A program made the translations under genes and the position numbers. The notes below the pieces were generated by a model that made no database searches, was not told the DNA's origin, and worked only from the letters and a program-made list of their open reading frames with translations. From assembly GCA_963785725.1 (NCBI GenBank), contig CAWAWS010000005.1:224001-288000 (forward strand): DNA of 64,000 nt, given 5' to 3'. Position 1 is the stretch's first letter; every line of letters begins with the position of its first letter. The stretch is from an uncultured delta proteobacterium (GTDB lineage Bacteria; Myxococcota_A; Polyangia; Palsa-1104). Positions 1-64,000 of this stretch are shown here, one piece after another.

Positions 1-27
1 GCGCTGATCGGGCAGCGCCGTCGCCAT
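1..27 (-). CDS. Start of a gene running off the left edge (MATALPDQR...), product unknown
   Basis: ATG at 27-25 overlaps the HEAT gene stop (TAATG coupling); only 9 codons visible. Confidence 0.4.
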
Positions 28-2093
28 TAACGCTCGCCTCCGCCGCTGCGCCCCGAGGGTCCGGCTTGCTCCAGCGCCGCTTCGATCGCCTCCAGCACCA
101 GCGGATCGTGCTCGTGGGCGCGGCGCAGCTGCAGAATCGGCAGCGCGCCGTGATCGGCGAGGGCGAGCGCCGCTTGGCGACGAACGTCCCAGCGCGGATC
201 GAGCAGCGCGTGCTCGAGCGCCGTCGCGGCGGCGGCGCGCGCTTCGGGCGGCGCCGTCGGCACGCGAGCGGCGAGCGCGCGCGCGGCGGCCTTGACCGTC
301 TCGCCTTCGGGCGACTGCAGCGCGGCCAGGAGGCGTGCATCGTCTTCACGATCGTCGAGGCGCGCCAGTGACTCCAACGCCGGCGGCGTCGCGGCCGGAT
401 CGTGCGCGTCGGCCACGCGGCGGAGCGCCGTGCGCGCCGACGGATGCGCGGCGGCGACGAGACCGAGCGCGCGCGAGGCCGCGGCCCGCAAGAGCGGCTC
501 GCCGGCCAAGGCCACGCGCGCCAACGGCTCGGTGGCCTCGACGGCGTGATGCGCGCCCAACGCCCGGGCGGCGGCCGCGCGCACGTCGATCGATTCGTCG
601 GCGAGCGCGAACGTCAAGGCTTCGCCGACGTCGAGGCTGGGCGGCAGCTGCGCCAGCGCCTCGGCCGCCGAGCGGCGCACGGCCGCCGAGTCGGCGCCGA
701 GCGCCTGACGCAACAGCGGCGCATCCTCGGCGCGCCCGCAGGCGCCGAGCACGCGGCACAAGTAAGGCGCGTCGGCGCCGCCGAGACCCCGGCTCTGCAC
801 GAGGACCCGCACTTCATCGTAGTGACGCGCGCCCAAACGGCCGAGCGCGTCGGCGGCGGCGTGCGCAATCTCCTCTTCGCCGCCGAGCGCGCGCAACAGA
901 GGCGCCAACGCCTCGCGATCGCCCACTTCGCCGAGCGCCGTCGCCGCGGCCGCAGCCGCCTCCGGCGAATCATCGTCGAGCGCCTCGGCCAACAGCGCCT
1001 GCACGCGCGGATCGGACGCCGCCGGGCCCAGCCGCGGCAACAGCGCGTAGGCGTCGGCGCGCAAGCTCGACTCGAGGTCGGGCGCGAGCGCCGCCAAGGT
1101 CTCGGCCGCGGGCGCGCCAATCATGGCCAGCGCCTGCATCGCCGACTCGCGCAGCTCGGGATCGCCGAGCGCCAACACCAACGGCCGCGCGGCCTCCGGT
1201 CGCTTCAGCATGCCGAGCAGCAGCGCCGCGTCCCGCTGCGTGCCCAACGACGCCTCGAGCAGCGCGCCGGTCAGCGACTGGAACGCGTCACGACGGGCGG
1301 CGATATCGAGGGCCACGAGCTCGCGCCCATGCGACGGCAAGCGCCGATAGAGCTCGGCCAGCGCGCGAATGGCCGCCTCGCGCGTCGAGCGCGCCGGATC
1401 GGCGAACGCCTCGGCCAGGATGCCGAGCACCGCGCGATCGCCGGTGCGACCGAGCGCCTCGAGCGCCGCGGCGCGCAACGTCGGCGTCTTCAAGAGCGGC
1501 TCGAGCTGCGCGCGATCGAGCGAGGCGCCCAGGCGATTGAGCCCTTCGAGCGCCGCTTGCGACAGGAGCAGCTCGGCGCGCGCCAGCGCCTTGGTCAACG
1601 CCGCGCGCGCCGCCGAGCCGCCGATGTGGCCCAGCGCTTCGGCGGCGGCGACGCGCACGTTGGCGTCTTCGTCGTCGGTCAGCGGCGCCAAGGGCGCGCC
1701 CGCGCGCAGGTCGCCGATGAGGCCGAGCGCGTCGGCGATGAGCTTGCGATGCTCGGGCCGCGACGAGAGCGCCTCGATGAGCGCCGGCACCGCGTGACTT
1801 CCCAGCGCCACCAGCGATTCCACGACCGCGTTGCGCCGCCCGACGTTCTCCGGCTCGGCCAGCGCCGCCGCCAACACCGACGACGCGCCTTCGGGATCGT
1901 GCCACGCCGCCGCGCGCGCCGCCGCTTCCTTGCGCACGCGCCAGCTCGTGTCGCCCATCGCCTCGACGAGGAACTCGAGCGCGGCCGCCGCTTCGCGCGC
2001 GTCGGCCGGCGGCCCGAGCCGCGCCACGGCCGCACGCCGCAGCTCCTCCTCGTCGCTGCGCAGGCTGTCGCGCGCTTCGGCCAAGGTAATCAT
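27..2093 (-). CDS. HEAT/PBS-lyase repeat protein of the chemosensory cluster
   Basis: MITLAEARDSL start (ATGA overlap with upstream stop); many HEAT motifs such as DEDANVRVAAAEALGHIG and DPRWDVRRQAALAL. Fused to the upstream gene in the ORF track only because of a frameshift. Confidence 0.85.
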   Translation of the reverse strand: MITLAEARDSLRSDEEELRRAAVARLGPPADAREAAAALEFLVEAMGDTSWRVRKEAAARAAAWHDPEGASSVLAAALAEPENVGRRNAVVESLVALGSHAVPALIEALSSRPEHRKLIADALGLIGDLRAGAPLAPLTDDEDANVRVAAAEALGHIGGSAARAALTKALARAELLLSQAALEGLNRLGASLDRAQLEPLLKTPTLRAAALEALGRTGDRAVLGILAEAFADPARSTREAAIRALAELYRRLPSHGRELVALDIAARRDAFQSLTGALLEASLGTQRDAALLLGMLKRPEAARPLVLALGDPELRESAMQALAMIGAPAAETLAALAPDLESSLRADAYALLPRLGPAASDPRVQALLAEALDDDSPEAAAAAATALGEVGDREALAPLLRALGGEEEIAHAAADALGRLGARHYDEVRVLVQSRGLGGADAPYLCRVLGACGRAEDAPLLRQALGADSAAVRRSAAEALAQLPPSLDVGEALTFALADESIDVRAAAARALGAHHAVEATEPLARVALAGEPLLRAAASRALGLVAAAHPSARTALRRVADAHDPAATPPALESLARLDDREDDARLLAALQSPEGETVKAAARALAARVPTAPPEARAAAATALEHALLDPRWDVRRQAALALADHGALPILQLRRAHEHDPLVLEAIEAALEQAGPSGRSGGGER

Positions 2094-2882
2094 GTGCCGA
2101 CTCCGGCGCGGCGCTTTTGCCGTAAGGCGGCGAGCGCCTCGCTGATGAAATCGCGCGTGCGGCGAACTTCCTCGGGCACGCGCAGAATCGAACAAGAGGC
2201 GGCCCTCTTCCAGATCGATGCGCAAGCGCGCCTCCAACTCGTCGGTGTGGCCGTGATGATCGGCGGCGTCGAGCGCGTCGCCGTTGTAGAGCGCGATGTC
2301 CGAGACGATGAGCCAGGCCAGCCGCTGCGCCCGCTCGACGACGGCCGCGGCGTTGGCGAGCGTCGCGCCCGTCGACACGCCACCCGGCGGCGTCGGGCTG
2401 CGATCGGTCGGCTCGCGGCCCACGAGCGACAAGCGCCGCTCGCCGGCGTCGCGAATCTTGCGGCTGTCCTCGCTCTCGACGTGCGCCACCGGCGGCTCGA
2501 GGTGCTTCGGCGCCAGGCCCACGAGCCGCTCCAGCTTCGGCAGCAGCTGATCGGGAATATGATGCTGCTCGACGTAATCATCGGCGCCGTACAGCGACGT
2601 CGGCCGCCGCTTGTAGCCGGTGCGATTGTAGATCGAGGCCACGAGCACGACCGCCGGCGCCATCGGCAAACGCTTGGCCTCCTCGACGATTTCGTAGGCG
2701 TGCACTTCGGGCAAGGCGACGTCGAGCACCAGCGCCGCCGGCCCGAGCTGCAATTCGCCGCGCAGCGCGCGCCCGCCGCCGACCGAGCGCACGCGATAGC
2801 CGGCCTCGGCCACTTGATGGCTGATGGCCTCACGAATCGTCTCCGACTCGTGCGCGATGACGATGAGCGGCGCCTCAGCCAC
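2090..2882 (-). CDS. Atypical response regulator (receiver plus C-terminal helical domain), one frameshift near 2187
   Basis: Receiver-like N-terminus (LVLDVALP, YGADDY); C-terminus RLAWLIVSDIALYN...LEEGRLLFD continues as LRVPEEVRRTRDFISEAL in the next frame to TGA at 2090. Confidence 0.75.
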
Positions 2883-3387
2883 GCGCCATCCCCGACAAGA
2901 CCTGCTTCTCGTTCGTCGACAGCAGCGCGTCCACGTCGAGCACCATCAGCATGCGCCCTTGATGATGGACCACACCGTTGAAGTAGGCGCGCTCCGCCGT
3001 CGTCAGCTGCGGCGCGCCTTTGATCTCGCTCTTCGGCACGCGCAGCGGCTCCGACACGCGGTCGACCACTAGCCCGACGATCATGCGCGTCTCACCCACG
3101 TCGATGCCGACGATGAGGAACTTCATGGCCCGCACCGGCGGCGACGGCGGCAGATCGAACCGCTTGCGCACGTCGACGACCGGCAAGATGGCGCCGCGCA
3201 GCTCGATGACGCCTTCGATGAAATGCGGCGCCTTCGGAATCGGCGTCACCGCCACCGGATTGATGATCTCCTTGATGCGCATGATGTCGAGCGCGTACTC
3301 GCCCGGGCCGACGCCGAACGCCACCAGCTGCGCCAGCTCGATGCGCGGCGCGGCGCGGGCCCGCGGATCGCCGAGGCCGCCCTTCAT
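2875..3387 (-). CDS. cheW: Chemotaxis coupling protein CheW
   Basis: YALDIMRIKEII, IPKAPHFIEGVIELRGAILPVVDVRKRF, VGLVVDRV. Confidence 0.9.
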   Translation of the reverse strand: MKGGLGDPRARAAPRIELAQLVAFGVGPGEYALDIMRIKEIINPVAVTPIPKAPHFIEGVIELRGAILPVVDVRKRFDLPPSPPVRAMKFLIVGIDVGETRMIVGLVVDRVSEPLRVPKSEIKGAPQLTTAERAYFNGVVHHQGRMLMVLDVDALLSTNEKQVLSGMARG

Positions 3388-3929
3388 CGCCGCACCTCGA
3401 AGCCGAGCACGGCGTCGAGTGATAAAAGTATCACCAACCGCTCGGGCGCGCCCGGCTCGCCCGCGTCGTGCCGCCCGATGCCCGACAAGAACGGCGCCTC
3501 CGACGGTGACAGCGACGGCGGCGGCGGCTCGATCTCGTTGTCGGCGAAGCGCACCACGTCGCGCACGGCATCGACGAGCAGCCCGAAGCGCTCGTTGTTG
3601 TGCATGACGACGAGGATGCGCGCCTCGCGCGTCAACGGCTGCGCCTCCAGCCGCAAGCGCAGCCGCAGGTCGACGATCGGCATCACCATGCCGCGCACCG
3701 TCAAGATGCCGAGCAGAAAGCGCGGCGCGCGCGGCACTTCGGTGATCTCGCGCGGCTTGATGATCTCGCGAATGGCCAAGATCTCGATGCCGTAAGTCTC
3801 GCCGCCGGCCAAGAACGTCAAGACGCCGCGACGTTGCTGCGCGCGCCGATCGTCGGCGCGACGGAGATAGGTCTCCTCGGTGGCGAACGGCCCGGCGAGC
3901 GCGCGCTGGCTGACGCCCGGCCCGGCCAT
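3384..3929 (-). CDS. cheW: Chemotaxis coupling protein CheW (second copy)
   Basis: YGIEILAIREII, VPRAPRFLLGILTVRGMVMPIVDLR, FGLLVDAV. Confidence 0.9.
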   Translation of the reverse strand: MAGPGVSQRALAGPFATEETYLRRADDRRAQQRRGVLTFLAGGETYGIEILAIREIIKPREITEVPRAPRFLLGILTVRGMVMPIVDLRLRLRLEAQPLTREARILVVMHNNERFGLLVDAVRDVVRFADNEIEPPPPSLSPSEAPFLSGIGRHDAGEPGAPERLVILLSLDAVLGFEVRR

Positions 3930-6091
3930 TACGCGGCCTCCACGGCGCCGACGGCCTCTTCGACGATCTGCGCCACGTCGAGCACGAGCACTGTCTTTTT
4001 GCCGCCGAGCTCGGTGGCGCCGGCGACGCCGTTGACCTTCGACAGCGCGCGCCCGAGCGACTTGATGACGATGTCCTGCTGCCCGAGCAGCTCGTCGACC
4101 AAGAGGCCGATGCGATGCTGCGCCAGCCCGACGACGACGACGAACTGCTTCGACGGCACGCCCTCCAAGTTCTCGCGCTCCAGCCGAAACATGCGCTCGA
4201 GCCGCGCCAAGCGGCAGCGTCTGCCCGCGCAGGCTCATGACCTCGCGCCGCTCGATGAGCCGCACGTCCTTTTGCGTCACGCGCAGCGCACTCGAGCACG
4301 CTGTTGAGCGGCACCGCGAAGGTGCGCCCGGCGGCGCGAATGATGAGCGCCTGAATGATCGCCAGCGTAATCGGCAAGGTGATCGTCAGCCGCGTGCCGA
4401 TGCCCGACTCCGACTCGACGTCGATGATGCCCGACAGGCGCGCGATGTTCGTCTTGACCACGTCCATGCCGACGCCGCGACCGCTCAATTCGTCGGCGGT
4501 GTCCTTCGTGCTCAAGCCGGGCAGGAACATCAGGTTGAAGACTTCGCGGCGACCGAGCTCGCGCGCCAGGTTCTCGTCGATGAGCCCGCGCTCGATGGCG
4601 CGGCGCACCAACTTGCGCTCGTCGATGCCGGCGCCGTCGTCCTCGATCTGGATGACGACGTGATTGCCGCGCTGCTCGGCGCGAATGCTGATGGTGCCGA
4701 TCTCCGGCTTGCCCGCCTTGACGCGCTCGGCCGGCTTCTCGATGCCGTGATCGATGCAGTTGCGCATGACGTGCATCAGCGGATCGGACAGCTCCTCGAC
4801 GATCAGCTTGTCGAGCTCGGTGTCGGCGCCGGAGATGCCGAGGCGGATCTCCTTGCCGGCGTCGCGCGAGATCTTGCGCACGACGCGCGACAGCTTGTCG
4901 AAGATCTGCCCCAGCGGCACCATGCGCACTTCGAGGATTCCCGCTTGCAGCTCGTCGAGCTTGCGGCTCAGCGAACGCAGCTCGTGGTGCAGGTCGCGGG
5001 CGAGCTTCGTCTGCGAGCGGTCGGCTTTGACGCGGTCGAGGATCTGCGTCAGCCCGGCGCGCGCGATGCCCAGCTCGCCCACGATGTTCATCAGGTGGTC
5101 GAGCTTGCGAATGTCGACGCGCACCGTCTGCGACACCGACTTGAGCGTCAGCTCGTCGTCATCGCGATCGACGCGGCGCACTTTGTCGGCTTCGCCGGCG
5201 CCGGCCACCGCGCGCCCCGAATCCGACGTATCGGCCGCCGCGCGCGGCGCATCGTCGTGCCCGCGCTCGGCCCGCTCGCCGCGCTCGCCGCTGCGCGTTC
5301 GGCGCTACGCGGCGACGACGGCGGCGCCGTCGCCTTCTTCGGCATCAGCACGCGCGCTCGTGCTCGTGCCGGCCGAGCGCGCGCTCGACCTCGTCGAGCG
5401 GCGCCTGCGCGCCCAAGATGACGTCGAGCTCGATCTGCTGATCGTTCGCCGCCTCCGCCGACGGCAAATAGGTGATCACTTCGCCGATCGGCTTCAAGCG
5501 CGACTTGAGATCGTCGAGCCCTTTGTCGATCGTCATCAAGTCGAACGCCGCATGAATGCGATAGAGCGCGCGGCCCGACTTGATGTTCTCGCGCAGCCGG
5601 TGCTCTTCGTACTCCGTCAGCACCGACAGCAGCGACGCGTCCAGCTCCCAGCCGCCCCACGGCGACGCTTCCGCCGGCGCTTCCTTCTTGAGCGCCACGC
5701 GATCGAGCCGCGCGATCAGATCCTCGACGAGGTTCGCCTCTTCGCCGCCGCCGCCGCCCGCCGTCTCGCCGACGATCTTGTGGAAGAGGCCAACCGCTTC
5801 GAACAGCAGATCGAGCGTCGCCGGCTGCAATTCGACGCGCCCGAGCCGCAAGCTGTCGAGCAGGTTCTCGAGGTTGTGCGACAGGTTCGTCATGCGCGTC
5901 ACGCCGAACAGGCCCGACAGCCCCTTCAGCGAATGGACGGCGCGGAACGCGTCGTTGATGACCTCGGGATCGAACGAGCCTTGCGCGCGCTGCTCGTCGA
6001 GCATGAGCAGATCGCGATTGAACGCCTCGACGATCTCCTGCGCTTCGGAGAGGAACTCCTGCAGCGCTTTGTCGGTCGGCGACTCAGACAT
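3929..6091 (-). CDS. cheA: Chemotaxis histidine kinase CheA, split by about 4 frameshifts (near 5360, 5230, 4290, 4212)
   Basis: Hpt FRAVHSLKG; VRVDIRKLDHLMNIVGEL; DPLMHVMRNCIDHGIE; DDGAGID; SGRGVGMDVV; C-terminal CheW-like GLLVDELLGQQDIVIK. Confidence 0.92.
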
Positions 6092-6464
6092 TCAGGAGGT
6101 TGCGCACCGCCGCCAGGAGCTGCTCGGGCGCGAACGGCTTGGTCAGATAATCGTTGGCGCCGAGCTTCATGCCGCGGTCGCGGTCCGCGTCACGCCCGTC
6201 GGTGGAGATGATGATGAGCGGCGTCGTCTTGTGCTGCTCCGAGTCGCGTATGAAGCGCACCAGCTCGAGCCCGTTGATGTCGGGCATGTTGATATCGGTG
6301 ATGATGAGATCGAAGCGGGTTCGCGGCAGCACCTTGAGCGCGTGGAAGCCGCTCTCGGCTTGCGTGACGTTGTAGGGGCCGGCCGATTCGAGGGCGGCGG
6401 TGACGAAGCCGCGCATCGTGGCGGAATCCTCCACCACCAGCACGCGCTGACGCGAGTCTGACAT
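6084..6464 (-). CDS. cheY: CheY-like single-domain response regulator
   Basis: VLVVEDS, LIITDINMPDING, YLTKPF; directly upstream of cheA. Confidence 0.88.
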   Translation of the reverse strand: MSDSRQRVLVVEDSATMRGFVTAALESAGPYNVTQAESGFHALKVLPRTRFDLIITDINMPDINGLELVRFIRDSEQHKTTPLIIISTDGRDADRDRGMKLGANDYLTKPFAPEQLLAAVRNLLNV

Positions 6465-6576
6465 CCCCGTTATCGTAGCTGATTTAAGCGACGCTTACGA
6501 GTTCTCGTGGAACGAGGGCTGCGCTGGGCTTACACCGTGGGTGTGGAGGGCACCTTGCTGCGCTGCTCGCGCGGAG

Positions 6577-6799
6577 GCTAAGTGATGAGGAACCGGGGCG
6601 GTTGTCCGGGTCCTGTCGCCGCATACCTTCTTGTCCGTGCTCGCTACGCGCCCAGTGCGCGAGCGGTGGTGCTGTCGCTTATAAGGGTGTGGTGTGAGAC
6701 GGGCGGTGCGCGATCGAGAGGCGCTCCGGCTGCGCGCGGACAAGAAGGTACGCGACGCCACCCGGACTTGGGTCTCGGAGCGGCTCCTCGTCGCTTAGC
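6577..6799. repeat. Long imperfect inverted repeat (arms about 6577-6640 and 6734-6799)
   Basis: gctaagtgatgaggaaccg pairs with cggctcctcgtcgcttagc; gtccgggt with acccggac; gcataccttcttgtccgtgc with gcgcggacaagaaggtacgc. Confidence 0.8.
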
Positions 6800-6848
6800 G
6801 GGGGAAATGGGTGGCAGACGCTGAGTGGACGAACGCCCCTCGTTGGGA

Positions 6849-7337
6849 TTAGCGGCGGGCGAGGTCGGCGGCTTCTTTTTGGCCGGCTAGGGATTCGACG
6901 ACCAGGAAGTCGAAGTGGCCGGGGGTGGCTTCCAGGTAGATTTCGAGGGCGCGGCGGGCGGAGAGGCGGCCGGTCGAGCGGCCGGGGGGAACGAGCGCGT
7001 AACGCGAGGGGGTCAGGCGGTGCACCTTGTCGGCGATTTGGGCGCTGGCTTTGCGCGCGGTCGGCTCGTCGAAGAGGGATACGGGGCCGAGGCCGAAGAG
7101 AAAGAGGCGCGCGAATGGCAGGCGCTTGCCCGGCGGATAAAGCGTGGCCTCGCCGGCGGCACCGGAGACGCGACCGGCTTGCAGCATGCGCGAGAGGCGA
7201 CCGCACAAGCGCCAGTCGCACAGGCCGGCGGCGCCGCGCAGCGGGCGTTCGTCGCTGAAGAATGGCAGCACGAGGGTCTCTGGCGCGCCTTCGAGCTGGT
7301 CCCACTTGCCCAGATCGCTCGCCAGAAACGAGATCAT
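6849..7337 (-). CDS. Stand-alone M17 (leucyl aminopeptidase) N-terminal-domain-like protein
   Basis: [25 protein letters not shown]...LFLFGLG pattern; ATGA overlap with nusB. Confidence 0.65.
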
Positions 7338-7780
7338 TTCTTGCCGAGCTCCTCGCGGCAGCGGTCGAGGATGCCGTTGACGAACGCCGGCGACTCGTTG
7401 GTGCCGAAGCGCTTGGCGATCTCGATCGCCTCGTTGATGGCGACCTTGGGCGGCACGTCGGCGGCGTACTTCAGCTCGTAGACCGCGAGGCGCAAGAGGT
7501 TGCGGTCGACGCGCGCCATGCGCTCGAGTCGCCAGTTGCGCGACGCCGATTGCAGGTGCGCGTCGATCTCGGCCAGGTTGCTGCGCACGCCGTGGACGAG
7601 CGTCTCGGCGAACGGGCGCGCTTCGCCGACGTCGGCCGCGGCCACCGCTTCGTCGTCGGCCGCCGACTGGAAGTTGTGCCAGAACAGCGCCGCCGCCTGG
7701 TCGTCGCTCATCTGCGGCTGCACGTCGAGCTGATACAAGATCTGCAGTGCAAACTCGCGCGCGCGACGGCGCGTCCCCAT
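7334..7780 (-). CDS. nusB: Transcription antitermination factor NusB
   Basis: [52 protein letters not shown]. Confidence 0.95.
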
Positions 7781-7785
7781 CGCGG

Positions 7786-8266
7786 TCACCGTTTTTGACC
7801 GTCGAGCTGCTGATAGAGCGAGGCCATCTCCAGCGCCGCCAGGGCCGCGTCGATGCCTTTGTTGCCCGCCTTGGTGCCCGCGCGCTCGACCGCCTGCTCG
7901 ATGTTCTCGGTCGTCAGCACGCCGAAGATGACGGGAATCTTCGCGCTCATGGCCACTTCGGCGATGCCGTACGCGGCGTGGCCGGCCACGTAATCGTAGT
8001 GCGTCGTGGCGCCGCGAATGACGCAGCCGAGGCAGACGATGGCGTCGTACGCCGCCGTCTCGACCAGCCGCTTGGCCAGCTGCGGAATCTCGAACGCGCC
8101 CGGGCAGTGGCACGATCGTGATGTCACCATCGGCGACGCCGTGGCGCACGAGCGCGTCGACGGCGCCCTCGACCAAGCGGTCGACGATGAAGTGGTTGAA
8201 GCGAGCCGCCACGACGGCCACTTTGAGACCGCGCGCCGTGAGCGTGCCGTCGATCGAGCGCGGCAT
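7786..8266 (-). CDS. ribH: 6,7-dimethyl-8-ribityllumazine synthase, frameshift near 8110
   Basis: [47 protein letters not shown]. Confidence 0.93.
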
Positions 8267-9504
8267 TACTTGGACTCCTTGGAAAGCGAGGCGGTATCCA
8301 TCGAGAAAATGTGGCCTTCGCGATCGCGCTTGTCGCGCAGGAGGGCCACGTTGTGCCGCGTCGGCGGCATCTCCAGCGGCTCGCGATCGACGACGGTGAT
8401 GCCGTAGCCTTCGAGGCCGGCGATCTTCTTCGGGTTGTTCGTGAGCAGCCGGAGCGACTTGACGCCGAGCTGCGACAACACCTGCGCGCCCAGGCCGAAG
8501 TCACGCAGCTTGTGCTCGCGACCAGCCACGCGCGCCTGCTCCTGGTGCAGCACGTGCGCGCGCACGTCGTTGACGAGCGACTGCCGCCCGCCCGGGAAAA
8601 CATAGAGCAGGACGCCGCGACCTTGCCGCTCGATCGCCTGCAGCGCCGCGCGCAGCTGCGCGCCGCAGTCGCACGCCGCCGACCCGAAGACGTCGCCGGG
8701 AAAGCAGGCCGTCTGCACGCGCACGAGCACCGGCTCCGGCGTCCGCAGATCGCCCAGCGTCAGCGCCAAATATTCGGTCTTCTCGACGGCGGTGGCGAAC
8801 ACGTGCGCCGCGAACTCGGCCGACACGCCGGGCAAGGAAGGCGTCAACGTCGCCTCGGCCACGCGCTCGACGAGCGACTCCTGCTGCAGCCGATACTCGA
8901 TCAGATCGGCGATCGACAGGATGCGCAGCTGATGTTGCGCGGCGAACTTCTCGAGATCGGGCATACGCGCCATCGACCCGTCGTCATTCATGATCTCGCA
9001 GATCACGCCCGACGGCGAGAGGCCCGCGAGCCGCGCCATGTCGACTGAGCCTTCGGTCTGACCGGTGCGCACGAGCACGCCGCCGCGCTTGGCGCGCAGC
9101 GGGAAAATGTGGCCCGGCGTGATCAGATCCTCGGGCCGCGCGTCGGGTTTGACGGCCGCCAAAATCGTCGTCGCGCGATCCTTGGCGCTGATGCCGGTCG
9201 TGACGCCGTGGCGCGCCTCGATGCTGACGGTGAAGGCGGTGCCGAACGGCGAGCCGCCGCCTTTGCGCGACGACTGCAGCGGCAGCTCGAGCGCGTCCGC
9301 CTTGTCCTCGGTCAAGGTCAAGCAGATGAGCCCGCGCCCCCACTTGGCCATGAAATTGATGGCTTCGGGCGTGACCTTCTCCGCCGCCATCGTCAAATCG
9401 CCCTCGTTCTCGCGATCCTCATCGTCGACGAGGATGACCATCTTGCCGGCGCGAATGTCCTCGAGCCCTTCGACGACGCGCGCGATCCGTTCTTTCGACG
9501 TCAT
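8266..9504 (-). CDS. ribBA: DHBP synthase fused to a divergent GTP cyclohydrolase II domain (RibBA/RibBX-like)
   Basis: [44 protein letters not shown]-terminal [11 protein letters not shown] and LLTNNPKK. Confidence 0.88.
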
Positions 9505-10106
9505 GACTTCTGATAGCCTCCGACCAGCTTCTCGACGTATTTCCCGATCAGGTCTACTTCCAGATTGACCGCGGCGCCCGCGCCTTTATCGGCCAAGGTC
9601 GTCGCCGTCTGCGTGTGCGGAATCAGCGACACCGAAAAGCCGCGCTCGTCGACACGATTGACCGTCAAGCTGATGCCGTCGATCGTGATCGATCCCTTCT
9701 CGATCACATAACGAAGCAGGCTCGGCTCGAGCTCCACCGTGACGTCGACCGATTCGGCGCGCGGTAGCACCGACGCGATCTTGCCGACGCCGTCGACGTG
9801 GCCGGCGACCATGTGGCCGCCCAGCCGATCGCCGAGCTTGAGCGGCCGCTCCAAATTGACGCGCGCGCCGTCGGCGAGCAGGCCCAGCGTCGTGCGCTCC
9901 AGCGTCTCGGGACCGGCGACGAGCTCGACCTCACCCGGCCGCCAGACGACGACCGTCAAGCAGCAGCCGTCGACGGCGAGCGACGCGCCCAGCGCCTGCT
10001 CCTCGGCGAGGAGAGGCGCGCGCACGGTCAAGCGGCGCGCCCGCTCCGACGGCAGCGGCTCCACGCGCGTGATGTGTCCTACGTCTTCGACGATGCCCGT
10101 GAACAT
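9501..10106 (-). CDS. ribE: Riboflavin synthase (alpha chain)
   Basis: [38 protein letters not shown]. Confidence 0.95.
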
Positions 10107-11213
10107 TCAGCGACTTCTTAGCACGTCCCCGGCGACGAGGATATCATCGCCCAGGGGCCGCGTCGAAACCGCGCCCAAGCGCCAGGCGTCGGCCATCTTG
10201 CGCGGACCGGGCGTGGCGATGAGCGGAACGCCGCCGGCGCCGATGAGCTTGGGCGCGACGAAGAGCACCATCCGATCGGCCAGCTCCGCCGACAGAAAGG
10301 CGCCGTGCACCTGCCCGCCGCCTTCGACGAGCAGCGTCAGGATGCCGCGACGGCCGAGCTCATCGAGCAGCGCGGGCAAGGCGACGCGGCCGTTGCGGCC
10401 GCGTAAACGTACGACTTCCGCGCCTTTGGCGACGAGCCGCCGCGCCCGCGACTCGGGCGCGTCCCGGGTCGTCACGATCCACGCGTCGGGCACCGCTTTG
10501 GCGCGCGGTGACGTCGTCAGCTGGCCGTCGAGGATGACGCGCCGCGGGTCGCGCCCGCCGTCCCGTTCGCCTTTCGGCAGCCGCGTCGTCAGCGACGGAT
10601 CATCGGCGCGCACGGTGCCGGCGCCGACGAGGATGGCGTCCATCGTGTCACGCATGCGGTGCGCCTCGAGTCGCGACTCCGCGCCCGACACCCAGCGCGC
10701 ATCGCCGCCGCGCGCGGCCAAGCGACCGTCGAGCGTCACCGCCGCTTTCAGCGTCACCAGCGGCCGTTTCGTCCGCCAAAAGTGCAGGTAGCCGCGCAGC
10801 TGAGCCGCGCATTCGTCGCCGAGGAGGCCGAGCGTCACGTCGATGCCGGCCGCGCGCAGCTGCGCGACGCCACCGCCGTTGACGCGCGGATTCGGATCGA
10901 TGACGCCGACGACGACGCGCGCGACGCCGGCCCCGATCAAACGATCGGTGCAAGGCGGCGTGCGGCCCTGAAAGTTGTGCGGCTCTAGCGTCACGTAGGC
11001 GGTCGCGCCTTTGGCTTTGCCGCCCGCCGCCGTCAGCGCCATGGCTTCGGCGTGCGCGCCGCCCGGCGGCTGCGTGAAGCCGCGCGCGATGACGTTCTTG
11101 CCGCGCACGATGACGCAGCCGACCCACGGATTCGGCGACGTGCGGCCGCGGGCGCGCTCGCCCTCGGCCATCGCCTCGCGCATGAACGCTTCGTCCAAGC
11201 CGCTCGAGCTCAT
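10107..11213 (-). CDS. ribD: Riboflavin biosynthesis deaminase/reductase RibD
   Basis: TSPNPWVGCV, HAE, TLEPHNFQGRTPPC, TLDGRLA, LLVEGG. Confidence 0.93.
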   Translation of the reverse strand: MSSSGLDEAFMREAMAEGERARGRTSPNPWVGCVIVRGKNVIARGFTQPPGGAHAEAMALTAAGGKAKGATAYVTLEPHNFQGRTPPCTDRLIGAGVARVVVGVIDPNPRVNGGGVAQLRAAGIDVTLGLLGDECAAQLRGYLHFWRTKRPLVTLKAAVTLDGRLAARGGDARWVSGAESRLEAHRMRDTMDAILVGAGTVRADDPSLTTRLPKGERDGGRDPRRVILDGQLTTSPRAKAVPDAWIVTTRDAPESRARRLVAKGAEVVRLRGRNGRVALPALLDELGRRGILTLLVEGGGQVHGAFLSAELADRMVLFVAPKLIGAGGVPLIATPGPRKMADAWRLGAVSTRPLGDDILVAGDVLRSR

Positions 11214-11235
11214 GATCTGACGAGGATAACGCGAA

Positions 11236-11688
11236 TTACTTGAGCGTGACGTCGAGCATCGCGACGCGGCGCGCGTGCCGGCCGCCTTCGAACGGCGTCT
11301 CCAGCCACACGCGCAACGACTCCTCGGCCACCGCGGCGCCGATGAGCCGCTCGCCGAAGCAGATGACGTTGGCGTCGTTGTGCTGCCGGGAGAGCCGCGC
11401 CGCCGTCGGCTCGGAGACGAGCGCCGCGCGCACGCCGGCGACTTTGTTGGCCGCGATCGAAATGCCGATGCCCGAGCCGCACACGCAGACGCCGCGCGCG
11501 TCGCCGCCGAGCTGCACGACGCGCTCACCGACGGCGCGGCCATATTCGGGATAGTCGACCGACGCCGTCGAGTGCGCGCCGACGTCTTCGACGTTGTGGC
11601 CCCACGCGGTCAGCTTGTCGGCGAGCAGCGACTTCAAATTGTAGCCCGCGTGATCGGAGCCGATCACGACCGTCAACGGCTTTTGCAA
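11236..11688 (-). CDS. rpiB: Ribose-5-phosphate isomerase B
   Basis: GSDHAG, DYPEY, CGSGIG, SRQHNDANV, FEGGRHARRV. Confidence 0.93.
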   Translation of the reverse strand: MQKPLTVVIGSDHAGYNLKSLLADKLTAWGHNVEDVGAHSTASVDYPEYGRAVGERVVQLGGDARGVCVCGSGIGISIAANKVAGVRAALVSEPTAARLSRQHNDANVICFGERLIGAAVAEESLRVWLETPFEGGRHARRVAMLDVTLK

Positions 11689-11691
11689 ACG

Positions 11692-12940
<1,249 letters not shown>

Positions 12941-12975
12941 GTTTGGCCTTCAGCGACTACCTGAAGCCGCTTTGC

Positions 12976-13211
12976 TTAGGGGTTGGCGTGCGCTTTGATG
13001 TACTCGATCGCGTCCTTGACCGTCTTGATCTGCTCGGTGTCCTCGTCGGGAATCTCGATCGAGAACGCCTCTTCGAGCGCCAGCACCAGCTCGACGACGG
13101 CGAGCGAGTCGGCCTTGAGATCGTCGGTGAACGACGCCTCGGGCTTGACCTGCTCGGGGCTCACTTCGAGCTGCGCGCAGATGATCTCTTTACCTTCTGC
13201 TCGACGTTCAT
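12976..13211 (-). CDS. acpP: Acyl carrier protein, frameshift near 13190
   Basis: AGGAG SD then ATG AAC GTC GAG CAG AAG (MNVEQK); EIICAQL...[21 protein letters not shown]. Confidence 0.92.
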
Positions 13212-13262
13212 CTCATTCTCCTGTGAGCTTCTGATCGCGACTTCGGCTGGCTGGAAAGCGTT

Positions 13263-14005
13263 TTACATCAAAAGTCCGCCGTTGACGCGCACAACTTGTC
13301 CGGTGACGTAGGAAGCCGCCTCGGAGACGAGGAAGCGCACGGCGTCGCGCGACGTCTTCGGCCGAGCCGATGCGTCCGAGCGGGATCTGCTTGACGAGCG
13401 CGTCGCGCGCGTCGCCTTGCACGTGCTCGGCCGTCATGTCGGTCTCGATGAAGCCGGGCGTGACGCAGTTGACGGTGATCGCGCGCGACGCGAGCTCGCG
13501 CGCCAGCGACTGGGTCATGCCGATGAGGCCGGCCTTGGCCGCCGCGTAGGAGACCTGGCCGCCGTTGCCCTGCTCGCCGACGACGGACGAGATGTTGACG
13601 ATGCGGCCGGCCGGCGACTTCAAGAGGTAGCGCGACGCGGCCTTGCAGCAGTGGAACGCGCCCGACAGGTTGACGTCGAGCGTGCGCTGCCAGTCTTCGC
13701 GTCTTGGTGCGCAGGAGCAGGCCGTCGATGGCGATGCCGGCGTTGTTGACGACGACGTCGAGCCGACCGCGCTCTTGCGCGAGCTGCTTTACCGCGGCGT
13801 CGACCGCGTCGGCGTCGGCGACGTCGAAGCGCGAGAGCGCGCCGTCGCCGCCGGCGTCTTCGATCGCCTGCAGCGTCTCGGCCGCGGCCGCTTCGTTGGC
13901 GGTGTAGTTGACGATGACGAAGAGCCCGTCCTGACCGAGCGCGATGGCGATGGCGCGGCCGATGCCCCGCGATGCGCCGGTGACGAGCGCGACGCGCTTA
14001 TCCAT
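13263..14005 (-). CDS. fabG: 3-oxoacyl-ACP reductase, frameshifts near 13700 and 13350
   Basis: VTGASRGIG, NNAGI, YAAAK, C-terminus VTGQVVRVNGGLLM. Confidence 0.92.
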
Positions 14006-14893
14006 TGTTCGCAACTCCTTGCAGCGGCTGCAGCTTCACGGCCGGCGCGATGCGCTTGACGAGACCGGCCAGCACCGCGCCCGGCCCCACTTCGTAGGCT
14101 TCGTCGACGCCGAGCGCGGCGAGCTTTTGCACCGACTCTTCCCAGCGCACGCTGCCCGTCACTTGGCGATGCAGCAGATCCTTGACCCGCGCCGCGTCGC
14201 TGTTCGGCTCCGCCGTCACGTTGGCGACGACGGGAATCTTCAGCGGCGCCACCTTGACGCGCTCGAGCTCGGCGCGCAGCCGCTCGGCCGCCGGCGCCAT
14301 CAGCGCCGAATGGAACGGCGCCGACACCGGCAGCGCCTTGACCAGCTTGGCGCCCTTTTGCTTCGCCAGCGCCATCGCGCGCTCGACCGCCGCTTTGTGG
14401 CCGGCGACGACGACCTGCCCGGCGCCGTTGAAGTTCGCCGGCTGACAGGCTCTCGCTCTCGTCCGGCGACGCTTCGCGGCAGGTGTCGCCGACCGTCGAC
14501 GCGTCGAGCCCGATGATCGCCGCCATCGCGCCCACGCCTTCGGGCACCGCCTCCTGCATGAACTTGCCGCGCAGGTGAACGAGCCGCACGGCGTCCGCGA
14601 ACGTCAGCGCGCCGGCATAGACCAGCGCCGAATATTCGCCGAGCGAATGGCCGGCCGCGATGTCGGCCTCGATGCCGCGCTCGCGCAGCTGATCGGCCCA
14701 CGCGATCGACACCGTCAGAATCGCCGGCTGCGTGTTCTGCGTGCGCATGAGCTCGCCGTCGGGCCCTTCGGCGATGATCTTCGACAGCGCAAAGCCGAGC
14801 GCCTCGTCGGCCTCGGCGAAGCGCGCGCGCGGCAAGGCCCGCGTCCATGCCGACCTTCTGCGAGCCCTGCCCGGGAAACAGGAACGCGCGCAT
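13998..14893 (-). CDS. fabD: Malonyl-CoA:ACP transacylase, frameshifts near 14840 and 14445
   Basis: FLFPGQGSQ, TQPAIL, GHSLGEY, VSAPFHS, EVGPG. Confidence 0.93.
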
Positions 14894-14929
14894 CACCGCG
14901 CTCCGCGCGTTGACGCGCAAACCAACGAT

Positions 14930-14981
14930 CCGCCGGCCCTACGGGCCTGGCTCACTTCGCTTCGCTTCGCTCCGCTCATCG
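14930..14981. repeat. Short intergenic REP-like element (small hairpin plus CTTCG pentamer repeats)
   Basis: ccggccctacgggcctgg followed by cttcg cttcg cttcg ctccg between fabH and fabD. Confidence 0.5.
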
Positions 14982-14982
14982 C

Positions 14983-15968
14983 CTAGAACCGCACCAGCGC
15001 CGAGCCCCACGACAGGCCGGCGCCGAGCGCGGCCATGAGGATGAGGTCGTTCGGCTTGACGCGCCCTTCGCGCGCCGCCTCGTCGAGCGCGATCGGAATC
15101 GAGGCCGACGACGTATTGCCGTACTTATGGATGTTCAAATAGAAGCGATCGAGGCCGATGCCGACGCGCTCGGACACGCCTTCGAGGATGCGAATGTTCG
15201 CCTGATGCGCGACGACGACGTCGACGTCCGCCGCCGTCTTGCCGTTGTGCTCGAGCGCCGTCTTGGCCGCGGCCGAGATGTTCTTGACCGCGTGCGTGAA
15301 CACCGACTTGCCCTGCATCTGCACGAGATGGCGCTTGGCCTCGACCGACTTGAGCGACGTCGGCTCCAGCGATCCGCCGCCGGGGATGTTGAGGAACGGC
15401 ACGCCCGCGCCGTCGGCGAAGAGGTGCGTCGACTGGATGCCGCGCTCGTCCGTCGACGGGACCGAGCAGCGCCGCGCCGGCGCCGTCGCCGAAGAGCACG
15501 CAGGTGTTGCGATCGGTCCAGTCGACGCAGGCGCGACAGGATCTCGACGCCGATGACGAGCACGTTCTTGAACTGCCCCGAGCGAATGAAGGCGTCGCCG
15601 ATGGACAGGCCGTAGATGAAGCCGGCGCAGGCGGCCGAGATGTCGAACGCGGCCGAGCCCGGACGCGCGCCCAGCTTCTGCTGCACGGTGACGGCGACGG
15701 CCGGCATCGGCATGTCGGGGCTGATGGTGCCGACGATGATGCAGTCGATCTGGCTCGGATCGATCTCGGCCGTCTCGCAGGCGCGCCGGCCGGCGTCCGC
15801 CGCCAGATCCGACGTCGAGCGGCCCTCTTCGAGGATGCGCCGCGCGCCGATGCCGGTGCGCTCGCGAATCCACGAGTCGGAGGTCTCGACCAGCTTCGAG
15901 AGGTCGTCGTTGGTCAACACCTTGTCCGGCACAGCCTTGCCCGTGCCTGCGATGCGCGCTCTCAACAT
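14983..15968 (-). CDS. fabH: 3-oxoacyl-ACP synthase III, frameshifts near 15530 and 15470
   Basis: WIRERTGI, AACAGF, LFGDGAGA, HQANIRI, GNTSSAS. Confidence 0.93.
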
Positions 15969-16013
15969 GCGTTCAATCCTCGGTTCGAATGATTCCGCGA
16001 AAACATGGTCGCT

Positions 16014-17063
16014 CTAGCCGCTCGCCTGCTCCGCCTCGGCCGCCCACAACGGCGCGTGCTTGACGATGGCCTGCGAAACCGCCTCGGTCAGCCCCGACTC
16101 GACGAAGCCGGCGGCGACGCGAATGGCGTTCTTGAATGCCTTGGCGTTGGCCGCGCCGTGCGTCAGAACGGCCACGCCGTTGACGCCGACGAGCGGCGCG
16201 CCGCCGTGCTCGTCGACGTCGAGCGTCTGCTTGAGCCGCTTGAAGGCGCCGCGCAAGAGGAGCGCGCCCAGCTTGCCGATCGTCGACGACATGATCTCGC
16301 GCTTGATGATGGCCGAGATCGCCGCCGCCGCGCCCTCCGACGTCTTCAACACGATGTTGCCGGTGAAGCCGTCGGTGACCACGACGTCGACGTCGCCGCC
16401 GAAGATGTCGCGCCCTTCGACGTAGCCGACGAAGTCGAAGTCCTTGTCGTCGAGCGCGGCCGAGAGGAGCTTGTGCGCGCCGCGCGTCAGCTCGGTCCCC
16501 TTCGTCGCCTCTTCGCCGTTCGACAACAGCCCCACTTTGGGCCGCTTCTTGTGATGCAACAGGCGCGCATAGACCGCACCCAAGACCGCGAATTGCGTCA
16601 GGATCTCAGGCCGGCAGTCGACGTTGGCGCCCATGTCGATGAGCGCGCACACGCCGTTGACCGTTGGAAACGTCGTGACGATGCCCGGCCGCTCGACGCC
16701 ATGCAGACGCCGCAGCACGAACAGGCCGCACGCCAACATCGCGCCCGAGTTCCCGGCCGAGACGACGGCATCGGCCGCGCCCTCCTTGGCCAGGTCGAAC
16801 GCGACGCGCATCGACGAGTCTTTCTTGCCTTTGGCCGCCACCGCCGGGTGATCCTCCATGCGGATCACCTCGGAGGCGTGGCGAATCGTCAGACCGTCGA
16901 GCGGCGAGGTCACGCCGAGGCGCGCGAGCTCTTGCCGAAGGCGCGTCTCGTCACCGACGAGAAGCACCTTCGCAAAACGCTCGCGCACCGCCGCGACCGC
17001 GCCCTCGACCTCGGGACTCGGCGCGTGATCGCCCCCCATCGCGTCGACGGCGACGGTCTTCAT
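16014..17063 (-). CDS. plsX: Phosphate acyltransferase PlsX
   Basis: VAVDAMGGDHAP, SAGNSGA, DMGAN, VTDGFTGN. Confidence 0.95.
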   Translation of the reverse strand: MKTVAVDAMGGDHAPSPEVEGAVAAVRERFAKVLLVGDETRLRQELARLGVTSPLDGLTIRHASEVIRMEDHPAVAAKGKKDSSMRVAFDLAKEGAADAVVSAGNSGAMLACGLFVLRRLHGVERPGIVTTFPTVNGVCALIDMGANVDCRPEILTQFAVLGAVYARLLHHKKRPKVGLLSNGEEATKGTELTRGAHKLLSAALDDKDFDFVGYVEGRDIFGGDVDVVVTDGFTGNIVLKTSEGAAAAISAIIKREIMSSTIGKLGALLLRGAFKRLKQTLDVDEHGGAPLVGVNGVAVLTHGAANAKAFKNAIRVAAGFVESGLTEAVSQAIVKHAPLWAAEAEQASG

Positions 17064-17069
17064 CCGAAG

Positions 17070-17267
17070 CTAGGCCTCGGTTTCCTCGGTCTTGGCGATG
17101 ACTTCGCGGTCGCGGTAGAAGCCGCACGCCTCGCAGATGCGGTGCGGGAGCTTGGGCTCCTGGCACTTCGGGCACGGGGTGACCGACGGCTTGGGAACGC
17201 TACGCATCCACTGCGCGCGACGATGATCGCGCATCGCCTTCGATTTACGTCGCTTGGGAACAGCCAT
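17070..17267 (-). CDS. rpmF: 50S ribosomal protein L32 (Cys-containing type)
   Basis: MAVPKRRKSK, CPKC...HRICEACG. Confidence 0.95.
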   Translation of the reverse strand: MAVPKRRKSKAMRDHRRAQWMRSVPKPSVTPCPKCQEPKLPHRICEACGFYRDREVIAKTEETEA

Positions 17268-17313
17268 AGTCCTGCCTCTCTCTTTCCAACTGCATCCGTG
17301 CTACTGGGTCTGA

Positions 17314-17844
17314 CTAACTGAGCTTGAGCTTTTCGAGCGCGGCGAACCGCGGGTCACCGAGCCCAGCGACGGAATGGCCGCAGTTGAGCTCGTTCTTGTT
17401 CTGTCCGCAAACGGTGCATAAGCCGACGCAATTCTCGCGGCAGCGCGGCGCGATCGGCAGCGCCAGAATCAGCTGCTCGCGCACGATCGGCGCCAGATCG
17501 ACGTTGACGCGGTCGTGCGTGGCCACGTCGACGTCGTCGAGCGGGTCGTCGCTCACCGCGATCTTGCCTTCGTTGGCGACGAACGTCATGTGCAGCGGCA
17601 CGTCGACCTTGATCTGCGCCGGGCCCAGACATTTGCCGCACGGCACCGTGATCAGCGCCTTCAAGCCACCGACGACAAAGACATTTTCGTCATCGCGATC
17701 GTAACGCAGGGCGACTTGCAAGTGGCCCGTCGTGGCGTCGAGATCGACGTCGAGCCCGGCAAATGCGTCGGCGAGGAGCGCTTTGGAGAGCTCCTGCTGA
17801 TCGAGCAATCCGTCGCTCGGTATGTCCTTGATTTTATAGCGCAT
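17314..17844 (-). CDS. yceD: DUF177/YceD family protein
   Basis: CGKC, REQLILALP, C-x-x-x-C-x-GLC-x-x-CG, DPRFAAL; upstream of rpmF. Confidence 0.88.
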   Translation of the reverse strand: MRYKIKDIPSDGLLDQQELSKALLADAFAGLDVDLDATTGHLQVALRYDRDDENVFVVGGLKALITVPCGKCLGPAQIKVDVPLHMTFVANEGKIAVSDDPLDDVDVATHDRVNVDLAPIVREQLILALPIAPRCRENCVGLCTVCGQNKNELNCGHSVAGLGDPRFAALEKLKLS

Positions 17845-17864
17845 AACTGGAAAAAAGACGGCTC

Positions 17865-17892
17865 AATATAGTCGGAACGGCCTGGAAGTCAA
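17865..17892 (-). promoter_or_regulatory. Sigma70-type promoter of the yceD-rpmF-plsX-fab operon
   Basis: TTGACT-16 nt-TATATT. Confidence 0.7.
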
Positions 17893-17979
17893 GCCGAAAC
17901 CCCAAATTCACAGGTCGTCTACCACACTTCGGCGGGCTCTGCCCGGGAATCGGCGCTGGGGAGCTGCGCCGCGAGGATT

Positions 17980-19287
17980 CTAAGGCGTCAGCCGCGTGAG
18001 GTCGCGCGGAAAGAGCACGGCCTCACGAATATTGCCGAGGCCGGTCAGCTGCATCAGGAAGCGCTCGAGGCCGATGGCGAAACCGCCGTGCGGCGGCATG
18101 CCGTGCTTGAAGACCTCGAGATAGGCCGCCAAGGGCTCGCTCGCCATCCCGCGCGCCGCCAGCGCCGCCAAGTAGTCGGCGTGGCGATGCAGCCGCTGCC
18201 CGCCGGTGACCAGCTCGGTGCCGCGAAAGAGCAAGTCGAACGAGCGCGAATACGCGGGCCGCGCCGGGTCGGGATGGGTATAGAACGGCCGCTTGTGCAG
18301 CGGATAGCCGACGACGAAGAGCCACTCGCTGCCGTGCTCCTCGGCGGCCCAGCGGCCGAGCCAGCGCTCGCCCTCGGGCGACAGGTCGGGCTGGCCGCGC
18401 TCGTGCTCACCGAGCGCGCCGGCGATCCGCTCCTGCGCTTCGGCGAAATGGATCTCGGGCACGCGCTCGGGCAGCTCGGGCAGACGCGTCGCGAGCAGCG
18501 CCAGCTCGACGGCGCAGCTCGCCGCAAGCTCGGCCAGCATCGCGCGCAAGGTCCGAGTGAGCTCGCGCATGACGTCGGCGTGGCTCTCGATGAAGCCGAG
18601 CTCGACGTCGAGGCTGGTGTACTGGTTGATGTGGCGCACGGTGTCGTGCGGCTCGGCGCGGAAGACCGGGCCGACTTCGTAGACCCGCTCGAAGACGCCG
18701 ACCATGATCTGCTTGTAGAGCTGCGGGCTCTGCGCCAAGTACGCTTCCTGCTTGAAGTAGCGCACGGCGAAGACGTTGGCGCCGCCTTCGGTGGCGCCGG
18801 CGACGAGCTTGGGCGACTGGATCTCGGTGAAGCCGCGCGCGTCCAGCGAGCCGCGAAAGGCGCGCATCGCCGCCGCGCCGAGCCGGAAGATGGCGCGCCG
18901 GGTCGGATGACGATTGGCGACGACGGCGTGGTCGAGCAGCGCCGGCAGCTGCGCGCGCAGCGCCTTCTTGCCGAGCACGATCGGCGTCGGCTCCGTCACC
19001 GGCGCCAGCAGACGCAGCGTGATGCCGTGCAGCTCGACGCCACCCGGCGCCTGCGCCTCGGCGACGACGTCACCTTCGAGCTCGACGACCGACTCGGCGA
19101 GCGCGCCGGCCGCGCGCAGCGGCTCGAGCCGCGCCTCGTCGGTGACGACGGCCTGCACGAGGCCCCAGCCGTCGCGAATGACGAGGAAGGTTAGACCGCT
19201 GAGCCGACGCTGCGCATGCAGCCAGCCGGCGATGCGAACCCGCGCGCCAATATGCGCGGCTACTTCAACCGAACGAACACGTTCCAT
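17980..19287 (-). CDS. aspS: Archaeal-type, probably non-discriminating aspartyl-tRNA synthetase
   Basis: 435 aa with no bacterial insertion domain; QAPGGVE loop, LAQSPQLYKQ, FRAE, GGQRLH, PPHGGFAIGLER. Confidence 0.88.
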   Translation of the reverse strand: MERVRSVEVAAHIGARVRIAGWLHAQRRLSGLTFLVIRDGWGLVQAVVTDEARLEPLRAAGALAESVVELEGDVVAEAQAPGGVELHGITLRLLAPVTEPTPIVLGKKALRAQLPALLDHAVVANRHPTRRAIFRLGAAAMRAFRGSLDARGFTEIQSPKLVAGATEGGANVFAVRYFKQEAYLAQSPQLYKQIMVGVFERVYEVGPVFRAEPHDTVRHINQYTSLDVELGFIESHADVMRELTRTLRAMLAELAASCAVELALLATRLPELPERVPEIHFAEAQERIAGALGEHERGQPDLSPEGERWLGRWAAEEHGSEWLFVVGYPLHKRPFYTHPDPARPAYSRSFDLLFRGTELVTGGQRLHRHADYLAALAARGMASEPLAAYLEVFKHGMPPHGGFAIGLERFLMQLTGLGNIREAVLFPRDLTRLTP

Positions 19288-19303
19288 CGGACGCCCCTTT
19301 GGT

Positions 19304-19351
19304 GCTGGCCCTGCCGTGTGGACGCGGAAGCGCGCCTGCGGCAGGCCCAGC
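19304..19351 (-). promoter_or_regulatory. GC-rich hairpin in the aspS leader (candidate attenuator element)
   Basis: GCTGGGCCTGCCG...CGGCAGGGCCAGC pairs at 12 of 13 positions, with inner GGCGCG-CTTC-CGCGTC stem; just before the AAAGGGG SD. Confidence 0.7.
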
Positions 19352-19357
19352 GGCCCG

Positions 19358-19399
19358 TCAGGCGTCTTCCCGCGGATCGTCTCCGTCGATGGTGTTCAT
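19358..19399 (-). CDS. Putative Asp/Asn-rich leader peptide MNTIDGDDPREDA
   Basis: ATG AAC ACC ATC GAC GGA GAC GAT CCG CGG GAA GAC GCC TGA; TTGACT -35 at 19437-19432. Confidence 0.6.
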   Translation of the reverse strand: MNTIDGDDPREDA

Positions 19400-19468
19400 G
19401 ACGCCCTTAGTGGAGCGTGTCGCGCGCGCGAAGTCAAGGCGCGCCGAGCCAACGCGTGAGCGAGATCG

Positions 19469-21040
19469 CTATTTGCCGGCCGAGCCGAGCAGCGCGGCGC
19501 CGCCGATGGTCAAGAGCGCGCGAATGTCGTCGTCGTTGAACGTGAGCTGCGCGCCGAAGAAGTAGTCGCGCCCGGTCGAGACGCCGGCGCCGGGGCCGCG
19601 GCCGTTCAAGACGTCGTCGATGCCGCCGACGAGCCAGATGTGCCGATAGAACTCGAGCGCCGCCATGATCTTCAAGCGCGGGTAGATGTTCGTCGTGAAG
19701 TCGAAGAGGTCGAGGTTGAGCGACACCGAGCGAAACGACGCCCGCGTGACCGACAGCGGCAGATCGACGTCGGCGCCGATGCCGCCGGTCGACTCCTTGA
19801 TGCCGAAGCGGCCGGTCAAGATGACGCGACCGTCGAGCAGGAAGAAGCGCTTGGCGAGCTGAAAGCTGAAGCGGAAGCGATCGGTGGTCGTGATCGTGTT
19901 GGTGACCGTCGTCTGCGGCTTCGAGGGATCGTCGGTGGTGACGTAGCTCGTGCTGTTGCTCGAGTAGCCGCGCGGATCGTCGACGAGCTCGATGAGGAAG
20001 TACTTGTCGGGCCGCGACATCAGCTTGACCGAGACGTACGTCTTCAACGAGTTGGCGAGGACGTTGTACTCCGAGCGCAGGCCGATGAGCGTCTGCAAGC
20101 GCGTGATCGAACGGATGAATCCGCCCGCGTCCTCGGTGATCTGCTCGACGTTGTTGGCGATGGTGTCGTCGTTCAAGAGGCGGCCGACGGTGCCCTCGCC
20201 CGCTTTGACCTTGTCGGTCATCGTCGACATGTTCTCGAGCGTGTGGTTCAAGTTGTCGACGGCGGAGCCGATCTTGTCGAGATCCTGGCGCAGCTTGTCG
20301 CCGGTCGAGTTCATCTGCGTGTCGCCGTTGCCGACGAGCGCTTTGACGCTCTCGGTGATGTCGCGGATGTTCGACAGCGACTTCTTGATGTCCGCCGACG
20401 CCTGACCGGCGGTCATGCCTTTGACGTCGAGCGCGATCGAGTCGACGTGCTTCAACAGCTGCTCCGCCGCCGCCGAGTTCTTGTCGACGGCGCCTTGCAC
20501 GCTCTTGGCGATGTCCTGCAGCGGCCCTTGCGTCAGCTTGTGCACGTCCTGAAGGATCGAGCGCAAGACCGGCAAGGTCTCGTTCACCTGCACCAAGATA
20601 TCGCTCGTCGACACCGCTTCGACGACGTTGGGAATCTGATCCCCGTCGCGCAGGAGGTTGTTCTTCTTCATCAGCCCGGTGACCGGATCGGGCGACTCCG
20701 ACGTGCCGGGATCGATCTCGAGGTAGAACTCGCCCAGCAGCGACGCCGTCTTCTTGAAGACCGTGGCGTTGGACCAGATCTGCGTGTTGGGGATGACGCG
20801 GATCGTGATCTTGGCGAACGAGCCTTCCAAGCGGCGGTCGACGATCTCGCCGACGTTGAGGCCGGCGATCTGCACGCGCGACTTGTCGACGAGGCCGGTG
20901 GCGTCATGGAAGATGCACCAGACGCGATAGCCCTTGTTGCCGGAGATGCCTTTGGCGACGAAGCGAAAGCCGACGAAGCCCAAGATCGCGATCAACATCA
21001 CGGTGAGGCCGACCTTGATGGCCGCGGCGGTCGGCTTCAT
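19469..21040 (-). CDS. mlaD: MCE/MlaD family protein with long helical region and C-terminal beta-rich domain
   Basis: N-terminal TM; FHDATGLVDKSRVQIAGLNVGEI and LLGEFYLEIDPG MCE motifs; follows mlaE and mlaF. Confidence 0.85.
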   Translation of the reverse strand: MKPTAAAIKVGLTVMLIAILGFVGFRFVAKGISGNKGYRVWCIFHDATGLVDKSRVQIAGLNVGEIVDRRLEGSFAKITIRVIPNTQIWSNATVFKKTASLLGEFYLEIDPGTSESPDPVTGLMKKNNLLRDGDQIPNVVEAVSTSDILVQVNETLPVLRSILQDVHKLTQGPLQDIAKSVQGAVDKNSAAAEQLLKHVDSIALDVKGMTAGQASADIKKSLSNIRDITESVKALVGNGDTQMNSTGDKLRQDLDKIGSAVDNLNHTLENMSTMTDKVKAGEGTVGRLLNDDTIANNVEQITEDAGGFIRSITRLQTLIGLRSEYNVLANSLKTYVSVKLMSRPDKYFLIELVDDPRGYSSNSTSYVTTDDPSKPQTTVTNTITTTDRFRFSFQLAKRFFLLDGRVILTGRFGIKESTGGIGADVDLPLSVTRASFRSVSLNLDLFDFTTNIYPRLKIMAALEFYRHIWLVGGIDDVLNGRGPGAGVSTGRDYFFGAQLTFNDDDIRALLTIGGAALLGSAGK

Positions 21041-21885
21041 GAACGTCTCTTCTCCGCCGTCGTGTCTTCGTCGCTGTTGGAGTCGCTGACGGCGTCGTGG
21101 TCGTCGGAGTGGAACGTGACCGTGCCCGACATCTCGACGAACTCGCGCACGAAGGGCAATTTCGAGCGCTTGATCTCGTCGGGCGTGCCGGAGATGGCGA
21201 TCTTGCCGTCGTAGAGCATCGAGATGCGGTGGGCGATGCGAAACGTCGACGCCATGTCATGGCTGATGACGACGCTGGTGACGCCGGTTTCTTGGGAGAT
21301 GTCGCGGATCATGTCGTCGACATTCTTCGTCGCCACCGGGTCGAGACCCGTGGTCGGCTCATCGTATAACAGAATCTCCGGCTCCAAGACCAATGCCCGG
21401 GCGAGACCGACGCGTTTTCGCATGCCGCCGGACAGCTCGGCCGGATATTTGCTCTCGATGTTGCGCAGACCGAGCGACGTGAGCCGCTTCATGACGGCTT
21501 CATGAATCTCGCTCTTCGACAACTTCGAGTGCTCGACGAGCGGGAAGGCCACGTTCTCCTCCACCGTCAGCGAGTCGAAGAGCGCGGCGTACTGGAACAG
21601 CATGCCGAACTTGCGCCGCACGCGGTTGAGCTCGGCGTCATCGTCGATGGGCACGATGTCCTCGCCGTCGACGTAGATGCTGCCTTTGTCGGGTTTGAGC
21701 AGGCCCATCAAGTGCTTCATCATCACCGACTTGCCCTGGCCCGAGCCGCCGATGACGATGTTGATCTTGCCGCGCTCGATGTCGAGATCGACGCCGCGCA
21801 GGACCTTGTGCGCGCCGAACGCCTTCTCGAGCCCACGAATGCGTATCTGATATTCGTCCGACTTCTGCGCGGCGTCGTCGGCCAT
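21037..21885 (-). CDS. mlaF: MlaF-type ABC ATPase
   Basis: GGSGQGKS, FQYAALFDSLTVEENVAF, LSGGMRKRVGLARAL, YDEPTTGLDP. Confidence 0.9.
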   Translation of the reverse strand: MADDAAQKSDEYQIRIRGLEKAFGAHKVLRGVDLDIERGKINIVIGGSGQGKSVMMKHLMGLLKPDKGSIYVDGEDIVPIDDDAELNRVRRKFGMLFQYAALFDSLTVEENVAFPLVEHSKLSKSEIHEAVMKRLTSLGLRNIESKYPAELSGGMRKRVGLARALVLEPEILLYDEPTTGLDPVATKNVDDMIRDISQETGVTSVVISHDMASTFRIAHRISMLYDGKIAISGTPDEIKRSKLPFVREFVEMSGTVTFHSDDHDAVSDSNSDEDTTAEKRRS

Positions 21886-22739
21886 TACTTCTTCTGCAGA
21901 ACCAAGATGATGTCGGTGAGAAAGTAGTCGAGCACCAAGATGGTGACGAAGCTGCCGACGACGGCGCGGGTCGTGCCCATGCCGACGCCTTTGGCGCCGC
22001 CGGTGGCGTTGAACCCTTGCGCGCAGCTGATGAGCGTCAGCGCCGTGCCGAACACCGTCGCCTTCATCAGCCCTTGCACGATGTCTTTGCTGTCGACGAG
22101 CCACTTGGTGTTCTCGACGAAGACGCCGGGATCGACGTTCTCGAGGTAGACGGCGACGCCGTAGCCGCCGCACATGGCGACGACGACGAACAGCATCGAC
22201 AGGAGCGGCACCATCAGCGTTCCGGCGAGCACGCGCGGCGACACGAGATACTGCACGGGATTGACCGCCAGCGTCGACAGGGCGTCGATCTGCTCGGTGA
22301 TGCGCATGGAGCCGAGCTCGGTGGCCATGCCGGCGCCGGCGCGCGCGGCGACGACGATGGCGGTGAACACCGGCGACAGCTCGCGCGTGACGGCGATGCC
22401 GAGCGTGGCGCCGACGAAGCCTTCGGTGCCGAGGCTGCGCAGGGCCGACGTCAGCTGCAGCGCGAAGACCATGCCGACGAAGAGGCCGATCATGCAGACG
22501 ATGAGCAGCGACTGCACGCCGATGTAGTCCATCGCCTCGAGGATGATGCCGACGCGAAACGGCGGACGAAACAGCCAGCGGACAGCCTGACCGAACAGGA
22601 TCATGTGCGTGCCGACCTGCTCCACGATCATCGTCGGCGCCGCCCACAGCTTCTCGTTCAGCTCGACGACGCGCGCCCAGGCGCCGGTCGCTTTGACCGG
22701 TCCTTGCGACTCCTCGGGGCCTGCCATCATCGCTGCCAT
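21885..22739 (-). CDS. mlaE: MlaE-type ABC permease
   Basis: RELSPVFTA, ELGSMRITEQIDAL, GAKGVGMGTTRAVV. Confidence 0.92.
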   Translation of the reverse strand: MAAMMAGPEESQGPVKATGAWARVVELNEKLWAAPTMIVEQVGTHMILFGQAVRWLFRPPFRVGIILEAMDYIGVQSLLIVCMIGLFVGMVFALQLTSALRSLGTEGFVGATLGIAVTRELSPVFTAIVVAARAGAGMATELGSMRITEQIDALSTLAVNPVQYLVSPRVLAGTLMVPLLSMLFVVVAMCGGYGVAVYLENVDPGVFVENTKWLVDSKDIVQGLMKATVFGTALTLISCAQGFNATGGAKGVGMGTTRAVVGSFVTILVLDYFLTDIILVLQKK

Positions 22740-22746
22740 GGTGTCT

Positions 22747-23952
22747 TTAGTACCGCTCTCCGACGTAGATTCTAGGCACGCGCTTGGAGATACCGGTGAA
22801 TATCTCCCACGGAATCGTCCCGCCCCAGCGCGCCAGCTCGTCGGCGCCGATGTGCTCGTCCCCTTGGCTGCCGAGCAAGACGACGTCGTCGCCGAGCTTG
22901 GCCGGCACGTCGGTGACGTCGACCATGATCATGTCCATCGTGATGGCGCCGGCGACGGGGCAGCGCTTGCCGGCGACGAGGACGTGCGCTTGGCCGGTCA
23001 AGCGCCGGCTGTAGCCGTCGGCGTAACCGATGGGCACGGTGGCGATGCGCGCCGGCGTCGTCGCCGTCCACAGCCCGCCGTAGCTGACGTGCTCGCCCGG
23101 CAAGACGTCGCGGATGGCGACGATGCGCGACTTGAGCGACAAGGCCGGACGCAAGCCGGGCAGCGCCACGACCGGCGCTGGGCTGTAGCCATAAAGTCCG
23201 AGGCCGGGACGCACGAGATCGTGACGCGCCGACGGGAAACGCGCGGTGCCGGCGGAGTTGGCGACGTGAGTCAACGCCGGCGCGAAGCCGGCCGCCAAGA
23301 CGCGCGCCCGCGCCGCTTCGAACGTGCGCAGCTGATCGTCGGTCGCGGTCACGTCATCGGCATCGGCGGACGCGAGGTGCGAGCACAGGCCGGTCAGCTC
23401 GACGGCGGGCGTAGCGGCAAGGTGCGCCAGCATGGCGTCGAGCCGCTCGGGCCGCACGCCCAAGCGCGACATGCCCGAGTCGATCTTCACGTGCACGCCG
23501 ACGCGGCCGGCGGCCATCTCGTCGGCGGCGCGGGCCAGCTTGTCGACGTCGTGCTCGTCGGAGATGACCGGCGTCAAGCGATAGGCGACCAAGTCGCGAT
23601 GGGCGTAGCCGTAGAAGCTGCCGAGAACGACGATGGGCGCCTCGATGCCGCCGCGCCGCAGTTCGACGCCCTCCTCGACGAGCGAGACGCCGAAGCCCCA
23701 CACTTTGCGCTCGAGCGCGCGGGCACAGGCGAGCGCGCCGTGGCCGTAGGCGTCCGCCTTGACGACGGCGAGAATGCCCACGCCCGGACCGACGACGGAT
23801 TGGAGCACGTCGACGTTCTTGCGCAGCGCCGCGAGGTCGACCTCGGCCACCGTCGGCCGGATGTCGGTGCGGATGTCGAATACCTGATAGATGCGGTGGA
23901 TAGTAGCCGTTTGTCGACGGGAAAGCCAAGAACGCGCATGCATTCGACGCAT
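22747..23952 (-). CDS. alr: Alanine racemase (start uncertain, possibly near 23892)
   Basis: AVVKADAYGHG, KIDSGMSRLG, VRPGLGLYG, IGYADG, ITMD. Confidence 0.93.
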   Translation of the reverse strand: MRRMHARSWLSRRQTATIHRIYQVFDIRTDIRPTVAEVDLAALRKNVDVLQSVVGPGVGILAVVKADAYGHGALACARALERKVWGFGVSLVEEGVELRRGGIEAPIVVLGSFYGYAHRDLVAYRLTPVISDEHDVDKLARAADEMAAGRVGVHVKIDSGMSRLGVRPERLDAMLAHLAATPAVELTGLCSHLASADADDVTATDDQLRTFEAARARVLAAGFAPALTHVANSAGTARFPSARHDLVRPGLGLYGYSPAPVVALPGLRPALSLKSRIVAIRDVLPGEHVSYGGLWTATTPARIATVPIGYADGYSRRLTGQAHVLVAGKRCPVAGAITMDMIMVDVTDVPAKLGDDVVLLGSQGDEHIGADELARWGGTIPWEIFTGISKRVPRIYVGERY

Positions 23953-24070
23953 GGCGTCTGCGCTCGGCTGTCGAGCACCATGGCGTGGGCGCGCCGCCCC
24001 TACGCGCCAACGCGACGGCTGGGCTCGCGACGTCGGTGCGACGACGTCTTCCAGCGCGAGCGCAGAACGC

Positions 24071-24814
24071 CTACGCCTGCGCGGTCGTCGTCTGCGGGCG
24101 CTTGTCGAGCAGCGCGCGCGTCAGGATGAGCGCGCGACCACGCGGCACGATCAGCCCGCGCTTGATCATCGACGTGAACGTGCGCGAGATGGTCTCGCGG
24201 CACGAGCCGACCATGTTCGCCAGATCCTGCTGCGTCGGACGACGGCGCAACAGCAGGCCCGTGTCGGTCTGCTCGCCCTCTTCCTTGGCCAGCCGCTCGA
24301 GCGTGCGCGTCAAGCGCGACTCGACGTCATGCAGCGCCAGGTTGGCGATGGTCTCGTCGGCGCGACGCAGCCGGCGCGTCATCTCGGCGAGCAGGTTCAA
24401 CGCCGTCTGCGGGTTCGACTTCAAGTGCGCCACGAACGCTTCGCGGCTGAGCACGAGCAAGGTCGTGTCCTCGAGCGCCACGACGTTGGCCGCGCGCGGG
24501 CGATTGTCGAGCAGCGACATCTCGCCGAAGAAGTCGCCGGGCTTGAGCTCCGACAGCGTCAGCTCACGACCGTTCTCGCCGAACAGCGCCACCTTCACCT
24601 TGCCACCCGCCAGAACGAACAGCGAATCGCCCGGCTCGCCCTCGGCCACCACGATGGTCTCGGCCGGACGCGTGCGAACCTGAATCCGCCGCACGAGATC
24701 GTCGATCGCCTGCGGCGTGCAGCCGCGAAAAATCGCGGTCGCCGCGAGCAGATTGCGATACCGTTCCAGCTTCACCTCGTCGAGCACCATGGAGCGCTGA
24801 GCGTTGGGCATCAT
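24071..24814 (-). CDS. mrpC: CRP/FNR family regulator, MrpC-like
   Basis: FGENGRE, FGEMSL, RRLRRADETIA, RRRPTQQDLANMVGSCRETISR match my recollection of myxobacterial MrpC; AGGGAGG SD before ATG 24814. Confidence 0.8.
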   Translation of the reverse strand: MMPNAQRSMVLDEVKLERYRNLLAATAIFRGCTPQAIDDLVRRIQVRTRPAETIVVAEGEPGDSLFVLAGGKVKVALFGENGRELTLSELKPGDFFGEMSLLDNRPRAANVVALEDTTLLVLSREAFVAHLKSNPQTALNLLAEMTRRLRRADETIANLALHDVESRLTRTLERLAKEEGEQTDTGLLLRRRPTQQDLANMVGSCRETISRTFTSMIKRGLIVPRGRALILTRALLDKRPQTTTAQA

Positions 24815-24843
24815 GAGCGTTCCCTCCCTTGGCGAGACTGCTA

Positions 24844-24859
24844 AGCAATCGAAGTGCCA
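24844..24859 (-). promoter_or_regulatory. Sigma54 (-24/-12) promoter of the mrpC-like gene
   Basis: TGGCAC-TTCGA-TTGCT, a match to the TGGCAC-N5-TTGCW consensus. Confidence 0.85.
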
Positions 24860-24989
24860 GCTTGCACAGCAGCCGATTCCGCGGTTTATGGCGAGCGGTC
24901 GGGCCAGTCGGAAATCGAGATTCGCGCCCATCTGTGATGGAGATCCTCGACAGCTTGCAATCGCCGGGCGGTCGAGTACGCTGCCGCCA

Positions 24990-25191
24990 ATGAAGCTGGT
25001 CGTGAACGGGAAACCCGTGGAATTGCCCGATGGAAGCACGGTTTCCGCGCTGCTCGGCCGGCTCGAAATCGACGGCGCGCGCGTCGCCATCGAGCGCAAC
25101 CAGGATGTCGTCCCGCGTCTCACTTGGGACGAGCGTTTCCTTGCGCGATGGCGACCAAATCGAGATCGTAACGTTCGTGGGCGGTGGCTGA
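24990..25191 (+). CDS. thiS: Sulfur carrier ThiS, frameshift near 25140
   Basis: MKLVVNG...VAIERNQDVVPR then DGDQIEIVTFVGGG-stop. Confidence 0.9.
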
Positions 25192-25223
25192 CGAAGCCAC
25201 GCGCCGGCGGCTAGAGGAGCCAC

Positions 25224-25997
25224 ATGGCTGAAGCACACGACCCGTTTTTGTTGTCCGGCAGGCAATGGCGCTCGCGGCTGATCGTCGGCACCGGCAAATA
25301 CAAGGATGACGACGAGACGCGCGCGGCCATCGCGGCGTCGGGCGCGGAGATCGTCACGGTCGCGCTGCGGCGCATCGAGCTCAAGCCGGGCCAGCCGTCG
25401 TTGCTCGACGCGCTCAAAGGCTACGCGCTCTTGCCGAACACGGCCGGCTGCTATACGGCCGAAGAAGCCGTGCGCACGGCTCGACTTGCGCGCGAGCTCG
25501 GCATGACCGAGTTCGTCAAGCTCGAGGTCATCGGCGACAAGCGGACGCTCTTTCCCGACGCCGAAGCGACGCTGGAGGCGGCGCGCATCCTGGTCAAGGA
25601 GGGCTTCATCGTGCTCCCGTATACCAACGATGATCCGGTCATGGCCAAGAAGCTCGAGGACGCGGGCTGCGCGGCGGTCATGCCGCTGGCGGCGCCGATC
25701 GGCTCGGGCCTCGGCATTCGCAACCCGTACAATTTGCGCATCATTCTCGAGACCGTGAAGGTGCCGGTCATCGTCGACGCCGGCGTGGGCACGGCCTCGG
25801 ACGCGGCGGTGGCGATGGAGCTCGGCTGCCACGGCGTCCTCATGAACACCGGCATCGCGGGCGCCAAGCAGCCGATTCTGATGGCGGAGGCGATGCGGCT
25901 CGGCGTGGAAGCCGGTCGCAAGGCGTTCCTGGCCGGGCGGATCGGGAAGAAGTTGCACGCCGCGGCCTCGTCGCCCGAGCACGGCTTGATTGAGTAG
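25224..25997 (+). CDS. thiG: Thiazole synthase
   Basis: [38 protein letters not shown]. Confidence 0.96.
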
Positions 25998-26607
25998 CCG
26001 CGCCGTCCACTTTCGCATCCTCCTCATCAGCGACGGCTTCGACGAGCAGACCCCGGCGCGCGTCGAGGCCGCGTTGAGCGCGCTGCCGGCCGGCGTGGCG
26101 GCGGTGCAGCTGCGCGCCAAAGCGTTGAGCGGACGCGCGCTCTATGACGCGGCTGTCGCGCTCGGACCCATGGTGCATGCGCGTGGCGGCCTGTTCCTCG
26201 TCAACGATCGCGTGGACGTCGCGCTGGCGGCGGGCGCCGATGGCGTGCACTTGCCGGCGCGCGGGCTGCCGCCGGAAGCGGCGCGCCGGCTGGTCGGCGA
26301 CGGGCTCTTCGTCGGCGTCTCGACGCACACGCCGTCCGAGGCGGCCGCCGCTTGTTATGCCGGCGCCGATTACGTGACGTTCGGGCCGGTGTTTCCGACG
26401 ACCGGCAAAGGCGCTCCGGTCGGGTTGGCGACGCTGGCCAACGTCACGAACGCCGTGCCGGTGCCGCTGTTCGCGCTCGGCGGCATCGACGCCACGCGGG
26501 CGGCGGCGGTCGTGGCGACGGGGGCCCGCGTCGCCTGCATCGGCGCCGTGCTCGGCCGGGACGACGCCGCAGCGGCCGCCCACGCGCTGTGGGCGGCGAT
26601 CGGTTGA
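25990..26607 (+). CDS. thiE: Thiamine phosphate synthase (ThiE/TenI family)
   Basis: [35 protein letters not shown]. Confidence 0.8.
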
Positions 26608-26663
26608 GCGGCGGCTCGTGCCGATCACTTTTGTCGCGAAGCGGTTAGCATGATGAACGAGCC

Positions 26664-27272
26664 ATGGGCGCGCGCAGCGTAGTCCTCGTCAGCATCCTCG
26701 TCACGATCGTGATGGCGATGGGGCTCATGCTGTTCGTCGTCGACTTTCCGCGCACGGCCTCGGACGACATGCTGCCCAACCTGCGCAAGGGCGACCTCGT
26801 GCTCGCCTGCCGCGTGTGCGGGCGGCCGCAGCGCGGCGACGTCGTGCTCTTCACGGCGCCCGACGGCGGGCCGCTGACCATCCGCCGCGTCGTCGGCGTC
26901 CCCGGCGATCGCGTCGAGGTGCGCGCCGGGCAGACGCTGGTGAACGGCAAGCCGCTGCCTTCGGAGGCGCTCGGCAATCTGCGGCTCGCCGGCATCGATC
27001 CGGTGTCGACCGAGCCGCGCTCGTTCGCGGCGCGCATCGAGCACGGCGGCACGCACGACTACAAGGTCGTGCGCGATCATGGCGTGGCGCAGTCGGGCGA
27101 CCGCGCGGCCGTGACGCTCGAGGACGCCTACTTCGTGCTCGCCGATCGCCGGACGCTCGTGCGCGACAGCCGCGACTACGGCCCGGTGCGCCACGCCGCG
27201 ATGCGATCGATCGTCTTGCGCATCTTGCAGGCCGGCGACCACGACGGCGCGCGCACGACCCGCGTGCCCTAG
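26664..27272 (+). CDS. Signal peptidase I (S26) homologue, apparently lacking catalytic residues
   Basis: N-terminal TM, SDDMLPNL, RGDVVLF, IRRVVGVPGD, YFVLADRR, DSRDYGPV. Confidence 0.8.
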   Translation: MGARSVVLVSILVTIVMAMGLMLFVVDFPRTASDDMLPNLRKGDLVLACRVCGRPQRGDVVLFTAPDGGPLTIRRVVGVPGDRVEVRAGQTLVNGKPLPSEALGNLRLAGIDPVSTEPRSFAARIEHGGTHDYKVVRDHGVAQSGDRAAVTLEDAYFVLADRRTLVRDSRDYGPVRHAAMRSIVLRILQAGDHDGARTTRVP

Positions 27273-28534
27273 CTCTCGCGGCGCGAGCGGGCGGCGCTCA
27301 TCGCCGTCAACGACGCGAGGGCCAGCGTGCCGAGCGGCGCCAGCGGCAGCTCCTCGGAGCCGGGCACGCGCAAGGCGTAGAACAGCGTCAACATCGCCAG
27401 GATCGTCGTCGGCACCTCGATGCGACCGCGGCGGCCGAGCCGCAGGCGCGTCACGAGCGTCTCTTGCGCCAGCGCCACGACCAGCGCCGCCGGCAGCAGG
27501 TTCACGAGCGCGTAGGAGTAGGTCACCGACGGCGCGCTCAACGGCGCCGCCAGCGCGCTGCCGGCGAACAGCGCCAGCCACAGCGTGCGCTCGCCCGCAT
27601 CGCGCGCGCGCCGCGCCGCCAGCCACGACACGACCGCGGCGACGAGCACGAGCCCGACGGCCGCTGCCGCCAGCGGCCGCGCCAGCGATGGCGTCGTCTG
27701 CTCGGTCAGGCTGCGGAAGCTGACGTTGTACCAAGCGGCGTGGAAGGCGCCGAGGCGCGCCCGCACCGTCGCCAGCCAACCGGGCACGAGCCGCGCGACC
27801 GGCGCCAACAACAGCGCCAGCGCCAGCGCGACGCCGCCGAGCGCGCGGCCGAGCTGCCGGCGATCGCGCGCCAAAGCCACGATGCCGAGCGGCAAGAGCA
27901 GCGGATAGGCTTTGACGAGCGTCGCCGCCGTCGCCAGGAAGGCCGCGCGGCCCAGCTTGTCGTCGAGGCACAGCGCGATGGCGCCCCAGCCGAGCAGCGC
28001 GACGACGGCGTCGGCCTGGCCGCGCTCGAGGCCGAGCAGCACGCCGCCGTGTAACAGCAGCGCCACGCCGCAAAAGAGCACGAGCACGGGACGCGTGGCG
28101 GACGGCAGCGCCGCGGCGCGACGTGCCAGACGCGCGGTGACGAACGCCAAGCCGATGATGGCCGCGAGGTGCACGAGCAGCCAGGCGCGGCCGGCGGCGC
28201 GGAAGTCGTCGCCGTAGATCAGCGCGAACGGCGCCAGCATGACGAGGTGCGTCGGCGGATAGAACTGGCTCGTGCGATGACCGTCGACGACGAGCTCGCG
28301 GTGCCACGGATCGCGCAGCGCCTCCGTCTCGTCGCGATAGGGATCGAGGCCGGCGAGGAGCATGCGCGCGCCTTGATAGGGCGCGATGAAGTCGGCCGCG
28401 CCCGGTCGCATGTAGAAGACGAGCTTGTCACCGACGGGATCGGCGAAGCGCGACAGATCGCCCCACAGCGCCAGCGCGACGACGACGGCCGCCGCGGCGA
28501 CGACGGCGCGCGACGGCCACGACGAAGGCTCCAC
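27269..28534 (-). CDS. Polytopic membrane glycosyltransferase, GT87/DUF2029-like
   Basis: DF...Y...DPY, FYPP, LERGQ, LVKAYP, NVS motifs and many hydrophobic segments. Confidence 0.7.
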   Translation of the reverse strand: MEPSSWPSRAVVAAAAVVVALALWGDLSRFADPVGDKLVFYMRPGAADFIAPYQGARMLLAGLDPYRDETEALRDPWHRELVVDGHRTSQFYPPTHLVMLAPFALIYGDDFRAAGRAWLLVHLAAIIGLAFVTARLARRAAALPSATRPVLVLFCGVALLLHGGVLLGLERGQADAVVALLGWGAIALCLDDKLGRAAFLATAATLVKAYPLLLPLGIVALARDRRQLGRALGGVALALALLLAPVARLVPGWLATVRARLGAFHAAWYNVSFRSLTEQTTPSLARPLAAAAVGLVLVAAVVSWLAARRARDAGERTLWLALFAGSALAAPLSAPSVTYSYALVNLLPAALVVALAQETLVTRLRLGRRGRIEVPTTILAMLTLFYALRVPGSEELPLAPLGTLALASLTAMSAARSRRES

Positions 28535-28611
28535 GGCGCGAGGATATCACCCGCGGGCGGCAACGCGCGGCAACCGGCGGGCGAAAACGTCGCCGGCGGC
28601 GGCGTTCGCGG

Positions 28612-29160
28612 TCAGAGCAGGCGGACTTGGCCGTCTTCGTCGACGGGCAGGTCGTAGCGCAGCCGCGGCCCCTCGACGCGCAAGAACGGCGGCGGATGGT
28701 GCAGCTCGGACTTGTGCGGGCGAATGAGGTGCACGACTTCGTGGCGCAGCGTCCACAGCTTGTCGGACACGAGGCGGCGATGACACTGCGACCAATGGGT
28801 CTCGGCGCACATGAACGCCGTCGGCGCTGCGCTCGCCGTGGCCAAGAGCTCGGCCAGGCCGGCGGCGAACTCGGGCGAGTCCATATAGTCGGCGTAGTTG
28901 CGAAAGGCGTCGACTTTCCAGGCGGGATTGGGCGACGGATCGCGCGTCTTCTTGCGCCGGCCGCCGAGGCGCGGCTCCCAGTGATACGCGATGTTGGCGG
29001 CGGCGAGCGCGCGCGGCAGCTCGTCGCGGCCGAACTGCGGATGGCGGCGCGAGCCGGGAAAGCTGCGGATGTCGACGATGGTCTCGACCGCAGCGCCGGC
29101 GAGCGTGTCGCGGAGCTCGGCGAAGCTGCGGGCGCCGTGGCCGACGCTGAAGATGCGCAT
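28612..29160 (-). CDS. DUF488 family protein
   Basis: IFSVGHG, VDIRSFPGSRRHPQF, LGGRR, YADYM, MCAE..W..CHR. Confidence 0.88.
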   Translation of the reverse strand: MRIFSVGHGARSFAELRDTLAGAAVETIVDIRSFPGSRRHPQFGRDELPRALAAANIAYHWEPRLGGRRKKTRDPSPNPAWKVDAFRNYADYMDSPEFAAGLAELLATASAAPTAFMCAETHWSQCHRRLVSDKLWTLRHEVVHLIRPHKSELHHPPPFLRVEGPRLRYDLPVDEDGQVRLL

Positions 29161-29168
29161 GACGCCGA

Positions 29169-30866
29169 TTAAGGTAAGGCGGCGTGGCTCAGCGTCACCG
29201 TGTAGGGCTCGCGTGCGTTGGCCGCCTTTTCGCTCGTGGCTTTGACGACGAGGAAGTAGCGCTTGCCCGTCGTGAGCGCGACGTTGGGGCCGACCGGCAG
29301 CCGCCCTTCGTCGACGATGCGCGCGCCGGCGGCGATCGGTCCGTCGACGCGCGCCGTGGTCGGGCTGCCGTCGCCGGTGACCGCGTACCAATCTTCGTCG
29401 CCGCGCGGCGCGAGCCGGCCGTGCATCGCCGTCGCGCCCGGCAGCCACGGCGTCGCGGTGGCGGCGTTGTCGTTGGGCTCGCGCTCCTCGTCCGGCGCCG
29501 GCGTCACGACGGTGGCGATGATGCGATAAGGCGCGTCGAAGGCGGTGTCGTGGGCGCGCGCCGAGACGCGCACGAGGCCGTCGCCGAGCTTGGCCGGCGG
29601 CAACAGCTCGCCCTGCCCTGCCGGCGCGTCGTCGGCCTTCGCCTGCGTCTTACCGTCGGCGCCGATTCGTTCGAGCTTGAGATCGACCTTGTCGACGCCC
29701 TCGACCTCGACGGTGACGAAGCTGTCGGGTGTGGCGCCCGTGATGCGATAGACGTCGTTGTCGCCGGGCCACAAGAAGCCGGCCAGCTGACCGGTGCCGC
29801 CGTTCAAGACGAGCGGCGTGGCGTGGGCGACGTCGCCGTTGGGCTCGCGCTCGGCGCCGTCGAGCGGCGGCTCGAGGCCGAGCCGAACCTGCCAGCGCGT
29901 CTCCGTCGAGCGCCCTTCGGTCGCGCGCAGCGCGATCAGCGCCGTGCCGCCGGCGACGTCGACGCCGACATTGCGCAGGCGCAGCTCCTCGTTCTTGCCG
30001 GCGCGCGCCTCGGCGAATACGGCCGCTTTGTCGGCGGCGGACGGCTTCGTCGCCGGCGCCGCGGCATTGTCCGCTTGCACCTTGAGCGCGACGGCGACGC
30101 CATCGACCGGCACCAGCTCGATGCGCAAGGTCGCGTGACCATCCGTCGCCGGGACGCCGGCGAGCGACAAGCGCAGCCAATCCTCGTCGCGCTTCTTGCC
30201 GAAGAAGCCGGTGGCGTCGCCGCTCGTGCCGTTCGACAGCTTGACCGACGTCGCGTGCGCCGGGTCGTCGTTGGGCTCGCGCTCCTCGCCCGCCGCCGCC
30301 GGAAACGCCTGCACCGTCAGCTCGTACGGATGCGCCGGATCGCCTTTGGCTACGCCCGCTTCGTGCACGCGCAGGTAATACGTGTGCGCCGGATCGACGC
30401 CGACGTTGGGGATGATCTCGGGCTCGCCCGGTCCGCCGTCGTTGACGCTCATGAGCCGCTTGCCGTCGCCGTCGAGCACGTCGAGCGCCAAGTCGAGCCC
30501 GGCGACGCCGGTCAATTCGACGCGCGCGTACGAGAAGCCCATGTCGGGCGCGACCGCGGCGCCGGGCGCCATCCACGAGAAGTAGTCGTCGTCGCCGACC
30601 GTCTTGGCGCCGGCCGCTTTGGGCGCGCCCATGAAGCCGCGAATGCCCGAGCCCGGCGTCATCGGCTGCGCGCTCCCGACCGTGTCGTCGGGCTCCTGCT
30701 CGTCGACGAGCGGCAGCTTGACGCGATCGGGCGCGCGCTTCTCGGCCTCGACGACTTCGACGGAGGGTCCGCCGTCACCGTGAACGGCGATGGGCTTACG
30801 CGAGCTGCAATGGGCGAGGCAGAGAAACGAGCAGGCCGCGAGGACGCGACCGGCGAAGGGAGTCAT
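29169..30866 (-). CDS. Putative lipoprotein with four EPND/PPC-like repeats
   Basis: Lipobox-like [32 protein letters not shown] each followed by a DxDxY/W motif. Confidence 0.7.
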
Positions 30867-31312
30867 CTTTTGAATGTTGCCAGAAACTCGGCTTCGCTGA
30901 CGACTGCACCTTCGACCAGCGCTTTGCCGGCCATTTTCCAGATGGCGCCGCCGCGACGCAGCGGCACGACCTCGATGCGCAGCTGATCGCCGGGCACGAC
31001 CGGCTTACGAAACTTCACCTTGTCGATGCCCATGAAGAACACGAGCGGGCTTTGCCCGGGCTCGGCCATCTGATTGAGCGCCATCACCGCGCCCGCCTGC
31101 GCCATCGCCTCGACCTGCAAGACGCCGGGCATGATCGGATGGCCCGGGAAATGGCCGGCGAAATAGGGCTCGTTGGCGCTGACGTTCTTGATCGCGACCA
31201 CGCGCTCGTCGCCGAGCTCGAGGATGCGATCGATCATCAGAAACGGGAAGCGATGGGGAATGACGCGCTCGATCGCCGGAACGTCGAGCGGCGCGAGGAG
31301 GCCGAGCGGCAT
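30863..31312 (-). CDS. fabZ: 3-hydroxyacyl-ACP dehydratase
   Basis: [43 protein letters not shown]. Confidence 0.95.
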
Positions 31313-31857
31313 TACTTCTTGGAGCTGCCGCCGTTGTTGCTCGACGACGAGTTGTACAGGCGGATGACTTCGCTCGTGATGTCGAGCGACGCCTGCGCCC
31401 ACACGACGGCGGCGCTGTGCTCGAGCACCATCGTGAAGTGATCGCGCTCGGCGATCTTCTGCACGACGCCGGTCAGCTTGGCGAGGATGCCGCGCGTCGC
31501 GTCCTGCTCTTTGGCGGCCAGATCCTTCTGCAGCCGCTGAAACGTGTCCTGGAGCTGCATGAAGCGCTGCTGCAGATCGGCCTGCTCCTTCTGCAACGCT
31601 TCCGGCTTCATCAGCGACGCCTTCTTGTCGAACGCGTCCTTGAGCTTCTTCAGCTCTTCCTGCTTCGCGTCGAGCTCTTGCTGCTTCTTGTCGAAGTCCG
31701 ACTTGAGGCGCGCCTTGGCCGCCTTGCCGTCGTTCGTCTCCTCGAGCGCGCGCTGCAAGTCGACATAAGCGATGTGGTCATCCGCCTGAGCCGCTCGCGC
31801 GGCAAAACCACTGACGAGCGTCAAAGCGAGCGTAAAGGCGAAGATGGAACGGGTCAT
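31312..31857 (-). CDS. skp: Periplasmic chaperone Skp/OmpH
   Basis: Signal peptide, [10 protein letters not shown], coiled coil, DITSEVI; follows bamA. Confidence 0.9.
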
Positions 31858-31911
31858 GTCAGCTCCTAGATTTCGGCCGTTTCTTATGTGACGCACTAGC
31901 AATAGTCAAGC

Positions 31912-34362
31912 TTAGAAGAAGTTACCGATCGTGAACTCGAAGACGATCGGATCTTCACCCTGCTGGCGATTGAGCGGAATGCCCCACTCGAAGCGCAGCG
32001 GACCGATCGGCGACACCCAGCGAATACCGAAGCCCACCGAGTAACGCAGGTTCGAGAAGGTCGGGTATTGGTTGCACGGGCTGAACACGTCGGGAATGTT
32101 CGACACCGCGCTCGACGACGGGCAATAGCGCTGCTTCTCGGTGTTGTAGGCGTTGCCGGCGTCGAAGAAGACGACGCCTTTGATCTGCACGGCGGCGAAG
32201 ATCGGGAACTCGATCTCGCTGTTGAGAATGAGCTGCAGGTTTCCGCCGATCGTGAACTGCGACAGATAGGCGGACGGCTGCTGCTGCGACAGCACGTTGA
32301 CCTTCGGTCCGAGCGAGAACAGCTGGAAGCCGCGGATGGTGTTGATGCCGCCCAAGAAGTAGCGCTCGTACACCGGCACGCCTTGTGACGAGCGCGACGT
32401 GACGAGGCCGCCTTCCATGTTCAAGCGGAAGATGAACGGCCCCCAAATCGGCTTGTAGAAGCGCAGCCAGCCGCTGATGCGCGTGAAGACGGACTGTGAG
32501 GCGATGAGCGGATCGGCCACTTCCACCGAGAGCGAGTGGAACATACCGTTCTTGGGAAACATGCGATCGTCGCGCGTGTCGTAGTTCATCGACAGGCGAA
32601 TCGCCGAGGTGAAGCCCTTGCGGAACAGGTTGGCGACGGTGCCGGGCGTGACCTGCGCCGTCGGCGCGAAGCCGCCGATCGTGAGGCCGGCCTGGTTCTG
32701 CTGCACGTCGACGTATTCCAAGCGATAGGTCGCGAAGACGCGGGTGAAGTCGCCGAGCAGATAACCCCACGTCAAGTCGCCGCCGCGCGCTGTGCGATTG
32801 AACGACGGATAAAACAGCAGCGAGTTGTAGAGCGAGAACGAGAACGTCAGCTTGGTATCGAGGAAATAGGGATCGAGATAACGCAGCGTGAACAGCTGGC
32901 GCAGGCTCGAGATCTGCGCCTGCAGCTGCAGCGTCGTGCCGCGGCCGAACAGGTTGTTCTGCGAGACCTGCGCCTGGCCGATGAAGTTCTCGACCGACGA
33001 GAAGCCGGCGCCGATCTGGAACGTGCCGGTGGCGCGCTCGGTGACCTCGATGTTGACGTCGATGCGGTCGGTGCCCTCTTCGGTCTTCGTCGACAGGTCG
33101 ACCTTCTCGAAGAAGCCGAGCGCCTGAATCAGTCGTTTCGAGCGATCGAGGCGCGTTTGGTTGTAGAGCTCGCCTTCGTAGACGCGCATCTCGCGGCGAA
33201 TGACCTTGTCGCGCGTCTTCGTATTGCCGCGAATGTTGATGCGTCCGAAATAGACCTGATTGCCCTTTTGCAGATCGAAGACGACCTCGACCGAGCGCGT
33301 CGAGCCTTCGACCTGCGTCAGCGGCTGCACGTTGACGTAGGCGTAACCGAGATCTTTATAGAGATCGTTGAGATGCGTGATGTCGTTGGCGAGCTTGGTG
33401 CGATTGAAGGTCTCGCCTTCGTGCACCGACATACGCATGAAGTATTCGTCTTTGGGGAACAGCAGATCGCCTTTGAAGTCGATCTTGCCGATCTTGTACT
33501 GCTCGCCCTCTTCGATCGGAATGGTGATGTAGAGATATTCTTTGTCGGCGCTGAGCTCGATCTCGGGCTTGCCGAGCTTCACGTTGATGTAGCCGTGGTC
33601 GTAATAGAACGCCGTAATCAGCAGCATATCGCGGTCGAACGCGTCTTCGCGATAGGTGCCCGACGACGTCAAGAACGAGAGCCAGCCGCCCTCTTGCGTG
33701 CCCATCGCCGCGCGCAGCTCCGCTTCTTTGATGTGCGCGTTGCCGAGGAAGCTGATCTTGCGCACCTCGACTTTGGCGTGCTCGTCGCAGTTGAAGTAGA
33801 CGTCGACGTGCAGGTCGTCCTTGCGCTTGATCTCGTAGCCGACCTCGGCCAGGTAAAAGCCCTTTTCGACGTAGAGATCGTGGATCTTCTCGACGTTGCG
33901 CTTGATCTTGGCCTGGTCGACGATGTGCTCTTTTTTGATGTCGAGCACTTCGTTGATCTTGTCGAGGCCGACCTCGTGCGCGCCCGAGACGTAAATCTTG
34001 CGAATGATCGGCTTTTCCCGGAGCACGAAGAGCAGGTCGACCTTGCCGTTCGACTCCGACGCTTCGACTTGGACGTCCTCGAAATAGCCTATTTTCCAGA
34101 CGCTCTTGATGTCTTCGCGCAGCTGCTCCGAGTTCAGCTTCTCGCCCGGCTGCGACTTGATGGCGACGCGCATGGCGTCGTCTTCGGCCTTCTTGTTGCC
34201 GCGAAAGTGCAAGCTGCCGATGGTCTGGCCGTCGTAGACGACGATGCCGGGCGAGCGCAGCCCTTCGGTCTGCGCGAAGGTCGGCGACGCCAACGAGGCG
34301 ATGACGGCCGCCAGCAGCGCCGAGCAGATTCGCGGTGCGGCCGAATTGCGCGCCTTAGGCAT
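31912..34362 (-). CDS. bamA: Outer membrane protein assembly factor BamA
   Basis: POTRA motifs ([13 protein letters not shown]), [13 protein letters not shown]-terminal Phe. Confidence 0.95.
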
Positions 34363-35053
34363 GCGCGACCGTTTCGTCGAGCAGCACGCCGTCCACCATG
34401 CGAACGCGGCGCGGCATGCGCGACGCGAAGTCGACGTTGTGCGTCGTGACCAGCATGGTCGTGCCGCGCTCGCGGTTGAGCTCGACGATGAGCGCGTGAA
34501 TCTCCTCGCCCGTGTGCGTGTCGAGGTTGCCCGTCGGCTCGTCGGCCAAGAGCATGCGCGGGTCCATGATGAGCGCGCGCGCCAACGCCACGCGCTGCTG
34601 CTCGCCGCCGGACAGCTCGCCCGGGCGGTGCGTCAAACGATGCGCCAGCCCGACGCGGTCGAGCAGCTTCTCGGCGCGCTTGTTGGCATCGCCGCGCGTC
34701 ACGCCGGCGATGAGCGCGGGCATGGCGCAGTTCTCGACGGCGGTGAACTCGGGCAGCAAATGATGGAATTGGAAGACGAAGCCGATGGTGTGATTGCGGA
34801 AATCGGCGAGCTTGGCGGCGTTGAGCGACGTGACGTCGAGCGAGCCGTCGAACGTAATGGTGCCCGACGTCGGCTGATCGAGCGTGCCGAGCATATGCAG
34901 GAACGTCGATTTACCGACGCCCGATGAGCCTACGACTGCAACCATTTCCCCCGCGCCGATCGTCATGTCGATGCCGCGCAGCACCTCAATCGTCCGGCCG
35001 CCGTGGGCATACGACTTTCGCAGTTGTCGGATGTCGACGCGAGAACCGAGCAT
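34355..35053 (-). CDS. lolD: Lipoprotein-releasing ABC ATPase LolD
   Basis: [41 protein letters not shown]. Confidence 0.9.
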
Positions 35054-35177
35054 TGAAGGTGGCGCAGTGTACTGCAATTGACCGGGATTTGAAGCAAAAG
35101 GTTGCCTCGGAATCGGTAAGGATTTCGGGGAAACCGAAGGACGGCGCCCGAGCCCTCGCCAGCGACGGCAGCCGGGG

Positions 35178-36992
35178 TTAGTTTTTGGCTTCGCGCAGGC
35201 CGTCGACGGGACGCAGCCGGGCCGCCATCCAGGCCGGATAGAGCGTGGCCAAGAGCGCGATCGCCAGGGCGGCGAAGAAGACGGTGCCGATCTCGTACGG
35301 GTTCATCTGCACCGGCAGCGACGTGATGTAGTAGACGTCGGGATCGAGCGGCAGGCCGAAGCGGCCGAGCGCCCAGCAGCTCAAGACGCCGACCGCGATG
35401 CCGCTGACGGTGCCGATGGAGCCGATGAACAGGCCGAGCAGCATGAAGGTGCCCAAGATCGAGCGGTCGCTCGCGCCCATCGACTTCAAGATCGCCACTT
35501 CGCGGCCCTTTTCCATGACCAGCATCGTGCCGTTGGCGATGATCGAGAAGGCGGCGACGAGGATGATGAAGCAGAGCAGCACGAACATGAGGATCTTCTC
35601 GATCTTGAGCGCCGAGAAGAGGCTGCGATTGAGCTCCTTCCAGTCCTGCACGTCGTAGCTGGGACCGACGAGCGCCTTGACGGCGGCGACGGCGTTCTCC
35701 GTTTGATCGGCGTCGCGCACCTTGAGCTCGATGCCGGTCACTTCGCCGTCCATCGTGAAGAACTTCTGCGCGCTGGCGAGCGAGACGTACGTGTATTTGT
35801 TGTCGTATTCGAACATGCCGCTGTAGAAGATGCCGGCGACGCGGAACGGCTTGGACTTCGGGATCGCGCCCGTGGGGCCGATGCCGCCGAAGGGCGAAAT
35901 GAGGTTCACGTCGTCGCCGAGATAGACGCGCAGCGACCGGGCCAATTCGCGGCCGACGAGCACGCCGGGCACGATGCGGCGCTCGAACAGCGGCGGCTCG
36001 GCATCTTTGGCGTGATCGTGCCCGTCGGACGGCGCGAAGCGCACGATCGCGTCGTCCTTCTTGCCGCTGACGGCCGGCGCGAAATGCACGACGCCGTCAT
36101 CCTTGGCGTCGCCGACTTTGCCACTGACTTTGCCGCTTTCCGGCGGCGCGACATGCGCGTGCTGGTCGTCGTCGGCCGCCGTCTTGCCGCTGTCGGTCGG
36201 CGTCTCGGTGACCGCCGATTTCGCGGCCAGCTCCGCCAGCGACGGCTTGCGCGCGCCCTCGTTCTCGCCCGTCGGCTTCTTGTCGTCTTTGGCTTTGTCG
36301 CCTTTGCTCTTGGCGTCGTCGTCGTCCTGAAACAGCGATGGTCCACCGAGCCCGCGCAGCTTCTTGGGATCGTCGAGGTAGCCGAGATCGCCGACATCGG
36401 TATTCTTCGCGACGTCGGTGACCGAGCCGACGGTGGCGGTGTCGATACCTTTGACGACGACCCCCGACTCGTTCGACGATGACGTCAGCATCACCTCGTT
36501 CATGATGAACGGCGTCGCGCCGACGACGTCAGGCAGCTTGACCATCTGATCGCGCAGCCGCTGATAGTCGGTGAACGGCTGATCGAGCCGCGTGACGACG
36601 ATGTGCGCGTTCGTGCCCAAGATCTTGTGCTTCAGATCCTGCTCGAAGCCGGACATGACGGAGAGCACGATGACGAGCGCGGCGGTGCCCAAAAACAGGC
36701 CGAAAACGGAGATGGTGGTGAAGATCGTCAGTCGCCAAATGAGCACGATGAAGTAGGCGACGAGGAACAAGACGATGAAGCCGATGAGCGGCGCCAGCTT
36801 GAACGCCGTGCTGTTCATCGCCGCGAACTCCTGCACGCGCAGGTTGTGCGTGCCGAAGACGAAGCGCTTGATGAGATCGCTGATGAGGAATGGCAGGCTG
36901 AAGCCGCCCGGCCACCACAAGAGCTTGCGGCGCGAGCCCTGCTTCCCGAGCGCGAAGTAGCGGTTCGCGATCAGCCACTGAAAACCGAGCAT
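35178..36992 (-). CDS. lolC: Lipoprotein-releasing permease LolC/E with a large periplasmic insertion
   Basis: [15 protein letters not shown] motif ([12 protein letters not shown]), [37 protein letters not shown]. Confidence 0.85.
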
Positions 36993-36995
36993 GGG

Positions 36996-38424
36996 CTACG
37001 GCTCGTCGGGCCGCATCTGCGGGAAGAGGATGACGTCGCGGATCGACGGCTGATTCGTCAAGAGCATGACCAAGCGATCGATGCCGATGCCCTCGCCTGC
37101 CGTCGGCGGCATGCCGTATTCGAGCGCGCGACAGAAGTCTTCGTCGTAGTCCATCGCCTCTTCGTTGCCGCCGGCCTTGGAGTCGACCTGCGCCGCGAAG
37201 CGCGCCCGCTGATCGACGGGATCGTTCAGCTCCGAGAACGCGTTGGCATACTCGCGGCCGTTGATGAAGAGCTCGAAGCGATCGGTAAAGCGCGGATCTT
37301 TGTCGTTCTTTCGCGCCAGCGGCGACGTCTCGATCGGATGCTGCGTCACGAAGGTCGGCTGCACGAGCGTCGCCTCGATGCGCTGCTCGAAGGCGTCGAC
37401 GAGCGGCTTGCCGACGAGCGGCTCGCCCACCAACTCCTGCATCGTCGCGCGGCGAAACGGCGCCTTGAGCGAGATCGTCTGACCCTGATATTCGATCTCG
37501 GTCGTGCCGCAGACGTCGAGCGCCAGCCGCTCGAACAGCTGCTCGGTCAGCGTCATCAAGTCTTCGTACGTCGAGTGCGCCTGATAGAACTCGATCGTCG
37601 TGAACTCGGGGTTGTGCGTGCGATCCATGCCTTCGTTGCGAAAGAGCCGCCCGATTTCGTAGACGCGATCGATGCCGCCGACGACGAGCCGCTTCAGGTC
37701 GAGCTCGGTGGCGATGCGCAGAAAGAGATCGATATCGAGCGCGTTGTGGTGCGTCTTGAACGGCCGCGCCGCGGCGCCGCCGTTGGTCGACAGCAGCATG
37801 CGCGTCTCCGACTCGACGAAGCCGCGCTCGTCGAAGAAGCGACGAATTCCCGAGACGATGCGGGCGCGCTTGCGGAAGATCTCGACCTTCTCGGGATGGA
37901 CGATGAAGTCGAAGTAGCGCTGGCGATAGAGCAGCCCCACGTCGGTGACGTCATGGCCCTCCTGCAGCACTTTGCCCGGCAGCGGCCGAATCGCCTTGGT
38001 CAAGAGGCGCAGCTCTTCGATCTTGAGCGCCCGCTTCTCCTTGCGCGTCTTGAACAGCGGGCCGCGCGCGCCGACGATGTCGCCGAGCTGCAGCTGATCC
38101 TTGGCGACGGCGAAGGCGGCGGCCGAATCGGCCTTCACGTAGAGCTGCAGCATTTCGCCGCCATCTCCGCGTAAAAACAGGAAGCGCGCCTTGCCCATCT
38201 CGTTGACCTGCACGAGCCGGCCGGCGACCGAATAGCGCGGGTCCGAATCCTGGATTTCGGTGTCCGGCTTGAGCTGCGCGAGGTCGTTCGGCAGAACGGC
38301 GATGGCGTGCGTCACGACGAAGTCGTTGGCGTACGGGTTCACGCCGCTCGCGCGCAGAGACTCCGCAGCTTCGAGCGCGGGCGCGCATTTGACCTTCGAG
38401 ATCGGACGATTCAATCGACATCAT
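36996..38424 (-). CDS. lysS: Lysyl-tRNA synthetase (class II), frameshift near 38377
   Basis: [52 protein letters not shown]-terminus [15 protein letters not shown] lies in the adjacent frame. Confidence 0.95.
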
Positions 38425-38475
38425 ATTCACAAGTTATCCACAGGTAACGGCGACGTCTGGCCCGACTTATCCACA
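38423..38475 (+). promoter_or_regulatory. Cluster of DnaA boxes
   Basis: TTATCCACA at 38434-38442 and 38467-38475; ATATTCACA (one mismatch to TTWTNCACA) at 38423-38431. Confidence 0.8.
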
Positions 38476-38491
38476 GTCAACCGGGAAAAAT

Positions 38492-39621
38492 TTACGCTTC
38501 TACTGGATTTTCCGCTTCGCCCGAAGCCTGCAGCAGATACGCCTGGATGAACGGGTCGATGTCGCCATCGAGCACACCGTCGACGTTCGACACCTTGAGC
38601 TCGGTGCGATGGTCGTTCACGAGCCGATACGGCGCCAGCACATACGAACGAATCTGCGAGCCCCACTCGATCGCTTTTTTCTGCGCGTGGACGTCGCCCA
38701 TCTTGGCCAGGCGCTCCTGCTCCTCTTTTTCGTAGAGCTTGGCGCGCAGCATCTTCATGCACGACGACTTGTTCTTGTGCTGCGAGCGCTCCGACTGGCA
38801 GGCGACGACGATGCCCGACGGGTGATGGATGATGCGCACCGCCGACTCGGTCTTGTTGACGTGCTGGCCGCCGGCGCCGCCCGAGCGGAAACGTCTGCAC
38901 CTCGAGGTCTTCGGTCGCGGATGTCGATGTTGATGGTCTCGTCGAGATCGGGGTAGACGAAGACGGCGGCGAACGCCGGTCTGGCGGCGCGCGTTGGCGT
39001 CGAACGGCGAGATGCGGACGAGGCGATGCACGCCGTTCTCGGCGTGCAAGTAGCCGAACGCCCAGTCGCCCGCGACGCTGAACGAGGCGCACTTGATGCC
39101 GGCTTCGTCGCCGGGCTGGTAGTCCGATCACTCGATCTTGTAGCCTTTGCGCTCGCACCAGCGCGATGTACATGCGCAGCGAGCATCTCCGCCCAGTCCT
39201 GCGCGTCGACGCCGCCGGCGCCGGCGTTGATGCTGACGAGCGCGCCGGCGCGGTCGTTGCGCGCCCGACAGCATGCGCGCGAACTCCATCTCTTCGACGG
39301 CGGCCTTGCGACTTGGCCATGGCTCGGCCTCGGCCGGGCTGGCCTCGTCGCCGGCTTCGGCCGCGAGGTCGAGCAGCACCTCGGCGTCGTCGAGCGCGCG
39401 CGCTGCTTCTGCCAGCCTTCGACGGCGTCGCGCTTCTGCGCCTGCTCGCGCAAGCAGGCCTGCGCCTGCTTCTGGTCGTTCCAGAACTCGGCCGCGCCGC
39501 GAGTCGAGTCGATCTCGGCTACGCGAGCCTGCGCGCCGGTCGACGTCAAAGACTCCCTCGAAGCCGGTCAGCTCAGCTCCGAGGGTCTGCGATGCAGCTC
39601 CCGTAAGGGTTCGGTTTCCAC
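38492..39621 (-). CDS. prfB: Peptide chain release factor 2 (programmed +1 frameshift plus several probable sequencing indels)
   Basis: [47 protein letters not shown]. Confidence 0.93.
39545..39560 (-). promoter_or_regulatory. prfB programmed +1 frameshift site
   Basis: GAGGGAGT CTT TGA C: internal SD-like sequence followed by CTT-TGA-C. Confidence 0.9.
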
Positions 39622-39677
39622 GCGCGTATTCTATCGCGACGCGGCAGATGGTGCCGAGACAATGTCGCGCCGGCCGG

Positions 39678-41092
<1,415 letters not shown>

Positions 41093-41187
41093 GACGAGCA
41101 ATCCTCCAGCGGAGACGGTGATCTAACACACCGACGGACCTGCCGCCACGGAATTCTCCTGACTTTCCGACGGGGAGCGCTCGTCCG

Positions 41188-41994
41188 TCAGGCAAACAAG
41201 CGACTGGCGTTGCCGCCCAGGATCTGGGATCGCTGCGGCTCCGGGATGTGGGTCTCGAGCCAGCGCAGCTCGCGATCCCACTCGTACGGGATGTTCGGGA
41301 AGTCGGTGCCGTAGAGGATGCGATCGGCGTGGCGGATCAAGAGCTCGGGCGCGAGTGGCCGGGCGAACCAGTCGCCGAGCACCATCGTCGTGTCGAGGTG
41401 CAGGTTGGGGAATTCGTCGAGCAGCGCCAGGTAGGCCAGCTCTTCGTCGGCGCCGAGGTGCGGCACCAGCATCTTCAGCCGCGGATGGCGCTGCAACACG
41501 CGGCGCGTGGCGTCGACCGAGCACAAGGCGCGCGTGTCGAGGCCGTAGCCGTCGAGGCAAGGCGCGCGGCCGGCGTGGATGACGACGGGCACGCCGGCGT
41601 CCGCGGCTTTGCGGTAGACGACGTCGAGGCGCGCGTCGTCGGGCGTCAGCTTCTGGACGTGGCAGTGGAGCTTGAAGCCGCGCATTCCGAGGCGCAGCGC
41701 TTCGTCGATGATGGCGGCTTCGTCGGGCTCGCCGGGCAAGACGGTGCCGAGCGGAATCAGCTGCGAATGCGCGGCGGCGAGCTCGGCCATGAAGCGGTTG
41801 AGCTCGCGCGCCATCTCGGGCACGTGGCTGTACGAGAGGCCGACGAAACGATCGATCCCGTTCGTGGTCAGGTGCGCGATAACCTCGTCGGCGTGCAGGC
41901 GATAGCGAATGTTCCAGGCGTGACGATCGAACCAGCGCCAGATGGCGTCGAACACGCGCGGCGGAAACAGATGGACGTGAGCGTCGATCAGCAC
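41188..41994 (-). CDS. Amidohydrolase_2 family metal-dependent hydrolase
   Basis: IDAHVH, FKLHCH, VIHAG, PHLG, LYGTDFP. Confidence 0.88.
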   Translation of the reverse strand: MLIDAHVHLFPPRVFDAIWRWFDRHAWNIRYRLHADEVIAHLTTNGIDRFVGLSYSHVPEMARELNRFMAELAAAHSQLIPLGTVLPGEPDEAAIIDEALRLGMRGFKLHCHVQKLTPDDARLDVVYRKAADAGVPVVIHAGRAPCLDGYGLDTRALCSVDATRRVLQRHPRLKMLVPHLGADEELAYLALLDEFPNLHLDTTMVLGDWFARPLAPELLIRHADRILYGTDFPNIPYEWDRELRWLETHIPEPQRSQILGGNASRLFA

Positions 41995-42016
41995 GGACGA
42001 ATGATATGCTGCAAAC
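41995..42016. promoter_or_regulatory. Bidirectional overlapping -10 elements
   Basis: TATGCT (+, 42005-42010) and TATCAT (-, 42006-42001), each 6 nt from a GTG start. Confidence 0.6.
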
Positions 42017-43096
42017 GTGCGCTTTTACGCATTTCTCGACGGTGCGCTCGGCTACGACTGCGTCACGTGCGGGTCGCGCTGCTGCAAGGGCGCGGGCTTC
42101 GCGTTGGCGCCGGCGGAGCTGACGCAGCTGGCGAGGCGCGCGCCGACGATCGTGCCGTTCTTGCAGCTGCGCGATGGGCTGGTCTTGGCGACGAACTCCG
42201 CCGATGGCTGCTGGCAGCTGGCCGACGATGGCCGCTGCAGCCTCGAGGTGACGTTCGGCCATGCGGCGAAGCCGTCGACGTGCCGGCTGTTTCCGACGAA
42301 TCGGCTGCTGCGCGCGGGCGAGGTGACCGTCGTCGAGCTGCAGCTGGCGTCGTGTCCGATCCGGCCGGCGCGCGAGGTGCCCGAACGCGCCGGCGCGACG
42401 GTGATTCGCTGGGCCGACGTCGACCGCGAGCTCGACGACGCCGGCGCCGGCGCGGTGACGCTGGATGCGAAGCTGCCGCCGGCCACGCCCGACGGCTGGG
42501 TGGCGCGCGAAATCGAGCGGCGCGACGCCACGGCGGCGCTGCTCGACGCGCCGAGCGCGGCCGACGTGCTGGTGGCGCTCGGCGGCGAGACGACGCGTTT
42601 GGCGCGGCTGCAGACGGCGTGGCGGCGCTATTTCGCGCTCGCCGACACCGAAGCGGCGCCGCTCGAGGCGGCCGTCGCGCGGCCGTTCACGCTGGCGCTG
42701 CCGTCGCTGCGCTGGCAAGCGTTGACGGCGCCGGGCGCGCCGCCCTATCCGCGCCTGACCGCCGCGCTCGACGCCGAGCTGCTGGCGGGCGCGTTCGTGG
42801 CGACGCTGTCGGCGCGGTCGGGCGCCGCGCTCGGGCAGTCGCCGTCGCTGCGCCGCGTGGCCGAGCTGTGGCGCGGGCTGCCGCTCGTGCGCGCGCTCTT
42901 GGCACGCTGGGAGACGCAGGTGACGCTCGCCGACGGGCCCGCGCCACCGGCGGCGCCGCCGGAGCTGGCCGCGGCTTGGTCGGCGCTGCAAGCGCGGGCG
43001 CGCGACCACGCCATCGGCGACGCGCTGGCCGCGACCGAGCTGTCGCCGACGCTGCGGCCGCTGCTGCTGCGGCTGGCGTCCGATCGCCTCCGCTAA
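42017..43096 (+). CDS. YkgJ/FliB-like Cys-cluster (zinc/iron-chelating) protein
   Basis: YDCVTCGSRCC, CWQL, GRC, KPSTCRLFP, CP. Confidence 0.7.
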   Translation: MRFYAFLDGALGYDCVTCGSRCCKGAGFALAPAELTQLARRAPTIVPFLQLRDGLVLATNSADGCWQLADDGRCSLEVTFGHAAKPSTCRLFPTNRLLRAGEVTVVELQLASCPIRPAREVPERAGATVIRWADVDRELDDAGAGAVTLDAKLPPATPDGWVAREIERRDATAALLDAPSAADVLVALGGETTRLARLQTAWRRYFALADTEAAPLEAAVARPFTLALPSLRWQALTAPGAPPYPRLTAALDAELLAGAFVATLSARSGAALGQSPSLRRVAELWRGLPLVRALLARWETQVTLADGPAPPAAPPELAAAWSALQARARDHAIGDALAATELSPTLRPLLLRLASDRLR

Positions 43097-43151
43097 ACAG
43101 TGTCCCTCGGCTCGTGGTCCAGCGTCCGGCGCTTGTTAGTTATTGTAGAAG

Positions 43152-44624
43152 TTACAAGAAGTCGACGCGCAGGTTCTCTTGCTTGCGCCGCTCGGCCACG
43201 TCGCTGACGTACTCCAGCATCTGCGGATAGCTCAGCACGACCTCTTGGAAGCGCTCGCGCGGCAGCTCCAAGGCCCAACATTTCGTGCGCGTCTCGATCG
43301 TCGCCGATGCCGGCTGGCGCTGCAGCAGCGACATCTCGCCGCAGACGTCGCCGGGGCCGAGCGCCGCGATTTGCCCGGGCGCCCCACGCAAGACGCGCGC
43401 TTCGCCGCACAGGATGAGGAACAGCCCCGGCGCCCGCTCGCCTTCGACGATGACGCGCATGCCCGGCTCCAGCTCCAAGAACAGGAATTGGTCGGAGAGC
43501 TGGCGCGCTTCGTCGGGCGCGAACGACGCGAACAGCGGCGACGCACCGAGCAGCCGATCGAGCAGGCGATCGCGGAAGAAGCGCAAGAGCGTCTTCAGCA
43601 CCTCGGGCGAGCGCTGCACGACTTCGCCGATGAGCTCGCGGGAGAATTCGAGCAACTGCGTCGGCTGCGCGGCCACGGCGGTCGCCGAGCGCGGGAAGTT
43701 GGTCAGGAGCGCCAGCTCGCCGAAGAAGGCGCCGTCCTCGAGCTGCGCCAGCTCGCGCGGCGGCTGGGCGACGAGGATCTGCACGCGGCCGTGGACGATG
43801 ACGAAGAGCGAGCCGCCCGCTTCGCCCTCCTGCAGGATGCGCTCGCCCGGCGCAAAGTCGCGCACCTGGACGCGCTCGATGACGTGGCGCAGATCGTCGT
43901 GGCCGAGCGACGACAGGAGCGGGATACGCGGCAGCTGCGTGGGCGCCGTCGCTTTTTGCGGCGGTGGCGGCGCGTCGTCGTCGAGGAGGCTGCCGAAGTC
44001 CAGCTCGTCGTCGGCGATCGCCGGCAGCGGCGGCGCGGCGTCGGCGCCGGCAGGCGGCGCCGGCACGTCGACGGTCTCCTCGACCTCGTCGTCGAGCGTA
44101 ATCTCGTACGCGGCCGGCGCGTCGGGCACGATGGCCGCGAACTGCTGACTGACGCGGCCGCCGAGCAGCGTGCGCAGCGGCAAGGCGTCGAGCGGCGCGG
44201 CCAGATCACCGACGGGCGCCGGCATGATCGCAGCGCGCGCCGGCGGTTGCGGCTTGGCCGCCGGCTTCAAGAGCTCGCTCGTCGGCGCCGGCACGCTGCC
44301 TTCGCGCTTGGCGTAGAGGTCGGCCAGCATCGCCTGCGTCGTCGTATGGCGCGCGTCGAGCTGCAGGATCACTTTGCAGACGGCGATCGCCTTGAGGAGA
44401 AAGCCGCCGCGCGCATAACCCTCGGCGCCGATGCTCAGCTCGGCCACGGCCTGCGCGGCGTTGGGCACCTTGCGCAGCGCTTCGCCCGCGCGCTGATGCC
44501 AGTCGGGCTCGTTGGGCTCGGCGGCGGCGATCTGCAGGTACAGCTCGGCCGCTCTGGCGTACTGCTTCTTCTCGACCGCTTGCGTGGCCTGGTCCTTCAC
44601 CTTGCGGAGATCGACTTTGGCCAT
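43152..44624 (-). CDS. TPR plus tandem cyclic-nucleotide-binding domain protein (possible GTG start at 44630)
   Basis: N-terminal TPR-like helices (KAIAVCKVIL), Pro/Asp linker, FFGELALL..PRSATA and CGEMSLL..PASATI. Confidence 0.85.
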   Translation of the reverse strand: MAKVDLRKVKDQATQAVEKKQYARAAELYLQIAAAEPNEPDWHQRAGEALRKVPNAAQAVAELSIGAEGYARGGFLLKAIAVCKVILQLDARHTTTQAMLADLYAKREGSVPAPTSELLKPAAKPQPPARAAIMPAPVGDLAAPLDALPLRTLLGGRVSQQFAAIVPDAPAAYEITLDDEVEETVDVPAPPAGADAAPPLPAIADDELDFGSLLDDDAPPPPQKATAPTQLPRIPLLSSLGHDDLRHVIERVQVRDFAPGERILQEGEAGGSLFVIVHGRVQILVAQPPRELAQLEDGAFFGELALLTNFPRSATAVAAQPTQLLEFSRELIGEVVQRSPEVLKTLLRFFRDRLLDRLLGASPLFASFAPDEARQLSDQFLFLELEPGMRVIVEGERAPGLFLILCGEARVLRGAPGQIAALGPGDVCGEMSLLQRQPASATIETRTKCWALELPRERFQEVVLSYPQMLEYVSDVAERRKQENLRVDFL

Positions 44625-44654
44625 CAGCACGACTTTATAATATCGTCGTCGACG

Positions 44655-45017
44655 ATGCCACCGCCGCTGCAGCCGCCGCCCTACCCGCTCGACGACGCGC
44701 GCCTCTTGCCGGTGACGCGGCTCGAGGTCTTCACCGGCGGCGGTCCGGGCGGGCAACATCGCAACAAGACGCAGAACGCCGTGCGCCTCTTGCACGAGCC
44801 GAGCGGCGTCATCGTGACGGCGACGGAGCGGCGCAGCTTGGAGGCCAACCGGCAGGCGGCGTTCGAGCGGCTGCGCGAGCGCTTGCGGCAGCTCAACTAC
44901 GTGCCCAAGCGGCGCAAGGCGACCCGGCCGACGCACGGCTCGGTCAAGCGGCGTCTCGCGGCCAAGACCGAGTCGTCGCGCAAGAAGGCCGATCGCCGCC
45001 GCCCCATCGACGACTAG
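44655..45017 (+). CDS. arfB: ArfB/YaeJ-like GGQ peptidyl-tRNA hydrolase (ribosome rescue)
   Basis: GGPGGQHRNKT, ERRSLEANR, basic tail PKRRKATRP...RRLAAK. Confidence 0.75.
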   Translation: MPPPLQPPPYPLDDARLLPVTRLEVFTGGGPGGQHRNKTQNAVRLLHEPSGVIVTATERRSLEANRQAAFERLRERLRQLNYVPKRRKATRPTHGSVKRRLAAKTESSRKKADRRRPIDD

Positions 45018-45040
45018 CTCGGGCTGCCTAGAACGATCGT

Positions 45041-46763
45041 GTGTATCGATCGTCATTCCAGCGCGTCTCCCTCCTGATTCTGCTGTCGACGGGCTCGGCG
45101 CTCGCTGAGCCTGGGCCGGCGCTGTCGGCGCGGGTCGTGCTCGCCGCTCGTGCAGGTGTTTCCGTCGTCGGTGCCGCCGGGCGAGCCGGACGCGAAGCTG
45201 GAGGCGGCGCGCGGCGAGTTCGAGCCGTTCCAGATCGCCGTCCGCGCGGTCGGGCCGAACGCGCTCGGCGGCGTCAGCGCCGCGGCCGCGCCGCTCGTCG
45301 GGCCAAACGGCGCGACGCTGCCGGCGCCGCGGCTCTATCGCGTCGACTATCTCGACGTCGCGACGCCGTCGTCGGGCGAAGGCCGCGCCGGGCGCTGGCC
45401 GGACGCGCTCGTGCCCGACGTCGACGCGTTCGTGAACGAGAAGCGGCGCGCGTTTCCCTTCGACGTGCCGGCCGGGGAGTCGCGCGCCGTGTGGGTCGAA
45501 GTTTACGTGCCCGAGGCGGCGGCGCCGGGCGTCTATCGCGGGCAGGTGCGCCTGACGACGACGACGCAGGCGTCGCTCGTCGTGCCGGTGACGCTGACGG
45601 TGCACAGCTTCACGCTGCCGAAGTCGTCGTCGCTGCCGGTGACGTTTGGGTTCACGGCGGGCGCGGTCGGAAAGCAGCATCCGAAGCTGTCGGCGAAGGC
45701 GCAGGCGCAGCTCATCGAGCGCTATGAAGTGCTGGCGCTGCGGCATCGCTTGAGCCTGCACGGCGGTTCGTTCGAGCCGCCGCCGTGGCACGTGCGCGAC
45801 GGCAAGCCGGTCGTCGACTTCGGCGGCTACGACGCCGAAGTCGGGCCGTTCCTCGACGGCAAAGTCGATCCGGGCGGGCCGGCCGAAGGCGCGCGCTGGA
45901 CGGCGTTCGAGCTGCGCGTGCCGGCCAAGATCGTCGGGCCAGATCGCGCCGATTACGTCAAGCAGCTCGTCGACCACTTGCAGAAGCGCGGCTGGCTCGA
46001 TCGCGTGTTCGACTACACCTTCGACGAGCCGGCCGACACGCAGCTGGGCGAGGTCGTGCAGCGCGCGCAGGCGTTCCGCGCGCTGACGCCTATCGTGCCG
46101 CGCCTCGTGACGCACGTGTTCGACGCGCGGCTCAAAGGCAGCGTCGACATTTGGTGCCCGGTGCTCAACTACGTCGACGACAAGCCGGGCAACTCCGACT
46201 CGCCGCCGCGCAAGACCTACGATAAAGAGCGGCAAAGGCTGTGGTGGTACCAGTCGTGTATGAGCCACGGCTGCAACATCACCGGCGGCGACTACTTCAG
46301 CGGCTGGCCCAGCTACGTCGTCGACGCGCCGGCGATGAGCCATCGCATCATGGAGTGGCTGACGTTCCGTTATCGCGTCGGCGGCGAGCTCTACTACAAC
46401 ACCGTCGAGGGTTACGCCAAAGGGCTCGACCCGTGGAAGAATCAGCTGCTCTTCGGCGGCAACGGCGACGGCACGCTCTTTTATCCCGGCCGCACCGACG
46501 TCATCGGCGGCACGACCGACATTCCCGTCGCCAGCATTCGCCTGGCGCTCATCCGCGAAGGCTTGGAAGACTACGAATATCTGCGGCTTTACGCGCTGGC
46601 GGCGGGGCAAAAGCAGGCCGACGCCTTGGCGGCGTCGATCGCGGGCAAGACCTATCAGTGGGAGCACGACGCGGCGCGCCTCATGGCCGCGCGCCATCGC
46701 ATGGCGGAGGCGATCGATCGCGCGGTTGCGTCGGGCCAGCGGATCGGCGTAACTGCTCGGTAG
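45041..46763 (+). CDS. Secreted DUF4091/GH123-like glycoside hydrolase, frameshift near 45140
   Basis: Signal peptide in the 45041 frame; AARGEFEPFQ, WPDALVP, YTFDEP, NGDGTLFYPG, SIRLALIREGLEDYEYL. Confidence 0.75.
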
Positions 46764-46764
46764 C

Positions 46765-47646
46765 GTGCGCTTCATCTTCGCAGTGTTGATGCTGAGTGGC
46801 TGTATGGCTTCCGGGCCGCGTCTGCGCTTCGTGTCGTCGACGGCGACGCAGGCTTCGTGGTCGCTCGTCGTCGACGATCGGGCGCGCGGCGGCCAGTTAT
46901 GGGTCGACGGCCGGCCGCGCGACGAGGATTGCGACCGCGTGCGCTCGCAGATCCGCTGTGAATTGCGCGGCGTTTGGCCGGGCGGTCACATCTTCGAGCT
47001 GCGCGTGGCCGGCGCCGTCATGAAGCGCACGGTGCTCATCGGCAAGCCGTGGCCGGAGCGCCTGGCGCTCGTGCGCGTGGCGACGCCGGAAGAGGTCGAA
47101 GCCGCGGCCAAAGCCGGCGCCGACGGCATCCTCATCACCGGCGGCGAGACGCGCAGCCTCGTCAACGCCGCGCACGGCGCCGGCACGCGCGCGTTCGTGT
47201 GGTCGGACGCCACCGCCGTCGAATGGGCCGGCGCCGACGGCATCGTGGCCGGCGTCATGCCGAAGGAGCTGCAGGCGCGCTTCACCGAGGCGCGCGGCTT
47301 GGGCACGCCGCCGCCGGAAGTCGCCGACGCCGCCGCGGCCGCGCTGGCGCTCTTGTCGGGCAACGCCATCGTGCCGGCGTCGGCGTTCGAGTTCTTGCGC
47401 GAGCGGCGCCATCATCGCTCGCTGCAGCAGGGGCAAGCGAAGCCGACCAACGACGACGCGCCGCCGAAGCATCGCGCGATGGCCGTCGACGATCGCGGCA
47501 AGGATGCGATGACGGTCTATGTGAACTTGGATACGGCGCCGTGGGAAGTGCACAGCTATTCGCCGCCGATCGCGCCCAACAACGTGCGCACCGAGCGGCA
47601 GAGCGTCGAAGTGCACGAGGGCTCGTCGGGCATTACGACCTATTAG
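46765..47646 (+). CDS. Putative lipoprotein of unknown function
   Basis: Lipobox LSGC; follows the DUF4091 gene after 1 nt. Confidence 0.65.
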   Translation: MRFIFAVLMLSGCMASGPRLRFVSSTATQASWSLVVDDRARGGQLWVDGRPRDEDCDRVRSQIRCELRGVWPGGHIFELRVAGAVMKRTVLIGKPWPERLALVRVATPEEVEAAAKAGADGILITGGETRSLVNAAHGAGTRAFVWSDATAVEWAGADGIVAGVMPKELQARFTEARGLGTPPPEVADAAAAALALLSGNAIVPASAFEFLRERRHHRSLQQGQAKPTNDDAPPKHRAMAVDDRGKDAMTVYVNLDTAPWEVHSYSPPIAPNNVRTERQSVEVHEGSSGITTY

Positions 47647-47694
47647 TCGCGCTCGCCTTACCGCTGGCTTGCGGGTCGAATCCGCGATCGGTTG

Positions 47695-49130
<1,436 letters not shown>

Positions 49131-49134
<4 letters not shown>

Positions 49135-52100
49135 AGACGACCGAGCGGAATTCCCCAGTTGAAGTGAATGCGCCCGGGAAAATGCGTATACCACGGCGAC
49201 GTCTTCCAGCGCTCCTCGGCCAGCGTCTGCGTCAGCGGATAGGCGTACTCGACCGACAGCGGCCCGACCGGCGTGATGATGCGTAAGAGGCTGATGCCGA
49301 TCGAGTGGCGGAAGTCGCTCCAGCGCACCTGGTCGAGGCCGTTGACGATGGCGCCCATGTCCCAAAAGAGCGCACCATCCCAGGGCAGCTGCAGACCGAG
49401 GAACGTCTTGGCGATGGGGAACTGCAGATCGATCGTGTTCAGGAAGCGGATGTTGCCGCCTTCGGGGATGACGCTGAACGCCGGCTGACCGCCGAGCGGC
49501 GACGGGCTCGAGCGGATGATCTCGGTCTTGAGCGTGTCGGTGTCGAAGCCGCGCGTCGAGACGTCGCCGCCGGCGTAGAAGCGCTCGACGAGCGGCAGCG
49601 CCGGGCCGTTGATGGGGAAGCCGTGCGAGTAGCGCACGTTGCCCATGAGCGTGAACTCCGACTGGCGCACCTTGAACGGCAACATGCCGATGGCCTGCCC
49701 TTCGAGCGCGACGAACTCGGTCGGCGCCGTGCCGTTGGGGTGCGAATAGGCGGCGGTCCCGGACAAGAGCCAGCCTTTGACGGGCGCGAGCGGGTTGAGC
49801 GAGCCGTCGGCGCCGGTGCGGCGATCCCAGACGAGGCCGGTGACGATCTTGGTGATGAGCGTGTTGTCCGGGATCGACGTCGAGTCGTTGGAGCTGAGCA
49901 GGCGCAGAAAGCCGACGCTGATGTTGGCCAGATAGGCGTCGTAGCGCAGGAACGCGCGCAGCGACGGCGCCAAGTTGCGCGTCACGCCGAGCGAGCCGCC
50001 GTAGCTGGTGATGAGGCCGAAGCGGTTGGTGTCCTCGTGGCGATAGAAGCCGTTCAAGTCGAGCCGCCAGCCGGGGCCGAGGATGCGCACGTCGGTGTAA
50101 CGCGCCGACGCGCCCCACGTGATCGGGTTGTGCAGGATGGCCGCCAGCCAGGCGAAGTCGGCCTTGAGCTCGAGCTGCGAGCCGATGCCGACGAAGTTGG
50201 CCCACAAGTAGCTGCCTTGCACGTAGAGGTAGTCGGGCAGCCGGTCGGAGGCGGCGCCGATGGCGAAGGTCAAGCTGCCGCCGGCCTCGAGATAGCGCTC
50301 CTGCACCGTCACCAAGATCGGCACCGCCGACGGACCGATCGGATGCTCGTCGGGGAACTGCGGCTCGACGCGCGCCACGTTGAAGATGAGGTGCGTCTGC
50401 AGGTTGCGCTCGGCCGCTTCGATCTTCTTGTAGTCGAAGAGCTCGCCCACTTTGAACGGCAGATCGCGGCGAATCGCGAACACCGCGGTCTTGAAGTTGC
50501 CGCGCACGAGGATGTCGCCGAAGCGCACCTCGGGACCCTCGGTGATGACGTAGCGCAGGATGACGCGGTCGTGCGCGTCGTTCCACTCCGACGTCGTCGG
50601 ATCGATCTTCACGTACGGATGGCCCGACGTCTTGTAGATATCGCGGAGCCGATTGATGTCGTCGGTCTCGGCCTGCTCGGTGTATGCGTCGCCGAAGCCG
50701 AGCTTGAGCGCCTTGAAGATGTCGAACTCGGTCTTGACGTGCGGCCCGACGAAGGTGACCTCGGTGTGGCCGACCTCCTCTTTGCGCCCTTCGTCGATGT
50801 AGAAGCGGACGTAGACGTCGCCGCCGCCGCCGGCGCCCGAGACCTCGGCCGCGAACACGCCGAGCGCGTCGAACGCCGCCGGATCGCGCGCCACCTCGCT
50901 GCGCACTTTGACGAGCGGATAGCCGCGCGATTTGTAGAACGCCGCGATGCGATCGGCGTCCTGCGACAGCTGCAGCTGCGTGACGTAGCCGCCTTCGCCG
51001 AGCCCGATGGCGCCCAACGTCGGGAACGGCTTGGTCTCGAGCTCGGCCTTGCTCTTGATCTCCTGCGCGTCGATGTGCAGCGGCGCGCCCGACTCGGAGG
51101 TCAGCTCGACGCGCCGCACCTTGAGCTCGGGCCCCTCTTCGACCGTGAAGGTGATGTCCTCCACTTCGTCGCCTTTGGGCTGCCCGCTCTCGTCGACGGC
51201 CGGCCGGCGCAGCGCGCGCCGAAACGTCACGCGGGCCTCGAAGTAGCCGTGCTTTTGATACTCGCGCTGCACCGCCTTGGCGCTCTCGGTCAGCTCCACT
51301 TCGTCGTAGGCGCCGGCCGAGAAGATCGTCAGCTGCTCGCGCAGCTCGGCCGCCGTGATGGCGCGATTGCCGACGAAGTGCACCTCCACCTTGCGCTTGA
51401 GCGCGATGCGCACCGGCAGGTGGATGCGATGGGTCTTCTTGTCGGCGTCGCGCTCGAACACGAAGTCGCAGGTCACGCGCGCCGCCGGATAGCCCGCGTC
51501 GCGCAGGATCTTCTCGGCTTTGCGCGAGTCCTCACGCATCTGCGACACCTTGAAGCGCAGCCAATGGCCGAAGATCTCCATCAGCCGCGTCTCCGAGAGG
51601 TGCGTCGCGCCGTCGGCGTGATCGTAGCTGGCCACCACTTTCTCGAGCTTGTACGACGAGCCGAGATCGAGCGTGATGACGAGGTCGACCCACTCGCCGC
51701 GGACCTTGCGCTCGTAGTGATGGCGCACGTGCTCCCAGTCCATCGCCAGCCGCGGCTCGATGTTGACCGTGGCCTCGAAGTAGCCTTCGTTGAAGAGGTA
51801 CTTGCGGATGTTCTCGGCTTCGTCGTCGAGCAGACCGCGCAGCTTGGAGTCGGTGACGAGCGGCTGGCCGGTGCGCACGGTCAGGTGGCGGATGATCTCG
51901 TCGTCGAAGAGCGGCCAGTCGTGCTTGACGATCAGGTTGCGCACGATGCGCACCGGCTCGATGGCGAGATGCAGCCGCACGAGACCGGGCCCCGTCGGAT
52001 CGAGCCGCAAGTCGGTCTGGCGATAGCCGAGCCGGAACAGCAGCTCGTTGAGGCGATTCTGCTCCGCCTGGCCGAAGGGCGCGCCGACGCTCAGGCCCAA

Positions 52101-52289
52101 GAAGCCGAGCAGCGCCGACTTGGAGTCGCGGATGCGGCCTTCGAGCTCGATGCCCGACAGCCGCTCCGTCGTCTGCGCCGGCTCCGGCGCAGCCGCGGCC
52201 GTCGTCTTCGTCGTCTGCGTCGTCTCTTGGGCGCGCACGACGGCCGTGGACGCGAAGAGGACCACGACGATGGCGAGCGCCGGACGCAA
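49131..52289 (-). CDS. Second Omp85-family protein (TamA/BamA-like) with multiple POTRA domains
   Basis: Signal peptide, POTRA motifs (GYFEA, GNFKT), ERFYAGG, TRGF, TPVGPL. Confidence 0.85.
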
Positions 52290-52344
52290 GTCGACCGAGG
52301 ATAAATCAGGTATTGGGCGGACCGGAGATTTTATACGGCATGGC

Positions 52345-55300
52345 TCAGTAGCCGAGCGGGAAGCGCAGGCGCAGCTCGCCGCGACCGGACGTCAGCGAAT
52401 CCTGTAGGGTTTCGACGCCGCGCGTGAGGTATTCGACGCGGCCGATGCCCGACCACTCCATCGGGCGATCGGACAGCTTGAGCTCGATGGAGCCGCCGAA
52501 GCGGCTGGAGCCGGCGAAGCCGAGCTCGCCTTGGCCGCAGGTCTTGAAGTAGCGGCCGAAGCGCTTGCACAGCTTGAGATCGAAGGAGCTGCCGCCGAAC
52601 TCGACGTTGACGGTGTCGAAGCCGGTGACGCGCTTGAGCGGATCGGAGATGAACTGCCCGACGGTGGCGCCGGACAGCGTCTTGGCCATGGCGTCGGTCG
52701 GCGAGCCCTGCTGCTGCGCCAGGACGGTGGCGCTCGTGCCCTGCGCGGCGCGGCGAATTTCGTCGGGGCTTTGCCCGCCGAAGAGGATGAGCAGCACCGT
52801 GCTGGCGTTCCAGCCGTCGAGCGAGCCGAGCTCGAGCCGCGGCGACATGGCCGTGCCCGACAGGCGCATCGTCAGCGTGTGCTGCTGCTCGTAGCGGTCG
52901 ATATAGGGCGCCGTCGCCGACAGATCGATCGTCGGCGTGTCGGTGGGGAACTTCTTGGACTCCTCGAAGCGGACGCTGCCGCGATCGGTGTCGAAGTTGT
53001 AGCGCGCGCCGGGCGGCTTCAAGATGCCGCCTTCGTCGATGTTGATGGTGCCGTCGGCGTGCCACTCCGACAGCGTGCCCGAGATGGCCAAGTTGGCGCT
53101 CAAGGTCAGCTCGGCGATGTTGCTCTTGACGATGAGCGAGCCCGTCGACTGCGCGCGCAAATCGAGGCGCATCGTCTCCAGCAGCGGGCTCGACTCCCAG
53201 AACGGCGTCGACACCTCGGTGACTTTGGGCCGGAAGACCATGCCGAGGAGCTCGAAGTTCTGCGCGTAACGGCCTTCGACCAAGTTGATGTTGCCCTTGA
53301 GCGTGAGGCCGTTGCCGTCGCCGTAGAGCTCGATCGTGGGCGAGAAGCTGACCGACCACGTCGGCTGCGAATAGCGAATCTCGCGGCCGGTGGCCCAGAC
53401 GTCGAGGCGCTTCAAGCTCCACTCGTCGCCGATGGACACGCGCGCGTCGACGCTGTCGATCTTCGATTCGTCGTCGATCATGCCGGTCAAGGAGCGGCAG
53501 CCTTGCGGCTTGCCGCCGGTCTTGGGGCAGCCGATGGCGACGTCGAAGTTCTCGAAGATGACGGTGCCCCCGTTGATGCGCAGATCGCGGCCGAGCTTGC
53601 GCGCGCGGAAGACGACGTCGTGCACCTCGGCCGAGCCGCGCCATTGCGGGTGCGACCACACGCCGCCGATGCGCACGTCGACCTTCAAGCTGCCCGACGC
53701 ATCCGCGAGCTGATCGAGCCAGCGCCACTGAAACAGGGCCGGCGTGATCTCGCCCGTGATTTCGCCTTTGATCGCGCCCGGCGTCCAGTCGTTCAGCGTC
53801 ACTTCGCCCGAGGCTTTGGCCAGCTTGTCCTTGTCCGTCGAGACGACGACCTGGCTCAGCCGCACGTATTGCGGCGTGATGTCGATGCGACCGGAGGGAA
53901 TCTTCAGCTTCAAGTGACCGTCGAGGCCGCGCGGGATCAGCTCGGCCGCGCCGCGACCGCCGCCGATCTGCACGTAGCCGTTGATCTCGGGCTTCGACAG
54001 GTCGCCGGCGATGCGCAATTCGACGTTGGCGGGGCCGTGCGTGTGCTCGAACAGGCCGCGGAAGAAGTATTCGAGCAGCTCGAGGCCGATGGTGCCGCGC
54101 ATGTAGACGTCGTTCTTCTTGCCGCCGACCGTGCCTTCGACGAGGAACTCGCCGATCGCCGAATAGAGCCGCGTGCGCTTGATGGTCAGCGTCTTGCCGT
54201 CGGTGGACAGGCGCACCGGCTGATCCTTCGGGTTCTTGACGACGAGCGACTGCGGATGGCCGGTCTCGTCGGTCGAGTTGAGCGTCAGCGTGAGCTGCTC
54301 GAGCGTCAGCTGCGCGAACGTCAGGCCCGACTCGGAGTCGACGGTGATGGCGGCCTCGCCCGTCGCCCGGCCGTGCACCTCGGCCAGCTGGCGAATCTCG
54401 GGATAAAAGCGCTCCAGCTCGAGGTCTTGGAAGCGAATGTGCGCCACCAAGGCCAGCTTGGGCACGAGCGTGATGTAGCCGTCGACGAAGACGTTGCCGA
54501 AGAAGTGGCCGCTGATGTGGATGGCGTCGCCGCCGGGATCGAGCTTCAGGTCGCCGGCGCCGAGCAGCGCGTCGCGGACCTTGAAGGCGACGAGCGACAA
54601 GAGCCCGCCCGGCACCGGATGCTCGATGGTGCCGCCGACCTGCAAGTCGCCCGAGAGCGTGCCGGCGAGCGGAATCGGCACCGACGAGATGAACGGAATC
54701 GCCGTCAGCGGAAAGTCGCGCGGCTTCAGGCCCAGCGCCAGGTCGCCGTTCCAGCCGATGGTGCCTTTGCCGGCGAGCGAGCCGCCGCGCACGCGATGCA
54801 GCGACAGGTCGCGGATGGTGGCGCCGTCGTCGTCGAACTCGAGCGCCAGCTTGCCGCCTTGATAGGCGTCGCCTTGCATCGTCAGCTTCGGCAGGAGCAG
54901 GGTCGCCGAGCCGTGCGGATGGCCGAGCGCGCCGGCCAGGTCGATGTCGACGTGCGCGTCGCCTTGCAGGAGCGGCCAGCCGCTCAACGCCGTCAGCGAC
55001 AGGCCGTTGGCGACGAGCGCGGCACGAATCGTCGGCTGCGCGCGCGGATGGGCGAGGTCGTTGCCGAAGAGGCCGAGCTCGGCCGAGCCGGTGATGGTGG
55101 CGCCGAGGCCGCTGCCGGTGAGGTTGGAGACGATCATGGTGCCGCCGTTGAGCGACAGATCGGCCTCGAGCGTGGTCAACGTGCGCCGCTGATAGGTGAC
55201 GTTGTTGGCGATGGCGTGCAAGGTCAGCGTCGGACGCAGCGGCGGTCCGGTGACGCGGCCGACGGCGTGCACGGCGTCGACGTGCAGGCCGGCCGGCGCG

Positions 55301-56883
55301 CCCAGGCGCGTCCACAGCGGCGTGCCGGCGGCGGCGTCGATGCGCACGTTGGCGGCGAGGCGGCCGTCACGCGGGTCGACCGTGCCGTCGGCGGCGACGG
55401 TCACGCCTTCGCCTTCGGCGCTGACGCCCTTCAACGTCACCAGCGCCGGCGTGTACTCGCCCGCGCCGCTCAGCGTCAGCTTGCGCGGCAGCTTGCCGCC
55501 GACGTGGCTGCGCTCGAGCTCGCCGCCGAGCCGCGCGATGTAGACGCGCTCGCGATGATGCAGGAGGTTGCCCGCGAGCTTGACGTGCGCGTCGAGGCTG
55601 CCCGCCACTTCCGCCGCCAGCGACGGCGAGACATGCGGCAGCTGGGCCAAGTCCACGCCGCGCAGCCCGACCGTCGCCGACCAGCGGCCGGGCTCGCGCA
55701 TCTCGAGCTCGACGTCGGCCGACGCCTGCCCGCGCGCGACCCGGCCCGTCACCGGCTTCAGCGTCAACACGCCGTCGGTGAAGTGCAGCTTGGCCGTGCC
55801 GTGCGTCAGCGGGATGCCCTCGACGTTGGCGTCGACGTCGTGCACTTCACCGTCGATGACGGGCGCCGAAAAAGGCCCGGTGATCGTCACGTGCGCGCGC
55901 GGATCGCCCGACAGCCACGTCGACAGCGGCGTATCGAGCAGCGCCATCATGCCGCGCCCGTGCTCGACGTCGAGATCGAGCCGCACGCCGGGATGGTCCG
56001 TGTAGGCGTCGATGAGCGCGCCCGACGCATGCACGCCGGCGCTCAGCGACTTGGCCTGCGCGGCGAAATGGAGGGTCTGGCGCACGTCGCCGTGCACGCC
56101 GAACTCCGACGCCGTCAGCCCTTGCAGCGGGAAGTTGCGGTCGCCGATCTGCAGCGCCGCCGTCGGTGACGAGGCGTCGACGATGCGGAAGAAGAAGTAC
56201 GGGCCGTCGAGCGTCTGTAAGTCGCGCGCCGAGTTGTAGACGAGCCCGACTTTGGCGTGCAGATGGTCGGCTTTGGCCCACCACGACGGCTTGCCGTCCG
56301 GTGCCGGGCTCGACATGGCGAAGCCGACGTCGCCGAGCTCGGCGTCGTCGACGCTGATGATGACCGCCCCACCGCCGCCGTTGCCGTCGGGCTTGACCTT
56401 GCGCGCGCCCATCGCGGCGATGATGTTGGTCTCGCTCTTGTCGAGGTTCCACGTCGAGCGCGTGGGGACGATGACACCCCAGCCGCTCGGGATGACGGCG
56501 TGCGAGAAGTGCAGCGTCAGGTAAAAGCGCTTGCCGGCGAACAGCGCCGTCTTGGCCAGCGACGCCACCAGCTCCTGCAGGTGCACGTCGGCTTCGACGT
56601 GCGGCACGCGCACGACCGTGTCGCCGTCGGGATCGATGAGCGTGAAGTCGGAGCCGACGACGTGCGCCGGCGTGTTGACCAAGAGCGAAAAGAGGCCGCC
56701 CCAATAGGGATACTTGGCGTGACCGAGCTCGAATCGACCGCGATCGGCCGCTTCCACTTTGTCGGAGATGAAGCGACCGAGCACCGCGTCATTGAACTTG
56801 AAGTAGGCGACCGTCCACGCCGCCCATAGGATCAGCAGGATCCCGAGCGTCAGGCGAAACAGTACGCGGAAGAGACGGGCCAC
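52345..56883 (-). CDS. tamB: TamB/AsmA-like (DUF490-type) protein
   Basis: 1512 aa, N-terminal TM, repeated G-x-x-x-x-P-x-x-x-G beta motifs, adjacent to an Omp85 gene. Confidence 0.8.
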   Translation of the reverse strand: MARLFRVLFRLTLGILLILWAAWTVAYFKFNDAVLGRFISDKVEAADRGRFELGHAKYPYWGGLFSLLVNTPAHVVGSDFTLIDPDGDTVVRVPHVEADVHLQELVASLAKTALFAGKRFYLTLHFSHAVIPSGWGVIVPTRSTWNLDKSETNIIAAMGARKVKPDGNGGGGAVIISVDDAELGDVGFAMSSPAPDGKPSWWAKADHLHAKVGLVYNSARDLQTLDGPYFFFRIVDASSPTAALQIGDRNFPLQGLTASEFGVHGDVRQTLHFAAQAKSLSAGVHASGALIDAYTDHPGVRLDLDVEHGRGMMALLDTPLSTWLSGDPRAHVTITGPFSAPVIDGEVHDVDANVEGIPLTHGTAKLHFTDGVLTLKPVTGRVARGQASADVELEMREPGRWSATVGLRGVDLAQLPHVSPSLAAEVAGSLDAHVKLAGNLLHHRERVYIARLGGELERSHVGGKLPRKLTLSGAGEYTPALVTLKGVSAEGEGVTVAADGTVDPRDGRLAANVRIDAAAGTPLWTRLGAPAGLHVDAVHAVGRVTGPPLRPTLTLHAIANNVTYQRRTLTTLEADLSLNGGTMIVSNLTGSGLGATITGSAELGLFGNDLAHPRAQPTIRAALVANGLSLTALSGWPLLQGDAHVDIDLAGALGHPHGSATLLLPKLTMQGDAYQGGKLALEFDDDGATIRDLSLHRVRGGSLAGKGTIGWNGDLALGLKPRDFPLTAIPFISSVPIPLAGTLSGDLQVGGTIEHPVPGGLLSLVAFKVRDALLGAGDLKLDPGGDAIHISGHFFGNVFVDGYITLVPKLALVAHIRFQDLELERFYPEIRQLAEVHGRATGEAAITVDSESGLTFAQLTLEQLTLTLNSTDETGHPQSLVVKNPKDQPVRLSTDGKTLTIKRTRLYSAIGEFLVEGTVGGKKNDVYMRGTIGLELLEYFFRGLFEHTHGPANVELRIAGDLSKPEINGYVQIGGGRGAAELIPRGLDGHLKLKIPSGRIDITPQYVRLSQVVVSTDKDKLAKASGEVTLNDWTPGAIKGEITGEITPALFQWRWLDQLADASGSLKVDVRIGGVWSHPQWRGSAEVHDVVFRARKLGRDLRINGGTVIFENFDVAIGCPKTGGKPQGCRSLTGMIDDESKIDSVDARVSIGDEWSLKRLDVWATGREIRYSQPTWSVSFSPTIELYGDGNGLTLKGNINLVEGRYAQNFELLGMVFRPKVTEVSTPFWESSPLLETMRLDLRAQSTGSLIVKSNIAELTLSANLAISGTLSEWHADGTINIDEGGILKPPGARYNFDTDRGSVRFEESKKFPTDTPTIDLSATAPYIDRYEQQHTLTMRLSGTAMSPRLELGSLDGWNASTVLLILFGGQSPDEIRRAAQGTSATVLAQQQGSPTDAMAKTLSGATVGQFISDPLKRVTGFDTVNVEFGGSSFDLKLCKRFGRYFKTCGQGELGFAGSSRFGGSIELKLSDRPMEWSGIGRVEYLTRGVETLQDSLTSGRGELRLRFPLGY

Positions 56884-56957
56884 GATCGCTTCAACGATAG
56901 CATCGCGCCTCTATTCATCCATTTAGATCGTGATGTAAGTCGTGTAGGTGGCGCCCG

Positions 56958-59448
56958 TCATCGCGGCAGGGTCAAGGTGAAGCGCGAGCCTTGGCCGGGC
57001 CGCGATTCGACGCGGATGGCGCCGCGATGGTTCTCGACGACGCGCTTGACGATGGCGAGGCCGAGGCCGGTGCCGCCGTGGCGCGTCGTGAAAAAGGGGC
57101 GAAAGAGCTGCCGCCGCGTCGGCTCGTCCATGCCCACGCCCGAGTCTTCGACTTCGATCTCGACGAGGTCGGAGACGTCGGCCGCCGGACGCAAGCGCAC
57201 CGACAGCGCGCCGCCCGTCGGCATGGCCTGGCGCGCGTTCAAGAAGAGGTTGAAGAGCGCGCGGCGAATCTCCTCGGCGTCGGCGGATACGCGCGGCGTC
57301 GACTCGAGCTCGCAGCGGATTTCGATGTGTGCGGCCTCCAATTCCGGCCCCAGCCGCTCGAGCGTCTGCTTGATGAGCGCGCCCACGTCGGTCGGTCGCA
57401 GCGCCGGCGCGTCGGGGCGCGCCAGATTCGAGCAAGCGGCGCGCCGTGGCGTCCATGCGGTCGACCTCGTCTTCGATGCAGGCGCAGAGCGTGGCTGAGG
57501 CTTCGTCGCGGGCGCGCTGGCGTAAGGCGCCGGCCGACACTTTGATGATGCCGAGCGGATTCTTGACCTCGTGCACGATGACGGCCGCGAGCTGACCGAG
57601 CGCCGCCAGCCGCTCGCGCAAGGCCCGTTCGGCGACGAGCGCGGCGTTCTCGAGCGCCAACGCCAGCTGCGGCGCGGCGTCGGCGAGCGTGTGCACGACG
57701 CCGTAGCCGTAGACGCCGCCGCGCGGCGGCGAGAAGGCGAGCAGCCCGGCCAGCCGCCGCTTGTGCACGAGCGGCACGACCAGCTCGACGCCGGCGCGCG
57801 TGAGCAAGAGGCGCGACGGCTCGTCCTCGTCGCCGAGCTCGCGCACCGACTGCGGCTGCGGCTGCGCGAGCAACGATTCCTCGAAGGCGCCGCCGAGCGG
57901 CAGGTGCAGCTCGTCGTCGCCGAGGCCTTCATTGCGCCCCAAGGGCGGGGTTTCGCCGTGGGGATCGGCGAGGCCTTCATTGCGCCCCAAGGGCGGGGCT
58001 TCGCCGTGGGGATCGGCGAGGCCTTCATTGCGCCCCAAGGGCGGGGTTTCGCCGTGGGGATTGGCGAGGCTGTCGCCGGCGCGCCCGGCGACGTCGAGGC
58101 GGCCGAGCGGCGACGGCACGAACAGGAGCACGCCGCGCGCTCGCGTCAGCCGTAACAGCGGGCCGAGCGCTACCTCGGCCAGCGACGGCACGTCTTCGAC
58201 CGTCGGCAGCGCGCGCAAGAGCTCGAGCAGCGCCGGCATGCGACTGTCGCGATAGAGCAGCCGATCGACGATGCGCTGCACGCCGAGCCGCAGCGGGTGA
58301 AAGACGACGGCGACGGCCAGCGTCAGCGCCGTCGCGAACGCCTGCCCGACGAGCATCGTGGCCCAGTGGCTGGCGACGGCGACGACGGCGAAGTAGAGGC
58401 CGAGCACCAGCGCCGTGGCGACGCCGTAGACCAACGACGCGCGCAAGACCGCGTCCAAGTCGAACAGATTGCGCTTCAGGATGGCGTAGGCGATGAGCGC
58501 GGGAAACAGCGCCGACAGCACCATCGCTTGATCGGCCGTCAGCCAGCTCGACGGGCCGGCCAGGCGCGAGGCGAACTGCCAGGCGACGGCGGTCGTGCAG
58601 GTCAACGCCAGGCCGACGAAGATGGACTTGGCGCGGTTGCGCACCGACGGCGTCGCGCCGCCGGTCATGCTCGACGCGAGCAGGCCCAAGTCGCAGGCGA
58701 ACTCGGCCGAGAGCATGGCGGCGGTCACGAGCGAGCCGACGTCGGAGGCGCGCGGGTCGTCGATGGCCCACTGCCGCCAGGCGACGACGCCGAGGCCGAC
58801 GGCATAGAGCGGCAGCAGCACGGCGCGACGCGCCCAGCGCGGACGGACCTCGGGGAAACAGGCGAACAGATGCACCGACAAGGGGCCGAGCAGCGGATAG
58901 AGCAGCCAGACGCGCGTGAAATGCCAGGTCGTGTGCGCGTCGAACATCGACAGGTAGAACGCCGCGGCGACGAGGCAGAGCGCGCACGCCAAGGCCGCTT
59001 CACGCGTGCGTTTGTAGCGGAAGATGGTGGCGCCGAGCAGCAGGTAGACGAGGCCGATCGAGAACGGCAGCGCGAAGGTCGAGGCGCGATCCCAGGTCGT
59101 CAGGCGGCCGAGCGGCACGACGACGCGCGACGCGCTGCCGTCGGGGCGGCGGACGTCGAGCGTGGCCGACGCGGCGCCGCGCCGGCGGTCGAGCGCAGCG
59201 CGCAGCTCGCGACCGCCGGCGACCGGCTCGCCGTCGATGGCGACGATGACGTCGCGCACGCGCAAACCGGCGCGGCGGCCCGGCCAATCGGCGCGCCACA
59301 GCGACGTGACCGCGCCCGAGCGGTAGACGAAGAAGCCGCCGAACGGCGCGTCGTAGCCGATGGCCGCCGACGCCGCCGCGCAGCCGAGCGCGATGAGCGC
59401 GACGACGGCGACGCCGACGGCGAGCGGGGCCAAACGCGCGCGGCTCAT
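56958..59448 (-). CDS. Membrane sensor histidine kinase (PDZ-like loop, multiple TMs, GAF-like, HisKA, HATPase), frameshift near 57425
   Basis: AGLRVRDVIVAIDG, HEVKNPLG, NLFLNA, EDSGVG, FFTT, GTGLGL. Confidence 0.88.
57921..58070. repeat. 48-bp tandem repeat x3, in frame within the kinase
   Basis: cgaggccttcattgcgccccaagggcggggtttcgccgtggggatcgg at 57921, 57969 and 58017 with 1 substitution each. Confidence 0.95.
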
Positions 59449-59473
59449 AGAGCCGGAATATCACATATTTCGG

Positions 59474-62081
59474 CTACTTGATGCGACCGAAGACGTACTC
59501 GGCTTCGTCGAAGAAGAGCAGCGCGTGCGTCGTCGGGTCGAAGACGAGCGGCGCCGGCTGATGCACGCGCGCGGCCGTGCCGATGCCGGGCTCGAACGTC
59601 TGCTGTCCGACGGTGCCGATGCTGGTGCCGACGGTCATGTTGGCCAGCGTCAGCTGCCGAATCGTGGGCGAGACCGGCGCGGCGACGGCGTTGTTGGCGC
59701 CGACGTCGCCGATGAACAGCGATTTGCCGTCGCTGACGAGGCTCTGGATGCCGGCGAAGAGCGCGGTCGTGCCGTCCATGTGGCCGAGCGCGCCCGGGTC
59801 GCCCGCGATGGTGTCGACTTTGCCGCCGCTGATGGCGATGCGGCGGATGGCCGACGCCGGCGGTGGCACGCCGCCCACCGAGGCCATCGCGCTGTCGGCG
59901 ACGTAGACGTAGGTGCCGTCGGTGGCGATGGCGCTGGCGGCACCGAAGTGCGCCGCCGTGCCGGTGCCGTCGGCGACGCCGGTGCTGGTCGAGTCGCCGG
60001 CGAGCGTCTTGACCATGCCGCCCGCGATCATGCGCACCTCCTTGCCGCCGTCGATGAAGAAGAGGTTGGTGCCGTCGGTGGCGAGCTTGAGCGGCTGCAG
60101 CTGCGCCGACAAGAGCGAGCCGTCGGACGGGCCGGCTTGACCGCCGGTGCCGGCGTAGACCACCGAATTCGTGCCGTCGGTGCCGATGGCCAGGATGAGA
60201 TCGTTGCTGTCGGCGATGTAGAGCGTCGAGCCGATGCGGGCGAGGTCGAGGTACGACATGCCGGGATCGGCAGTCTGGCCGTTGTCGGCGACGAGCAGCG
60301 TCGTGGCGCCGTTGGCCAGCGCCACCTTCAAGATGCGGCCGCCGGAGTCGAGCGTGTAGACGTAGCTGCCGTCGCTGGTGAGGCCGGTGAGCGTGCGGCT
60401 GAAGACGGACGGCGCGCTCGGCGTGGCGCTGAACGTGGTCTCGTTGTCGTTGTGGCGCACGCCGGCCACCGTCGTGACTTGGTAGTTGGCGTTGTTGGCC
60501 ATGGTGCGCAGCACGTGGTTGTCGTTGTCGCCGATGTAGAAGGTGCCGGCGCCGAACGCCAGCGGCGACGGGCCGTCGAACGCGAACTGCGCCTGCGCGC
60601 CCGGCGTCTGGTCGACGTAGCCGGAGCCCATGCCGTTGCCGGCGACCGACGTGATCGTCTTGGCGACGGTGTCGATCTTGACGACGTTGTCGCAAAATTG
60701 GTCGGTGTAGAAGAGGTTGTCGTTGTCGTCGAAGACGATGCGCGTGGCGCCGCTCAGCACCTGCGCCGTCAGCGCGCTCGCCGTGCCGGTGGCGCAGCCG
60801 AACAGGAAGCTGCCGCCGCTGTAGTCGCCGGCCAAGAGCGTGACCGGGCTGCCCGACGGCATCGGCACCTTGATGATGCTCGACCTGCAGGCGACGTAGC
60901 AGGAGGCCGCGTCGCAGGCGACGTCTTCGCAGTAGGCCGGGTTGGCGACGAGCGTGCTGGGGAACGCGTTGTAGATGTTGCGCACGCCGCCCGTCGACGG
61001 CGTGACGCCGTAGAGGACCTCGAGCCCGGCGCCCTCCTGCGCGGCGAAGATGAGCATGCCCTGGAACTGGCCGATGCCGGAGATGAGGTCGTTCGTCGAC
61101 GGTATCGTCACCGCCGTGACGCTCTTCGACGTGAGGTCGATGGCGCGCAGGCCGCGGCCATAGTCGTCGACGACGTAGAGCACGCCGTTCATGACCTCCA
61201 TGTCGCCGGGATGGTTGAAGCGCGCGGCGCCGGCGGCGCCTTGCACGACGCGACAATCGTAGGCCGAGCCGGCGAGCGTGCTGACCGCGGGCGTCGCCAA
61301 GGTGCCGCTGGCGACGCGAATGGTGCAGTCGGTCGAGTCGGAGAAGTAGACGACTTGGTTGACCGGGTCGTAGGCGGTGCCGCCGACCTCTTGCAAGCGC
61401 GTGAACAGGTAGCCCTTGTCGTCGGCGTGACCGACGCCGCCGGCGCTGCCGGCCAAGAGCGACAGCTTCTCGGTCCACGTGCAGGTCGCGTCGCAGCCGT
61501 CGCCGCTGACGGTGTTGCTGTCGTCGCAGACTTCGCCCGCCTCGACGACGCCGTTGCCGCAGACCGACGCGCAGTCGCTGTCGCTGCTGTTATTGCAGCC
61601 GCTCGGACAGCAGCTGTCGCCGCCGACACACGTCGTGACCTGCGCGCAGCCGGCCATGTCGGTCGAGCCTTGGCCGCCGCTCAAGTCGCCGGCGCTGGTG
61701 AAGCCCAAGAGGTCGACCGAGCCGCTCGTGGCCGTGAGCGTGACCGTGCCTTTGCCGCGGTTGCCGCTGAGCTGCACCGACGTCGCGCCGCTGGCCAAGA
61801 GCGCCTTTTGCGCCGACTCGCCGAAGACGGTGATGCTGACGGCGCCGCTCGCGCCCGCCGGCAAGTCGAGCGCGACGACGGCCGGCAGCGAGATCGGCGT
61901 CGGGTTCGTGCTCTTGTGCTCGCTGTTGCCGTTGAAGACGACGGCGACGTCGAGGATGTCGAGGTTGGCGACGTGACCTTCGACGCGCAGGCCGACGCAG
62001 ATGCCGGAATGGCCGGCGCAGGGATCGACCTGGCCGCAGCCGGCGACGAGGACGACGAGCAGAGCAGACCGCGACGCGCAT
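59474..62081 (-). CDS. Lipoprotein with myxobacterial Cys-rich (DUF4215-type) repeat and NHL/beta-propeller repeats, frameshift near 62062
   Basis: Lipobox VAGC upstream in frame; CGNGVVEAGEVCDDSNTVSGDGCDATC; repeated TLAG, LYIAD and DG-x-G-x-x-A-x-F motifs. Confidence 0.8.
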
Positions 62082-62765
62082 CAGTAGCTCAAGCTCCCCA
62101 GGTTCTTCGCGTTGTCCTTCGTGCCCAAGACGACGCCGAGCACGACCGCGCCGGCGACGACGACCGCGCCGCCGGCGACGACGCCCCAGAACCACGCCTT
62201 CTTCGTCATCGGCGTCTTGCGCTCCGGCGCGCTCGCGACCAGCGCGTTGCCCGTCGTCGGCGCCGTGCTCGCCGGCGCTTCCACCGTCGGTGTCGGCGGC
62301 GAAGTCGTCGGCGGTGGCGGCGTTGACGTCGACGCGGCTCGCCTGGCCCATGCCGCTCGGCTCGTCGGCTGCATCGGCGGCGCCGTCGCCGCCGAGTGCG
62401 ACTGATCGATCACCTTTTGCAAGGACGCGATGTGCCGCTCCACTTCCGCGCGATTGGCCGCGTCCGGCTGCCATGCGCAGATAGGCGCGATAGTTCTGCA
62501 CCGCCTTCTCCGGCCGCGACGACAAGCGGTACGCCTGGCCGATGTTGTACAAAAACTCGGGCACGGGCTTGGTGCGAAAGCCCTCTTGCCACTTGGCGAT
62601 GGCATCGTCGTATTCGGCGAGCTGGAAATGCGCCATGCCGCGCTCGTACAGCTTCGTTGCGCTTGCGTCGACGTCTCGTCGGTCGCCGTTGCCGCGCCTT
62701 CCGCTGCCTGCGCCCACGTCGCGCACAACAGCAGTCCCCCATAAGACGACCATCGCTATTCGCAT
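62081..62765 (-). CDS. TPR protein with C-terminal TM segment, frameshifted
   Basis: LYERGMAHFQLAEYDDAI, LYNIGQAYR, AEVERHI; KKAWFWGVVAGGAVVV tail. Confidence 0.75.
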
Positions 62766-62828
62766 CGCGCCAGATTTTACGCCGTGCGCGTCACCTCTGT
62801 AAAGACCTCGTGCTAGGCTGCGCGCGCC

Positions 62829-64000
62829 ATGGCGGAAACGGACGCGCTCTATATCGTCGACGGGTCGGGGTTCATCTTTCGCGCCTATCACGCGCTGCCG
62901 CCGCTGACGACGAAAGCGGGACAGCCGACGGGCGCCGTCTACGGTTTTACGCAGATGCTCATCAAGCTGGAGACGGAGCATCGGCCGTCGCATCTCGTCG
63001 TCGTGTTCGACGCCGCCGGCGCGCGCAGCTTTCGCCACGGCCTGTTCGGCGAGTACAAAGCCAATCGCGTCGAGCCGCCCGATGATCTGAAGCCGCAGTT
63101 CGGGCTCGTGCGCACGGTGGTCAAGACGTTCGCCATCCCGACGATGGAGACGACCGACTTCGAGGCCGACGATCTCATCGCCACGCTCACGCGGCAGGCC
63201 AAAGAGCGCGGCCAGCGCGTCGTCATCGTCTCGTCGGACAAAGATCTGATGCAGCTCGTCGACGATCAGGTGCGTGCTGCACGACACGATGAAGAACGTG
63301 CCGCACGGCTATACCTACGGCGTCAAGGAGGTGGAAGAGAAGTTCGGCGTGCCGCCCAAGCAGCTCGGCGACGTGCTGGCGCTGATGGGCGACTCGATCG
63401 ACAACGTGCCCGGCATCGCCGGCGTCGGCCCGAAGACGGCGTCGGCGCTGGTGCGCGAGTTCGGCACGCTCGAGAACATGTTCGCGCACCTCGACGACAT
63501 CGCCAAGGTCAAAGGGCTGCGCGGCGCGGCGTCGATCGCCGAGAAGGTCAAGGCGCACGTCGAGACGGTGCGGCTGTCGCGGCAGCTGGTGGCGCTCGAC
63601 TGACCAAGTGGCGGTGCCGCTGACGCTCGACTCGCTGGTGCGCCGCGAGCCGGACATGGCGGCGGTCGAGACGCTGCTCCGCGAGCTCGAGTTCGTGCGG
63701 CTGCTCGACCGGTTGAAGCCGATCGCGCATCGCCCGCCGACGCTACAGGTCGACGCCGAGGGCAAGATGCTGCAGACGCCGCCGGCCGCCGCGCCAGACG
63801 TCGCCGACGACCGTCGCGCCGCCGCTCGACATCGCCATCGGTAAAGCGCCGCCGCAGATCATCCTCACGATCGACGAGCTGCGCAGCCTGGCCTCGGAGC
63901 TGTTGCGGCAGAGCGAGCTCGCGATCGTGCTCGAGTCGTCGGGCGGCGCGCCGTCGTCGGCCGCGCTCATCGGCCTGGCGCTGGCGGCGCCCGGTCGGCC
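62829..64000 (+). CDS. polA: DNA polymerase I, 5' part, frameshifted and truncated by the window
   Basis: VDGSGFIFRAYHA, YKANR, FEADDLI, SDKDL, LMGDSIDNVPG, GPKTA, LEF. Confidence 0.92.

Follow-up and report, generated by a model that had tools for sequence, protein, structure and literature searches.

How might a bacterium adjust the production of a synthetase that is predicted to serve two tRNAs, when the DNA in front of its gene carries a short open reading frame rich in codons for the same two amino acids? This question is raised by the window studied here, a stretch of 64,000 nucleotides from an uncultured delta proteobacterium, in which an initial annotation, made from the sequence alone, had proposed an Asp/Asn-rich leader peptide with alternative RNA structures upstream of an archaeal-type aspartyl-tRNA synthetase (AspRS) gene, here called aspS2. 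We consider it quite likely that this leader combines a sensor, read by the ribosome, with a switch between two RNA helices, and we discuss below what supports this view and how the switch might reach the synthetase.

The aspS2 gene and its upstream open reading frame

The identification of the gene as an archaeal-type AspRS held, the protein exceeding the cut-offs of two family models (PRK05159, 522 against 353; TIGR00458 aspS_nondisc, 381.7 against 368.4), and it is this family assignment that predicts charging of both tRNA-Asp and tRNA-Asn. Among the named relatives of aspS2, records from Haliangiales and Kofleriaceae come closest. Because a bacterial-type aspS, asnS and gatB are also present elsewhere in the genome (each in frameshifted pieces, together with an intact rho), aspS2 is, judged by gene content, a second, spare AspRS of its host; a spare AspRS likewise occurs in Thermus and Deinococcus, according to PMC4206432. 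The frameshifts in the bacterial-type aspS, asnS and gatB are probably assembly errors. The genes fabF, fabG, fabD and fabH (window 11500-15970) are split by frameshifts in the same way, aspS2 itself being intact, and this number of split housekeeping genes suggests an error-prone assembly. Downstream of aspS2, a good sigma-70-type promoter (TTGACT-16-TATATT, window 17865-17892, minus strand) stands ahead of a yceD-like gene, so the genes that follow aspS2 probably have a promoter of their own.

Table 1. Features of the aspS2 leader in the window, with the loci in Deinococcota that carry a different uORF
Feature	Position	Strand	Basis or remark
-35-like hexamer TTGACT	19432..19437	(-)	TTGAC spacing kept in the near clade
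Weak -10-like hexamer TCCACT	19409..19414	(-)	9 nt 5' of the uORF ATG
uORF MNTIDGDDPREDA with its stop	19358..19399	(-)	In-frame conservation across 45 elements
Asp7-Asp8 codons GAC GAU	19376..19381	(-)	Candidate sensor codon: GAU, conserved
Segment A2, 3' end of the uORF	19359..19374	(-)	Partner is C or the SD region
Segment B, 5' arm of the long hairpin	19339..19351	(-)	Covariation, folding
Segment C, interior of the hairpin	19323..19338	(-)	Complementary to A2
Segment D, 3' arm of the long hairpin	19304..19316	(-)	No U-tract after D
Segment E, aspS SD region and start codon	19285..19300	(-)	Pairs with the uORF in the minimum free energy fold
aspS2, 435-aa archaeal-type (non-discriminating family) AspRS	17980..19287	(-)	Family models
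Asn/Asp-uORF loci of Thermus/Meiothermus/Deinococcus/Trueperaceae			L073, L079, L082, L084, L087-L098, L101, L104-L107, L109

The upstream open reading frame (uORF), MNTIDGDDPREDA, lies where the annotation had placed it, running from an ATG at 19399 to a TGA at 19360-19358; it has 13 codons, four of them for Asp and one for Asn, and a spacer of 70 nt separates it from the aspS2 ATG at 19287. In a chance control, 268 of 1657 proxy genes of the genome had a short upstream ORF beginning with ATG, and two of these 268, the aspS2 uORF being one, reached at least five or at least 38% Asp plus Asn, a threshold derived from the aspS2 uORF itself. A second Asp/Asn-rich short uORF, near 105331 (+) on host contig C7, stands before a short-chain-dehydrogenase-like gene, probably by chance. 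The TTGACT that had been read as a -35 hexamer was located at 19437-19432, and no consensus promoter passed in a scan of 19000-20200: the -10 candidate at 17-nt spacing, TCCACT, is without the usual A at position 2 and fails the consensus scan, and homologs show TAnnnN at this place. Among the 14 elements of the near clade the distance from TTGAC to the uORF ATG is exactly 38 nt in 12 and 36 nt in one, TTGAC being absent from the last; such a spacing implies a predicted 5' UTR of a few nucleotides and a near-leaderless start of the uORF in this clade. An SD-like 4-mer precedes the uORF in all 31 elements outside the near clade and in four of the 14 inside it.

The distribution of aspS2 is patchy near the host, with 16 carriers among 401 genomes of the same class (the host and one unpublished genome included) and four among 401 genomes of the phylum sample, and most genomes of the class that includes Dictyobacter carry the gene (113 of 151, unpublished ones included). 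An Asp-rich uORF, which the annotation had expected in relatives, is clearly conserved in the aligned upstream regions, and it is present in all 15 published genomes among the 16 same-class carriers. From Ktedonobacteria, 30 of the 113 loci were fetched, of which 19 have the element, two are read-through variants, eight have no element and one is cut by a contig end. Our analysis thus concerns 45 elements, 22 of them myxobacteria-type or myxobacteria-like and 23 from Ktedonobacteria, with two loci identical to others counted once; the eight loci without an element, the one cut by a contig end, the two read-through variants and L234-L236 stand outside this set. A covariance model built from 15 myxobacteria-type sequences (R1) matched 19 of the 151 Ktedonobacteria-class genomes, and the 18 published matches all lie directly before an aspS2 sequence, which in one case is a fragment of the gene. 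Six elements that have diverged (L198-L203) escaped R1, as did three loci, L234-L236, where the leaders are shorter, the uORFs contain Asp runs and a single hairpin extends to the SD. In the two read-through variants, L212 and L222, an Asp-rich uORF without an early stop continues out of frame for 160 and 80 nt into aspS, which is either natural variation or assembly error. The R1 search did not find the element in 12 related genomes without aspS2; within the host genome, the candidates for further copies were weak matches (best E 0.036), and the two inspected resemble chance matches. The leader stays with aspS2 although the upstream neighbour gene varies (window, L002, L003, L111), and the tree of aspS2 is compatible with one origin, for which we claim no donor. 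On these comparative grounds, we take it to be a real, conserved regulatory leader.

The candidate sensor within the uORF is a single codon. The codon immediately 5' of segment A2 (Table 1) is Asp or Asn in all 45 elements and ends in U in 41 (GAU 32, AAU 9), its position, three codons ahead of a conserved Glu/Gly, having been placed by hand in 31 of the 45. Among the Asp codons of the aspS genes themselves, by comparison, GAU accounts for 47/317 and 97/345. In 11 extra elements found with the model the codon is Asp or Asn in all and U-ending in eight, counted by eye and with a model that favours such codons. The remainder of the peptide is less constant: the uORFs hold 2-10 Asp plus Asn (median 4 in the 45 elements), the position of Asp12 is Asp in eight of 45, and the C-terminal residues differ (ERT, EDA, EGV, GRA, KRA) while the pairing of the RNA is maintained.

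Crossing helices in the leader

The structures described in the initial annotation were all recovered. The hairpin ahead of the SD (19351-19304) folds at -36.9 kcal/mol (z -3.52, equalled by none of 200 shuffles), and the alternative fold, in which the uORF end (19374-19359) is complementary to the hairpin interior (19338-19323), reaches -34.3 kcal/mol (z -2.54, equalled by two of 200 shuffles). The whole leader folds at -62.5 kcal/mol (z -4.39, none of 200 shuffles equal), and its minimum free energy structure contains both contacts proposed for the ribosome-binding site (RBS), namely GACGCCU (19366-19360) with GGGCGUC (19296-19290) at the SD and, from 19392-19385, CCAUCG:CGAUGG over the aspS start codon.

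Two helices of this leader cross and covary, A2:C, which joins the uORF end to the hairpin loop, and B:D, the stem of the hairpin. Across 15 sequences 88.8% of the cells were paired, with 14 both-side changes, against none of 500 shuffles and 31-50% in slid controls; these counts are inflated by the relatedness of the sequences, just as the element counts overstate independence. When 43 rows were aligned by fitting to B:D only, nine antisense matches having been removed ahead of the covariation scan, three A2:C pairs nevertheless stood among the top covarying columns (column pairs include GC22/AU12/GU6 and CG38/UA3/UG1). In the B and D arms the sequence itself is conserved, beyond the pairing. 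Since the helices cross and both are longer than one turn, A2:C and B:D are probably mutually exclusive alternatives, with A2:C excluding the downstream hairpin by taking its interior, not its 5' arm. Folding of successive transcript prefixes made A2:C the dominant fold of the growing RNA for a median of 23 nt, in 45 of 45 elements.

A2:C is better conserved than the pairing between the leader and the SD, and SD sequestration is the weakest part of our account, moderately supported by the folding models. In a duplex test, five of the 22 myxobacteria-type and five of the 23 Ktedonobacteria elements paired with the SD better than 95% of shuffles, and in the window 63 of 100 shuffles were as good; in a whole-fold test against uORF shuffles, 13 of 22 and 12 of 23 lay beyond them, the window stood at 1/20, and in six of 45 the RBS was more open with the uORF than with its shuffled versions. 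In many elements the hairpin itself reaches over the SD or the start. In L041, L115, L198, L200 and L202, C itself seems to pair with the SD and a modelled ribosome at the stop closes the RBS, a pattern that corresponds to classical anti-anti-SD logic.

The hairpin is not followed by a U-tract, as had been noted, and a scan of 19000-20200 returned no intrinsic terminator. Between loop and start, 38 of the 45 elements have no 8-nt window with 5 U, and in the other seven the U runs, inspected by eye, fall mostly between SD and start. The Rfam search that the annotation had suggested gave no match for the leader, neither at gathering score in the window (at E<=10, 19150-19600 gave three matches, weak and unrelated) nor for the element in 16 related loci.

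A sensor of another kind is attached to the same gene family. A T-box motif precedes aspS2 in 56 other loci, and in 21 of the 23 Ktedonobacteria elements it lies directly upstream of the uORF element, in tandem. With a T-box model, seven of eight loci tested matched at E<=3e-8 with 50-88 bits, below the Rfam gathering score of 93. The specifier pattern parsed 12 of about 80 loci, 10 of which have GAC in the specifier region. In L204-L209, L211, L220, L226, L228 and others, the motif is found 100-400 nt upstream of aspS2 and, with its U-tract terminator, is directly followed by the uORF element. The window gave no match to a T-box (Stem I with specifier, UGGN antiterminator).

Stalled ribosomes and rival explanations

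According to the initial annotation, stalling at Asp codons would free the aspS ribosome-binding site, and it had suggested refolding the leader with ribosome-masked segments. We modelled a ribosome that covers the mRNA up to 6 nt beyond the A-site codon, a reach assumed on the basis of established footprints. Stalling this ribosome at the conserved codon left the equilibrium median for the cost of opening the RBS where it was (14.0 vs 14.1 kcal/mol without a stall in the 22 myxobacteria-type elements, 10.2 vs 10.5 in the 23 Ktedonobacteria elements), with an opening of more than 2 kcal/mol only in 7/22 and 6/23. For the window, opening the SD costs 10.0-11.6 kcal/mol with Asp7 or Asp8 in the A site vs 9.6 without a ribosome, and only a stall at codons 10-13, Asp12 included, frees it directly (2.0 kcal/mol at Asp12). 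Equilibrium unmasking at Asp7/Asp8 was therefore rejected, the SD cost not being lowered in these folds, and the original proposal survives for Asp12 of the window only. Consequences differ when A2:C is kept trapped during the stall: the median RBS cost then goes from 14.1 to 7.4 kcal/mol in the 22 and from 10.5 to 6.7 in the 23, opening by more than 2 kcal/mol in 19/22 and 14/23. Trapping brings the SD cost for the window down from 9.6 to 4.4 kcal/mol, and that of a wider RBS window only from 14.5 to 13.2. The barrier from A2:C to the hairpin has a median of 18.5 kcal/mol (15.0 in the window; pseudoknotted paths are not counted), and the ON fold lies above equilibrium by a median of 13 kcal/mol, 23 in the window. 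With the modelled ribosome placed at the uORF stop, the RBS opens in 28 of 45 elements (14/22 and 14/23).

Based on these models and on the comparative data, the best explanation, in which our confidence is slightly better than even, would be a terminator-less, kinetic translational attenuator that senses charged tRNA-Asp and tRNA-Asn. During transcription, A2:C would form first, as the folding predicts, holding B in its loop. A ribosome stalled at the GAU or AAU codon would halt just short of A2 and A2:C would survive; with A2:C retained, the long hairpin could not close and the aspS2 RBS would stay open (ON). Translation through to the stop would instead melt A2:C and let B:D close; once the ribosome is released, the uORF end, or the bases past the stop, would pair with the SD and the start codon (OFF), and Rho polarity might follow. 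The 56 loci with a T-box before the gene and the 21 tandems support this direction of induction, in which shortage means ON, and the uORFs of L212 and L222, which cross the aspS start out of frame, fit run-through as OFF. A fuller statement of this trapped attenuator, to which we give as a single joint claim a little less than an even chance, has four parts: the stall would unmask nothing, its effect being to preserve the helix that folds first and whose topology keeps a much more stable hairpin from hiding the RBS; a single GAU/AAU codon, read by wobble and set at a fixed distance, would report on both tRNAs; the cassette would travel with aspS2 between phyla; and in Ktedonobacteria, placed behind an Asp T-box, it would give two tRNA sensors per mRNA.

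The main rival, which we judge unlikely, retains the sensor and the A2:C/B:D switch and makes the output transcriptional, with B:D acting as a pause site or as a U-less terminator dependent on Rho, NusA or NusG. Such an output would agree with the better conservation of B:D and A2:C than of the SD pairing, would require the metastable fold to last for seconds only, and corresponds to the logic of classical attenuation in a genome where rho is present; yet U-tracts are missing (no 5 U per 8 nt in 38 of 45 elements), a leader so short and structured would offer little Rho loading site, and many members have a hairpin that runs on over the SD or start. Rather less probable is the direct unmasking envisaged in the annotation, in which the stalled ribosome covers the anti-SD and the RBS is freed at equilibrium, as in mycobacterial polycysteine leaders. 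This would work for a stall at Asp12 of the window (SD 2.0 vs 9.6 kcal/mol), and L112-L114 and L191-L194 have an SD region whose sequence complements that of the Asp-Asp codons; nevertheless the position of Asp12 is Asp in so few elements (8/45), the equilibrium medians are unmoved by a stall at the conserved codon (more than 2 kcal/mol only in 7/22 and 6/23), and the covarying A2:C helix is left unexplained.

We give very little credence to the idea that the RBS becomes accessible when a ribosome passes the uORF stop or pauses there, by coupling or by a peptide-dependent arrest, with the Asp codons lowering expression or sensing in some other way. The models do allow it (at-stop medians of 10.5 and 6.7 kcal/mol, and 1.1 for the SD of the window), but from general knowledge the direction would be wrong for a synthetase and for a tandem T-box, the C-terminal residues vary while the pairing is maintained, and the two variants L212 and L222 have no early stop. 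Equally improbable is an RNA that binds a protein, as proposed for the LEU element or as in an AspRS autoregulation, translation of the uORF being incidental. In its favour, the B and D arms are conserved in sequence, and changes of the Leu codons are without effect on LEU-element regulation, on evidence cited in PMC1262725; against this, an open frame with its start, stop and SD-like signal is retained across phyla, Asp and Asn codons swap at one position, and every uORF keeps 2-10 of them.

Relation to known leaders

The kinetic attenuator that we favour has relatives among known systems, each alike in part. In E. coli, pheM-pheST is a classical leader-peptide attenuator of a synthetase gene, and the Lyubetsky group has reportedly made comparative surveys of attenuation. 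Classical attenuators end in an intrinsic terminator, of which there is none here, and in Ktedonobacteria the T-box and the leader stand in tandem. What is shared with them is that cognate codons sense charged tRNA and that T-box and leader interchange on one gene family, swaps of this kind and the Bacillus hisS leader being treated in PMC2965389; a Shewanella aspS leader is labelled merely 'tRNA synthetase leader' in PMC2659441.

The nearest precedent for the gene itself is Deide_10019 of D. deserti, a 14-residue Asn/Asp-rich putative leader peptide of a non-discriminating AspRS (PMC4007540, Table S9; De Groot et al.), whose leaderless start was mapped by RNA-seq and which was proposed, as a prediction, to act by transcription attenuation. 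It resembles our case in its Asn/Asp-rich uORF before the same gene family and in its start, leaderless there and, as the promoter spacing suggests, near-leaderless here. Short Asn/Asp uORFs precede aspS2 in Thermus, Meiothermus, Deinococcus and Trueperaceae (Table 1), mostly followed by a U-tract hairpin, several of those in Thermus having no clear U-tract. This Deinococcota uORF is a different one, mostly with hairpin and U-tract and matched by R1 in none of five loci tested, whereas the element described here has no U-tract and has crossing helices.

In mechanism, the mycobacterial Ms5788A polycysteine leaderless sORF (10.1101/834739) is similar in being a short ORF, leaderless there and putatively nearly so here, with cognate codons, and in having a long duplex that hides the downstream SD without a terminator, an arrangement which was reporter-tested there and is proposed here from sequence and models. 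In Ms5788A, however, the codon tract pairs with the SD and a stall unmasks it directly, whereas the conserved sensor codon of our leader is, in most members, located 5' of the anti-SD and would need the second helix, A2:C. The closest architecture, and it is by architecture only that we compare them, is the LEU element of actinobacterial leuA (PMC1262725), with its cognate-codon uORF, a base stem that includes the SD, no terminator and two crossing helices or an alternative hairpin; it differs in its Leu codons, its gene and its occurrence in Actinobacteria, and its authors favoured protein binding. As understood here, the aspS2 leader would in its working be a uORF-based attenuator outside the classical terminator family.

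In the literature covered, mostly outside the subscription journals, we found no published description of the aspS2 leader element, myxobacteria included. The annotation's remark that no Asp leader of this kind was described in myxobacteria thus stands for that group, but a predicted Asn/Asp leader of a non-discriminating aspS in D. deserti is in print (PMC4007540). The novelty lies in an architecture that dispenses with a terminator, in its range and in its tandem with the T-box; the idea of Asn/Asp sensing had already appeared as a prediction, and within the literature covered it does so only as an entry in a supplementary table.

These leaders bear on a class of regulators, the amino-acid-sensing leaders without terminators, of which there are few tested examples. 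With at least 45 natural variants and covarying helices, every step can be tested by point mutants. In the tandem of T-box and ribosome-read leader, one transcript would carry a sensor of uncharged tRNA and a sensor of decoding speed and, if our reading is true, a kinetically trapped attenuator would also be a testable model for the LEU element.
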